A DNA stretch of 61,437 bases, counting the filler, from Globobulimina sp. (lineage: Eukaryota): NCBI GenBank assembly GCA_003354225.1. It is 15 parts of 15 records of this genome, joined end to end, with 100 filler letters (N's around TTAATTAATTAA, not from the genome) between each part and the next. Parts side by side here need not be neighbours in the genome. Positions count along the whole stretch, not along the records: positions 16,425 to 20,429 come from PIVH01001756.1; 14 more parts are not named here. The stretch is one strand, 5' to 3'. The notes beneath the pieces were generated by a model, which worked only from the letters and a program-made list of their open reading frames with translations, ran no database searches and had not been told where the DNA came from. A program made the position numbers and the translations under genes. This document shows positions 1 through 61,437 of this stretch, in pieces. The stretch's first letter is position 1. Each line of letters opens with the position of its first letter.

Positions 1-353
1 AACTTTTGCAACATCTAGTAGATCACTCTTAAAGTCAGAAAAAAGTTCAGCGAAAAAGTGTTTTTACTTACAAACAAAGTTTAGTTATAGTTTACAATAA
101 TATTTGCAATAATATTTGCAATAAAAACGAAAAAAAAAGACAAACACACACACACACGGTTGGAAAAATAGTATTAATAAAGATTATATAAATATGCATA
201 ATTATATATATATAAATATAACAATGCTGCAAGAAAACCAAACAACGAAAGTAATTACAGGTTTACCGACAGCGGCGTCAGAGACAGCGACAGATGGTTT
301 ATAGCATTTGTACCACTACGTATACTGCAGTACAAAGTTTACAAACCGACTAG

Positions 354-1811
354 TCACAATTTGAGATATTTATCTTTTACCTTTTTGACATTTTGAAAAA
401 TAAAATCCTTTACAAATTCAACAGAACATCCACTAAATTTTGCAATATTTTGTAATCTCTGCAAATCGCTCCATTTGTCATCGATCGGGGTACCAATATT
501 ACTCATCACTTCCCTGTCAATTTCATACTTAAAATGGTAATAATAATCGACTAACGCATCTACCATAAAATCCAAATCATCAAAATCCACAATTTCTTCT
601 CTGACAATATCAACATTCTGACTATTATTCAGCAAAAATGGGTGTTGCAATAACTGCGTCGCACTCCATCGCTTCGCGGGCTCTCTCTCCAAGCATTTAT
701 TCAGAAAATCAATTAAATCCGCATTTGTTTCACCATATTTCCGCATAATTTCGTCACAAATCGTAAATGGAACAGCCTCGTTTTTGTTTATAGTCTCATG
801 CTCCATCAACAACTCACAAATAGTAATACCAAATGAATAAATATCCGATTTAGTACCATATCTAATTGGAGTAACAAAGCGTTTTTCATAACTTTGGTAA
901 AACTGCGTTCCACATTGCTTCGTCAACTTCGTATCCGCGTTTTCCATCTCTTCAACACACCCGAAATCACTTAATTTTACCTCACCGGCGTCATTAAATA
1001 AAATGTTTGCAGGTTTTATATCATTGTGTACATAAAAGTCACTATGTAAACAATTCAACGCTTCCAACACACACAACGATATATGTTTGATTTGCTGCAA
1101 GTCGAACTTTCGTTTATTTTTATCCAATGAGGCCATGTTCATATATTCCAAGGCAATGGAGATTTTGTGCTCGTTGTCGTCAATGCCAGATTCGATCATG
1201 TCTATAATGTACGGACAGTCATGGAATTGGCTACAAATTTCGATCTCTTTTTTAAATGAATGTATGGCCACATTGCTCTCGCTCGATCGACACTGTTTGA
1301 TGGCGACGATTTGGCAGCTGTTGAGGTGAAAGGCTTTGCTCACAACGCCAAAGGCGCCATGGCCAATTTGGTACATAAATTTAAAGTCATTGAAGGGGAA
1401 TGTTTCCAGTTCTTCCGTGTCGGCCTCACTGCTCGCAGAGCACGACGAGGACAGAGAGGAATTGAAATAATCCATTTCCATCTCTACGCTCAGATCGCTA
1501 TCAGCTTCGAGTTCTAATGATAATTCAAAGGGCAATGTGAGTTTAACGATGGGGGGTTTGGAAGAGTCGCAGTTTAGATTTAAAGTGATTTCGCTGCTTT
1601 CGTTCGTCTCAAACTCAAAAGTGTCAGATTCATGTTCGATATCTGAATGTTGACTATTTTCCACATCGGATTCGTAGACAATGTACTCGGGGAACTTGTA
1701 GGTGTTTGCGAGGTTAATGGATGAATACGCAAACGGTTTGGTGACGCGATGTAGTGGCAAATGGCGGCTCCGATAGAGTTGGAGTTGGTTGGCGCTCCGA
1801 TATTCGCTCAT
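354..1811 (-). CDS. STE/MAP2K-like Ser/Thr protein kinase
   Basis: IGHGAFGVV, VAIK, ISIALEYM, HNDIKPANIL, KLSDFG and SDIYSFG motifs; acidic N-terminal extension; likely ATG start at 1811 (the ORF-track start at 1880 is TTG). Confidence 0.85.
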   Translation of the reverse strand: MSEYRSANQLQLYRSRHLPLHRVTKPFAYSSINLANTYKFPEYIVYESDVENSQHSDIEHESDTFEFETNESSEITLNLNCDSSKPPIVKLTLPFELSLELEADSDLSVEMEMDYFNSSLSSSCSASSEADTEELETFPFNDFKFMYQIGHGAFGVVSKAFHLNSCQIVAIKQCRSSESNVAIHSFKKEIEICSQFHDCPYIIDMIESGIDDNEHKISIALEYMNMASLDKNKRKFDLQQIKHISLCVLEALNCLHSDFYVHNDIKPANILFNDAGEVKLSDFGCVEEMENADTKLTKQCGTQFYQSYEKRFVTPIRYGTKSDIYSFGITICELLMEHETINKNEAVPFTICDEIMRKYGETNADLIDFLNKCLEREPAKRWSATQLLQHPFLLNNSQNVDIVREEIVDFDDLDFMVDALVDYYYHFKYEIDREVMSNIGTPIDDKWSDLQRLQNIAKFSGCSVEFVKDFIFQNVKKVKDKYLKL

Positions 1812-2044
1812 TGTCGGCGATTTAATTTGCACTTCTTGCACATCTGAAGTAAATATTATGTTGACAAATGGTAGAGGCAATTGCTTAATTGGATTATTTT
1901 CATTTGGACATAATATGTTGAAATACCTTCTGTTTCTAATGAGATCAAACTGCGAAGTGAATTCATTTTAGTTTGTATTAGCTAGATGTTGCAAAAGTTA
2001 GTGTTGATGTTTTTTAGTTAAGGAAGCAAAAACATCTATCAACA

Positions 2045-4006
2045 ATGAGTAAATCACCCGAATGCATAGCACCCAGCGCTTTTGATGTGATTGAACGACA
2101 ACAATCAGCCAAAGTTGGCATATTTAATTTAATATCAACAATGATTGGTGGCGGTGTGCTATCGTTACCCTTTGCAATGTCACGCAGCGGATTGTTACTA
2201 GGTTTTATTATGTTAACAATATCGGCCATTACGTCTGTATTTTCATTCGATATTCTTGTATCATCGTCGCGGAGAACGGGAGCTATGACCTATCAAATGA
2301 TTGGATTCTTTGCCTTTGGAAAACGTATACAATCAATTATCACATTTCTTATTTTTTGTTTAACCATTACATGCGGCATCGCCTATTGTGTATTGGTCGG
2401 CGATTTAATTAAGCCAATTATTTGTTATTTGGGGACAATGTCTCCTACGCAATGCAGCGCAGAATGGCTCCGAAGATTAGTCATTGCCGGAGGCATATTC
2501 TGCGTCGCTCCCTTTTGTTACATGCGTCAAATCAAAGCATTGCAATATACCTCTTTCATCTCCATTACATCTGTCATTATTTTAGCAGCAATTATTGCAA
2601 GCAAAACAGCGACAAACTTCGATGTACCGCACGATATTTACTATATAAATCAGAATGGCTTGAAGCAAACCTATACAATGACTGAAGACATTCGATTATT
2701 CCCAGACTCCATAGGTTTGATATATTCAACACCGTTTTTCAAATTGAACGCACTTTAAATACCAATAACTGAATGAATGTTTTCCACGTTGATATACAGA
2801 GGATGTGATTTATGTGTTTCCAGTATTTTTCGTATCCTTTCTGTGTCACTTTAATATCCCCCAAGTTCACGCAGAATTGACTCGGCCCACTCGGAAGAGA
2901 ATGAGAATGATTTTGGTCACAGTTGTTTCAGTCTGCTACATATTATATGCAACAGTGGCATTTTTCGGATATTTTTACTCCTTTCAGTACACCTGCGGCA
3001 ATATACTGTTAAATTATAACCAGAATGATCCCATTGTGACCATTGCTCGATTATGCTTAGGCTTTGTCATATTATTCACATTCCCTTTGTTGATATTGCC
3101 AGCCAGGAGCTCCATGCACAACTTATTGAATTTGATATATACATTCAATGGCATGAATGTCGAAGATAATGAAAATGGATCTTTCTACGAAGACAGCCGA
3201 AGTGAGATATCATCCAAACATGCTATTGACAGTGACTCTGAGTCTGGCTCTGAGACACAAATATCAGACACATCAGAATTTGGATTATTTGGTAGCGAAA
3301 ACATGAAAAATAAAACCGTTGGAGGGGAAAATGTTGCCGTTAATAATATTAAACCAATCAAGAAATTGCAAGTTGTCAATAGAAATTTAGCATCGTATGC
3401 ATTGACACCACCTCTGGTTAGCATGGGTTCACCACACAGCACATATTCGCGCTCAACCAATCATTTGTTGTCGCAACAGCGACGAAACGTTACTTACAAC
3501 ACTTTCAATGTTAATACAACACAGAAATTGAACACTGATAAAAAAGCGATAGCGACACAATCCTCCAGCGCATTGAGACATTTTCTAAAATCAAAAGATG
3601 TGAAAATTATTAACTATGAACATGATGACAATGGATCAGAAGTTATGTTATATGAAATACTTTTTTATATTATTATGTTCCATATATAACAGCGGAGTTA
3701 TCGCAGCCACCACAGCCACCACAGCTCGTTTACAACGCGTTCCTTTTCTGTGCTCGATTCGCCGTTACGAGAGCCCTCAGACGCTCTGGGAATCATTAAT
3801 AGTCCGCAAGATATTGAATCGTTGCGAGGTAAAGATTTTACGAAACATTTTAAAGATTTGCAAAGTGCAAAATTTTATAAGCCAACTACAATTTGGTTGA
3901 TTGGAGAAACTACGATCATGATTGGCTTAGCTTTGTTTGTTGCATTTTTAACTGAGTCGGTGATGGTTGTTTGGAGTTTTATGGGTTCCACTGTCAGTTT
4001 TATGAT
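2045..4006 (+). CDS. SLC38/AAAP amino-acid transporter, multi-exon, 3' truncated
   Basis: FNLISTMIGGGVLSLPFAM, SFLCHFNI, GNILLNY, FMGSTVS; ORF pieces linked by short GT-AG introns near 2715-2800 and 3640-3690. Confidence 0.88.
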
Positions 4007-4106
4007 NNNNNNNNNNNNNNNNNNNNNNNNNNNNNNNNNNNNNNNNNNNNTTAATTAATTAANNNNNNNNNNNNNNNNNNNNNNNNNNNNNNNNNNNNNN
4101 NNNNNN
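4007..4106. other. Artificial contig spacer (N44-TTAATTAATTAA-N44); recurs at 8113, 12219, 16325, 20430, 24534, 28636, 32738, 36840, 40941, 45041, 49141, 53241 and 57340
   Basis: Identical 100-bp linker with stops in all six frames; contig lengths fall monotonically from 4006 to 3998. Confidence 0.98.
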
Positions 4107-4443
4107 GAAGAATATTCTTAGATTGTTTACCAAAAACGTTTCAAATTCTATTCTAACGATTACTTTCCCCGTACTTTGATTTAGAGGCTCTCACATCAGG
4201 TGGATGGTGATAACGATACATAGGATCTAAAAAGTCTAAAAAGAAATCCCTAAAGTATTTGGAAACATGTCATCGTAGATAGAATCCAGAAGTTTAATAA
4301 GAAAGTTTCTTACGTTTAAAACTAAGTATTATAAAATATTAGAAAGAAATGAAAAAGCAAAAACACAACAAACCAAACAAACTGACATAAACAATTTGGA
4401 AAGTTGAAAAATAAAATATAACAATGAACAAAACCACTTTAAT

Positions 4444-5272
4444 TTACCAAAATAAACTAAAAAATACAATTAACATCGATATCACAATAACCATTGAATG
4501 CATTACATTATATCTCGTACCATTGGAAGTCACTGAATTTCCTCCATTCAACTCTGAATTATCTTGACGCGCTGCATCAACCCGATAATAATTTTCATTC
4601 GTCACAATATCATCCTCCTCATTTGCCTCTACATCTGCATCAGCATCTGAATCCTCTGAATCCTCGGATATACTTAAAACATCACTATCATCGCTATCAC
4701 TGTCATCATCACTATCACTATCACTACCACTGCTTGTTTCAGAGTCATCATCGCAAATACAGTCATCTTTTGATTTTGTTGTTCCAGGTTCACTGTCACT
4801 GTCACTGCCACTGCCACTGCCACTGCCACTGCCGGCACTAGACTCACTGCCACTGTTGTCACTATCCAACAACCTTCGAATACGTCGTGTGCCATCACTA
4901 TATATGATTGTACATATTTAATTTGTGTTTGGGTTTGTGGTTGCACACTCACAGAAACAATTGTACTTACCTTTGCGTTGTACAAATACATGCTTTTGTT
5001 GATACTGCAATTGTCGATGATGATGATTCTGTGGTTGATATGTGATCGGTGGTACTCGGTGGACAAGTAACAACACTGCAAGCTTCTTCGTGACACCACC
5101 CGTTATTGTCACTACAAGCACAACAAGAGCCTGATAAGGGAGATGCATTGGCACAGTCTGCCACTGATAAGAAGTCTTTCCCATCGGATAGGGCCACCGA
5201 ACCACATGTTGCAGCTTCTGCTGTTGCATATTTTGTGTAAAATATCAACAATGACACTAAAATGAGTTTCAT
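4444..5272 (-). CDS. Secreted or surface-anchored Cys-rich then Asp/Ser-rich protein (2 exons)
   Basis: Signal peptide MKLILVSLLIF; Cys-rich exon 1; GTAAGT donor near 4970; RRLL motif; SG and DS repeats; hydrophobic C-terminus. Confidence 0.65.
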
Positions 5273-5367
5273 TTGTGGAAATTGGGTTGTTGAGACTTGC
5301 GAGAGGAGAATGACGAGAGATCGGTTTTGCAGAGGATTTTTATACTTGTGAAAATGTGTGAATAAGC

Positions 5368-6807
5368 ATGAGATCAAAGGGTAGATTATGTTGTTCAATT
5401 ATATTTTGGATATCAGTGTTCGTAATATGTGGATATTTATTTTACACTGCATCAATATTACCAATGCTGCTAAATAATCATCGACTGCGTTTTAGCCAAC
5501 TTAATACATTTGAAATATATGACATGCAAATGTCAAATTGGTTTAATAAACAGATATCAACACAAGGAATGACAATACTAACATTTAAACAACAAATTGA
5601 TTACAAATATGAATATCTGTTAGTTATTTTCGATTCACTTAATACTTCCGAATCTGTCGACGCAATTACGACCACGACGGACAATCTTTCATTATATCAA
5701 ATATCCTGGGATGAATTTAGTATGTTTATGGATTCGACATATGACGAAAATCAGTTGTATATCATTCAATATTCGGCATCAAAATGCAACAACACTTTTG
5801 CAAACTGTTTCAAATCTAATTATGATATTAATCCTGAAACAAACAATACAAATCATATACATTTAACATATACGCCCATAAATAATACTTTATTCATTAA
5901 TTTCGACAGCGAACTAGTTAGCACACTAATGGATGCTCCAAGGGATGTTTTAATGGCTATATTTTGTGTTTTTTCCACTGCATTAATTGTTGCTATTTAT
6001 CATTTAATGTATACCCCAACGTTAACAAAACTATGTTTTATATTCTTATGCGCACTCTCAGTCATATTTGGCACGTATTTTCTATGGATTTGTTCCTTGA
6101 CATTTATCCCAGTTTGGTTTAGTTTACCCAATGGAAACGATTTTGATTATGTTGAGATTGTGAGCCATTCCTTAGTGTATACAGTAGGAGACTATAATTT
6201 ACTTTTTTGGGTAATTGGTGTTATGATTCATGCGGTTTGGGTGTGGAGTTTAACATTTTTATTTCCATTTATTGCGTGTATTTATGGATTTGTTTTATGT
6301 GTAAATTGTTGTGACCAAAATAGAGCGGATAAATGTGGAATGTATATTGTATTGCCAACAATATGTATAATTTTATTTATTATTTTGCTAATGTGTCTTG
6401 GATATGTGGTGCTATTTATTTTAAATTTGTTGTCATGGAATACAATTACATACAATATGGATGAAAATGAAGATTACTTTATTCAAATACTAATCGGAAT
6501 GGGTTGCATTTGGATACTTATTCCATTGTTTGGAGTTATAATGAGTAGCATAGCAAAATATATTCCAAACAAATACTCTTCAAAAGTCGGCAAAAGTGTT
6601 ATAAAATTACCGATTATACGGTCCGTCAGTCAACAACACATTGATATGTTTGATGATGAAAATAGCAAAGAAGGAGAAGAATGTGATGGAGAGAGAATGT
6701 ATGAAAATGAAACCATCGGAATGGCATTGTATGCCCACCACATTACTACGGATAATGATGAGGATGAAGATGAAGATGCTGATGCTGGTAACAATTATGA
6801 TTTGTAA
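5368..6807 (+). CDS. Hypothetical multi-pass membrane protein
   Basis: 479-aa ORF with an N-terminal TM segment, about 5 further hydrophobic segments and an acidic tail. Confidence 0.7.
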   Translation: MRSKGRLCCSIIFWISVFVICGYLFYTASILPMLLNNHRLRFSQLNTFEIYDMQMSNWFNKQISTQGMTILTFKQQIDYKYEYLLVIFDSLNTSESVDAITTTTDNLSLYQISWDEFSMFMDSTYDENQLYIIQYSASKCNNTFANCFKSNYDINPETNNTNHIHLTYTPINNTLFINFDSELVSTLMDAPRDVLMAIFCVFSTALIVAIYHLMYTPTLTKLCFIFLCALSVIFGTYFLWICSLTFIPVWFSLPNGNDFDYVEIVSHSLVYTVGDYNLLFWVIGVMIHAVWVWSLTFLFPFIACIYGFVLCVNCCDQNRADKCGMYIVLPTICIILFIILLMCLGYVVLFILNLLSWNTITYNMDENEDYFIQILIGMGCIWILIPLFGVIMSSIAKYIPNKYSSKVGKSVIKLPIIRSVSQQHIDMFDDENSKEGEECDGERMYENETIGMALYAHHITTDNDEDEDEDADAGNNYDL

Positions 6808-7065
6808 TAACACTGCAATTTTTGTTTAAAACCACCATCGACATATCTATTATTCTTAAAAACGCTTTCTATACAATATTTTTATTTATTCTGTATTCAA
6901 AATATGTTGCTTCGTTTTTCTAAACCCTAAAGTCGGAAAGCCGACCAAATGCGAAAATGTTTTTTTAATTGAAAAATATTATAAATCGCACAGATTAAAA
7001 GATACTAAGATATGAGCTATATCGTGAAATCACAGCATATCATATGATGATAGTCACATTATTGA

Positions 7066-8112
7066 CTATTTAAATAATTTATCGGCTTGTTTTGCAGTCA
7101 ATCGTGGCAATGGATGTGCTTCCGTATTAAATACATACTTCTTTATATCAATAACATCATCATCACAAAACAACAAATATAAATATTTTAACGTTTCAGC
7201 CAAGAAAAAAGATTCCATTTTATCGCCTTTAAATGTAATATGCGCTTTCGAGTTTACAGTCACATCATTAATTGACCCGTAACCACATCCAATCCCTTGA
7301 TCCATTTTCGTATATTCTCTAAATGCCAAAAATATTTTATACCCATAATTTCTATATTTCTGTTTATGTGTAATTCGCCATAAATAAAATATAGACTCCA
7401 CCGTTTCTGGTCGCAATAAATTATGTTTGTCCCTTGCATGAATATCAAAATCATTTTTTGTATCCGTACGTGAGAAATACACAATTTCCGGCGCCAAATG
7501 TGTCGGTGTTTTCTCATAAATTGAATAACAACTTTCTGTTAACTCACTACCAAAATTAAAATGCTTTTGTTTCAATTCATTCTCAAAATCATTATCCATT
7601 TCACACGAACCAAGAGCTAAAGCACCACCCATGAAACATACCAAATGATCAAATTGATCCGACAGTGTCGCTCCATTCTTCTCTGCAATATACAGCATAT
7701 TATTTGCTGCAGTATACTGAAACAACTCTCTTTCCGCAGTATTTATGGAATCAATATACATATTCCATATAACATCACTCTGTGGATGTCGGCCCAATTG
7801 CAGTCTATCTACAAATAATTGCAATGTGTCAGTACAAATATTATTACATAAAAACATACGGTACTTTCAAATAATATTCATAAGTGGAATCAATCCGGGA
7901 TCCAAATGATATTCTACCGTCAGTAAACAAGCCACTATTTACACCTATAAACTTCCTCAATAATGGAGGATTTGCTCCTTTTTGTGCAGCAATCACTTGT
8001 AACTGTGCCTTCCTTGCAGTATTTGCATATTTATTATCATTTGTCAAATATGATAAATAATTGAATTCCAACTGAATTGAGGCAGCTTCAGAGGTCGCGG
8101 TTGCAGATTGTG
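7066..8112 (-). CDS. GH47 class I alpha-1,2-mannosidase, 5' truncated, with intron
   Basis: DSTYEYYLK, DHLVCFMGG, LAPEI, LLRPETVES, MESFFLAETLKYLYL, FNTEAHPL. Confidence 0.95.
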
Positions 8113-8212
8113 NNNNNNNNNNNNNNNNNNNNNNNNNNNNNNNNNNNNNNNNNNNNTTAATTAATTAANNNNNNNNNNNNNNNNNNNNNNNNNNNNNNNN
8201 NNNNNNNNNNNN

Positions 8213-8387
8213 CTGCATTTGCGGAGCATGCGTGTCATAGCAGAGGCTCGTGTTTATTTAATTAAATAATATAATAATATCCATAATTCCATATCCATTC
8301 CATTGTTCACCGTAGGATTCGAACCTACATCATTCCATTTGGTTTGCTCTGCCATTCAAACCAATGCTCTGCCAATTAAGCTAGGTG
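8213..8387 (-). repeat. tRNA-derived (SINE-like) repeat, copy 1
   Basis: Reverse complement of 12041-12218; Pol III A-box TAGCTTAATTGG and B-box GGTTCGAATCC. Confidence 0.75.
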
Positions 8388-8578
8388 TCCATTTTTCTTA
8401 ATTGTAGCATTTTCCATTATTAAAAAAGTAAATCTGGAGAAGCGATTTTTAGATTGCTTTGAATCGGTTTCATACGAATTTAATACTAAATTGGGTTAAA
8501 TTCATTAATGGGAAACCGATTTAAAGTTGCCAGACTAAAGCGGAAGTGACATGTAATTAACTTTGAAAGTACTCGAGT

Positions 8579-8648
8579 TAAGAAAAAGTTAGTTGACTTT
8601 GGTCTAATCACAAAAGAGGTGTTTAGAAGTTTAAGCATAAAAAGTCAA
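8579..8648 (+). repeat. Dispersed repeat, uninterrupted copy
   Basis: Matches the reverse complement of 11690-11733 joined to 11853-11879. Confidence 0.65.
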
Positions 8649-8655
8649 ATGCTTA

Positions 8656-10317
8656 TTATTTGATAAAAAAGGTTTTTGTTATTTTACAAAAATCGCCATT
8701 GTTACGCAATGACATTGCCGGATACCAATGTGTAATGCCTGGTATATTTGTTGGTAATCGGATGCTACAAAGTGCATTATTTTCATTATTTACATAAAAA
8801 TTTAATTTTGATTCCTGTATAACATATTCAATTCTCAATTCACCTTCGGATAACTGTTTATGTTCAACCTTTTCACCGTCAGCTTTCCCAGCTTCATATA
8901 TGTAATTTGAATAACAATTTATTCCATACGCATCTTTCAATTCGTGATACACACTTTTACTAAAATCTTTTGTTCGGTTTGATACAACGCCCCAAAATGG
9001 AACGCAATCGCCCCAACTACACCTCAATGATGTATAAAATCCCCATGTGATATAAGTTAATTTCTGATGATTATTATTTTTTGTGGGCATTGCCAATTTT
9101 AATCTAACTGACCCTCCATATGGACTCTTAATTGGATTACATAAACAATTTACTTCTTTGCCCTCACTCGCAATTCTCATCCGTGATGAATCAGTACCAA
9201 ATGAATCAAATATCATTTGTGATAACATCGTTGACATTGCATCAATCTTTGTCTTAAAAGATACAGATTTAGAAAATGCACCCCATCCAACATTGTTTTG
9301 TGATGCTGCACGGACTGAATATATTGTTGATTGGTTCAAGGATTTAATTTCATATTCAACTGAAAGCTGACCAGCAGACTCTATATTTACTGAGTTCCAT
9401 TCTAATTTTTCATCATTTACATCATTACCATTACAAGCAACATATTCTATTTTATGGGCAATGCAATTCTTTTGTTCCTCGTTGGTTTTAATCGTTATAT
9501 TTGCCGAATTATGCGTCATTTTATTGACTTTAATGGAAGGAATTACACACTCTCCGTCACTGACTGCGCCAATGTGTGATAATATGGCATTAATATTATT
9601 AATATCAACTGTCACCTCAATGTTGCCATTTTTAACTGGTCTCAATATATATATTGCATTTAATAATTCTTTTGCTTGTGATAATATTTTAATTTTTCTT
9701 TTTGTTGCATCCATACTCATATCTTTCATCATATTTTGGGTCACAGCATAAAATTCATCCAATTTCTCTGCAGATTTGCTTAATTTATTTTGTTGCTCGG
9801 CTAATTTATTGCGTTTTGCATTGGTTACATGCTTTAATGTGGTTAATAATTGATTGCGTCTCTTATTTGCATTGTTTATGATATTATCAAAATTATCGTT
9901 AATAATACTCTCACAAACTTGCGAATTTTGCTTTAATTTTTTCATTGTGGAAGATATTGCTGTTATGGCTTCAGTTATTTTTATGCTTTGTATCTGTACA
10001 CTATTTGCCGCATTATGCTCTTCTGTGGATACAATTGATATTTTGGTGGCATTTAATATTTTATAAATTGTTGAATCGGGCACTTTGCGGACAGCATTGA
10101 CTATTCTTGCGATGGCTTTTGAACTTAATCCAATATCTTTTAACATGTCTCGTAAATCATTCTCTGCGCTGTCCATTAAATCATCAAAATCTATGTCGTG
10201 TTCCACTAATTGTTGATACCATTCCAGTTTTAATTTTGAATTTTGGGAAACGAATATTTTTAATTCATCACTTTCTTCCATACCTTCGGCTCTAACGGAT
10301 GTTTGGGAAAACGCCAT
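8656..10317 (-). CDS. TRIM-like protein: SAM-like, coiled-coil, FN3 and SPRY-like domains
   Basis: FN3 signature LNQSTIYSVRAASQNNVGWGAFS; heptad-rich middle; C-terminal LNFYVNN...WYPAMSL. Confidence 0.75.
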   Translation of the reverse strand: MAFSQTSVRAEGMEESDELKIFVSQNSKLKLEWYQQLVEHDIDFDDLMDSAENDLRDMLKDIGLSSKAIARIVNAVRKVPDSTIYKILNATKISIVSTEEHNAANSVQIQSIKITEAITAISSTMKKLKQNSQVCESIINDNFDNIINNANKRRNQLLTTLKHVTNAKRNKLAEQQNKLSKSAEKLDEFYAVTQNMMKDMSMDATKRKIKILSQAKELLNAIYILRPVKNGNIEVTVDINNINAILSHIGAVSDGECVIPSIKVNKMTHNSANITIKTNEEQKNCIAHKIEYVACNGNDVNDEKLEWNSVNIESAGQLSVEYEIKSLNQSTIYSVRAASQNNVGWGAFSKSVSFKTKIDAMSTMLSQMIFDSFGTDSSRMRIASEGKEVNCLCNPIKSPYGGSVRLKLAMPTKNNNHQKLTYITWGFYTSLRCSWGDCVPFWGVVSNRTKDFSKSVYHELKDAYGINCYSNYIYEAGKADGEKVEHKQLSEGELRIEYVIQESKLNFYVNNENNALCSIRLPTNIPGITHWYPAMSLRNNGDFCKITKTFFIK

Positions 10318-10612
10318 GCTAAAAGTCAACAGATCAGATTATCCGTCAGGTTTTGCAGTAATTAGAGAGTTAGGAATGACGCATAATTCATATTACATGG
10401 CAATACATGCAGCTGTGTTAATAATTAGTGATTTTGTTGTTGTCATACAGATTGCATGTTTGAACAATTTGAAATCCTATGGAGATTTACATGCAGTGCA
10501 AGGATACTGTATAGAATTTCAAAAGAAAAGTGTTTCTAAAGTATACAAAAGTACTATTTATCTCGATTTGTACTGAATAAAAACTTTCACAAACACCAAA
10601 TATGAAATATAC

Positions 10613-11341
10613 TCAAAAATCATCATCGGCATCTTCACTTTCTTCATTTTCACTTTCTTCCAGTTCCTCTCTCCGATGCTCTGATTCTACAAAATTATGT
10701 CTACGATATATGATATTTTTCAATGTTGTATCTCTAGCATAAATCAAGAATTGCCATCTTTGTCTAGGTCTTGGTTTCCTCATTCCTTTCTGCCCCATGA
10801 TATAAACATAAATCCTATCCATTGGCAATATATATTCAATTTTATTCGGAGCAATTAATTTCATAGATCCTGTTGGGCATAAATTTATATTCCATTTCAT
10901 TTTATAATCCAAAAACCCGACGGATAATCTGGTCTTATTTCAAATATCTGTTTGTTGTCCACCACTAATTTGTCATTATCATAAAAACTTTTATCATTTA
11001 TTGGTTTATAAATATTTTTATAAACATTCATTGAGATACTGATTTTTTTTATTTTTCTTATTTTTTGTATCCTCTTTTATCCATTTTATTTGTTGAAATA
11101 TGATGTTTTCAATATTGTCATAGTTTTGATTGGAGGAATTTTCAATTAATTTTGTTATATTTTTAATATTGTAAGATATCACATCTTTAATTTCCTGTTC
11201 TGTCATTCCTCTCCATTTTAAATAAGAAGACCTAAAATTAGAAAGAAATGAGTTCTCTTTATCCAGTAACGATTGTTTAACAGCTATTTGTTGATCAGAC
11301 AGTATTGTTGCTTCATATTTTCTTCTATTTTTTCTTCTCAT
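10613..11341 (-). pseudogene. Broken hypothetical ORF in two frames
   Basis: 107-aa and 99-aa colinear pieces separated by stops or a frameshift; no family recognised. Confidence 0.35.
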
Positions 11342-11730
11342 TCTTGTGATACAGCCAATTGTGGAGCTGGTTTATGACTATGTATTGTAAGCTAACGTAT
11401 CCCACCGGAGACCAACCTATATATATTGGCAACGTTACACAACGATTTAGAACTGGTTTATGCAAAGCGGAATGTACCAATAATAATCAAGGCGATAGTT
11501 GCAAAGCTGTGGGGAATGATAAAATTTGACCCTAGGCCCTAGTTTCCATCACAATTATGGCAACAAATTGTAACAACTTCAAACTTTTTTCCCACTGGTT
11601 TTTCTCTGAAACAACAAAGTAAATGTAAACTGTACAGAATGTATAGCGATTAGTGTATACGCATACTTATGAATTAGATGAGTAATGAATTGACTTTTTA
11701 GGCTTAAACTTCTAAACACTTCTTTTTGTG

Positions 11731-11852
11731 ATTGGCAAGGTTTTTGGGTTAGCTAGAGTGGTTTTTAACCTAGTATTCGAAGTTGACCTAGGATTCGAAT
11801 CCTAGTATTCAAAGTTGAAAACCACTCTAGCTAACCCAAAAACCTTGCCAAT
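11731..11852. mobile_element. MITE-like element with 35-bp perfect terminal inverted repeats
   Basis: ATTGGCAAGGTTTTTGGGTTAGCTAGAGTGGTTTT (11731-11765) and its exact reverse complement (11818-11852); interrupts a repeat that is intact at 8579-8648. Confidence 0.8.
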
Positions 11853-12040
11853 TGACTAGTGCCAACTAACTTTTTCTTATCTTCTACTACTTAAATACTC
11901 AAAAAGCACTTAGTCAATTGCCTGCTGGGAGCGTGGATTAATTAAAAGTACTCATTCCACTCCTCCATTGACCATAATATATACTCAAAAAGTCATTTGA
12001 AAAATAGTCCTCCACAGAGGAATTAGATAATGCTGATAAG

Positions 12041-12218
12041 CACCTAGCTCAATTGGCAGAGCATTGGTTTGAATGGAAAGCAAACCAAATGGATTAATGG
12101 ATGTAGGTTCGAATCCTACGGTGAACAATGGAATGGATATGGAATTATGGATATTATTATATTATTTAATTAAATAAACACGAGCCTCTGCTATGACACG
12201 CATGCTCCGCAAATGCAG
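12041..12218 (+). repeat. tRNA-derived (SINE-like) repeat, copy 2
   Basis: D-arm GCTC-AATTGGCA-GAGC and T-arm GTAGG-TTCGAAT-CCTAC; acceptor stem only 4 bp; expanded anticodon and variable regions; AT-rich body runs to the contig end. Confidence 0.75.
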
Positions 12219-12318
12219 NNNNNNNNNNNNNNNNNNNNNNNNNNNNNNNNNNNNNNNNNNNNTTAATTAATTAANNNNNNNNNNNNNNNNNNNNNNNNNN
12301 NNNNNNNNNNNNNNNNNN

Positions 12319-13053
12319 ATTATCCTTGTCATGTATTACTGGTTCTTCATCCATTACAGGTTCTTCCACATATTTGCCAACCTCTGGTGTTATTGGTGTG
12401 TTAGTTGGGCTGGCTTGTTGCACTTCTCCTGTTTCACGTTCTTTGTTTTGTTTTTGTATTTGTGCAATCTTTTCTGCTGCTGTTAGTTCTTTGGATTCTT
12501 CCTTTTCTGGCTGTACTTCCTTTACTTTAGGTGGTGGTGGAATTTCTGCCTTTTCTTCTACAACTGGTGGTGTGTAAGTTGGATTATCACCAATTCTAAT
12601 AATTGGTAAACTTTTCATTTGAACGCTAATTGAGATACTGGCTGATAGTGGCTCACCCTCTGTTGGTGGTGGTGCTGCACGTTGTAATGCAAATAGTTCT
12701 GGATGATACTCTACATTGTCTTTATGATCTTCTGGCACTACAACAAAGATTTCTGGATGGACTGAAAGATGAGGTGGTACGGTTAGGTAATTATCAAATA
12801 TCATTAGCTCACTTCCAGGACCTGTTGCGTATAGTTCAACAAAGATATCCTCATCACTAGGGTTAGTTACTGTCCATTTGTAAGTTCCAGTTTCACCCCT
12901 TTGCAGATCAAACTCCATAGCTCTTGCACTAACAGAAAAGCCATCTGCAATCTGTAAATTTTCAGTTAATGATACTGTGAATATTGTAAAGACGATGAGC
13001 ACTAAAGCGAGTGCTTTGTTTTTTAAAATCTGATCAAAGATTTTGCTCATCAT
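12319..13053 (-). CDS. Archaeal-type exported protein with beta-rich (Ig-like) domain and Pro/Glu-rich linker, 3' truncated
   Basis: Signal peptide/TM segment, beta-rich core, P/E/K-rich tail; intron-free; resembles Nitrosopumilus-type hypothetical proteins (from memory). Confidence 0.65.
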
Positions 13054-13135
13054 CTCAAATTAATCAGTTAATGTTTGTTAATAAGTGTTAATGATATTTC
13101 TAGCAATTTAATTAGTTGTGAAGTGATTATTTTTT

Positions 13136-13453
13136 ATGATTAGTACTAGACTGTATTATCCCAAGAACAAAAACCATGGATTCTCATATGAGAAATATGG
13201 TAAACCTTGTGCTGATTGTGGGGCCATTAATGGATTAACAAGGCATCACCTAAAGGATAATAATGGTTTCAAGACTGGTGAGATTCAAATTTTGTGTAGG
13301 CCATGCCATGATGAGGCAGAACTGGAATATCAGAAATTGGGAATAATTGAAACTACTAACATTAAACTAACTGATACTGAAAAATTAGAAATGCAATACA
13401 GGAATGGCCTGATACCATATTATTCAATATGTGCAAATTTTAAGAAAATGTGA
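13136..13453 (+). CDS. HNH endonuclease-like zinc-finger protein
   Basis: CADC...LTRHH...IQILCRPCH pattern. Confidence 0.75.
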   Translation: MISTRLYYPKNKNHGFSYEKYGKPCADCGAINGLTRHHLKDNNGFKTGEIQILCRPCHDEAELEYQKLGIIETTNIKLTDTEKLEMQYRNGLIPYYSICANFKKM

Positions 13454-13567
13454 TTAAGAGGGGGAGTGATTGAATCGTTCAAAGCGAGAATTAACTCCTA
13501 ACCACATAATCTATGCCTAAGTTAATAGTAATTATCTTTTGTGTTTATCTTATTAATTTTCCAAAAT

Positions 13568-13575
13568 TTTATAAA
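13568..13575 (+). promoter_or_regulatory. Putative archaeal TATA box with upstream BRE-like sequence
   Basis: CCAAAA-T-TTTATAAA about 25 nt upstream of the structured element at 13596. Confidence 0.35.
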
Positions 13576-13595
13576 GTATTGTTAATAATACAAAT

Positions 13596-13654
13596 TGGCC
13601 AACTAAGTTCCTTAATCACTTAGTGTTCTGAGGGATTAACCTCAGGGGCTACCA
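13596..13654 (+). ncRNA. Candidate small structured RNA (two hairpins closed by an outer stem, 3' CCA)
   Basis: TGGCC/GGCTA outer stem; ACTAAG/CTTAGT and CTGAGG/CCTCAG hairpins; followed by a T-rich tract. Confidence 0.35.
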
Positions 13655-13658
13655 TTAT

Positions 13659-14384
13659 TTACCATTGTCTTTTGGTTTTCTCAAAGACTTTGTACTTGTT
13701 TCTGGTGTTTAGATTATTGCCATCCATTCCTTGATAGTCATCCCCTAGTACATTACTGAAATAATTGTCAAAGGATTGTTCTACTGTCTGATTAGTTTCT
13801 GTTCCTTGTTTGATTATAATTGGCAATTGGCCATGCTCCAAGGAAGTTCTAGCTGCAAAGCAGCACATCATCAATGCCCTTGGCAAACAGTCCAGTTCTT
13901 CACCAGGTGCATAGTAAGCTACAGTTCCTGCCTCTGTGATATGTTCAGTAAACATTTCCATTTGTTTCATTAATTCTATCATGTCATCAGTTGGATTTGA
14001 TTTTGGGAATTGTATTCTATGGTCCTGTTTTGTGGATAGTGTTAATTGAGTCATTTCTGTAATATCCATGACTTTGAGTAATTCAATATTTTCTGGATCT
14101 TTGAGATTCTTTTGAGTGGTAATTACCAGTACCTCTCTGGATAAGGCCACCTCAACAGAACGAATAATGTGCTGTCCTACTTGTTGATCAATTATTGTAT
14201 TGTGCCAGTTTATTTTGGAATATAGTTTTGCAATATCTCCTGGAATAGAATTCATTTCATCTCTTTTCCATTGTTTGGCCAGTCTTACATTTGCGATTCT
14301 TTTCTGTGAGTTTACCTCAATTCCTACCATGCCAAACATGGTCCTTTGTTTCGTATAGGATAGTGCAACGATTAACTCATTCAT
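13659..14384 (-). CDS. Terminase RNase H-fold nuclease paralogue, predicted catalytically inactive
   Basis: Colinear with 14381-14929 (FGMVG/FGVIG, VRLAKQWK/VRYARQFK, DHRIQFP/DHTIQFP, DMIEL/DMQEL) but GDPG becomes LSYT and HDD becomes LDC; ATGA start-stop overlap. Confidence 0.75.
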   Translation of the reverse strand: MNELIVALSYTKQRTMFGMVGIEVNSQKRIANVRLAKQWKRDEMNSIPGDIAKLYSKINWHNTIIDQQVGQHIIRSVEVALSREVLVITTQKNLKDPENIELLKVMDITEMTQLTLSTKQDHRIQFPKSNPTDDMIELMKQMEMFTEHITEAGTVAYYAPGEELDCLPRALMMCCFAARTSLEHGQLPIIIKQGTETNQTVEQSFDNYFSNVLGDDYQGMDGNNLNTRNKYKVFEKTKRQW

Positions 14385-14929
14385 TGTAAATCCCACCAGA
14401 TTCTGATTGCATTACATCCAATTAGTTTTGCCATAAATAGATCATCATGTCTGTTCCTTTGTGCCTTATAACTAACATGACCTGATGGTGCAGTAATACC
14501 TACTATCTGGTTTCTTTGGTTGATTAGCTCCTGCATATCTCCAGTCTTTATCTCTGGAAATTGGATTGTATGGTCCTTGTATTTTTCCTTTAACCAACCA
14601 ATCATGTATGGTTTATCCACTGACCAACCCTTAGCTCTTGTCTTTTCTGTTAATTCTGATGATGTAGTTACGTAAGTAATGGGTAATTTTTTGAAAGCTT
14701 TTGATACATTCTCATAGTCGAAATTCTTCTCTATAATCATCATATCAAATTTGATTTTATTATTCAGTTTGTAAAACTCATAGGCCACTCGATTGTACTT
14801 TTCCTTTTTGAACTGCCTTGCATATCTTACGAAAATTTGTTTCTCAGGCCAGCTAGCTTGCAAACCTATTACACCAAAGGGATCATTTGATTTGCCTGGA
14901 TCACCAATTAATAATTTAAGATTCTTCAT
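14381..14929 (-). CDS. Stand-alone terminase large-subunit nuclease domain (RNase H fold)
   Basis: LIGDPGKSND, IIEKN, IQFP...ELINQ and SYKA...HDDL, the acidic catalytic pattern of TerL C-terminal domains. Confidence 0.85.
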   Translation of the reverse strand: MKNLKLLIGDPGKSNDPFGVIGLQASWPEKQIFVRYARQFKKEKYNRVAYEFYKLNNKIKFDMMIIEKNFDYENVSKAFKKLPITYVTTSSELTEKTRAKGWSVDKPYMIGWLKEKYKDHTIQFPEIKTGDMQELINQRNQIVGITAPSGHVSYKAQRNRHDDLFMAKLIGCNAIRIWWDLQ

Positions 14930-15956
14930 GCCAGTTTATCCCATCAGGATCTTTGTCCTCATCATAATCATCTTCTTCTTCTTGTTCAACTAACCATTCA
15001 GTCATGCCTTGTTGGTCCTCTTGGGAGATAGTGCCAAAGATTGAATCCTTACCTATCTTGAATTTGCATAGATATTCTTGTTCAGGATCTTCTTTTGATG
15101 AATCTATCATTTGATGTATTTCGTCATTGGTGTAGAGGTTGCCTGCTGCGTTCCAGATATCATACTCAAACATTACAAAGTCTTGAGGATCTTCATGAAT
15201 ACGATAAAACATCTTGACAGGCCCCTTGGGTGTTGATACTAGGAAAAGGTCAGCACCATTAGTTCTTACGATAGGTAGAATGGAATTGAATACGGATGTG
15301 TCATCTACTAGTTTCCATTTTGCAGCTTCATCCATGAAAATACACTTGTATTTTGTATCACCAGTAAGAGCTTCTTCACTTGCAGCAAAAGCTTCTATCA
15401 CTGTGCCATTTACTATTTTTAAGACATTACCCTTGATCCATTGTTCAACTACACCAGGAATTGATTTGTATAATCTGGCCAGTCTACGCAAATCTTTCTT
15501 AGCTAGACTGCCATTGGTTGCAGCTATGATACCTACATTGGCCCCTGCATATCTTGAGAATGAAAAGTGTAAGATTAGACGAATTACAATTTCTGTAAAT
15601 CCCATTTGTCGCCCTTTGTTTAAGTGCATGAGTAGAGGTTTTCTTAATTGTGCTATTGCATCACCAAATCCCATTCTCCCCTCAATTACCTTTATGGCAA
15701 AATCCACTTGAAATGGTGTTAATGGCATTTCCTCGTTAGTTGCAGGATGGCGAGGTAAACCGATTATGTGAGTTGTACAACATCTTGCAGTGTGTTTGTA
15801 TTCTGGATCTTTGTGGTGTAGTTCTATATCTCCACACCAGAATGGCAGTTTAGATAGTTCTTCACATAATTTTATGCCAGTAGATTCTTCTGAACCAGAA
15901 AGATTTTCTAATCCTCCTTTCTTTACCTGACTAATCAGTTGTTGAAAGTTGTCCAT
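14916..15956 (-). CDS. terL: Terminase large subunit, ATPase domain only
   Basis: LTPFQ Q-motif, KGRQMGFTE Walker A, CIFMDEAA Walker B, VSTPKG motif III, QEYLCKF; ends in an acidic tail with no nuclease domain. Confidence 0.9.
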   Translation of the reverse strand: MDNFQQLISQVKKGGLENLSGSEESTGIKLCEELSKLPFWCGDIELHHKDPEYKHTARCCTTHIIGLPRHPATNEEMPLTPFQVDFAIKVIEGRMGFGDAIAQLRKPLLMHLNKGRQMGFTEIVIRLILHFSFSRYAGANVGIIAATNGSLAKKDLRRLARLYKSIPGVVEQWIKGNVLKIVNGTVIEAFAASEEALTGDTKYKCIFMDEAAKWKLVDDTSVFNSILPIVRTNGADLFLVSTPKGPVKMFYRIHEDPQDFVMFEYDIWNAAGNLYTNDEIHQMIDSSKEDPEQEYLCKFKIGKDSIFGTISQEDQQGMTEWLVEQEEEDDYDEDKDPDGINWHEES

Positions 15957-16311
15957 TTTGAATCAGCTTTACAATTTCTATGGCCTCTGATTGCCTACAT
16001 TGATAGACTATTCTACTCCACAGATCACTTTGTTGTTTCTCCAAAGCTGCAATTTCTAAAGGTAAGCCCATTTCCTTCAGTGATTTGATAATATAAGGTT
16101 TCCAACGCCCTGAGCGAATCAGGCCAGCCTTAAATTTATTCGCCTGACCTAATTGAAAACGCATTTGTTTTTTTGCTTTACGTAAATCTTTATAAGTAAT
16201 ATTCTTCGGCCATAGGGCAAGAACTCTTTTTTCTTCTTTACTTAAACGAGCACTTTTACCATATGAGCCTGGATTTTTCTGAAGAACTTTAATCAGTTTA
16301 TCCAGTATCTT
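15931..16311 (-). CDS. Basic hypothetical viral protein upstream of terL (small-terminase position); start uncertain
   Basis: Frame stays open well upstream of the ATG at 16164 (KKILDKLIKVLQKNP...); overlaps the terL start. Confidence 0.55.
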   Translation of the reverse strand, partial: KILDKLIKVLQKNPGSYGKSARLSKEEKRVLALWPKNITYKDLRKAKKQMRFQLGQANKFKAGLIRSGRWKPYIIKSLKEMGLPLEIAALEKQQSDLWSRIVYQCRQSEAIEIVKLIQNGQLSTTD

Positions 16312-16424
16312 TTTCTACTTATTTNNNNNNNNNNNNNNNNNNNNNNNNNNNNNNNNNNNNNNNNNNNNTTAATTAATTAANNNNNNNNNNNNNNNNNNNN
16401 NNNNNNNNNNNNNNNNNNNNNNNN

Positions 16425-16652
16425 CCATGGAACCAGCACGGTCAGGACTCGGTGGCACCCCGCAACCGCATTCTTGATGACTTCGCGGTCGTTCGTCGCT
16501 CCTGGTATGACGGTGATGCGCCCCTTGAACGCGTCGAGCTTCCCGACGCTCCGCTCCCGGCACACGCCGACGACCTCGTGGCCCCGATCCAGCGCGTGCT
16601 GCACCATGTACCTTCCGAGCTTCCCGGAGGCTCCGACGATGCAGACCTTCAT
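16425..16652 (-). CDS. Bacterial NAD(P)-binding Rossmann protein (atypical SDR/flavin reductase-like), truncated
   Basis: MKVCIVGASGKLGRYMVQHALDRGHEV; GC-rich; GAGG RBS-like sequence upstream. Confidence 0.85.
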
Positions 16653-16869
16653 CGTGCGCATCCCTCACCTTCGCCAGAACAGCCATCTAGCACTCGCAGC
16701 CAACATCTACAATGCCAGGGAATAGCGCTTACTTCTCCGACTTCAGCTTCCTCGCCAACCCGCCAAGGCCCCCTCCCACAACCAGCAACGAAGCGCCAGC
16801 GCTCCCACCGAGGATATGTTGAATCTGCTGGTACGCACCGGTACCACTCAGCGTGGTGGCGGTCCCGTT

Positions 16870-17954
16870 GATTTCATCGCGCAAAAAACTCACAAATTCA
16901 GCACAAAACGTTTGCTCTAAAAATCTCTCAAAGTATTCGCGTCCAGTTTTATGCGCTAAACAGGCGTCCAAAGAGTCTAAAAACTCCAAAGTCTCCAAAT
17001 CCTGCACCCGGTCGGCAAATAAAGTCACGAAATCTTTCCCTGTCATGAGCCGCGCTGCATTCATGAACAGGTTTTCTATACAAACTATATACAAGTTATT
17101 AAATTGTATGTTGTTTTATGAGTTATACCGTGGGTTACATACATTTTATCCGTAATGTGTATATCTTTGGAAATTGCTATTTATTTCAGATTTTCAGATC
17201 AAAATATATAAAAAATGGATGGTTTTCGGAAATATGAATGTTAACCTCTTGGAAAGTGACATGGAACGCTTGCAACATAGGTAAATAATGCTGTATATTT
17301 TTATTTGTTTTTGTTTTGTTTGAAACGGATTGGTGCGAATACGTAACCTCATAAGAAATGCCGTATCGTTTGTGTTTTCGTCCTAAGTCTTTAACGATGC
17401 TCCAAACCTCAGTGTTTGCAGAGTGTAATTCCATAATTAGCCATCCGATCATTTGGAAGAATTTCTCAGAGGTTTTCTCGATATCACCGCGTAGAAATAT
17501 TTTACGACATTCTGGCATCTTTCGGAACATCTGAGCATATAAAGTGACCCCTATTTCTTGTCTACGCTCACTCGATAATATCATTAAATTATCCGCCCAA
17601 ACTATTAATTATTATGTTATATGTTATAATAATATACTTATAGTTTTATACTAAACATTGATGAGCGACTCGAATGGCTTCACGAGAAAATATATTTTGA
17701 TCTGTTAATATGGTTTTTGTTGCAGATGCAAATGAATCACGGGGCCCAGTGGGCGCACCACTTACTGTGTGATCCTCAGGCACAGACTGTGCAGTTATTG
17801 TGTTTGATTTATTTGCTCCAAACATTTGCCCTGAGACACTGTTTGTGTATTGAGTCTGTGGTATTGTTGGAAAGGAAACTTTTTGGTCCATTTCGATGTT
17901 TGCTGCGTTATGCTCCTCGATTTGACCTCTTCCTGACTTGAAACAGTTGCCCAT
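16870..17954 (-). CDS. N-acylated globin-RGS fusion protein (5 exons; C-terminus cut by a chimeric junction)
   Basis: MGNCF N-terminus; the spliced product gives a full globin (HQFW, VTLY, RKIF, LGRKHKRYGI, G and H helices) followed by RGS helices SLDACLAHKTGREYFERFLEQTFCAEFVSFL. Confidence 0.75.
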
Positions 17955-17989
17955 GTTCGTAACTTACTGGCTAAAATGCTAATATTTAG

Positions 17990-19642
17990 TTAATTATGAA
18001 GTATTCGCATATTTTGACAAGAGTGGAAGAATGTTTTTTCGCGAATAAGGATTTTTCTGATTAAGATATGTCTTGCTAAGGTATGCATATGTTTCGGTGT
18101 TGATGTATCAGCCTTCAATTTCCTTAATTCATCCTTATCCTTAGTTATTGTGGTTGGATAAAGTCTTAATCTTTGTTCACATATTGAATGTATTGAAGAT
18201 TCCACATTCGGATCAATATATTTCTCTAAATAGCGAGTTTCAAACTGATTTAATATCGATGAAATAGTGAAAGAATCGAAATGTTTTTCCGATAAAAATA
18301 TAAATCTTAAATACATTAAAAATTGTTCTGTAAATCTCACGAAAAACGATTGTTTTTTATATCTATGATGATACCATAACAAATCGATTGGATAAACGAC
18401 ATTCACTTTTGCTAAAATATCATATTTATGATACAGATTAGCATCGGATAAGAATGGAATGCATCGAATAACAACAAAATCACGCATATATTCTGCCTCA
18501 TCCATAAAACCAAACTTTGCAACGCGTGAACTTGATTTCATTCTATCTCCATAACTCACAAATATCTCCTCACCAGAATGAATATCATTATTTACCCACA
18601 AATAAACAGACACAAAATCACTCTCCTTTGTTTCCACATTTTTATTATATTTAATAATATTTCCAACCATAATTTTATCATTCCCATATTTTTCAACATT
18701 GTTTTTATTTTCTGCACCAAACAAACTGTCATAGAAAATACCAGAATCTCTCTCAACATCATGATTAAAAAAATCAAAACCTGCTGGAATCATCACACAG
18801 TGTTCGCCATTGACTTTGGTGAAATCAAAGTGAAAGAGTCTGGAGGCCACCAAGGCGTAAGCTTCTCTGACTGCGGTCTCACTCAAATGCAACATATCAA
18901 GGTACGGATAAACCATTTTGAACTCGTGGTTTAAGGCTTGTACATCTTTGAGTGTCTCACTGTTTTGCAACAATTGCAAGTCACTGTTTTGCGGCCATAG
19001 CAATGGTAAATAATCGGGAGACGGCAAGAGTTCAAACCATGGCAATAATTCTGTAGTGAAAGTTTTTAAGAAAGCAAAACCCAAAGCAAGCCATGCTCGG
19101 ATTCCAACTGAAACCAAAGTGAAAGGTTTTTCATGAAATTTGTTATGATACAAAGCTCCAAATTCAAGGTATTTGCTCTTTGCGATTTTAATCCATTCCG
19201 TATGAGTTGGAAACGAGTTTGGTAAAAAATAATTTATATTGGAATTGTCGAATATTTCATTAAACGCTTTGTGTTGAATATTTATGCGGTTATTACCAAA
19301 GTATTTTGATATAATAAATTGAGAGAACGATATCTTGACTGGAATCTGCATCAATAAATCTTGTGATTCTATCATTGTTTTCTGTGTCGAGAATAAACCT
19401 CGATTATCAGCTGTGATATATCGAAAATCCATGAATGGATGGATGAAACCATTATTTTTTTCAATCCAATCTTTGTATCGTAACCATTTTTGATGAAGTG
19501 TTTGACACGCACACGGTCCATGGAATTGTTTGATGAGGAACGCATGGGTGGGTTCTGCGCAACATTGGTGGTTAGTGGTGGAAGTAGTATGTGTTAATAA
19601 TTGTATTAAACACAGGCATATATACAGTATGAGCGAAGCCAT
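17990..19642 (-). CDS. SET-domain lysine methyltransferase (SETD3/LSMT-like) with signal peptide
   Basis: NRGLFS, LLMQIP, VASRLF, DFFNH, GEEIFVSYG; C-terminal YPTTITKD...EK typical of the LSMT substrate-binding domain. Confidence 0.85.
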   Translation of the reverse strand: MASLILYICLCLIQLLTHTTSTTNHQCCAEPTHAFLIKQFHGPCACQTLHQKWLRYKDWIEKNNGFIHPFMDFRYITADNRGLFSTQKTMIESQDLLMQIPVKISFSQFIISKYFGNNRINIQHKAFNEIFDNSNINYFLPNSFPTHTEWIKIAKSKYLEFGALYHNKFHEKPFTLVSVGIRAWLALGFAFLKTFTTELLPWFELLPSPDYLPLLWPQNSDLQLLQNSETLKDVQALNHEFKMVYPYLDMLHLSETAVREAYALVASRLFHFDFTKVNGEHCVMIPAGFDFFNHDVERDSGIFYDSLFGAENKNNVEKYGNDKIMVGNIIKYNKNVETKESDFVSVYLWVNNDIHSGEEIFVSYGDRMKSSSRVAKFGFMDEAEYMRDFVVIRCIPFLSDANLYHKYDILAKVNVVYPIDLLWYHHRYKKQSFFVRFTEQFLMYLRFIFLSEKHFDSFTISSILNQFETRYLEKYIDPNVESSIHSICEQRLRLYPTTITKDKDELRKLKADTSTPKHMHTLARHILIRKILIREKTFFHSCQNMRILHN

Positions 19643-19735
19643 TGTTCGATACTTCAGTTACTAGCTAGAAAAATTAAAAACTTCAGATCGACAAATCATT
19701 ATATCAAAATAGTTTAAAATCCAAATCAAAATAGT

Positions 19736-20224
19736 TTAATCACTCATTACCAAAGACACATATGATTCATAATTGAAATATCGATTTTCGTCAAGTTGAA
19801 GATCCTGAATCAATTTCGTGGCCTTTTCTATATTTAATTTGCTGCCATATGTAGTCAATGCAAGTTCCAATTGTTCAACAGCTATATGTCCAGCTGGAGA
19901 ATTCGAGTCAATCGCAAATAATTGGAATGCTTCAATAACTTCTTCCCTTGAATATGATGCTGATACTTTTCGGCTCATCACAGCTACAAATTCCTCAAAT
20001 TGTATCTCGCCATCATTATTTTCATCAATTTCCGCTACAATTTTATCAAGTTCGGCTTGCGTTGTATGAATCCCCATCGTAGACATTAAATGTTGCAACT
20101 CTTCCTGGGAAATGCTACCACCACGATCTTCATCTACCAAATTAAAGATTTCTTGCAATTCTGCTAGTTCTTCATCTGATAATTCCTTGAGATCACCATC
20201 ATTATTGTCATTACTTTCAGTCAT
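19736..20224 (-). CDS. Calmodulin-like EF-hand protein
   Basis: ELQEIFNLVDEDRGGSISQEEL and EIDENNDGEIQFEEF. Confidence 0.9.
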   Translation of the reverse strand: MTESNDNNDGDLKELSDEELAELQEIFNLVDEDRGGSISQEELQHLMSTMGIHTTQAELDKIVAEIDENNDGEIQFEEFVAVMSRKVSASYSREEVIEAFQLFAIDSNSPAGHIAVEQLELALTTYGSKLNIEKATKLIQDLQLDENRYFNYESYVSLVMSD

Positions 20225-20529
20225 TATTATATGTTTCTATAAATGCATAAATTATGATATGCTATGTTTCATAATCTAATACATAATTTTAACCAATTTA
20301 CTCAATGATAAAAATCTTTAAAGTCCGTCAAAATCTTTAAAGTCTTTTTTTAAAAAAAAAACTTCTTTTTCCTTCACTCCTTTAAACATGAAAAACAATG
20401 TCGTCAGCGCTTGTATCAAATATGGCCGANNNNNNNNNNNNNNNNNNNNNNNNNNNNNNNNNNNNNNNNNNNNTTAATTAATTAANNNNNNNNNNNNNNN
20501 NNNNNNNNNNNNNNNNNNNNNNNNNNNNN

Positions 20530-21098
20530 AAATACGATCTCAATGTTATCCAACACGAGCACTAAAAATAAAGATTGAGCCACTAATTGCGGGATATTCT
20601 GTAATTGTTTTGTTTATTACTGTTAGTATAATATAAATATGACGGCGTAGCTATGGGTACCTGGAATAATGTGGTGATCCATTTAATTGGTTTGTACTGG
20701 GATTTGCTTTGGCTGCTGGTGGTCAATCGAGAGGATGTAAAAGCATCGCCGCTTAAGATGATACAAAGTAATGTGAGAAATGATCCATCGCTTTGTGTAA
20801 ATCCATAGGTAAATCCGTAGGTAAAATTGAGAGCATATGGGATGGCAATGGTGGTGACGGCAGAAATAGCGAGTATTGGAGCGATTAAATCATTATATTG
20901 CATATTGAACATATAGTCTGCGATATGTAATGCAGTTAAAATATCAGTGCCTAAATTTAAAACACAAAGGAAATATAATGCAATGTGTATGTTTCGATAT
21001 TTCGTGCAATTATCACTGTATTTGTTATATAATGCATTGGTTGTTATTAATGATACACCTAAGAAGCAAATCGCTCCCAAAGTAAGATAATCACGCAT
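20530..21098 (-). CDS. Hypothetical membrane protein (probably spliced, 3' truncated)
   Basis: Several hydrophobic segments; intron-like sequence near 20600-20660. Confidence 0.5.
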
Positions 21099-21124
21099 TC
21101 TCGCTAGACTTAATTAAGAAAACT
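21068..21124 (+). repeat. Direct repeat of about 57 bp, copy 1 (copy 2 at 21670-21725)
   Basis: AAATCGCTCCCAAAGTAAGATAATCACGCATTCT(C/A)GCTA(G)ACTTAATTAAGAAAACT. Confidence 0.85.
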
Positions 21125-21166
21125 CAAAGAAAAAAACAACGTTAACGATACTGCATATATTATATC

Positions 21167-21463
21167 ATGTCGTTGAGGAAGATGTTGATGATTATTGGTA
21201 TTTTAATTAGTGCCCATCGTGTGGAAGGTGGAGCATTTTCTTGTGCGGCCGGAATAGCATTTTATGGGACGTGCCAGACCGCCTGCAATGTGGGTTATGT
21301 GTCATGTTTAAGTGCATCCGGAATAGTAGCGGGTGCTACCGGACCGGTTGGATGGTGGGCCTGGTTAACTAGTGCTGCCACAGCATGTTCAGCTGTGCAA
21401 GGAGTATGTATGGCGACGTGTGCTACGTCTGCAGCTGCAATGTGCGCGGCTCCTGTACCCTGA
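21167..21463 (+). CDS. Small secreted Cys-rich protein (resembles the zygote-specific/fungal Cys-rich family)
   Basis: Signal peptide; YGTCQTACN...C...G...AC...G.CMATC...AP.P pattern. Confidence 0.7.
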   Translation: MSLRKMLMIIGILISAHRVEGGAFSCAAGIAFYGTCQTACNVGYVSCLSASGIVAGATGPVGWWAWLTSAATACSAVQGVCMATCATSAAAMCAAPVP

Positions 21464-21669
21464 TATCACTGTGCAAGGATACAAATATGACCTTATCTTT
21501 ATACTGTTTTATTTCTTTTAAATTTTGACCCAATACCGTCAAATTTCTAATTTTGCAAATCGAAGAATTGAAGTCTTTCCTTTTAGAACCCCCCTGATCA
21601 ATACAACAACTCAAAAGGCAAGCAAAATGACGAACGAGTTAGTGTGGGTCAACTGGTCAAGACTAGTTG

Positions 21670-21725
21670 AAATCGCTCCCAAAGTAAGATAATCACGCAT
21701 TCTAGCTAACTTAATTAAGAAAACT
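21670..21725 (+). repeat. Direct repeat of about 57 bp, copy 2
   Basis: Near-identical to 21068-21124. Confidence 0.85.
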
Positions 21726-21835
21726 AACAACATGCTTAACAAATTAGAATGTGTACATGTAGGACCTGCAAGATTTTGACCCTACAATTGGTACAGAAAA
21801 TAATTATAAATATAGTTTGGCAGATAAAAAATTTA

Positions 21836-22852
21836 TTATTCTACAAGATGTGTTTTGTCAATCAATTGTATTCTTTCTTGGTGAGATTTGGCCTTTTTTC
21901 TTTTTGCAATATATAATCCAAATAAACCCATCAATATAATAACAATAATTAATATACAACTTCCAACCCAATAAACAATGTTACGTTGAATCATTCCTTC
22001 ATTGTCGCACTCATCAACATGTACAACATAATAATCAGGAATATCGTTTATATCCTCTCTTCCCACACATTCCAATAAAGACACAATTTTAAATATTCTC
22101 CATTCATCAAAAACAAAGGGGCCATTATAACTTGTATCATTTATAAATATTTGTATTAAATTTCTTAACGTATTTCCATCAATTCCTTGAGCATTATCAT
22201 GCATTGTAACAATACCACCAATTCGAGCATTGGATGCCATGACAGCCGCATTTGTTGCATTACCACCTCCATTACTTTTATAATACCAATCAACATTGCC
22301 ATGATTCCATTGAAATGCTGTGTAACCTTCGGATTTTAAATAAGATAAAGTTTTATCATTTAAACCACCATATGGTGCACGGAATAAGTTAGGTTTATAT
22401 CCAATAATTGGTTCTAAAGCTTGCGTTGTTAAATCAATTTGACTTTTTATTTCGTCCTCAGATTGTTCAATCATATTCGGATGAGACCACGTATGCGATC
22501 CAACGGTATGTCCATCATTTACCATTCGTTCTATTAATGGAATTGTTGAGCTATCGATTTTACGTCCAATTAAAAAAAATGTTGCAGAAATATTATATTC
22601 TTGTAATATATCCAAAACAATCTCTGTTTCTGGGATGAATGGACCATCATCAAACGCTGAGCAATGTATATATTATAATAAACACATAAGATTATAGAGA
22701 TTTTATTTAATATATAGAGATTATACTGTATAGACAATTCAACTAAGATGCATTTTGCTTTCATCATACGAACATCCATAAACCACTTCGCCTGGATATC
22801 CATAATTATCCAGAATTTTCAAGCAAATTAATACAAAAACAAACTGAACCAT
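21836..22852 (-). CDS. CE4 polysaccharide (chitin) deacetylase, membrane-anchored, 2 exons
   Basis: Splicing restores MHLTFDDGP; HTWSH, FRAPYG, VDW, MHD; signal peptide and C-terminal TM. Confidence 0.9.
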
Positions 22853-22928
22853 CAGTCAAATGTTAGCAGTGAAAGTAATCTTGGCACCCCGCTGTGTATA
22901 TATAAAGAAAGTCACTTGGCTAAACACA

Positions 22929-24533
22929 ATGGAATCACTTGAAACATGTAAAAACCAAAATGCAGACACCACACCTTTTCTTCAAAAAACAGATCGGAAT
23001 TCGAAGCATCGTGTAAAAATAGCATTACTGTGTTTCATATTAATTGTTACAGTGATTATATTAATGATATTAATGGTAACAGATATCATTCCAAACCCAT
23101 TCAAGTCCACTGGAAATGCAAATATTGCAGGAATATTTGGTAAATGGCCGTCATATGGAGGAGGCCCAAAAAATCAACAAATTGCACCACCACAAAGTAA
23201 TATTTTGTTCAATGAATTGAATATTAAACATACCACTTTACAGTGCAGTTATACAGACCAAACAGTTGCATATTCCGGATATGTAACCATTGATGATGAA
23301 GATTATGGGTACATTACAGATGGAGCAGGGAATACATTTAAAATTGATTTGAATAATTGCAGCAAGATTTGGAATGTAAATATTGCGGAGTTATTAGGCT
23401 ATGAACAAGGCTCAATTTTGAGAATGAGAAACACTGCAAATTTGTTTATAAATTCCAACGGTGTCAAAGGTATTTTATTCGGCTCACCCAATGGTTTGGC
23501 CAACCATTTTGTTGGTGTACCAAGATTTGATGGTTGTTGGGCCATCGCATTAGCCACAAATAATGGCTCATTAATGTTTGCCACAAATTTAAAGAATTCA
23601 GATATTGATACTTTTGACTGTAAGTTACATGGATTTATGGTTGATGAAAATGATCACTTTGCTTATGGCGGAATGGTACTGTTATATTGCTTATATTTTA
23701 TATAATATTACATATCTATATAGACGATTAATAACGGCAGGGATATGTCGCAAAACTCACAATCAATGGTGGTGGTAAATCGTGGTAAAATGTTTAAATT
23801 AGATATTGACACTGGTCGACTGATCCATACATTTCATACAATTGACGATGAAAGATATTGGTATGATGCAGAAACGATAAATGCCTCCGATCCATATATT
23901 TATAGAGGTTGTTCAGTGTGGAATATGCCAGCAATAATATCAGATTTTCTACTATTTGGGACTGGCAACATGTATACCTATCCACTATATGTTGAACAGT
24001 GCTTATTAGGAAATTATAGTGCAGTGCCAATGCAAGATATAAATCCTTTTGATCCATGCGGTACGAATAGAGCTGATATTAACTTTAATAGATTCTGGAG
24101 ATGTTTGGAAAAAGATTTGTATCCGAGCAGCTTTATTATTTTAAACAAGCATACATTTGAATTATTGTCAGCCACTCCTTTGGTTGGTATTGACACATAT
24201 GACTGGCAATGCAGTAACGGACTAATTAACAATAATGCCACATGTATGAAAGTGTCTGGTCCCGATGCTGATTTAGTCGCAGTGGCTGCATTCACCAATC
24301 CTAATGATAACAAATTGTATGCTGCAGCCGCTCAAAAATCTGGACATGTACGTTGAGTATATACACAGATATAAATTGTATACTAATCCTTAATTATTTA
24401 ATTAAAGTTTTTCGTTTTTCAAGTCCCTTCCGGTAAAACTGTAATAGCGAAAAAAGTTGGACCAGCTAATGTCGGCGGCGGCTCCATATGGAGTGTTGCC
24501 TTTGCTGAGGAGCAAATGATCGCCATTGTAACT
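22929..24533 (+). CDS. Type II membrane PQQ-like beta-propeller protein (PVA dehydrogenase-like), multi-exon, truncated
   Basis: WPSYGGGPKNQ, GCSVWNMPAI, FGTGNMY, GPDADL, AQKSG. Confidence 0.75.
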
Positions 24534-24805
24534 NNNNNNNNNNNNNNNNNNNNNNNNNNNNNNNNNNNNNNNNNNNNTTAATTAATTAANNNNNNNNNNN
24601 NNNNNNNNNNNNNNNNNNNNNNNNNNNNNNNNNAGCAAACCGTAACCGTTTCTGGATTTGCAAACAACTTATAATTATCATTCAATCTCTGATTTGAACA
24701 TTTTTATTTTTTGTGGAGGCCAGGTGATATTCACAATAATATTATCACGTATACCTTACAGTGCAATGCGCAACGTTTGCTTCAACTAAGTAGAAAATGT
24801 CATAA

Positions 24806-26279
24806 TTAATTGGACAACTCTCCTTTATTTCTTTTATCTGATATTATTAACCACACCGTGCTAATTACCAACCAAATAGAACAAATAATCCATACAATCT
24901 CTGCAATTTGAAACTTATGGTCCATATTTTTCAAATTACTGTCAACTAATCTACCAACAAAAATCGGTTTCAATGCCATACCCAAAGACAGCAATGATGC
25001 GGCTGTGCCAATAGATTGCCCCAAAAACTTACTCTTTACAATAAATCCAAAACAACTCCAAACTTTTAGGAAACAGATATTTTATACAGCACAGTACACT
25101 GTACACAACATAGTGGACACTGGACATACCAATTGAAGGGGCAATGGAATAACCAATAGACACAAATATAATGGGTATAAAATAGCCATCTTCCGTTTGA
25201 TAATCAGCCGCATAAAAACTAATATGAGCAAACAATAAACTCGTAGCACCAACCAATAACCACTGCGTTCTTTTGCCTTTTAAATCAACCACAAAAGCAA
25301 TCATTGGGCCTAAAATAGCCGGTAATAAGTTGACGACAGCAATGTAATAGCCAGCCTCTGATTTTTTGAGTGCAAATCGTGTTTCTAAATATTTAGGTCC
25401 CAAACTAAGAAAACCCCATGTTATCATATAATTAAACGGTATAACAAATGCTGATAAAATCCAATATGTTGCTCCAAGTTCTTTCCAACTCGCAAATATG
25501 TATACTATTTGATCAAATTTACTTTGTTTTGTATTAATATTATGATGCATTTGCAATTGAATATCCATTCTGTGACTGTCTGCAATTGGAATTACACGTA
25601 CATTGTTCATAAATTTATTATCAATCAGCAAAAGCCAGAAAGCAGGCACAAAACCGATAAGCATGCATACAAAACCGAAGGCCATTATCATTGTAATTGA
25701 ATCACAAACATTCAAATTATAAAATGTACTCAATTTATGCATTAGAATAGGCGATATCCAATAGGTAATACTGGCTGTTATTCGTCCAACGGATACACTT
25801 GAACTCATTGCAAAAAACACCTCAGCATTCTCGAAATACAGTGTCATTAATGAGGTTGTTGCAACTTGAAAGCCCTCAGAACTCGATCCATACATTATTC
25901 TGCCAATAAGCATTAATTCATAGCTCTTAAACCAACATCCCAATGATACGATAAGTTGGCCAAATGCGGTGAAAATATAAAGATACAATCTGCATTTCGC
26001 AAATCCGTATTTATCACATAATACACCACTTACTATTGTAAATATTATTGAAGGAATGAACATGACAGAAAAGAATGTTGCAGTTTGTGTATGATTGAAC
26101 CCATACTCTGGACCATGAAAATAAGTCTCTAATGATGATGGTAACTGAACGCACATGTAATGTCCGACGGAGGTGATACATACTAACACAAAGACAATCC
26201 ATCTATGTTTGTTTTTTTGTGGTAACGTTGCTGCTGATGCCGCATTAATAAAGTCAGAACTAGTAGTTTCTATAACCAT
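24806..26279 (-). CDS. MFS transporter (MFSD1-like), 2 exons
   Basis: GVLCDKYG, GRIMYGSSSE, VVDLKGKR; 12-TM pattern. Confidence 0.85.
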
Positions 26280-26325
26280 TTTTCTTGCATCTTTAGTGAC
26301 TTCTTTTCAAATTTCAATTGCAAGC

Positions 26326-27012
26326 ATGGCAACAATCGACGCTCCACTCAACCAAATAAGCCATCAGCATCAGAAATGGAAGAAGAAATCTTGTAGACAA
26401 GAATCAGGCTCATATTACAATAGCAATTACAATAATGAAGAATTAATATCCGATTGGAATTATAATATGAATAATTATGACGATTATAAATCAATGAAAC
26501 CAATGACAGATTGGAATGAGTCTGATGTTGAGAAATTAATATTAAATACGAAATTAGCAGAACAGACGCAATTAATTATTAATTTAAAATGTCAATATGC
26601 TTTGCTAAATGACGTAGCAATAAAACAACAACAATTAATTAACGCAGTACAAAGCAATAAAAATTGTGATATTTTTAATGAATTTATGCAACAAAAAAAT
26701 ATGAATAGGCGGTTAAATGTAAAATACAACGAATTATTTATAAAATATGCAAAAATAAAAAGAAATAACTTAAAGGAGGCCGATAATATCAAAGAATGGA
26801 GTGTCGAAACAGTTATTTGTTGGCTAATAAACTTAGAAAAGGGCAGATATTCAAAATATCAGCACGCCTTTATCCCTTTATGCATAAATAAACAAATTGA
26901 TGGATTATTATTATTGAAATTAGATTTAAGTGATATTGCCAAAATTGGTATTACTGGCTTTTTAGACCAACAATGGTTAATACATCGTATTCAAAAACTA
27001 AATGACATTTGA
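26326..27012 (+). CDS. Coiled-coil plus SAM domain protein
   Basis: WSVETVICWL...KY...IDGLLLLKLDLSDIAKIGI. Confidence 0.8.
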   Translation: MATIDAPLNQISHQHQKWKKKSCRQESGSYYNSNYNNEELISDWNYNMNNYDDYKSMKPMTDWNESDVEKLILNTKLAEQTQLIINLKCQYALLNDVAIKQQQLINAVQSNKNCDIFNEFMQQKNMNRRLNVKYNELFIKYAKIKRNNLKEADNIKEWSVETVICWLINLEKGRYSKYQHAFIPLCINKQIDGLLLLKLDLSDIAKIGITGFLDQQWLIHRIQKLNDI

Positions 27013-27220
27013 TTTGATAATGACACGTATGACAAATTGCATGTAAATTACTCAGTAAATTGCATGCATTCCAGCTAGCTAGTTTTAACTTAATTTTTTT
27101 TACAAATACATTAATTTTCTTAGTGTTTTGAAGAAATCTAAACATATACAAAACTTTCTGAAATTTGTAATCCGTGCGAAAATATTGAAAATTTCTGAGA
27201 CAAGGATCTAATTTAAAGTC

Positions 27221-28078
27221 TTAACTAGCTTTGGAAAACTTTATTATTACAAACATTTCCTGCACAACTCGTTTTTTAATAAGGATTTGAGCATGCAAAT
27301 TATATGGTGGTTGTCTCAAAACATGGATAATTTGATTTGGTTTATTCATCGCAATTGTGACCAAATAAAAAAGAGAATGATTCGACAATAACTTGTAAAA
27401 ATTGCTTTGTTTGATGAATTTATAAATTATATCAGTTCCTTGAATGCCTCCTGACCATGCTGCACTTAATAATTTATCATTTTGTGATTTATTCAACTCC
27501 TCCCTTGTAGTTGGAACATATGGCGGATTAAATATCAATATATCAATTTTGGGATAAAACGTTTCAATGTTGATTGCAGTCAATAAATCGCTGTTAATCA
27601 ACGTAAATTCATTCCTTTTTATTCCATTGTTGAGCATAGTATTTTTAGTTATTTGCAGTGCATCAAAATTTATATCAACTGCAAACAATGAAATATTGAG
27701 TTTTCTGTTTGTAATACATTCTGCACAGTAAACTTTAATAACATTATAAGTGTGACTTAATACGATTCCTGAACCACTTCCGATCTCCAAAATTGCTATT
27801 GTTGAATTTAATTTCTTTGATTTAAATGTTTCATTCAATAATTTCTCATCATTTTCAATACAATCCATCAATAAGTATGAATCTGATGATGGTTCATAAA
27901 CAATGTTATCGAATTCATGTTGACCGATGTGACACATATCAACATCTGGACACTTAGATTTCTTTTTTTCCTCTAAGACGTTCAAATATTGCTTATTTGA
28001 TTGCTTTTCATCATCATCATCATCATGGGAATCTGTATCAGAATCTGTATCTGGTCCGAATAGCCAAGTCAATGCCAT
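27221..28078 (-). CDS. N6AMT1: eRF1 methyltransferase HemK2/Mtq2/N6AMT1
   Basis: VYEPSSDSYLL, LEIGSGSG, FNPPYVPT, AWSGG. Confidence 0.9.
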   Translation of the reverse strand: MALTWLFGPDTDSDTDSHDDDDDEKQSNKQYLNVLEEKKKSKCPDVDMCHIGQHEFDNIVYEPSSDSYLLMDCIENDEKLLNETFKSKKLNSTIAILEIGSGSGIVLSHTYNVIKVYCAECITNRKLNISLFAVDINFDALQITKNTMLNNGIKRNEFTLINSDLLTAINIETFYPKIDILIFNPPYVPTTREELNKSQNDKLLSAAWSGGIQGTDIIYKFIKQSNFYKLLSNHSLFYLVTIAMNKPNQIIHVLRQPPYNLHAQILIKKRVVQEMFVIIKFSKAS

Positions 28079-28164
28079 TTAAACTGTTTTTGAAATCAAG
28101 GGAAATATGAAGACCAACAAAAAATTCTCAAGTTGATGTCTCACATTATTTAGATGGTATATTA

Positions 28165-28635
28165 TCAATCTTTTTTTTCCATTGATATTAATTCCATTGC
28201 TTTATCGAACAATCCGTTACTCGAAAATACATGAACCAATGATGAAATAATATAATTATCAAATTTAATGGAATCATCATTTATATCGTTCTCCCAAACA
28301 TTTATTGCTTTATCCAACTCACCAAAATGCGCATAAATATTAAGAATTACACAATATGTATTTTTATTTGCAATTAATTGTAAATTCGATCCACTTTTCA
28401 AATAATTATATAATAAATTTGCCTCTTTTAATTCTCCATTGTCGCCATAGATTTTAATCATTGTATTCCAAACAGCGATATTTTGCAGCTCATTCTCATT
28501 TGATTTTAATTCAACAAATATCTGTTGACAAATATTTAATTTACCACATTTGCTATACATATTTAATAAATTAATTTGTATTGAAACATCTGATAACATC
28601 CATTCATTTATTTTTGTGTTTAATTTGTTATGAAA
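28165..28635 (-). CDS. Pentatricopeptide repeat protein, 5' truncated
   Basis: LLNMYSKCGKL, VWNTMIKIYGDNG, TYCVILNIYAHFG. Confidence 0.9.
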   Translation of the reverse strand, partial: FHNKLNTKINEWMLSDVSIQINLLNMYSKCGKLNICQQIFVELKSNENELQNIAVWNTMIKIYGDNGELKEANLLYNYLKSGSNLQLIANKNTYCVILNIYAHFGELDKAINVWENDINDDSIKFDNYIISSLVHVFSSNGLFDKAMELISMEKKD

Positions 28636-28735
28636 NNNNNNNNNNNNNNNNNNNNNNNNNNNNNNNNNNNNNNNNNNNNTTAATTAATTAANNNNNNNNN
28701 NNNNNNNNNNNNNNNNNNNNNNNNNNNNNNNNNNN

Positions 28736-29850
28736 TCTTTTATATTTATCCATATTATTATAATCAATATTGATTAAAACAGGATGTTCAAAAGTTATCC
28801 AACAATTATTATTCAATTCAACCATTTCAATCTCTCCATTAATATGTGATACAATGATACATTTAATTTTTGATATTTTATTCCCTGGAAATGAACATAT
28901 ATTATCACCAATTTGTAAATCTGAAATCTTTTTATATTTATTGTGTTCCATTAAAACATTGCCATTCCCATCAAAACACCAATTATCCCCATGATTGCCG
29001 CGTGCACCAATTAAATCTATGTTAAATGTGTCCACATATTGGGGCTTTATTAACGTCTCAAGATACAATCTTTGAAATAACTCAATCCCTCCAATGCATG
29101 CGGACGAGCCTGATGCTGTTGGTAAAGATACATTGATCGCTTTCTTTGTATTTACTTTTTTTAATTGTTTACCAAAACGTTTCTGAGGTTGTTTGGTAAG
29201 ATCTTGGCAACATTCATCCAATATTTTCGGTTCCATATCGATTGCAAATGAAGGTATTGTGTAACGATGATATTTAATTTGACGTTTATTGATTTTATCA
29301 ATGCCGCCTTGCGATAATCTCTCAGTGAAAAACCGTTGAAATTCTCGAGCTGCGGTTTTTATATCTTTTGGGTAAAATATACATCGATGAGCTGTATTTG
29401 TGCGTGCTTCATTCCACCACTCTTTCAAACTATCTCTGTACAATTTATGATCGCGGATTGCATGAAACCATGGCAAATATGTCAAAGAATAACAAATCGC
29501 AATTATACCATTACCAACAAAGCTTACAATCGATAATATTAATCGTTTGGAATTTTTAATTGTGAAATCAATGCACATTTCCCATCATTTATGAGGTTAA
29601 ATAATTCTTCTTTACTATAGATATTTGTATTATAATTATATATTTCATCGATTCGTTTTTCATTTGTTTCCAGTCGAGCTTTTTGATTCACATATTGTGT
29701 TTCTTTTTTATTTGATTTTTCTCTAAAAGTTGCATATGAATGGTATGAGTTACGTATTTTGTCCCAAAAATCTGCATGAAACTCATTCTTTATCAACCAT
29801 TCTATTGTAACTTCTGTATGTTCGTCTTCGGATTCTTCTGAATCAGTCAT
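28736..29850 (-). pseudogene. Hint (Vint-like) domain protein with an apparent frameshift near 29577, 3' truncated
   Basis: CFDGNGNVLM...KKISDLQIGD...WITFEHPV Hint blocks; the two ORFs join if a TG is removed from AAATGTGCATT. Confidence 0.65.
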
Positions 29851-30312
29851 TGTACCTCCAAAACAATTTTCAAAGCATGTGTTCTATTTGTCACAGTCAC
29901 CATTATCAAGTATGTATACCACAAATGCAACAAATAAAAATATAGACATCAATGGTGAAATTAAAAAACCTGTATATTATCGTAAATTGCACACTGTCAT
30001 TCCTATTCAATAAATGACATTATATTTATATTATGAGTTTTAATAATAATCCGCTCTCAACACCGACAATGTCAATGTACAGAACAAACAGATACGAAAA
30101 GAAAAGCAAGTCTTCTTTGGTGTCAATGACCAGAGCAAAGTACCCCAATTCAACAAGATCCAAAACATCAAATACATCGTCAACATCTCGTTTACACTCC
30201 AGTTAATTACCAGATACATTGTATTTGTATACAACGTCTGCAAAATATAAATATAACAGAACGAAGCAAAAAAAATAGCCAACAGACATCGCCTGCAAAG
30301 TACAAAAATTCG

Positions 30313-30996
30313 ATGCATAATTTTGTCCGAGAGTCGAATAACAATGTCAATGTCGATGAATTTAGACATAACAAACCAAAAACGCGTATTTCTGAATTAC
30401 ACGGATTTTTAACAGATATGAATATTTCAGACTTGTTAACAAAAACGAATTATAATCGACGTGAATTATATGTAATGTATGTCCGATTTAAAGCGTTATG
30501 CGCAATGAGTCCAACGCCCGATGGCATCGATCGTAAAACATTCAAACAAGGCGTGGCACGCTTATCCGTCGAGGACGATCTGTTTGTAAATCGAGTGTAC
30601 GATTTAATTGACGAGGATCAGTCAGATAGCATTGAATGGGACGAATTTTTGACTGTGATGAGTGCCCTGGAAAAGGGCAATAAAACAAATAGAAAATCGC
30701 AGATTCAATTCTTTTTTAAAGTATATGACTTGGATGGCGATGGTGTGATATCAAGGAATGATTTGGCAACAATGTTTCTGTCGTCTTCCATGTTGAAAAA
30801 AGATCAAACAACTCAAGATTTGGTGGATGCGTTTGTCCGGAGGGTATTTAAAGTAGTCACAGGAAATGAGAACAAAAATATTTTAACAGAACAAGATGTT
30901 ACAAAGTATTTAAATGGAGAGGGTGCAAACGAGGATGTATGGGATCTATTTGGAAGATCCATGTTAAAAGATTTCACAACAAGAAGAAACATATAA
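30313..30996 (+). CDS. Calcineurin B/NCS-like EF-hand protein (upstream exons likely)
   Basis: DEDQSDSIEWDEF, FFFKVYDLDGDGVISRNDL, LYVMYVRFK. Confidence 0.85.
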   Translation: MHNFVRESNNNVNVDEFRHNKPKTRISELHGFLTDMNISDLLTKTNYNRRELYVMYVRFKALCAMSPTPDGIDRKTFKQGVARLSVEDDLFVNRVYDLIDEDQSDSIEWDEFLTVMSALEKGNKTNRKSQIQFFFKVYDLDGDGVISRNDLATMFLSSSMLKKDQTTQDLVDAFVRRVFKVVTGNENKNILTEQDVTKYLNGEGANEDVWDLFGRSMLKDFTTRRNI

Positions 30997-31033
30997 ATTT
31001 TATTACAAAATATGACAAGCCTTGGATCGGGTG

Positions 31034-31183
31034 TATAGCTGTCCGCTATCTCCAGTATACAATTAAAGTCTGAATTTTTTGCATAGTATTGTAAAATGGA
31101 TCAACATCAATGCATAAACCATAACGAGACTGTATACACAAATTCAGACTTTAATTGTATACTGGAGATGGCGGACAGCTATA
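31034..31183. mobile_element. MITE-like element, 44-bp inverted repeats including TA ends
   Basis: 31034-31077 against the reverse complement of 31140-31183, 43 of 44 identical; TA at both outer ends. Confidence 0.8.
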
Positions 31184-31247
31184 ATAAAACAACCAAATAA
31201 ACATTTTGAAGTCTTTAGTCAGCTTTGTTCCTTTTTATTTAAAATAA

Positions 31248-32270
31248 ATGTCCACTGCTTTTGATGTTCTCGCAGCCTCCGTGATTATTTGTTATGCCGT
31301 TGTATATATTGCACACACCAAAGGTAAAGGAGTTTGCAAAAGTGAATCTGAAAGATTATCCATAGAAGAATATGATAAGGTCATTCTATGTGGAATATTA
31401 CAGTCCAAAACATATAAATTTCGATCAAAATGTCACGGATATTGGTACAAATGTTATTTGAATTTTCAATTATTGTCAACATTTAAAGTATTGATCTCAA
31501 CATATTTAAATGTTTATGCATTGGTTGAAGTGAAACCAGATGTCGAGGGTTCAAACACTCAATTTTATACAGGTGTTGTGTGGGGTTATTTGTTAGGTCT
31601 CGGAGTGTTGTTTTATCGCATCCATCGATTGGTGTTCCATTATCCATTTTTATGTGCAGCAAATATGAATCATGAATCATTTAATAAAATATTGCCATTT
31701 TTAGTGTGGAATGTCCAAACTGGTGCTTTGTCGTCTGTTTGTGTGGAATTTACGAATACAATTGTTGGAGTTGTGGTAATTCGGCAAAATCCGACCACTT
31801 CAATTACGTCAATGGTTATTATTGCAATATCAATAAGTTTAATATTTGCTATTAAGAATGCTTATTCTCAATGTAAATTTTTTTGGCGTGCTAGGAAGTG
31901 TGTGTATGGATTTGATTTTGGTGACAATGAAGCCAGATACAATGATCTTGTTCGATTAAAAAAGATGTATTTCGATGTTCATGTTGATTCTGGACGGGAA
32001 TGTGGAGCACGATATATTATTGCAGCATTTTGGTTTGTTTTATGGATGATTCTGTGTTTGATCGTATTTGCAATTTGTACATTATGCAGTTTACGATCAT
32101 ATTATGACATTTGCGGTATATTTCCGTCTGAAGTATGGATTTGGTGCACAATTATTGATTTGTTGGTATTTCCTTTCGCTCCGATCATGGCAAGATATGG
32201 TTTTTATTTAAATGTCAACTCTCGGATTGCAAGGTCGTGGTTTTTTATTTCGTGGATTTTGAATCGCTGA
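31248..32270 (+). CDS. Hypothetical multi-pass membrane protein (last codons may be chimeric)
   Basis: 340-aa ORF with about 7 hydrophobic segments. Confidence 0.6.
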   Translation: MSTAFDVLAASVIICYAVVYIAHTKGKGVCKSESERLSIEEYDKVILCGILQSKTYKFRSKCHGYWYKCYLNFQLLSTFKVLISTYLNVYALVEVKPDVEGSNTQFYTGVVWGYLLGLGVLFYRIHRLVFHYPFLCAANMNHESFNKILPFLVWNVQTGALSSVCVEFTNTIVGVVVIRQNPTTSITSMVIIAISISLIFAIKNAYSQCKFFWRARKCVYGFDFGDNEARYNDLVRLKKMYFDVHVDSGRECGARYIIAAFWFVLWMILCLIVFAICTLCSLRSYYDICGIFPSEVWIWCTIIDLLVFPFAPIMARYGFYLNVNSRIARSWFFISWILNR

Positions 32271-32306
32271 TATGGTAACGCTCTGAAATTTATAACTTTT
32301 TTCCCA

Positions 32307-32322
32307 TGGCACGGATCTGGCT
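32307..32322 (+). promoter_or_regulatory. Sigma-54 (-24/-12) promoter
   Basis: TGGCACGGATCTGGCT, GG-N10-GC spacing, upstream of the AOR gene. Confidence 0.65.
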
Positions 32323-32385
32323 AATAAATCATCTGAGAGACCCGGCAACGGGTATATTAACAACCCCATGATGGAGAACGACCCC

Positions 32386-32737
32386 ATGCCCCTGAATCGA
32401 AAAACCGCATTCATAAATTTGACCACCCAGGAAGTGAGGGTGGAAGAGATCCCTTTGGATTTGAGGAGAAAATATTTCGGGGGCAGGGGTCTGAACATGT
32501 ATTATCTGGCAAAGATGACGCCCCAAGGACTTGATCCCTTTGACCCGGACAACCCCCTGATCTTCGGGGCCGGTCTTCTCACCGGCGTATTCGGGGGCCG
32601 GATGAATGTCTCGGGCAAGTCCCCGGAAAGCGGATATCTGGGAGATTCCAATGTGGGCGGTTATTTTGGGGCTGAGTTAGCCGGCACCGGGTACAGCAAC
32701 CTGGTGATCACCGGGAAAGCCAAGAAGCTTGTCTCTC
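32386..32737 (+). CDS. aor: Bacterial aldehyde:ferredoxin oxidoreductase (AOR family) N-terminus, truncated
   Basis: INLT...KYFGGRGL...DPFDPDNPLIFGAGLLTG...KSP.SG..GDSNVGG.FG.EL...G..NLVITGKA; GGAG RBS; higher GC. Confidence 0.9.
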
Positions 32738-32837
32738 NNNNNNNNNNNNNNNNNNNNNNNNNNNNNNNNNNNNNNNNNNNNTTAATTAATTAANNNNNNN
32801 NNNNNNNNNNNNNNNNNNNNNNNNNNNNNNNNNNNNN

Positions 32838-33256
32838 TAACAGTGATTCATATTCAGCAATATTCTTCCTCTATAAATTGTTTAGTGTGGTTCTGTCCAC
32901 ATGGGTCATCCAATTGATTCGACATCAATCCCCAAAATGGCTACCCACATTAAAATGGGTTATATGTGCATGTTTCGTGGTAAATATATTGGAAGCAGTA
33001 TTGTTTGGTATTTTGATAGCATTGGAAAGAAATATGCACTAAACAATTTATAGAGGAAGAATATTGCTGAATATGAATCACTGTTAATATTAAGAAAACA
33101 TATGGGCCCTAATATAAATGGCATTATCCAATACAACAGCACTTGCATTATACGAAAACGACGACTTAATTCCATGCACAAAACGAACATAATTATGTAC
33201 AGTGGAATGAAAAAGGCAGCCGTCCAAACAGGTAAAGACTCGCCTGACGGTGGCAT
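32838..33256 (-). CDS. Membrane protein (DUF5692-like) scrambled by a fold-back inversion
   Basis: 5' half on the minus strand (33256-33038); continuation on the plus strand from 32838 (YKLFSVVLSTWVIQLIRH...VNILEAV); 32838-32887 is the reverse complement of 33038-33087. Confidence 0.5.
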
Positions 33257-34174
33257 GTTTCAAGCTCCAAGTTTCTGATACTAAAATTCTCTCAAGTTTT
33301 GGAAGTGTCACACTATCGATGCACAGTCCAAGCAACGCCATAACACAGTCATCACATCATATACGAACTCATTCTAACTATTTTCGCGAGAGTTGTCAAC
33401 ATTGAAGCATTGAAATCAATGGTGTCTACAATTGTATTCAAATGAAACCGACAATATTCCCAGTTTTAGGATTCATATACTTTTGGGATTTTGAAACTCA
33501 GCGATTCTTTTGCAGACAGAAACGTTTTTCAATGTTTTGAATTACCATAAAACGTTTTTGACACACAGCAATTCATTTGTATACAGACACAAAGTTCTAA
33601 AGTCCTGGAATTAATAAAAAACGACAATGATTATGAAAAGAAACTGAGCGACAATGATTTTGAAAATTAGTATAATGTGACTTTAGTATCCTGGTTATAG
33701 TCTAATTAATAAAAGGATGTTAAAAAAGAATGATAATCGACATCTGTTAGCCATGCTATATTGATTCTGGAAAACAAACTGAATATTCAAAATCTTTGGA
33801 TATATATAAATTTTAATTTAATTGTTTTATGTAGTCATTGTCCACTTAGGTACTCTGTGAAACTGTGTGTTCTCGAAGACAAGTGCCAGTTTAATTCTAT
33901 CTGTGCGTGCTGTGTAATATAATCTTGACTATACTGCGGCAGTAATGCTGCTTTCATACATACAGCACCACCGAAAGTCCATGCAAAAATTGAATAAATC
34001 ATTGTCATCACAAACACAAATTACTGCACTTGTTTTTCAAATGGTTTGCGTGATTTTTTTAATGCTGATTGCATTTAGCATTTTTAATTATTTGTTTTCA
34101 GATTCTTTAATCAAAAGTAAAAAGTTTTTTTAGTTTGATATCAGAGCCTTCGTTCAACCAACCAACGAAAGAAA

Positions 34175-35134
34175 ATGGCACACGATCCAAACAACATTGA
34201 TGATATCGATCTAAAACAAAAAACCGATGCAGACGACATATCAATTGAACAAAAGATATGCAATGCTATATGTGCTGGTGATATGGATGAATTACAAATG
34301 TTTTTATTAGAAGATGTAGATTTAAATAAATTAGGAACATACAATAAAAAAGGAAAAGGAAACGAGAAAATAACACCGTTACATGTAGCGTGTGCTAAAA
34401 AAAACTTGAAAGCATGTAAGCTATTAATAAAATCTAAATCCAATATTAAAGCCGATATGAATATTAAATCATTTCCAAAGGGCAATACTCCATTACATAT
34501 TGCCGCAATGTGGGCGCAACATAAAATTGTAGCATTCTTATTAAAAAACGGGGCAAACCCAGTCGCAAATAACAATAAACAAAAAAATCCGTTACAAATA
34601 ATTGGTAGTAAATATAAAGGAAATCAGTTAAAAGATGCAAAAGTAATTAATGGCAAAATGGAAACACAAATACTTTTATTACAAGCCGGTGGTAAAAAAG
34701 CGATTGAAGTTCAAGATGACATTGATGAGGATTTCATGGATGCGAAAGATGGATTTGATATATTAAAAATTGAAAGTAATGCGAGGCTTAACAAATTGAA
34801 GAAATCTGGTTCGTTAAACGTTTTTGGTGCAACGCATCTTAATCCATACTTATATGTACAAACAAACAGAATGAAAGCATGGAAACAGAAAAATAAGTGC
34901 AATGTGCAAGAATATTTAAACAAACGACATATTAAAGTTAAAGTACCACAATGGGATGATAAAGATAATGAAATCACACATATTGATTTATCAAAAGTTG
35001 CATTATTGCAATTAGCAGCAGCAAAGGAATTATTATCTTCATCTGGATTGCATTTAATACCCGAACCACAACAAGAATTACCCAAAAGAGCTAAATTTAA
35101 AAAGGAAAAAGCAAGTAAAAAATCAAAAAAATAA
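34175..35134 (+). CDS. Ankyrin-repeat protein
   Basis: TPLHVAC, GNTPLHIAA, LLKNGANP. Confidence 0.9.
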   Translation: MAHDPNNIDDIDLKQKTDADDISIEQKICNAICAGDMDELQMFLLEDVDLNKLGTYNKKGKGNEKITPLHVACAKKNLKACKLLIKSKSNIKADMNIKSFPKGNTPLHIAAMWAQHKIVAFLLKNGANPVANNNKQKNPLQIIGSKYKGNQLKDAKVINGKMETQILLLQAGGKKAIEVQDDIDEDFMDAKDGFDILKIESNARLNKLKKSGSLNVFGATHLNPYLYVQTNRMKAWKQKNKCNVQEYLNKRHIKVKVPQWDDKDNEITHIDLSKVALLQLAAAKELLSSSGLHLIPEPQQELPKRAKFKKEKASKKSKK

Positions 35135-35177
35135 TTTACAAATAATGTTTTTTTTCTAGCGAACATGTCAACATAAC

Positions 35178-36839
35178 ATGACAGAGCATACCAAGTCCTT
35201 TGATATAGCCGTATTAATTGATTCAAAAGGTCAATATACGCATGTACTGCACGAAGACGTCAATTACGAAATGAAACCCCGGCATCTCCATTTTAAAACC
35301 TCTCAAAAATATGTCAAAGGTGATATTAATATCATAATGGATTGTTGCGATGTCGTACAAGAAATCGATACCGAAAGATATATCAAAGGATTTATAAAAA
35401 AATCAAACGATATTTCCAACTCCTTCTCCAACATCGAAAAAATTCATTTATTCCGCTTTAAAGATACACCATTTGCCAATATATGGCATCAATATGTGGC
35501 CAAACAAAAGCAAACCAAATGCCATATCGTAGTGTTGGTCAATAACCTGAATCAGCCCAAATATATGTTATATTCCTCCTGTGTCAATTTCTTGGCCGAA
35601 TCCATTAAATTCAAATCGTGCCATAACTATCAAAACAACGATATCAAAATATTAAATTCTTTCGCCATCAAAATGAAAACGTTCCAAATCCATAATAAAT
35701 GGAACATTGCTATCAAAAATAAGGCCGATATGCAATTTAAAAATGGCATTCTTTATAATTTTGTAAATGAACAAGTCGAACATGAATTTTTCAATCAATC
35801 CTATGATGTGGCGCTGGTCACCAATACCAAGAATGAAATGGTCGCCTTATTATCGCAGGTTACTTATATCCGCGGCGAGAATGCCATCGAATTTGAGAGC
35901 GACACTAAATATAAAAATGGCTTCTATCAAAAAGTAAAAGAATGCGGCGTGTTACAGAAATCATTGACCAATGTCAGCCAATATCGGCCGCATTCAGTGC
36001 CAAATGTACATAAATGTCTATTATTTAGCATAGCGGAGACAAATATTGATAAATGGATCGATTTTATTGAAGCAGCCACAAATATATTTTACGATGTTGG
36101 CATCATTATAAATACACAAAATAAACAGATATATTTCTTAAACAAAGTGCATGTGGACGCCACCCACAATACCATTAATTTTGGCGGCTGTGAACCATAT
36201 AAGTATGTACACGCAAATTCGCATGCAAATATTTTTATTTTTTGCTTTATAAATTCCGATCGAAATTAAATTAGTTTGACGTACATATTTTTGTAACATA
36301 AAGGGAGAAACATCAAGATTTAATTTATAAATTCGGCGCCTTCATCGAAGGCAAACCGTTGCATGATTTGACAATCCCAAAACTCGCAAATGACGGTGTG
36401 AACAAATTGCAAACTATAAATTTTTATCGTTGGGATACCAATAAAAAAGCCGAAAGACCGCCGCCGCAAAAAAACAACTTGTTAAATATTGAAATCACGG
36501 CACCTGAGCGCAAAACGTGTGCGGTCGGCAGCAACGGCAAAATGAGAAAAAAAGGCAAATCAATGAGTGCGTTGCCGCCCGGCGCTGAGGACATACACAA
36601 AGAAGTTCGCAGTGCCAAATTCAAAAAAAGAACGAAAAAAAGCAAAAGTATAAAAGTAAATAAAATCAAAGTGAAAAAAGAGTCGAGTCTCGGTAAACAA
36701 TTTAAGAAATCGGGTAAAAAAAAGAAAGAGGGCAAAGGGAAACGAATCCGGAGTCGCAGCGCAATGCCGACCGGTTCCGACAAAGTGCACAAAGAAGTTA
36801 AACGGGAACGGGAGGCCAATTGCAAAAAAAAGGGACATT
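35178..36839 (+). CDS. Hypothetical protein with internal repeats and a Lys-rich C-terminal region, spliced, truncated
   Basis: Repeated F/YD(I/V)(A/G)(V/L/I) units; intron near 36205-36303; duplicated SA(L/M)P.G...HKEV motif. Confidence 0.6.
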
Positions 36840-36939
36840 NNNNNNNNNNNNNNNNNNNNNNNNNNNNNNNNNNNNNNNNNNNNTTAATTAATTAANNNNN
36901 NNNNNNNNNNNNNNNNNNNNNNNNNNNNNNNNNNNNNNN

Positions 36940-38452
36940 GTTAATAGCCTGGAAATTTAATTTCGATGAACAAGGAACGAATGTAATGAAAGGTTTAAAT
37001 CTATGGCAGACATTGCAACAAAGCTGCATAGATTTATTGAGCCCTCCAACCAGAAAATTCGACTTTTGGTTTTTCAGAGATAACATATTAAATTCATCTC
37101 TTTGGTTTCAGCAATATGGAACAAACAGATATTTATATCAAGAATTGATTGATATCATTGACAAAATATCACAAAAAGAACAGTCCATTTTGAAAGTATC
37201 GTTGTTACAAACCATCGATGACGAAAAAAATGAATATTGGACGAAATTAAAACAATTTGAATACAGAATGCCAAACGTTATAATTAACGCTGCCGCAGAA
37301 CAGAAAGAGAAAATTAATATTGATTCGCTGTTACGACAAGATGCAAATTTTAGTTTCAAAGAGTGGCATAACAATGGCTTACAAGCTACGCATTCAGCGT
37401 CGTATTTAGATGATAAATCTTTAGATTTAAGGTTTAATATTACGCGATATTACGACAATAAAATATATTTACCACGTTTAAGATTCGTAGCGTTTATAAT
37501 TAACAATCAATTTCAGTCAACAATCAAACAGTTAATGGCAAAGAGTAAAATATCAGGCTATGCACTGCAAGGCGGCCCATTGAAGACTATGGAAAGATGT
37601 TTGATTAAAACAGAAACAGATTATGCACAGTGTACATTTCCTAAAACAGCGCGAGTGTTGGATGTGGCGCGCTGTTCAATTACGTTTGAAAGATGTAAAG
37701 ATTTGTATGACGGCTTATTGTTTATTGTGACACAAATTGAAGCACAAAAGACTGGCTTTAAATTAGTGGCTCGAATTAAAAATACTTTTTGTGACATTGA
37801 TGTGAATCAGCCGCAATATGGAGATATTAAAATAAATGCGGTGTTTGAGCATGATAGTCTTTGTATGATTGTTGAACTCCAATTATTATTGTCGTGTTTA
37901 TTAAAATTTAAAAAAAGGAATCATAATCTTTATGCTGTTCAACGCAAAGAAGAGTTTTTCAAAAATGTAATCCATTTAAATGCACTCATTCAGCCTGAAC
38001 ATAGTTTTTTTACTGCCGCAGCGGTCGGGGATATTAAAACTATTTATCATGCTATAAAATATTTTGATATTGATGTAAATTTAACTGACGACAGGCAAGA
38101 AACTCCATTGTTTCATGCGGTGAGAAATAATAAATTAAAAGCGGTGAGATTATTGGTTGAATATGGTGCAAATGTAAATGATTTAAATTCGAGTGGATGG
38201 GGCTGTTTATATTCAGCCGCTGCAAAAGGGAATATTGTAATTATTAAATATTTACTGTTTGAATGTAAAGCAAATCCAAATCCATCAAAAGAAAAATGCC
38301 CAGTTACAATTGCTGCGTTTAGTGGTCATTTTGAATGTGTTAAATGTTTGGTTGAAAATGGAAGTTTTATTGAACAAAAAGCACTGTCACTTTCAAGAAG
38401 ACATTATGATATATTTCAATATCTTGAAGAGCAATTTCAAAATCAAAAATAA
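36940..38452 (+). CDS. RelA/SpoT-like nucleotidyltransferase domain plus ankyrin repeats, 5' truncated
   Basis: GPLKTMERCLIK, DVARCSITF, RIKN, QYGDIKIN and VELQL, followed by ETPLFHAV and LVEYGANVN ankyrin repeats. Confidence 0.75.
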
Positions 38453-38514
38453 ACTGTCCTGTAACTTGTACTATATAATTATTTCCTAATTACCAAAACA
38501 TGACATCGTTGTTT

Positions 38515-38705
38515 TCAAGTTGTTGTATTAAATATCCATTTAAATCCGTACGCAGATTTATGCTGACAATTACATGCTTCCACGATATTGCCAGCATGAT
38601 AACCAATTTGTTTTCTGATAGTCAATGAGTTTTCCCAATTTTTCAATACTACCCCTGTATGCTTATCCAACTGCTGAATAGGCTGTTTTGATTTTTTAAA
38701 TCCAA
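38515..38705 (-). pseudogene. NUMOD1-like DNA-binding domain relic
   Basis: SKQPIQQLDKHTGVVLKNW.N...I...IG.....I..AC....KSAYGFKW. Confidence 0.55.
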
Positions 38706-38970
38706 AGTTAAGATGAGGACACATGTGAGTGTGTTGACATTGTGACTGACATTTAATCTCTTGACTTGCGATTTCATGCAAACCAAACTGACAACATCGC
38801 GATTGTTGTTTTAAAACTTTCAAAAACATTAATTTATTAATATAAACATTTAAGATTATAGTGTCGCACTTTGTGTTGTGGAAGTTTGTATAACGATCAT
38901 ATAACAAATATCTCAAAAAAAAACTGTACAATTATCTGAATCCCGAATCAGAAACGTTTTTATATTAAAA

Positions 38971-40126
38971 TTATTGCATATTCTTGGCCAAATTGTCCTC
39001 AACTTGAGAACTCATACTATTTATCCTTTTGATGGATGGAAATGCCCAATGAAACCATAGAAATCCAATACATAAACGTCTTTCATTTATTGTCTGAAAA
39101 TAGCATATTTCTCGTTGTAAATCATTATTTAAAAAAATAATATACATTGAAATTAATGAATAGCCATAAAATGTAAATAAATGATAAAACATTACTCCTG
39201 GAAAATATTTCCAACCATTATCAGAAGTACATGCTGTCTCAGTTATTATCCATAACATATTTCCAACAAATATCATAATTATCCCACGGGCATAACATTT
39301 AAATGCAACATGTGCCATACCTGCGGAATGAACAATTGTTCCTGAAACAATATACAAATTATAAATGTACTTAAAAATAGAAACATTACATACCAATCTG
39401 TTTATTTTTGCGTTTTGCCATTATATAAAATAAGCACAATGAAATAAATACAATTAAGGGAATAACTAACACAAATACCATAAATATATAGTTATAATAA
39501 TATAGATTGCAGCCATTAATATTATAAACAATGAGAACAAATATTGCAGCAACACAAAGAATCCATGCAATTATTTTTAGGACTGGCCTCGAAACAAAAT
39601 CGTTCTGATTTAATACATTTTCAATTGTAATATCATCCGCTTTATCAATACATACTGGTCTTTGTGCTGCAAAATCAATGCCTGCGCCATCACCGGTTGG
39701 TGTTTTCGATTGCGACACACTGCCCGCTCGGTTATATTTCCTTGTAATTTTTGATCTTTTTGATCCTGTAATTATAACATAATCGTAATTATTCATAAAC
39801 GTATCAATGGATAACTTTATTAATAAATATACAGTAATTATAATGGATACAGTCTCCATAAATAACCATTCTCTTTCACCATTCCAATGCGTTAAAAATG
39901 AAAAAATGCCATTAAACATGAATGATGAGGATATAAATCGTAATAACAATATGCTATGTTGGTAAAAAAATAAATTGTAAAAACCAATTAACGCTATCAC
40001 CAACGCACTGAAACAATTCATATACTCATGTTGAGGGAATACAAATCTTTCACAAAATCGCAAATCTGTCGCCCCAAAAAAATAATATTCATCCTCTCGA
40101 AAACAATCACCGTTGCTGTTGCCCAT
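38971..40126 (-). CDS. Alkaline ceramidase-like (CREST family) membrane protein, spliced
   Basis: FCE...EYMNCFS, GIFSFLTH, LWIITE..C, FYHLFTFYG. Confidence 0.75.
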
Positions 40127-40210
40127 TGCAGCTGTAAGTCTGTAAATGTGCCGCTAAAAAAAAACTTTTTTAATCTCGTTCTGTCATTAACATCACAAAA
40201 CTATATTTTT

Positions 40211-40940
40211 ATGATCACAAACTCACAGTCACCGACACAAACCACCAAGCAAAAGCAAATAAATCCATCATCGGATCGTTCAAAAAGTTTCGTAAAAATA
40301 GTGCATGAATATTTTCTTGTACGTTGCGTGCAAACTTATTATTGAACAAACATAAAATACTTAATTATAAATAGCTACTTTATCGGTACAAATTGGTGAA
40401 GAAGAAGAGAATGATAATAACGTAGCAATACCAACAAGACAGCAAATAAAGAATGCATTAAATTTATCAATACTCTCCAATGTATTTTTATTTTTCCTAA
40501 AGATTTTTGCCTTCTTTAGGTCCGGTTCCATAGCAATCTTAGCGTCGATGGTTGATTCTGCGGTTGATTTGATTGCTAAGATCGCAATGTATTTCGTTGA
40601 GAAAAACATGAATAAACACAGTGAGAAATTCCCTGTCGGAAAAAGAAGATTAGAGCCAATATCTGTTTTGGCCATAAGTATGTTAATGATTATGTCCTCA
40701 ATCTTAGTTATTCGCGAATCTGTATCATCATTAATTGCATTAAAACAATCGGCAACTCAGCAAAACGCGCAATATTCGCACTTTTCCGCTATAACTATGG
40801 TCATTGTTATCGGCTGTAAGTATTCGTTATGGATTTATTGTCGGCGATTCAACGAATCCGCAATCGTGAAAACGTTATCTGAGGATCATATAAATGATAC
40901 TTTGAGTAATATTGTAGCTTTCTCGGCGTAGCTCATTTCA
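40211..40940 (+). CDS. Cation diffusion facilitator (Mn-CDF/MTP-like), spliced, truncated
   Basis: SGSIAILASMVDSAVDL, FPVGKRRLEP, DHINDTLSN; start codon uncertain. Confidence 0.85.
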
Positions 40941-41040
40941 NNNNNNNNNNNNNNNNNNNNNNNNNNNNNNNNNNNNNNNNNNNNTTAATTAATTAANNNN
41001 NNNNNNNNNNNNNNNNNNNNNNNNNNNNNNNNNNNNNNNN

Positions 41041-41873
41041 ATTTAGCGGGTACTTTTCTATCTTTTGTAATATCAAAATATGTTAACGATCATTTTAATT
41101 TCTATGTTATAAATGCTTTATTCATCGCAACTCTGTTTTATTTAACAGTATTTGTCAGAGAACCAAAAACAAAAGAAATGGAGAGCTGTAATGCATGGAC
41201 AATAAATCCATGCAATTCTTTCAAATATTTGTGCTCAAATCCAGTGATTTTATGGATCAGTTTATCTTCGAGTTTAGACTCTTTACAATCGGCTGGATTA
41301 TCTGCTATTGCAATCCTTGTTTTTTGTGATTTGTTTAATGCATCGCAAGAAGAATCAAACGTGATATCTCTGATGTATACGATTGGATCGTCGATTGGAT
41401 TAATTTTAGGACCACTTCTTCTACAAATATTGCAGAAATGTGGTATTTCGCAATATAGAATATTATTAATTATAATTGTTTTTATGATGCTAAATAGTTT
41501 GGGAATGTGTTTGGTTTTACTTTTTAAAGAAATGTGGTTGATAGCTATTAGTGCTTTTATTGGAGGAATTTCTTGGTTAAGTTCAGCGGTTTATAGTAGT
41601 ATATTGACTTCGCATTGCAATCAAAATGAGAAAGGTATTGGTTTGGGAGTTATGTTTGCATGCAATGGATTAACAAATATATTCGCACCATTTCTATTTG
41701 CATTGCTTAATCAATATTTAAAGGCTCATTCAATGGAATATGGCATATTTTTATTTAGTTTTTTGTTAGCTTTTATTGCATTTATAATGTGTATTCCTTT
41801 GAAAGGCGCAATTAAAACACAAGAAAGCAAAGAATGTAATGATAGTAACAAACCTTTATTACAAGCAGAATGA
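41041..41873 (+). CDS. MFS transporter C-terminal half, 5' truncated
   Basis: Six or more TM segments; EKGIGLG...GLTNIFAP motif. Confidence 0.8.
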
Positions 41874-42905
41874 TTCATGATTGGTTGACCTCCGATATAT
41901 TTTATAATTTAATTTATTTTTATTCGATTGGTTGGTATTATTTGTATCTTGTTTCAATGGCGTACCGTCTTTATGATTTTTTTTTTCTTCAAAACTTTAA
42001 GAATCAATTTAAGATTCAACTGCTAAACACAGTCGATCACATAATAAATATACAATCAAACGTGTCGCTCTTTGCAAGAGCCAGATAAGCAGACTATCAG
42101 TCTCTAATCAAAGGTTAACGGACAGAGAAAAAATTATATTTCAGAAAAAATATCAGAAAAAAAAACAGAAAGTCTTAAGGAAATGAAATAACAAAGTCAT
42201 TCCTAAGACTTACTATTGACAAACATAATAAAACATAGATAAACATTATATATCAATTATTTAATAATTAAAGTAAGTTTAACGATCATTATTTTACATT
42301 TCAAACTTTAAATAAAAGAAAAACTTAATTAGCTTATTCATCACACGTTTTATCATTTGATACTTGCGGATATGCGTAATATCCTTAATTCAATTATTAA
42401 TCCCATATCATGCATAAAAATTTAATTGAAATATATAAATATATCCAAATATAAATATATAAATAAATACTTTTTTTTTTTTAATTGAAATATATCCAAA
42501 CAAAATAATAATAACTTTTAATATCTAATAAAACCATTTATCATCGCTAGGCCTACGTGGTTAGCAGGCTGCATCCGCTACGTGGTTAAATGATTTCATT
42601 GCATTTCCACAATCATCGGTCGGCAGATATCTTTCAGACTCGAGGGTGACGAGGGATGGATGGTGTTAGGTGGGCAGAGAAATTGATTCTTAAAGTTTTG
42701 AAGTCTTTATGATAGGTGGAATAACACTTAGCTCGAACATGTTTGGTGTTGCCACAGCTATAACACTCCATTTTCACCTGTTTATAATCTGCTTGGATCC
42801 ATTGCTGAATATTTTGCAAATTGCTTTGAATCAAGGCGTGGAATGATAAGATTGCTGTTATTCAAAATATAGTCCTTTAGTAGGTTCAGCTCAAAAACAA
42901 TTTAA

Positions 42906-44753
42906 ATGGCTTCATTTTATTTATTAGTGATGTTGTTCCATTTGCATTCAGGGCAAATTATTTCACTCAATCCTGATAATACATGGAATGATGATTTGCA
43001 ATTTATAGACGATTATTTACCTGATTACAGTAACAGCTCTATATATGACAATGGCTGGCTGGTGGCAAACGGAGGTAACGTACCAATAAACATAATGACA
43101 AATACACACTTAATTGAAGCTGAAAGCAATGCCAACAACGTTCCTGTCATAGGATTAGAAACTGTGCATTTGAAAACAGAGTTGACAGTCGGTACCGGTC
43201 ACTTTTGTCATGGACCATACCAAAGACAGATGAAAAATGAATCAGGCGGCAGACGCGGAGATTTTGTGTACTGCCGTCGGAATTTTCATTGCAATGAACC
43301 ACCAGAAACGTTAAATATTGAATGGGTAATACTGTATTGCAGAAATGCTGGAGCAGGGTATGAGTTTAATCACCGTGTTCGTGTTGACGACACGTTACAA
43401 TTACCAATAGACACACCCAAAGGCGCCAATTTACCATACAAGAATGTTACCATATTCACACCATCACCAACTATGACATTATTGCCATGCTCTGCAAACT
43501 ATGGACGACGAACCGCACGATTTGAATATCCTGTGAATTATGCAAACAATGAGTTCTTTGTTTCATTTAGAGCTGAAATGGGATCTGATTCGTATTGGTT
43601 TATGCTTTGTAATATATCCATTACTTGTTCTGGTTCACGCACAACAAAATACCCATTACCAACAAAAATATATCCATTACCAACAAAATACCCAACAATT
43701 AGTATTATAACCACTGCCATGCCAACATCTAACGCGCCGACAACAGCAATACCAACAACTAGTTTTCCAACAAGCAGTTTTCCAACCACTGCCATGCCAA
43801 CATCTAGCGCACCGACAACAGCAATACCAACCACTAACACTCCAACAACAACAATGCCCACTACTGCTGCACCAATAACAAATGTACCAACAACTGTTTT
43901 TCCAACATTATATCCTTCAAAATACCCAAACATGGATATACATTCAACACTGTATGTTATTAATGCAGTATGTTTTTTTGTAAAGTAAACAACAAATCTG
44001 ACCATAACATGCAGGGAAACAGCAGATTATGAAGTGATAATCACATTGGATAATGCCAATGAGTTAACTGCAGTGGAATTGGACCAGATAATTGGTGATA
44101 TTGTGAATTTGGAGGATGTAAATAGTGCAGAAATTGTATCTGTTACTGATGATGAGATTATTATTGCAGTGTCTTCCAACGGTGTGTTGGATACAGATGT
44201 AATCAAAGATGTATTAGATGATAGTTATCCTGATATTGAAGTAGAAGTCATTCCAAAAGACGAATTAGATGACGGACCAAATAATTCAGCAAATAATAGT
44301 AATCAACAGGTTATTTTAATAGTTTGCATAGTCGTTTCGGTAATTGTTATTTTTATCGTATTGTTTATTATAGGATGCAAAACTAGCGATTATTTACAAA
44401 GCAGAGAGAAAACCATAATGATGCTGCAGAATTCGAACGCACCACGACTAACAACAGAAGTTGTAAACTCAGACTCAGTAAATACAGATACAGATAATAT
44501 TAATCATACGGATATTATAAATGTATTGAATACAAATTTTGAACTGGAACAGAAAACTAAAGTTACTGAAATGACTGCAAATGAGCCAGAAGGTACAATT
44601 GTGAGTGAAGAATTTGAATACAGTGAAGGAAATCGAGTGATTGATGCAGATGTTGGACAGTGTATTATTACAGCAGGTGAAGATACAAATATCGTGAATA
44701 AATTGGATGATGATGAATTTATTGTGAGTGATGATGATGAAACTTTGCGATGA
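42906..44753 (+). CDS. Type I membrane, mucin-like adhesin with PT(T/S)xx repeats, 2 exons
   Basis: Signal peptide; 15-bp coding repeats at about 43650-43910; intron about 43969-44014; TM segment VILIVCIVVSVIVIFIVLFIIG. Confidence 0.75.
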
Positions 44754-45140
44754 GTTTGTTTTGAATTTGTAAATTGTACGTGAGTGACCATATCTAAAAG
44801 GAAAGCAATTACTTTGGTTCATTTTGGAATATTGCCACTTGGAAAATGTCACAACGTTTTCTAACATTTTTTATATATCATTTATAGTAGTAGCAACATC
44901 AAAACACCATGTCCAAATTACTGATTATAGTGTTGTTTGCAATCTGTTCTTTAGCAGTATTGACACCAGCCATCATACATACAATTTGGAAAACAATGTC
45001 TCATCTATCTCCCACAGCGGGTACATTGGAATGGAAACAANNNNNNNNNNNNNNNNNNNNNNNNNNNNNNNNNNNNNNNNNNNNTTAATTAATTAANNNN
45101 NNNNNNNNNNNNNNNNNNNNNNNNNNNNNNNNNNNNNNNN

Positions 45141-46993
45141 CAATATATCCCAATGCTGCAGCATCCGCTAAAAATTTTGTTTTATCGTCTGGTAAAAAAC
45201 TGGTTACACTGCTACTCATTTTCATTGCTGGGTAAACCATTAAAAAAGAAAAACACATTTCATCTCTGGTAGACTCGCCACCTTTTGTCCATCCCACAGC
45301 ATCCGTCGAATCAATCTCACATTCAACAATAAATTCGTCCCCTTACATAGTAGATTTTATTCGTCGAATAAATCAGAATTATCAGATATATTAAAGTTAA
45401 TTAAATCTTATATGGATTTATCCAACGAACAAAATCTAATAATAACCCGGTAAAATGGTGACTTCGTCCTTGAAAGGAACGTATTGCTGGTAATCAAAGT
45501 CATAGGCTAAGTCCACAGCGATTGGAGCTAACTCCTTTCCATCGCGAATATGCCGAACTACACCAGCTCTGCCTAACAAATGTTGATGATGCATATTGGC
45601 AAAAGCTTTGACCCCTCCTTCGGGTATTCCTTGTGAACAGACAGCGGGGAAATAGGCATAATTCAATGTTGATGGTATACCCGGCGGTATGAACTGGTCA
45701 TAGGAATCACCAATGACAAAAATTGAAGCTGTTTCTTCACGTAAAGTTGGAGTATGCCACAGCCGCAAACCGGACGAATCTACAAAACCAGCTACTTCTA
45801 ATGGATTATCATAATGTGTTTCTAATTGAAAATAGCGCACAGAATCCGCACCAATATTCATTCCAACATGTCTGAACAAAAACGCATCGCACACAAAAAA
45901 AACGATTTTATTGTAGAAGTACTTAACTCCGGGAAATAAAATGTACCTCCACCTACAGCCCAGGCATACATGGCATAACCATTGGTGCAATGACTTTTAT
46001 TTGTGGGCATGTTTGCTGTCTCACTGCAATCCCATTGAGCTCCAACAAACTCTGGCTCCACGAACTGCGCTGGACACACTGATAAAACAAAATGATGGAC
46101 AATGCCTGCATTCACCTCTTCTATGATGGGTTCAATCTCGATAATATGTTCTATTTCGGGCACACCTTCTACCTCTAATAAAGTGCACCAATATGTGGTA
46201 TCACTGCTTGGCACATTAACTGCTGGCTGCAACACATCGGTATAGCGCGCATCCGGTGGCCTTTCCACAAATGGAGACTCTCCGGAGAGTAAATTCAAAG
46301 ATTTTGGGCCACGATCAGAGTTTGAATGTGCTGACATATAAATCAATTCGTTATCCCATATGGGATCGACTTGATTCCACGCTGTGGTTTATTTATATAT
46401 GAATACATATCAAAGAGATGGGGTTGTAATGTCGTGTGAACATACCATAAATTACACGTGTCGTTCCTGTATAAATTATATATGATTATGGTCATATTTT
46501 GGGTATACAATTATAGATATTATAGAAACAAAGTACCAATTTGAACATCAACAGAATACGCTCTGTTTTCCGAAGGAAATAATTCTTTTTCAAACCGTAA
46601 ATAAGTTTTAACGGTGCCATTAATATCTTCCTCCCATCCCTCAATTAATTCAATGCCAGTTTGATCATCAAATTGGATCGGTGTTGATTTGCCTGTTGTG
46701 TATGCATTATATAAATGTGTTACGCCATCACCATCAACCCAACCAACTACAACATCCCCCGGCGACATTCCACCTGATGCTGATATGCCGATTGCTGCCC
46801 ATCCTGCGGTCTCTACTTCTAATCCAAATTCAATGTAACACTCATCCGGATGCGGCGTCCAATAAAACTCATAAGAGCCTTGGCTGTCTAAATCGGAATG
46901 ATGCTCAAACTCGTCAAGCCATTGTTGATATTCTGCGGAAATACATCCATAACAAAACAATAAAGCGATTGAGAACGCCGTGCGAGTTGACAT
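45141..46993 (-). CDS. DOMON plus copper type II monooxygenase (DBH/MOXD1-like), multi-exon, truncated
   Basis: GWAAIGIS..GGM..GD DOMON; TTYWC, VHH, WAVGG, LETHYDNP, DSSG, HQHLLG, YDFDYQ, DEMC. Confidence 0.92.
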
Positions 46994-47240
46994 GATTTCT
47001 ATGCCTTGTGTTTTATTAGACTAAGTCCAACTAAGTGTTTTTTAAAACTGTTAAAATTAGCAAACAGACTAAATAGCACATCAGGAACAACATACTAAGA
47101 GCTTTCCTGCTCAATCTTATTCTTGTTATTTAGTATTCTTGACACACACGTGTCAAATGAGTGTTTTTCCCACCTATCAACACTACGTTGCAGTGCGAAA
47201 TCAAGCAATGAAAAACAAAAAAGGTGCGCAAGTGTGATAG

Positions 47241-49100
47241 TTATGTATTATTTTTCAAACTATGGATTTCTTCCTTTGATAAGACAGTGCGAGATCGAAT
47301 AGAATATGCTTTCGACATAGAATAAGCTTTCCCACCATGTTCAGTTTGATCCAAACCTTTTTTTTCGTCTTCTTCAGGTATTCGTAATCGTTTACATGCT
47401 CTCAACAGTCCAAATACCACACACCCATTGGCCACTGTCCATGCTGCAATAACCACCGCAGCTAACAGCTGTATACCAAATCTATAGCCTTGTCCTAAGC
47501 CCACGACCTCCTGCGAATACCCAGCAAATGCAATATCCGATTGATCATAGGCAAAAATTCCGCAATTTATGACGCCCCAAAATCCACAGATTCCATGCAC
47601 ACTAAAAGCGTCCAATGGATCATCAATTTTGAAATATTTCTCCAATATATTGGAGGAACACCAATAAAAAAAGCCGCCTAATATCCCGATACATATAGCC
47701 GCCCATGCTTTCACTACGGAACATGGTCCTGTAATGGAGACCAATCCTGCTAAAATACCATTGCATATGGCGGGTATCATCCATATACCATCCTGTAAAC
47801 CACCTGCCATACGTTCAATAAATGCTACCGTCACACCTCCAGCTGCTGCTGCTAAGGTTGTGTTTACTGCACACTTCGAGGCTAACTCCATTGCTCCATT
47901 GGCTGCTAACGTTGAACCAGGGTTAAATCCATACCATCCAAACCATAAAATGAACGTACCCAATACTAGATAAAATTATATTCATTATATTGAGGGTGCA
48001 AAATGCTGGTTTTGCACATTTCCAGTGGTAAAATTGAACAATTCACAAAAGACTTACGTTGTATAATAACAATAATATGTTATATATGGCAGTGTTTGAC
48101 TGTGTGTATTAAGGTTACTTATTCTGTAAAGTAACAAACCGGCTGATTATGGCACAATCATCGGATGATTTTGGTCTGTACATCACTCTGCTGACTATTT
48201 TTAACAAACTAACAGGCAAAACCACACACATCATACATATTGTATACGCATATACTGATTGTATACTTATGAGAAACAATACCTTGAAATGGCACATTGT
48301 GACCAAATTTAAACTTATGATCCAGTGTCTTTGTTTTCTGCCCAGTTTGATCAAATCGTAAATGTCTTGGACCTAAAAAATACGCACCACATAAACCGCT
48401 CCAGCCACCAACCATATGGACAACACCGGAGCCCGCAAAATCAATGACACCGCCATCTATGGCTGATATATGGTCATTAAATGGACTCAGCCATCCCGTC
48501 GACGACCACATCCAATGCACTACAATAGGATAGACCCACAATGTTAAGGCCAGTGTATAGCAGAAATATGCATCCAATCGACATCTTTCTGCCACTGATC
48601 CTGACACAATGGTTGCTGCTGTTGCTGCAAAAGCCCACTGGAAAAAAAACGAGTTGTAATCTTGTGATAATAACACTACGTTTCCCATACCTATTGTATG
48701 CATATAGTATATATAAATATGTATAGTTATTAATATGTGTGTATTTACCAAGGAATCCATTGGATTTTGAGTCATCACCATAAGCCAAACAGTATCCAAA
48801 TAAAAAGAATGATAATGTGCCGATACATGCATCCATCATGTTTTTAAATAGTATATTTTGAACGTTTGTATGTTTCACCATACCGGCTTCTAACAATGTA
48901 AACCCAGATTGCATAAAGAATACTAAAGCACCGGCTATTAAGACCCATAAATAATCCATATCTTGTGCGATGGCGTAGTCGTCAAAGACTGAGGCCGATG
49001 TACTATTCACCACTACGTGTACTGATTTTGGGCACACTTTATATAAAATATCTGTATTGTTCACATCTAACCCATAAAAACATGAATTAATCCCACTCAT
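47241..49100 (-). CDS. amt: Ammonium transporter (Amt1-type), multi-exon
   Basis: FFMQSGF.LLEAG, FQWAFAAT..TIVSG..AER, DFAGSGVVH, LWFGWYGFNPGS, IDDPLDAFSVHG. Confidence 0.95.
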
Positions 49101-49240
49101 TTTAATATGTTCTCAATGATGGAAATAAAGCGTTCGGCGANNNNNNNNNNNNNNNNNNNNNNNNNNNNNNNNNNNNNNNNNNNNTTAATTAATTAANNNN
49201 NNNNNNNNNNNNNNNNNNNNNNNNNNNNNNNNNNNNNNNN

Positions 49241-51822
49241 CTAGCGCTGCCTATGTTGTGGATATAGTTTTTAAAAGGCACTTTTTGTGGGACATTTGAT
49301 GCTATTTGGTTTATTTCAGCGTGTGTTGCAAAAACAAAACGAAATTTTTATTAACTTTTAAATTATAAAATATACAGACAGCGGAATTCGCACAATCAGC
49401 GAACTAAATAAAATGTAGGCTGATTTATTTCAGTGTATGTCTATAAAACAAACTAATTCACATTAATTTTTCAATTTTTAAAATATACAGAAATATAATT
49501 AATTATAGTTAATTGGAGAAAGAAAGAAGAATTCATGTGCCGCTCGTTATGATTTGCTTATTGGTCGAATGGTTTGTTTCATTCATTAATTTGCTTATAA
49601 TCCAAAACATTCTATAGTCAAAAAAAGTCTGTTCAAGTCATCCATGGCTGCTCTTAAGATCTTCACTGTGTGATATATTATAATTTATAAATAGCGCCGA
49701 ACAGAATGTCTCAAAATATCTCCAGAATTTGCCTGGAACCGCAGACATCGTGGAATTAATTCTAAAAAAAACCAAATCCGATTGGAATCGAATCGCACCG
49801 AATCGAATGGACAAAATAAAGAAATTATTAAGGTGAAATTATTTTGAATCCAACCACAAAATTGAGAACTCGACCTCGATCTCGATGATAATATTAATAA
49901 TAAAATAAAATACGTTGTGCGGCGCCATTGATAATTGGGAAGTGTATGACAGCCAATTGAGTATGAATGTGGATGGCGGCGGCTCGATATCAAAGAGTGT
50001 GTTGCAGAGCGTGCTGCATATCAATAACAGACAATCGCAGGAGTTCCGCGAGACGCAACGCATATTGGACACTATCATCCGAATGGCGGAAAAGTTGAAG
50101 GAATTGGGCGAAATCTATCAGTATGACTCGTTTGTGTGGACTGGCATTGCTTTGTTGCGCGCAAACGTCAAAATTGAGAAACAAAAGCAAGTCTTTATTA
50201 AAGGGTTGGAGCTGTTGAACATCGTGTTGGATGACGAGGACATTACGTTGCAATATTTGTTTGTCAATCAGTATGCGGCAAAGATGATGGAATCTAAACA
50301 GAATCAGAGTCAACAAAGCCAACACCGACCGAGCATTGAATTGTTTCACAGTGGGAACTCGAATAAAGTGTATGGTACACCGCAAGGCGGCAATAATGTG
50401 GTCAAACACGCCCGATTTGGCACCGCCGGCGGGCGCAGGAATGAGAATTATGTGCCCGCCAATCGGCACGTACCTGTCAACAGTTTGACTATGAGTGCCA
50501 ACCAGTGGCGCAATTACGACGATTATAAGGAATCCATGAACAATAACAACAACACACCGCTACTTAACCCACAACAACAACCAGATTGGCAGTACGAGAA
50601 CGAGTTACTGGATGACTATGATTACGAGCCGTCGTTTAATGAGAACGAGCCGTATTTATTTGGTGGTGGTGGCACGTCCGGTGGGCCACACGCACAAATG
50701 TTGGATAATAAGCAAAGAAGGAACAACAATGTGGGTAATAACAAGAATGAGGAGAAGTATGATAACAACGATATGATGGTGGATTACCGGAATAATAACC
50801 ATTACGTCTATGACATATATAGCAATGATTTGGCAGAGTCCTTCTTAGCTTATTGCATTGATTGGGCGCCGCCCTTTGCCGGGATACATCCGTATTTGTT
50901 GCAGGGTTTATTGCAGTGCGAGATCGAGGATAACACGTTTCGAGTATTGAAGAAAGTGTTAACTACAAAGATGGATAAGTTGGCAGATAGGTCCTCGGCC
51001 CGGCCATGTTTATGTATTATCGCTGTGTTGCCGTACATGTATTATATCATTCGCTATAAACCGGAGTATTTTGCCACGATCTCGCATTCGTTGTTTGCGT
51101 CGTTGATATTACTAACGTCGACGTCCGGCAATTCGTACAATAATCCGTACCAATCATTGAAGAATAAGTTTGAATTTTGGAGCAACTGTCCAATTAACAG
51201 CGAAAATGTGCATATTTTGTTGAAGGAATTCTGCCAAGTGATTGTAAAAACTTTTTTCAATGAACATGCCGGATTGGTGGCCAATTATTTGTATGCTTTG
51301 TTGTGTTCGTCGCGGATGATCCATCATCATACCACGGTGTACAAAATGGCCGCTTTATTTTTAAACCAGGACGCAAATTACATCCAAGCCTTCAAAGATA
51401 TCATCGAATCTGCGCATAAAACGGTGTCTGAGAAAGTGGACAAAGTGCGGAGTAAATCCAATTTGAATATGCACCAAATATCCTCTTCGCGCGCGTCCAA
51501 TCTTAATATTTATATGCAACAAATCACCATCGATGACAGCGATTATATCTCGGAGATGGCAGACGCAGCGACGGAATTAGTGGCCACCGGTATCGATTAT
51601 TTGAAAGCGAGGGAAAAGCAAAGATTTACCAAAAAGTATAATGCCGGCGATTTTGAGTCGACCTCTGGCGGAACCACCAAAAATAAGGATACACCGTACA
51701 AGTCGAATATTATTCGGTGGGATGTTCACATCAATGATGTTACGCCGTTTCCGCAAACTGGATTAAAGGATGTAAGCAATGCGTTGTGGGGCGTGGTTAA
51801 GGAGACGAGATCTGTTGTATAA
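49241..51822 (+). CDS. Furry/TAO3/MOR2-like protein C-terminal region, multi-exon, 5' truncated
   Basis: FVWTGIALL...FIKGLELL and FAGIHPYLLQGL resemble the Furry C-terminal domain; N/Q-rich insert. Confidence 0.6.
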
Positions 51823-52002
51823 TATAGCTATAGTTTTAACATTATTTTTTTTGAAATTGTTTTTTTGTATATTTTTTTGAATTTTGTTTTGTTTGCTACT
51901 TTCAATGTGTTCAAAGCACATAAAAATTAACAACCAATAAATATTAATGCTTTTTTTTTCTGTCAACTCAAATTTAGCAAAGCTTTTTTTCTCATTTACA
52001 TC

Positions 52003-53240
52003 ATGACTACTCGCACTCCGTCGCAGTCCATCATTTCATGGAACCCGCGTCCTGTAAAACGTCGCAAAAAAGGACCCAAAATGGCAATCAATTGGAGTCC
52101 AAGTTCAAATGCTCCAATTCCCCCTAATACGGATGCCTTTGTCCGTTGTGACGCCATCCAAGGTATCAAAATGAAAAATAATTATCCTTGCGCCCAAATT
52201 ATAATAATTATAAACAAATCATTCAACGCAACAGATATGAAAGGTTTTGATGAAAGTCACAAATTAAAATTGCACATATCTGTGATTCCAAAGGATGTGC
52301 CTCCAAACACGCATTTGGTGCAAATATTGGCCAGTCGCAAAATAAAAAAGAGTGGCAGTGTCAGCCCCGTTAAGAATAATAGCTTAATCGACGATGGATA
52401 TGAATATTATGTCCATTTCTACGCATTCGACCGCCGTTTGGATGATTGGTTTCCTCGCACTGCCTTTGACTGTCATTTAAGCGACGAAATGAAAGAATAC
52501 ATATCATTCCGCGACAAATATTATCGTTCATCCAATTACAACGACGAATGCGAGTTCAAAGAGGAACATCTTCGGAGCCATCAGGAAAACACAAAAATCA
52601 AAAATTTCACCCACATTGTGATTGGCAAATATATGGTGAAAGTCTGGTATTTCAGCCCCATACCGATTGAGTACCATACCTCGAAAATATTGCATTTTTG
52701 CGATTTTTGTTTGTCTTTTTTTGGTCTAAAATGCGAATATGAATATCATATGTCACAATGTGGCCGGCGACACCCGCCCGGCACGGAAATCTATAGAAGC
52801 AAGGAAGAGAACATTACAATCTCTGCCTTCGAGGTGGATGGCGCCAAAGAGGAGGTTTACTGTCAGAATGTAAGCTATTTGGCCAAGTTCTTTTTGGATC
52901 ACAAGACCTTGGAATATGACACGACCTCTTTCTTTTTCTATGTGATAACTGAAGTGAGCGAGAGTGGCTGTCATTTTTTGTGCTATTTCAGCAAAGAGAA
53001 GAAGCCAGAAAAGAATTTCAATCTGTCGTGCATTATGGTGCTGCCTTGTCATCAAAGGAAAGGGTTGGGACATTTTATGATCTCATTGAGCTATGGTTTG
53101 AGCAAAATTGAACACAAACATGGAACGCCAGAGACGCCGTTGTCTGATTTGGGATTGATATCATATCGAAAGTTCTGGGCTTCGCAGTTATTGATTGTGA
53201 TCGAGAAATATTATTACGACAATGCCTGCCATCAATTGTC
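52003..53240 (+). CDS. MYST histone acetyltransferase (Esa1/MOF/Tip60-like), truncated
   Basis: YYVHF..FDRRLDDW chromo-barrel; WYFSP, HPPG.EIY, FLDHKT, FSKEK, QRKG.G, GTPETPLSDLG. Confidence 0.95.
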
Positions 53241-53340
53241 NNNNNNNNNNNNNNNNNNNNNNNNNNNNNNNNNNNNNNNNNNNNTTAATTAATTAANNNN
53301 NNNNNNNNNNNNNNNNNNNNNNNNNNNNNNNNNNNNNNNN

Positions 53341-53512
53341 GTTGACCAGTCGGATGCGGTCCCCCCGAAGGTACAGTTTGGAGGCGTCGTGGCCGGTTCG
53401 GCGTTCACGCAATCCCAAGTGAATCCCTTTGTGGGAGGTGCTCATGTGGGGGCGGGAATGGTTGCCTTGTCCCTGGTTCGGTTGGAGATTGGGGTGGATA
53501 TTTTGGCCCCGA
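53341..53512 (-). other. GC-rich, probably bacterial fragment fused to eukaryotic DNA
   Basis: Sharp GC shift; short ORF MSTSHKGIHLGLRERR runs into the contig end. Confidence 0.6.
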
Positions 53513-54816
53513 CAAACCGCGAAAGAATTTGTGTCCGCTCCGCATTTCTTCACCAAATATGTCCACAGTGCTCGTCAGTAATTTGGCCCAATGAGCAAAG
53601 CGGGAATGTGCCTTTCTTTGTTTTTTCTTATCACCGATGTCAATGCGATACGTTTCACACAATTTAAAGGATAGCCCAGCATAATCTGTGTACAATCCAA
53701 GCGCTACAATGCGTGCAATGGATATGCTTTTACCGAGAGCTGTGTTCCAGCCATATTTGGTCTGCTTGGCTTTGATGTTCTTGCTTTCGTCTTTTTCACT
53801 CAATGCGGACGATCGAGCAATTAAAATGTTCCATTTTGCCACAGTAAAATTCTTGGTTTTGTCGTCAATCAGTTCTTTCTTCAAATTCTCATATTTGCAG
53901 CCAACGTAGTTCTTTTCCTCCGACATTTTCTTATCTCCCTTAAATCTGTGATATGTGAATTTGTGTCCAAAGCGAAAAAATGATGTTTCTTTCATGAAAT
54001 CAGTGTCAATTTTATAATCGTTATATTTTTGTTCATGGTCAGCGTCATTGTCGTTATCTTCTGCTACTGAGTCAAGCAACGTTTTTTCAATCTTGTTTTT
54101 AGATTTTTTTACTTTCACATAAGACACATCGGAAACAAACCGATCGTTTCTATCTGGATAAATGCTGCCGAATGAATCAGAATGGGGATAGGATGAAACA
54201 AATATCCGTGGTATTCTTCTATAAATAAGTGGCGAATAATGTGCTGCAGACCGATATGTGTGCAGTGAGTCAATGTGGCCATACGTGGCGATTTCACACC
54301 ATTCCGTGCTTCGCGAGCGGGGACTCTGCAATCTTTGATATGACACGAACCGATTTCATTGATGAATAGCCCCTCATTCACATCTTTGCCGTGGTGCTTT
54401 ATAATATGATCCATATCATTTTGAAACTGCGTTAAATTGTATCGGGGGAATATAGCAAATATATCCGGATAAATTCTGGTATTTTCCTTATGTGATATAA
54501 CAACGAATATATGTTTATTACAAAAAAATATGTTTATTCAAACCTTGACTTGTTGACAGTATTTAAATATAATAATTATTCTCTGACAACATCCACAGGC
54601 ATTGATCAGTGATCGTTTACGTTTTTTACAATTCATTTGGGACTGTTGAGAGAAATTGATTTTAGTCATTTTATGATTGTTGACGTTGCATATTTTATTC
54701 CATTGTTTGAGATATATTATTGATTCGTCCATTTCTGTACATTCCACTGCGGATGATACATCTGAAGGGAACTCATTTGAGGGAGTAACAAAGCACTGAT
54801 CGATGAACAAACTCAT
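53513..54816 (-). CDS. Multi-exon hypothetical protein ending in the start of an ADP-ribosyltransferase-like domain
   Basis: IVALGLYTD...HWAKLL..TV..FG...FFRGLS resembles the helices and R-strand that begin ART-like domains; truncated at the GC junction. Confidence 0.5.
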
Positions 54817-54893
54817 GATTCAACGATGATTAGTTGATGATTAAGAACAACAGGCACAAAAAACACTGAACAACACAAAAAACACATGGCACA

Positions 54894-56921
54894 TCACTCA
54901 TACTTAAAAAGATAATGATGCCAATTATCAAGCATATTTTCATTATTCTGAACTAGTTTTGCAGTTTTTTTATATCCAACAAAGTCTTTATAATCCCATT
55001 TGTTGGAAATATAATTATTATCCGTCAACACTTGTTTCACATCTTTTGGTATTGGTAAAAACAATCCTTCCTCTTTCTCTTTATTAACACTTTTATCATT
55101 ATCAATCTTTACATCCTCTTTATTTATATCATTGACTACCAATCCCAAATAGCCCAATATTTCATGAGACAACGGACCGAAAAATGTTTTGATAATATTA
55201 ATAATTGCTTTATGCGAATGGATATATTCATAAAATCCGCTCAACTGCGTGCATGGGATCGTTCCTATATGATCACGATATAAACAATGCCACCAAACAT
55301 AAAAAAACTTAACAAACGATATCATAAAATATAGCATAACAATTACAAGCAGCCAATATATAGAAATCATCCAAAAGATCTCAGAATTTTGTTGATGAAT
55401 AAATTGCTGACTATTACTATTTCGCAGCAGAAACATAATATAAACAATGAGTGGATAAACAAATGCTGCATAGATGGATGCAATTAATTGCAATGGAATA
55501 ATAATAAATAATCCGGCAAACTCTTTCCCACTGTACCAGCATTCAAAGGGCGTATTTGGATCCGGATGGGTACTGTTACAAAAATGCATTAGTGCATCGT
55601 TTCTGACATCAAATAAATTGCCCATTGCATCAATTCCATCGAATACATCCACCAACAAATAGGCGTATTCAATGGCTATGGTCTCCGTAATACCATTCGA
55701 ATCATAGAATTTATGTCGAAATATTTTAATATCAAACATTTGTTTCAAATCCGTATTGTTTTCATCTCTTCCGACATACCAATTCAGTGCAGTTTTTATT
55801 TTGTGCAATAAACCTTTATCTTTAAATTTTGCAGTTGTTGAGCTGGTAGGATTTGTAGACCAAAATAAATAATTTAATAAATATAATCTCACTCTCCAAT
55901 CATTGGCATTGACGCTGTTATTCATATATTTCATAACATAGTTCCACCGATTTCGCTGTGTACATTTCTTCCAATGATTGGCATTGAAATAAAGAAATAT
56001 TAAAAATGGATAAGAATAGAAAATACACTCCGTTAAAATCCATATGGTTAAGATTAGAAATACAGAAATTATTAGGTATAATATAAAAACACATAGACAT
56101 TGAATGCAGAAAAATAGTTTGCAAGTACGAGTGATGCAATTATCTCTCATTAAGCAGGTTAGCAATGGCCATTCACATGGCGTCGATTCAAAACACATGA
56201 ATATAAATATCCACATGCCATATAATGGTCCGGTTACAAAGGTTTTAACAAAATATAGCCAGGAACAGTAATAAATTATTTTATTATTCCAAAAAGATTT
56301 GTCAATGTCTTGAGTGTTAAATAGTGCGCAGTATATAAAGTTAGTTAAGAAATATATTTTGATGATTATGTTGAGGAAATCTACCACAATGCTCAGCCAA
56401 TTGTATACTGAAATTCGCCAAGAAACGGTTCTGGAAAAATATACAGCCAACAATGCATAAGCTAACATATTACATATAATTGAGGCAACCATTAATTTAA
56501 TAACTTTATCATACATAATAATATATGCAAAATGTATTATTGTCATTGGAAAAGATATTAATAGCATATGGGCAATGAATGCACATAACCACTTCCACGA
56601 AACTCGACTTGCATTGAAAAGCATAATCACAATAACAAATGGAACAAAATCACCGAAAATAATAACTCCACAAAATGCAACACATACACATTTAATGTCA
56701 TACCATGAGTTATTGTCATACAATGGCACTGACATTCCAATATACCATACTAATTTGGTGAGTATTAATATAATTAATGATGTAATTGCAAATGATTGAG
56801 ACGCATCATTGAAATAAATGTAAATAAAATAATAATAAATTGCATTTTGAAACAAACAATTAAGAGTTAGCAATATAATGATTGAAAAAGAGCTGGTGTC
56901 ATCAGGAAGATCATCAAACAT
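54894..56921 (-). CDS. Hypothetical multi-pass membrane protein
   Basis: 675-aa ORF with more than 10 hydrophobic segments. Confidence 0.7.
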   Translation of the reverse strand: MFDDLPDDTSSFSIIILLTLNCLFQNAIYYYFIYIYFNDASQSFAITSLIILILTKLVWYIGMSVPLYDNNSWYDIKCVCVAFCGVIIFGDFVPFVIVIMLFNASRVSWKWLCAFIAHMLLISFPMTIIHFAYIIMYDKVIKLMVASIICNMLAYALLAVYFSRTVSWRISVYNWLSIVVDFLNIIIKIYFLTNFIYCALFNTQDIDKSFWNNKIIYYCSWLYFVKTFVTGPLYGMWIFIFMCFESTPCEWPLLTCLMRDNCITRTCKLFFCIQCLCVFILYLIISVFLILTIWILTECIFYSYPFLIFLYFNANHWKKCTQRNRWNYVMKYMNNSVNANDWRVRLYLLNYLFWSTNPTSSTTAKFKDKGLLHKIKTALNWYVGRDENNTDLKQMFDIKIFRHKFYDSNGITETIAIEYAYLLVDVFDGIDAMGNLFDVRNDALMHFCNSTHPDPNTPFECWYSGKEFAGLFIIIPLQLIASIYAAFVYPLIVYIMFLLRNSNSQQFIHQQNSEIFWMISIYWLLVIVMLYFMISFVKFFYVWWHCLYRDHIGTIPCTQLSGFYEYIHSHKAIINIIKTFFGPLSHEILGYLGLVVNDINKEDVKIDNDKSVNKEKEEGLFLPIPKDVKQVLTDNNYISNKWDYKDFVGYKKTAKLVQNNENMLDNWHHYLFKYE

Positions 56922-57147
56922 TGTTCAAGTGGTTGGAGTAACGTTTTTTGGTTTAGACAGATTGTAATAAAAAGCATCAGTGTTATAAAAAGCATTTCAC
57001 AGGAAGCAAAAATTAAAATTAATTGGGTTCACAAAGGGAATACAAACTGTACAATTGAAAGATGACAAAAAAAAAATTTGAAATCCAAATGCAAACTTTA
57101 TATACTTTTTTTATTTTTGTTTTAATGGCCTCAATTTAGCACTATAG

Positions 57148-57339
57148 CTAGTCTTGAAAATCTTTTTGTTTTTCGGCCTCATTTTCTTCTTCTTTTGCAG
57201 CATCATTTTCGTCTTTTTCCTCAACCTCATTTTCTTGTTCAGCCTCGTTTTCTTGTTCAACCTCATGTTCTTGTTCAGCCTCAGTTTCTTCTTCTTGTTT
57301 AACACCATACACCGGTGCCTTATCAGCAATTAGTAATGA
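57148..57339 (-). CDS. Glu-rich C-terminus of a truncated gene with 18-bp repeats
   Basis: Frame reads QEEETEAEQEHEVEQENEAEQENEVEE...FQD then stop. Confidence 0.55.
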   Translation of the reverse strand, partial: SLLIADKAPVYGVKQEEETEAEQEHEVEQENEAEQENEVEEKDENDAAKEEENEAEKQKDFQD

Positions 57340-57439
57340 NNNNNNNNNNNNNNNNNNNNNNNNNNNNNNNNNNNNNNNNNNNNTTAATTAATTAANNNNN
57401 NNNNNNNNNNNNNNNNNNNNNNNNNNNNNNNNNNNNNNN

Positions 57440-60400
57440 ATTCATGGCGCAGCTAAAGATAAGCCAGTCCGCGCATTGTTACTTCGCATCGAACCTGAAT
57501 GTATTATTGGCGTTGGGCAAGGTGAGGAATTGCGAGCAACGCTGTTACAATTTAAAGAGAAGTATAACAAAGCAATTATTGTCTATGCAGATAATATATC
57601 TTCGTGGGGCGTCAATGGCTTTCGTCATTATTATATCGCCAGTGTAGCATCGAAGATATATATGTCTGATGATGGCTTATTAAATCTAGGGCCACAAACC
57701 ATTGACTTTCCATTTCTTAAAACTGGATTGAAAGAGAAGTTGGATATTACGGTGGAAGTCCGACGGAGAGCTCAATATAAATCCGCGTGTATGTCATTAT
57801 ATGCTCTCCACTCAATCAATATTTTTGTTGTTGTTTGTTTTTTGTTTCCATTCACATGTATTTAGTTAACATGTTTTCCAATGATGAATTTGATGAATTC
57901 CATAAAGAACAATATATGCAATTAATTGAACACTTAGAAAAGAATTTCATTGACACAGTGAGTAAATCGAGATTATTGAAACCGTACTCCATCCCCAAAG
58001 ACCCCAAAATCATCCAATCCATCAAATGGATGGCACAGCAAATTGTGAATGAGAATGAAAATAATTTAGAGTTTAAATTAGATGACATATCACGCATTGA
58101 GCAACAAAGTAACATATTAAGCAATATCAAAGAAGAGAAATCCGACGAATTGGATGAAAATTATAGCGGTTCTGGTAATAAGTTAGAAGATGAATGGAAT
58201 GCTAAACTAATGTATTTGGTACATTGTTGGTCATGGAACGATGGCAACTATAAACATCCCAAATTATTCGTGGTATTACAATTTTATCATAAAATCAAAA
58301 AAGAAAACGTATTTTATAAAGCAACACTCGCTTATCCTTCAAAACGATTAGGTTTGTCACAAAAAATAAATATTCCCAAACCGTAAAACATTTTTATTCA
58401 CTCCGCATGACCAAAATTGTGCGAATCCATAATGAGCGAAGGCGGAATAATCAATTCCTTGTTGGCATCGCTGGCCAAATACTGTTGCAATAATTGTGTC
58501 AATTCGTTATTCTCCTTTTGTAGCTTTTTAATTTTGAGTGCTTCACATTTCCTGTGTTCCAATATTTTATTATATTTTAATAGATATTGTTCCAACAACG
58601 ACCAAGTCTTTATATTTTGAGCTGGAAACACATGCTGTAAACTTTTCCAATATTGTCGATCTTTTCGTTTTCGTCGTTCTTGTTTTTCTTTGGATACTGA
58701 AGTTAAGGCGTGTTGGACTGAGAAATTTGTGTTTTTCACGGTATGATCTCGATTGGATACGTATTTTTTGACCATTGCTATGGTTTGATGCGGTTCAATT
58801 GATAGCTCATCGCCATCCTCGTCGATAAATAAAGAGATTAATTCTTCCAAATCCTCGATATCTTCAATGCCCAAAGATTTTAAGATGGAGTCGCATTGCA
58901 ATAATAACTGTTGATCACAGGGGATATAATTTAACTTTTCTTTGATGTTGCAATTAATTAAAAATGGCGCCTGGTTTATTAACAATTTCATCACTGTCAT
59001 TATTTGCTCAGTGCTGTATTTATTGCAGTTTGTGAGGTTGGATTTATTTTTCTTTGCGCGGTTCGAATCCATTGGTGTGGATATTGACACTTTTGAGTTT
59101 GTGTTGGAATCTGTATTATTTTCATCCATTATCAGCATGTTTTCATCATCATTTTGTTGCAATTGCTCCGGTTGCAACTGTATACCGTTGAAATCATTGC
59201 CGTTTTTTGTATGGAATTGATGATTTAACGTCGGATATAATTGACTGTATAAATCATTTGGTATTTGCCATTGATTTACATCCCATTCAATACCTAATAA
59301 CTGACTCGATATAATCTGGTCACTTTTCATGATTTGTCGCAAAATATCCACTGCTTCTTCCCCATTCATAGCACATATTTCATCATATTTTGCGATATCT
59401 GTTTGTTGGAAGTGTTTAAATTTGCGCTGTAATTCTTTATACTGTCTACTAATTCGCGTATACTCATCATTCAATACCTTATGATCCTCTTTAAATTTCT
59501 TATCAAATTTGCTAAATTTCTCCTTAATATTAGTCACGGACTCTTTTAGTTTCTTCTCTCTCCGTTTCAAATGATCCACAGTCGTAATATTCTCCTTTTC
59601 GCGCTCTTTCAATACTTGGAAATTATAGTTTAATTTCTCTGTATTCAACTGGTACATTGCGCGCATTTCAGCCAATTGCTGCTCTAAAAGTTGTATATGA
59701 TTTTCTAAATTTATTTTTAATTTGCTATACGATTCTTGATCATCTCTGCGCACACACTCTAAATCCGTATGGTACTTATCATTGCACATTATTTTGCGTT
59801 CCAAAATCATAAATTCCTGCCGCTCTCTCTTCGTATACAACTCATCCAAAACCTGTTGATTTTCATCAATAATCTGCCTCCGCTCCGTCATAAATGCCAT
59901 CTCCACCGCAATTATTTGCGTCTCATATTCGTTTTTAATATTTTTAACCGTATCATGCATGCGCCAAATCATTGTCGTTATATCACTTTCTTCGGATTTT
60001 AATAAATTGATATATTGTTCGGATTTTTTATTAAAGTCAGTCATAAATTGTTTTCGCACAGATTCATAGCCATTGATTGATTGCTTGCAGTCTAATTTTG
60101 TTGCTTCAATCGCTGCATATAAGGCTTGTGGGTTTTTGATTTGTTGAATATTATCCCATTGGGTATCAATGTCATCGTTTATTTCTTTGCCAGTTTCTAC
60201 ACATTGCTCGATTCGATACATTCGTGAATCATATTCTTGCGCACATTTTTGGCGTCGATTAGATGCTTTTATCTGTGATAATAGTTTGATGTCAGCCACA
60301 TTGTCATTGATGTCTTGCGCTGTATCATCGACCATATCGCGTGATTTTTTTATTTGTAATTTAGTTTTTGATTGGCATAGCAATGCATCATTCACTCCGT

Positions 60401-61230
60401 TTATATTTTGATTGATATTTTCTTTGTTTATATCGCCATTTTTCAGTGCTAATTTGCGTTGGTATCGTACTTCGACTCTCTTCAATCGCTGTTCGATACG
60501 TTGCTCTCTGGTTAACTTTGGTTTTTCTCCCAGATCCATCTCACTAATGTTGCTGTTGTAGAAATGTTATTTTTTATAATGTTACTCAGTATTAACAATA
60601 TAAACGTCATTTTTTGGTTTTTTTAGGTAAATTACAACGTGGAGCGAATGCGGTGATATCCGATGAAGTAAAAACAGATGAAACCGGCAATGAGCTCAGT
60701 AAAGAATTAACATATTCGATATTGCATGGCTTTGAACCAAGAGACTGTTATATTGAATTAGTAAAACCCGGCGATATTGACATACCAAAAGAAGATCGAA
60801 AGTTCGATGAAGATAATGGGAGAGGAGAGGTAAGGGACAGTTTAGCAAAGCAACATATTGTAATTCGACGGAATGTAAATGATATTGTGCATTATGCTTC
60901 GTATACATCGCAAGAAGCAGAACATATCGGTTTAATTGATGGTCGATGCACATATTCCGATATTTATAAGAAAATAATACCTCAAATGTTGGGTTTGGCT
61001 GAGAAGAAAATATCATATTTATATGTACATCGATATTATCAACGTGTGTATAAATCGAAATTATCGAATGGCATTCCTGGCATTAAAAATAATGCGGAAG
61101 AACCGTCGGCTTTTGGTAACATCGCTGGTTTATGGAGTTCGCCAATCAAAATTGCATATATCGGTGCGACAAATGGTGCCATTATTGATGGGGAGTCAAC
61201 AAAGGATAAAATTGGTTCCACCACAATTTG
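57440..61230 (+). CDS. sppA: Signal peptide peptidase SppA (S49, 67-kDa type), multi-exon, partial
   Basis: EELR..L.QFK, YYIASVASKIYM, YKSA, FIDTVSKSR; after the large intron EAEHIGLIDG and KIAYI...GAIIDGE. Confidence 0.85.
58398..60539 (-). CDS. DRC1: Dynein regulatory complex subunit 1, intronless, nested in the sppA gene
   Basis: LKINLENHIQLLEQQL..MRAMYQLNTEKLNYNFQVLK and LLQQYL...N.EL.IPP signatures; coiled-coil. Confidence 0.88.
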   Translation of the reverse strand: MDLGEKPKLTREQRIEQRLKRVEVRYQRKLALKNGDINKENINQNINGVNDALLCQSKTKLQIKKSRDMVDDTAQDINDNVADIKLLSQIKASNRRQKCAQEYDSRMYRIEQCVETGKEINDDIDTQWDNIQQIKNPQALYAAIEATKLDCKQSINGYESVRKQFMTDFNKKSEQYINLLKSEESDITTMIWRMHDTVKNIKNEYETQIIAVEMAFMTERRQIIDENQQVLDELYTKRERQEFMILERKIMCNDKYHTDLECVRRDDQESYSKLKINLENHIQLLEQQLAEMRAMYQLNTEKLNYNFQVLKEREKENITTVDHLKRREKKLKESVTNIKEKFSKFDKKFKEDHKVLNDEYTRISRQYKELQRKFKHFQQTDIAKYDEICAMNGEEAVDILRQIMKSDQIISSQLLGIEWDVNQWQIPNDLYSQLYPTLNHQFHTKNGNDFNGIQLQPEQLQQNDDENMLIMDENNTDSNTNSKVSISTPMDSNRAKKNKSNLTNCNKYSTEQIMTVMKLLINQAPFLINCNIKEKLNYIPCDQQLLLQCDSILKSLGIEDIEDLEELISLFIDEDGDELSIEPHQTIAMVKKYVSNRDHTVKNTNFSVQHALTSVSKEKQERRKRKDRQYWKSLQHVFPAQNIKTWSLLEQYLLKYNKILEHRKCEALKIKKLQKENNELTQLLQQYLASDANKELIIPPSLIMDSHNFGHAE

Positions 61231-61437
61231 GTATGTTTAATATGTAACACTTGTCATAGGGTCAACACTTTGAGTGTATAATTAGTGCAATCTAAGTATT
61301 ACATATCTTGGTTGTGTCGTACTTGCTTTTTATTTTCTGATTAATTGTAGAGTTTTATTGGATATGCTTTAACATTAATTGTAGAGTCCCATAACATAAA
61401 GCAATCCTTTATTTATGCCATTCACACTGCGAATTGA

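What the first reader, a model, noticed from the sequence alone, without database searches (positions are those of the whole stretch)
16870..17954. Predicted myristoylated globin-RGS fusion: candidate gas-sensing regulator of G-protein signalling
Seen: removing four short GT-AG introns (about 17602-17656, 17292-17347, 17180-17246, 17090-17145) gives MGNCF...REAIRVAHQFWADNL...IGVTLYAQMF..MPECRKIF...LGRKHKRYGISYEHYLPMLQAFHVTFQEQFPKIYTLRIKFCIENLFMNAARLM...SLDACLAHKTGREYFERFLEQTFCAEFVSFL. Known: the first part has the globin hallmarks (A-helix Trp, B10 Tyr, CD1 Phe, F8 His). The last part matches the start of RGS domains (L..IL....G...F..FL.....E...F). MGxC is a myristoylation/palmitoylation motif. 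Inference: a membrane-tethered heme sensor coupling O2, NO or redox state to G-alpha GAP activity, which would suit a sediment protist. I know of acylated globins and globin-coupled sensors, but not a globin-RGS fusion. The ORF track breaks this gene into three pieces and hides it.
Basis: partly seen in the sequence, partly recalled or inferred. Interest (0 to 1): 0.8.

Follow-up and report, generated by a model that had tools for sequence, protein, structure and literature searches.

The report
Foraminiferal lipid-anchored globin–RGS fusion gene
This is a real, spliced foraminiferal gene that fuses a heme-type globin to a regulator-of-G-protein-signalling domain, one member of a large and apparently undescribed protein family that may link gas or redox sensing to G-protein signalling, although its 3' end is cut off here by an assembly chimera.

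Summary
A five-exon gene lies on the minus strand at 16880-17954, with four GT..AG introns of 55, 57, 69 and 58 nt. It gives 279 codons without a stop, 76.9% identical to Nonionella stella and Bolivina argentea proteins of 382-388 aa. Those proteins carry Pfam Globin and Pfam RGS above threshold. Spliced contigs in three public runs skip the predicted introns.

The window contig is chimeric at 16879/16880. All four runs laid leave it there and continue in frame as ..RAFDEFKQIG.., as the orthologues do. The window instead continues into 60-65% GC bacterial DNA.

An AlphaFold model of the orthologue shows a disordered N-terminus, a 3-on-3 globin (Hell's Gate globin I, TM 0.87) and an R4-like RGS fold (TM 0.74-0.86).

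The family is large: 94 of 161 retrieved proteins carry both domains. All 18 species-labelled clusters are foraminiferal.

The sensor function is inferred, not shown. The proximal His is kept in 41 of 45 members. The window's clade has Glu/Asp where 29 of 45 members keep the canonical RGS Asn.

No paper describing this fusion was found in eight searches.

The parts
17657..17954 (-). Exon 1. It holds the start codon (17954-17952), the N-terminal MGNC acylation-type motif, a ~85-residue low-complexity region predicted to be disordered, and the start of globin helix A.
   Evidence: Sequence. tblastn of P0001 residues 1-98. Residues 1-85 of the orthologue model have pLDDT below 50.
17602..17656 (-). 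Intron 1, 55 nt, GT..AG, 13% GC.
   Evidence: Contigs of X5, X6 and X8 skip it (table 5).
17348..17601 (-). Exon 2: globin helices A to F. It includes B10 Tyr, CD1 Phe, E7 Thr, E11 Phe and the proximal His F8 (codon 17372-17374).
   Evidence: Pfam Globin E 5e-4 on this exon alone. Alignment to Hell's Gate globin I. Residue mapping.
17291..17347 (-). Intron 2, 57 nt, GT..AG.
   Evidence: X5 record 5 and X6 record 10 join exon 2 to exon 3 across it (table 8).
17246..17290 (-). Exon 3: globin helix G (HYLPMLQAFHVTFQE).
17177..17245 (-). Intron 3, 69 nt, GT..AG.
   Evidence: X5, X6 and X8 skip it (table 5).
17143..17176 (-). Exon 4: the G-H turn and the start of helix H (QFPKIYTLRIK).
17085..17142 (-). 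Intron 4, 58 nt, GT..AG.
   Evidence: X5, X6 and X8 skip it (table 5).
16880..17084 (-). Exon 5, truncated. It holds the end of globin helix H, the linker helix and the first ~39 residues of the RGS domain. The RGS part is about 16995-16880.
   Evidence: Pfam RGS model positions 1-33, E 0.003. Family RGS HMM E 7e-17. 92.6% identity to P0001 residues 211-278.
16879..16880 (.). Assembly breakpoint. The native gene and the window agree down to 16880 and differ from 16879 on.
   Evidence: All four runs laid show a loose end at 16880. Read on the minus strand in the gene's frame, it continues as R-AFDEFKQIG, which is identical to P0001 residues 278-288 (table 7).
16425..16878 (-). Foreign piece that is not part of the gene: 57-65% GC bacterial-type DNA. 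At 16425-16655 it holds the N-terminus of an NmrA / NAD(P)H-binding protein. The in-frame tail DEINGT...KSEK* of the 16729-17115 ORF is an artefact of the join.
   Evidence: Composition. Pfam NAD_binding_10 at 2.9e-10 and NmrA at 8.3e-10. 82-93% amino-acid identity to 80 bacterial loci. blastn matches only within 16425-16696.

Best explanation
**What it is.** Window 16880-17954 (minus strand) holds roughly the first 70% of a foraminiferal gene (279 codons out of the ~380-390 residues of its orthologues). From N to C the protein has four parts:
- an MG(N)C N-terminus of the type that is N-myristoylated and S-palmitoylated;
- a disordered, Ser/Thr/Asn-rich stretch of about 85 residues;
- a 3-on-3 globin related to bacterial flavohemoglobin-like single-domain globins, with proximal His, B10 Tyr, CD1 Phe, E7 Thr and E11 Phe;
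- one linker helix, followed by a nine-helix RGS domain.

The contig in the window loses the last ~100 codons because it was wrongly joined to bacterial DNA at 16879/16880.

**Proposed mechanism (inferred, not shown).** The protein sits on a membrane next to acylated G-alpha subunits. The ligand state (O2, NO) or redox state of the heme changes the globin's helix H and the linker. That change alters how the RGS domain engages GTP-bound G-alpha. Local oxygen, nitric oxide or redox conditions would then set the lifetime of G-protein signals. This would suit protists that move along steep redox gradients in sediment.

**Family context.** The gene belongs to a family of dozens of paralogues in Foraminifera whose distal heme pockets differ.
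For: **Shown: gene model and splicing.**
- The spliced product has no stop and is 76.9% identical to P0001/P0009 over residues 1-278.
- Contigs of X5 (identical to the window) and of X6 and X8 (90-99% alike) skip introns 1, 3 and 4. X5 record 5 and X6 record 10 also skip intron 2.
- X1 keeps the introns, as genomic DNA would.

**Shown: the fusion.**
- Pfam RGS scores 37-49 bits in 7 of 8 orthologues. Pfam Globin scores 22.1-27.8 bits in 6 of 8.
- By sequence, the closest solved chains are RGS18 (E 2.9e-9) and Hell's Gate globin I (E 1.7e-7).
- In the AlphaFold model, the 10-residue block means run 74-96 from residue 91 on.
- Foldseek target-normalised TM is 0.74-0.86 to RGS8, RGS16 and RGS18, and 0.87 to 3s1i.

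**Shown: the chimera.** The same loose end appears at 16880 in 4 of 4 runs and continues the RGS frame. The GC content jumps there. The far side is bacterial.

**Shown: the family.**
- 118 cluster representatives reach E <= 1e-10.
- 94 of 161 stored proteins match both of my domain HMMs, with the globin listed first in every printed row.
- 18 of the 27 clusters looked up carry a species label. All 18 are foraminifera: Nonionella, Bolivina, Ammonia and Reticulomyxa.

**Bearing on function.**
- F8 is His in 41 of 45 members, and B10 is Tyr or Phe in 40 of 45.
- The residue aligned with RGS Glu87 is Glu in 42 of 45, and the one aligned with Asn128 is Asn in 29 of 45.
- 31 of 45 full-length members start with MG. 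Among those 31, position 6 is Ser, Thr, Ala, Gly, Cys or Asn in 19, and 13 have a Cys within residues 3-6.
- There is a precedent for a globin controlling G-alpha in trans. Ferric human neuroglobin acts as a GDI for G-alpha-i/o (PMC4842972, abstract and passages).
Against: - No heme binding, acylation, G-alpha binding or GAP activity was measured.
- In the window's own clade (9 of 9 members at 60% identity or more to P0001, plus two Reticulomyxa-like ones) the Asn128-equivalent is Glu or Asp.
- The Asn88-equivalent is Tyr/Phe, and it is Asn in only 1 of the 45 members. The canonical catalytic contact set is therefore incomplete, so this paralogue may bind G-alpha differently or not act as a GAP.
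- The mapping to RGS4 numbers rests on the printed RGS18 alignment plus my recall of the RGS4 numbering.
- Position 6 of the window protein is Lys, which is not a typical myristoylation context.
- 4 of 45 family members have Tyr at F8.
- I have no foraminiferal G-alpha sequence in hand. The only literature context found is that the rhizarian Bigelowiella natans has more than 30 G-alpha genes (PMC5784254, passage).
- The runs with spliced contigs are not on record as RNA. One is unlabelled and two are guessed to be RNA.
Confidence: 0.55

Rival explanations
1. The globin is the working part and the RGS domain is only an address label. The globin would be a membrane-anchored enzyme or buffer, such as an NO dioxygenase, a nitrite reductase or an O2/ROS scavenger. 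The divergent RGS-like domain would act as a docking or scaffolding module with no GAP activity, as in RGS-homology domains of other protein families (recalled: axin, GRK2, sorting nexins).
For: - The closest solved globins are flavohemoglobin-like: Hell's Gate globin I, and the globin domain of a cyanobacterial NO synthase.
- A B10 Tyr distal pocket is typical of such globins (recalled).
- The window's clade lacks the Asn128- and Asn88-equivalents.
- Known denitrification in these foraminifera would produce NO (recalled).
Against: - 29 of 45 members keep the Asn and 42 of 45 keep the Glu87-equivalent.
- Foldseek's best RGS matches are the GAP-active R4 type, several of them solved in complex with G-alpha. 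Axin appears only at E 0.07-0.09 in the sequence search.
- No reductase domain is fused.
- The distal pocket varies widely among paralogues: E7 is Thr 12, Leu 10, Gln 7 or Val 4 of 45. That fits tuned sensors better than one conserved enzyme.
Confidence: 0.25
2. Both domains grip G-alpha. The globin would act like neuroglobin, as a redox-dependent guanine-nucleotide dissociation inhibitor for G-alpha-GDP. The RGS domain would bind G-alpha-GTP. The fusion would then trap G-alpha through the whole cycle under oxidising conditions.
For: - Ferric human neuroglobin binds G-alpha-i/o-GDP as a GDI (PMC4842972, passages).
- Neuroglobin is among the structural matches of the globin half, with TM 0.68-0.83.
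- Both partners would be membrane-anchored.
Against: - The same paper says zebrafish neuroglobin lacks GDI activity, so this is not a general property of globins.
- Sequence identity to neuroglobin is only 13-15%.
- I did not test whether the neuroglobin residues needed for GDI activity are present.
Confidence: 0.1
3. The fusion is an artefact: a wrong gene model, or an assembly chimera that joined a globin gene to an RGS gene.
For: The window contig is demonstrably chimeric at 16879/16880, so misjoins do occur in this assembly.
Against: - The globin-to-RGS transition lies inside a single exon (17084-16880), upstream of the misjoin.
- Independent transcript-derived proteins from four foraminiferal genera carry both domains.
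- Spliced contigs from three studies span both parts.
- 94 proteins have both domains.
Confidence: 0.02

Closest known systems
Bacterial globin-coupled sensors (recalled examples: HemAT, DosC/YddV, AfGcHK)
   Same: An N-terminal heme-globin input is joined through a helix to a C-terminal signalling output on one chain. The logic is that heme ligand or redox state controls the output.
   Different: - The globin here matches Pfam Globin (22-28 bits, at or above the cut-off of 22). It matches the sensor/Protoglobin model only below threshold (15.6-20.6 bits against 25).
- Its nearest solved relatives are flavohemoglobin-like single-domain globins.
- The output is an RGS domain, a eukaryotic module that I do not recall as a globin-coupled-sensor output.
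- The protein is eukaryotic, spliced and probably lipid-anchored.
R4-type RGS proteins (RGS18, RGS16, RGS8, RGS4)
   Same: The nine-helix RGS fold: TM 0.74-0.86, rmsd 1.9-3.2 A. Pfam RGS reaches 1e-12. The Glu87-equivalent is conserved, and in most paralogues so is the Asn128-equivalent.
   Different: - A globin lies N-terminal to the RGS domain.
- The loop between helices is 20-45 residues longer in some members.
- The Asn88-equivalent is hydrophobic or aromatic.
- The window's clade has Glu/Asp instead of Asn128.
- Two nearly invariant cysteines occur (C251 and C270, 44 of 45 each). C270 sits where RGS18 has Ser.
Hell's Gate globin I (3s1i/3ubc) and the Roadblock/LC7-fused globin HGbRL (3wfw) of Methylacidiphilum; globin domain of cyanobacterial NO synthase (9q15)
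   Same: These are the closest solved globins by sequence, at E 1.7e-7, 2e-7 and 3e-3, and by fold, at TM 0.87. They share B10 Tyr and the LGxxHxxxGV/I F-helix motif. HGbRL and syNOS show that this globin type is also used as a fused module.
   Different: - They are bacterial.
- E7 is Gln in the aligned Hell's Gate globin, where this protein has Thr.
- Their fusion partners are different, and they have no acylation motif.
Human neuroglobin as a redox-dependent GDI of G-alpha-i/o
   Same: A globin whose heme oxidation state controls heterotrimeric G-protein signalling at membranes (PMC4842972).
   Different: It acts in trans, has no RGS domain, and inhibits GDP release rather than accelerating GTP hydrolysis. 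It is 13-15% identical in the structural alignment.
N-acylated membrane globins (recalled: vertebrate globin X)
   Same: An MG.. N-terminus with a nearby Cys, predicted to undergo myristoylation plus palmitoylation.
   Different: Globin X has no signalling output domain. The comparison is recalled and was not tested here.

Membership tests
Globin (Pfam PF00042) | Profile match at or above the curated threshold | tested here: met
   6 of 8 orthologues score 22.1-27.8 bits against a cut-off of 22. The window's exon 2 alone scores 20.9 bits, E 5e-4, because it covers only model positions 2-76. The spliced window product scores 190.7 bits against my family globin HMM.
Globin (Pfam PF00042) | 3-on-3 alpha-helical globin fold | tested here: met
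   In the AlphaFold model of orthologue P0001, helices 90-224 have 10-residue block means of pLDDT 85-95. Foldseek gives TM 0.87 and rmsd 2.2 A to 3s1i.
Globin (Pfam PF00042) | Proximal histidine F8 and CD1 Phe | tested here: met
   The window product has His176 and Phe135. In the family F8 is His in 41 of 45 and Tyr in 4; CD1 is Phe in 22, Leu in 11 and Met in 7. The helix positions come from the alignment to Hell's Gate globin I.
Globin (Pfam PF00042) | Binds heme b | not testable with these tools
   This needs expression and spectroscopy.
RGS domain (Pfam PF00615) | Profile match at or above the curated threshold | tested here: met
   7 of 8 orthologues score 37-49 bits against a cut-off of 23.9. 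The window fragment scores 18.5 bits on model positions 1-33 only, because the rest is lost at the misjoin.
RGS domain (Pfam PF00615) | Nine-helix RGS fold | tested here: met
   Model helices span 248-381. TM is 0.74-0.86 to RGS18, RGS16 and RGS8. This was tested on the orthologue; the window holds only about the first two helices.
RGS domain (Pfam PF00615) | G-alpha contact residues of GAP-active RGS proteins (recalled RGS4 numbering: Glu87, Asn88, Asn128, Asp163, Ser164, Arg167) | tested here: inconclusive
   In P0001 the equivalents are Glu, Tyr, Glu, Asn, Ser and Lys. Across the family they are Glu 42 of 45, Asn 1 of 45, Asn 29 of 45, Asn 32 of 45, His 21 / Ser 11, and Lys 19 / Arg 5. The mapping goes through the printed RGS18 alignment and my recall of RGS4 numbering. 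In the window itself only the first two positions are present (Glu273, Phe274).
RGS domain (Pfam PF00615) | Accelerates GTP hydrolysis by G-alpha | not testable with these tools
   This needs a biochemical assay with a foraminiferal G-alpha.
Globin-coupled sensors (sensor-globin lineage) | Sensor-type globin (Pfam Protoglobin PF11563 lineage) | tested here: not met
   Protoglobin scores 15.6-20.6 bits against a cut-off of 25, in 5 of 8 orthologues, and always below Globin. The nearest solved globins are flavohemoglobin-like. The protein therefore works like a globin-coupled sensor in layout, but it is not a member of that lineage.
Globin-coupled sensors (sensor-globin lineage) | N-terminal globin with a C-terminal signalling output on one polypeptide | tested here: met
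   The globin comes before the RGS domain in every one of the 94 two-domain proteins printed.
N-myristoylated / palmitoylated proteins | Met-Gly start, a small residue at position 6, and a nearby Cys | tested here: inconclusive
   The window protein starts MGNCFKS: Gly2 and Cys4 are present, but position 6 is Lys. In the family 31 of 45 start with MG. Of those 31, position 6 is Ser 10, Ala 4, Thr 2, Gly 1, Cys 1, Asn 1 and Gln 6, and 13 have a Cys at residues 3-6. No predictor or labelling experiment was available.

The most novel reading that the evidence does not exclude
Foraminifera have expanded a family of dozens of membrane-anchored globin-RGS proteins, and their heme pockets differ (B10 Tyr/Phe; E7 Thr/Leu/Gln/Val; E11 Phe/Leu/Tyr). 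Together these would form a receptor-independent sensing array for gases and redox state. Each paralogue would translate a different ligand or range (O2, NO, possibly sulfide or redox potential) directly into the off-rate of heterotrimeric G-protein signals that steer pseudopodial movement and metabolism along sediment redox gradients. This would be the first eukaryotic globin-coupled sensor class, and the first case of gas-gated control of the G-protein cycle at the level of the GAP.
Probability: 0.3. Interest if true: 0.85.

Novelty: new variant of a known kind. Interest (0 to 1): 0.7.

Why it matters
Heme-based globin sensors are well studied in bacteria, where they drive kinases, cyclases and chemotaxis receptors. 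I recall no eukaryotic counterpart wired into heterotrimeric G-protein signalling, and my searches found none.

RGS proteins are known to be regulated by many accessory domains, but a heme domain is not among those I recall.

A conserved, much-duplicated globin-RGS family occurs in benthic foraminifera. These protists are known for living in hypoxic, anoxic and nitrate-respiring conditions (recalled). The family therefore offers a concrete, testable molecular candidate for how they sense oxygen or nitric oxide.

It would also give biochemists a naturally fused model for the disputed link between globins and G-proteins, first raised by neuroglobin.

Practically, the case shows that this assembly contains eukaryote-bacterium misjoins, and that ORF-based tracks hide short-intron genes.

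Tried and rejected
- **Whole genome.** None is held for this window, so I could not look for paralogues, the missing 3' end or G-alpha genes in the same genome.
- **Earlier findings.** The look-up returned nothing.
- **ESM Atlas.** No usable hit and no model.
- **Sequencing runs.** No RNA holder is listed. In the four runs laid, 16425-16872 had no cover. I do not use that blank as evidence; the chimera call rests on the shared loose end.
- **Other places in the window.** Weak tblastn hits at 537-713, 59036-59200 and 49713-49790 were not recovered at a significant level by my family HMMs. A marginal HMM hit at 3780-3926 (E 0.04) reads as noise, and it lies antisense to a long + strand ORF. No second family member lies in the window.
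- **Opposite strand of the locus.** The + strand ORFs at 16823-17155 and 17633-17941 have no Pfam match above threshold. Rfam finds nothing on the contig.
- **The in-frame tail.** The 49-residue tail after the junction (16729-16878) has no Pfam match and no match in the 80 bacterial loci. I therefore could not show what the 16697-16878 stretch is, beyond its bacterial-like composition.
- **Profile search with A2.** It gave only 13 hits and no new taxa.
- **Literature.** Eight searches found no description of a globin-RGS protein: globin + RGS domain + chimeric; globin/RGS/foraminifera; Reticulomyxa + globin; foraminifera + heterotrimeric G protein; Reticulomyxa + RGS; Nonionella/Bolivina + globin; heme-based sensor + RGS; globin domain + regulator of G protein. 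Subscription reviews of microbial eukaryote globins are outside that library, and supplements were closed, so a mention there cannot be excluded.
- **Complex prediction.** Not used. I had no foraminiferal G-alpha sequence and I make no claim that specific proteins bind.
- **Rejected idea.** I considered that the GC-rich end might be a real bacterial insertion into the gene. I rejected it because the low-depth unspliced run X1 continues with RGS sequence instead.
Full report
**Setting.**
- The window is not one locus. It is 15 contigs of about 4 kb, joined by N44-TTAATTAATTAA-N44 spacers.
- The finding lies on the contig at 16425-20429.
- Most of that contig has 26-44% GC. The stretch 16425-16880 has 57-65% GC.

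- On the minus strand an ATG at 17954 opens a gene of five exons: 17954-17657, 17601-17348, 17290-17246, 17176-17143 and 17084 onward.
- The exons are separated by GT..AG introns of 55, 57, 69 and 58 nt with 13-30% GC.
The others are off by 1-5 nt.
- Joined in a script, the exons give 279 codons without a stop.

**Independent support for the splicing.**
- Exon 2 alone retrieves 8 proteins, at E 2.5e-39 to 1.7e-27.
- Their sequences run straight across all four predicted junctions, for example ..HQFWNDN.. and ..YEHYLPMLQAFHVTFQEQFPK.YTLRIKFCIENLF...
- Laid on the locus, contigs of run X5 (identical to the window) and of runs X6 and X8 (90-99% alike) skip 17602-17656, 17177-17245 and 17085-17142. 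The skipped ends are CT..AC on the + strand, which is GT..AG on the gene strand.
- X5 record 5 and X6 record 10 also pass from exon 2 to exon 3.
- The low-depth run X1 keeps the introns, as genomic DNA would.
- The runs with spliced contigs are not on record as RNA. That they are transcripts is an inference from the spliced form, the high depth and the adaptor tails.

**The 3' end is an assembly chimera.**
- Protein homology to the orthologues stops at 16879.
- All four runs leave the window at 16880 with the same 30-letter loose end. X8 has one synonymous difference. Read on the gene strand and in frame, this loose end continues ..L-R-A-F-D-E-F-K-Q-I-G.., which is exactly P0001 residues 277-288.
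- The window instead continues DEINGTATT... to a stop at 16729, in GC-rich DNA.
- That DNA also holds, at 16425-16655, the N-terminus of an NmrA / NAD(P)H-binding protein: Pfam 2.9e-10 and 8.3e-10, and 82-93% identical to 80 bacterial loci. Nucleotide matches cover 16425-16696.
- The gene is therefore truncated here after about 39 RGS residues. The tail of the 16729-17115 ORF is not part of it. The RGS start belongs to the eukaryotic side.

**What the protein is.**
- The closest relatives are P0001 and P0009, 76.9% identical to the window product.
- Named relatives come from Nonionella stella, Bolivina argentea, Ammonia sp. and Reticulomyxa filosa.
- In my own Pfam scan, RGS passes its threshold in 7 of 8 first-round homologues (37-49 bits against 23.9). 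Globin passes in 6 of 8 (22.1-27.8 against 22). The two failures are a 217-aa fragment and P0008.
- A profile of the eight homologues finds RGS18 (E 2.9e-9) and Hell's Gate globin I (E 1.7e-7) as the best solved chains. It also finds a Roadblock/LC7-fused globin (2e-7) and the globin domain of a cyanobacterial NO synthase (3e-3).
- I built an AlphaFold model of P0001 on a 45-sequence family alignment. Mean pLDDT is 77.9 and pTM is 0.65. Residues 1-85 are below 50. From residue 91 on, the 10-residue block means are 74-96.
- Foldseek matches the C-terminal half of the model to RGS8, RGS16 and RGS18 (target TM 0.74-0.86). It matches the N-terminal half to Hell's Gate globin I (0.87) and to neuroglobin (0.68-0.83).

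**Heme pocket.**
- Through the printed alignment to Hell's Gate globin I, the window product has B10 Tyr121, CD1 Phe135, E7 Thr143, E11 Phe147 and F8 His176.
- Across 45 full-length members the counts are as follows.

| Position | Residues (of 45) |
|---|---|
| F8 | His 41, Tyr 4 |
| B10 | Tyr 24, Phe 16 |
| CD1 | Phe 22, Leu 11, Met 7 |
| E7 | Thr 12, Leu 10, Gln 7, Val 4 |
| E11 | Phe 23, Leu 8, Tyr 7 |

- A His on helix G (His193 of P0001) is kept in 39 of 45. I could not place it relative to the heme, because the tools give no coordinates.
- The Pfam Protoglobin (sensor-globin) model stays below its threshold. The globin is therefore of the flavohemoglobin-like single-domain kind, not the bacterial sensor-globin lineage.

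**RGS surface.**
- I used the RGS18 alignment and recalled RGS4 numbering to map contact residues.

| RGS4 residue (recalled numbering) | Equivalent in the family (of 45) |
|---|---|
| Glu87 | Glu 42 |
| Asn128 | Asn 29, Glu 8, Asp 5 |
| Asp163 | Asn 32 |
| Asn88 | Asn in only 1 |

- All nine members at 60% identity or more to P0001, which is the window's clade, have Glu or Asp at the Asn128 position.
- Two cysteines, C251 and C270 of P0001, are each kept in 44 of 45. Both are present in the window product, as Cys252 and Cys271.

**N-terminus.**
- The window protein starts MGNCFKS.
- 31 of the 45 full-length members start with MG.
- Among those 31, position 6 is Ser, Thr, Ala, Gly, Cys or Asn in 19, and 13 have a Cys within residues 3-6.
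- This fits N-myristoylation, with palmitoylation in part of the family. The window's own Lys at position 6 is not typical.

**Size and spread of the family.**
- A full HMMER scan of 1.84 billion cluster representatives gave 247 hits at E <= 1e-3, 118 at <= 1e-10 and 42 at <= 1e-30.
- I checked the 161 proteins then stored against two HMMs cut from alignment A1. Of these, 94 match both (globin first in every printed row), 49 match the globin only, 15 match the RGS only and 3 match neither. Many of the single-domain ones are short fragments.
- Of the 27 clusters I looked up, 18 carry a species label. All 18 are foraminiferal. The other nine carry none.
- One member is in NCBI and UniRef: Reticulomyxa filosa ETO32836.1 / X6P3R6, named only 'hypothetical protein' or 'RGS domain-containing protein'.

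**How it probably works (inference).**
- The layout is an acyl anchor, a flexible tail, a heme globin, one linker helix and an RGS domain. This is the layout of a heme-based sensor with a G-protein output.
- The anchor would place the protein beside acylated G-alpha subunits.
- Heme ligation or oxidation would move helix H and the linker, and so change RGS engagement of G-alpha-GTP.
- Three observations fit tuned sensors: the conserved proximal His, the variable distal pocket among paralogues, and the retained Asn and Glu in most RGS domains.
- The Glu/Asp substitution in the window's clade means that this paralogue may bind differently or not act as a GAP.
- Ferric neuroglobin acting as a GDI for G-alpha-i/o (PMC4842972, abstract and passages) is a precedent in trans.
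- The rhizarian Bigelowiella natans is reported to have more than 30 G-alpha genes (PMC5784254, passage). I have no foraminiferal G-alpha in hand.

**Rivals.**
- An anchored globin enzyme whose RGS-like domain only targets it (0.25).
- A two-handed G-alpha trap in the manner of neuroglobin (0.10).
- An artefact (0.02), refuted.

**Novelty.**
- Eight full-text searches found no description of a globin-RGS protein.
- Subscription reviews and supplementary files could not be searched.
- I rate this a new variant of known kinds (heme-based globin sensors; multidomain RGS proteins). It is present in databases but unrecognised there.

**Verdict.**
- The fusion is real and conserved.
- The window copy is truncated by a misjoin.
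- The function is a well-founded but untested hypothesis.
- Interest: 0.7.

Noticed in passing
window 1-61437: The window is 15 separate contigs of about 4.0 kb each (30.6-39.4% GC), concatenated with N44-TTAATTAATTAA-N44 spacers. Neighbouring 'genes' across a spacer are therefore not linked.
   Followed up: yes
window 16425-16655 (-): The N-terminus of a bacterial NmrA / NAD(P)H-binding protein is joined to the foraminiferal gene. The 77-residue fragment is 82-93% identical to loci in MAGs labelled as many different phyla (Chloroflexota, Acidobacteriota, Desulfobacterota, Gemmatimonadota, Planctomycetota and others). That is unusually uniform for one gene across phyla.
   Followed up: partly
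window 17993-19657 (-): The upstream neighbour is an intron-free 555-codon ORF with a Rubisco-LSMT substrate-binding domain (Pfam 7.3e-6), so it is probably a SET-type methyltransferase. Its stop lies only about 36 nt before the globin-RGS start codon. One X5 contig of 1755 nt bridges 17873-18100.
   Followed up: partly
window 14919-15962 (-), on the preceding contig: A 348-codon ORF in AT-rich, eukaryote-like sequence matches the N-terminal ATPase domain of T4-type terminase large subunits (Pfam Terminase_6N, 9.8e-9, 35.6 bits against a cut-off of 22). It may be viral or mobile-element DNA in the assembly.
   Followed up: partly
P0037, P0109, P0120, P0122, P0126, P0130, P0134: Giant proteins of 860-3690 aa carry 4-14 tandem globin stretches related to this globin. 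P0037 (2461 aa, 14 stretches) is called 'hemoglobin-like flavoprotein' by JGI and lies on a 34.9-kb contig. Their origin and role were not examined.
   Followed up: no
P0013, P0015, P0107, P0113 (alignment A2): Four family members have Tyr instead of His at the proximal F8 position. One of them is the only NCBI-annotated member, Reticulomyxa filosa ETO32836.1. These may ligate heme differently or have lost it.
   Followed up: no
window product Cys252 and Cys271 (within exon 5, 16880-17084); P0001 C251 and C270: Two cysteines in the first RGS helices are each kept in 44 of 45 family members, more strictly than any heme-pocket residue except the F-helix Gly. A thiol switch, a nitrosylation or palmitoylation site, or a structural pair are all possible. 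No coordinates were available to measure their distance.
   Followed up: no
window 17084 to 17426 (-): One low-depth X5 contig (depth 6.4 against about 370 for the main form) joins 17084 directly to 17426, skipping 341 nt that include exons 3 and 4 and part of exon 2. It could be a minor aberrant splice form or a paralogue (table 5).
   Followed up: no
window about 17730-17745 (-); P0001 residues 91-95: A short R-x-S-F/L motif sits just before the globin domain. It reads RRNSF, RQHSF or KRDSL in the orthologues and PRDSF in the window. It is kept within otherwise unalignable low-complexity sequence and resembles a basophilic kinase site.
   Followed up: no
P0092 and P0113: Two divergent family members both come from ENA records whose longest contig is listed as 21,870 bases. 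They may be tandem paralogues on one contig. I did not check this.
   Followed up: no
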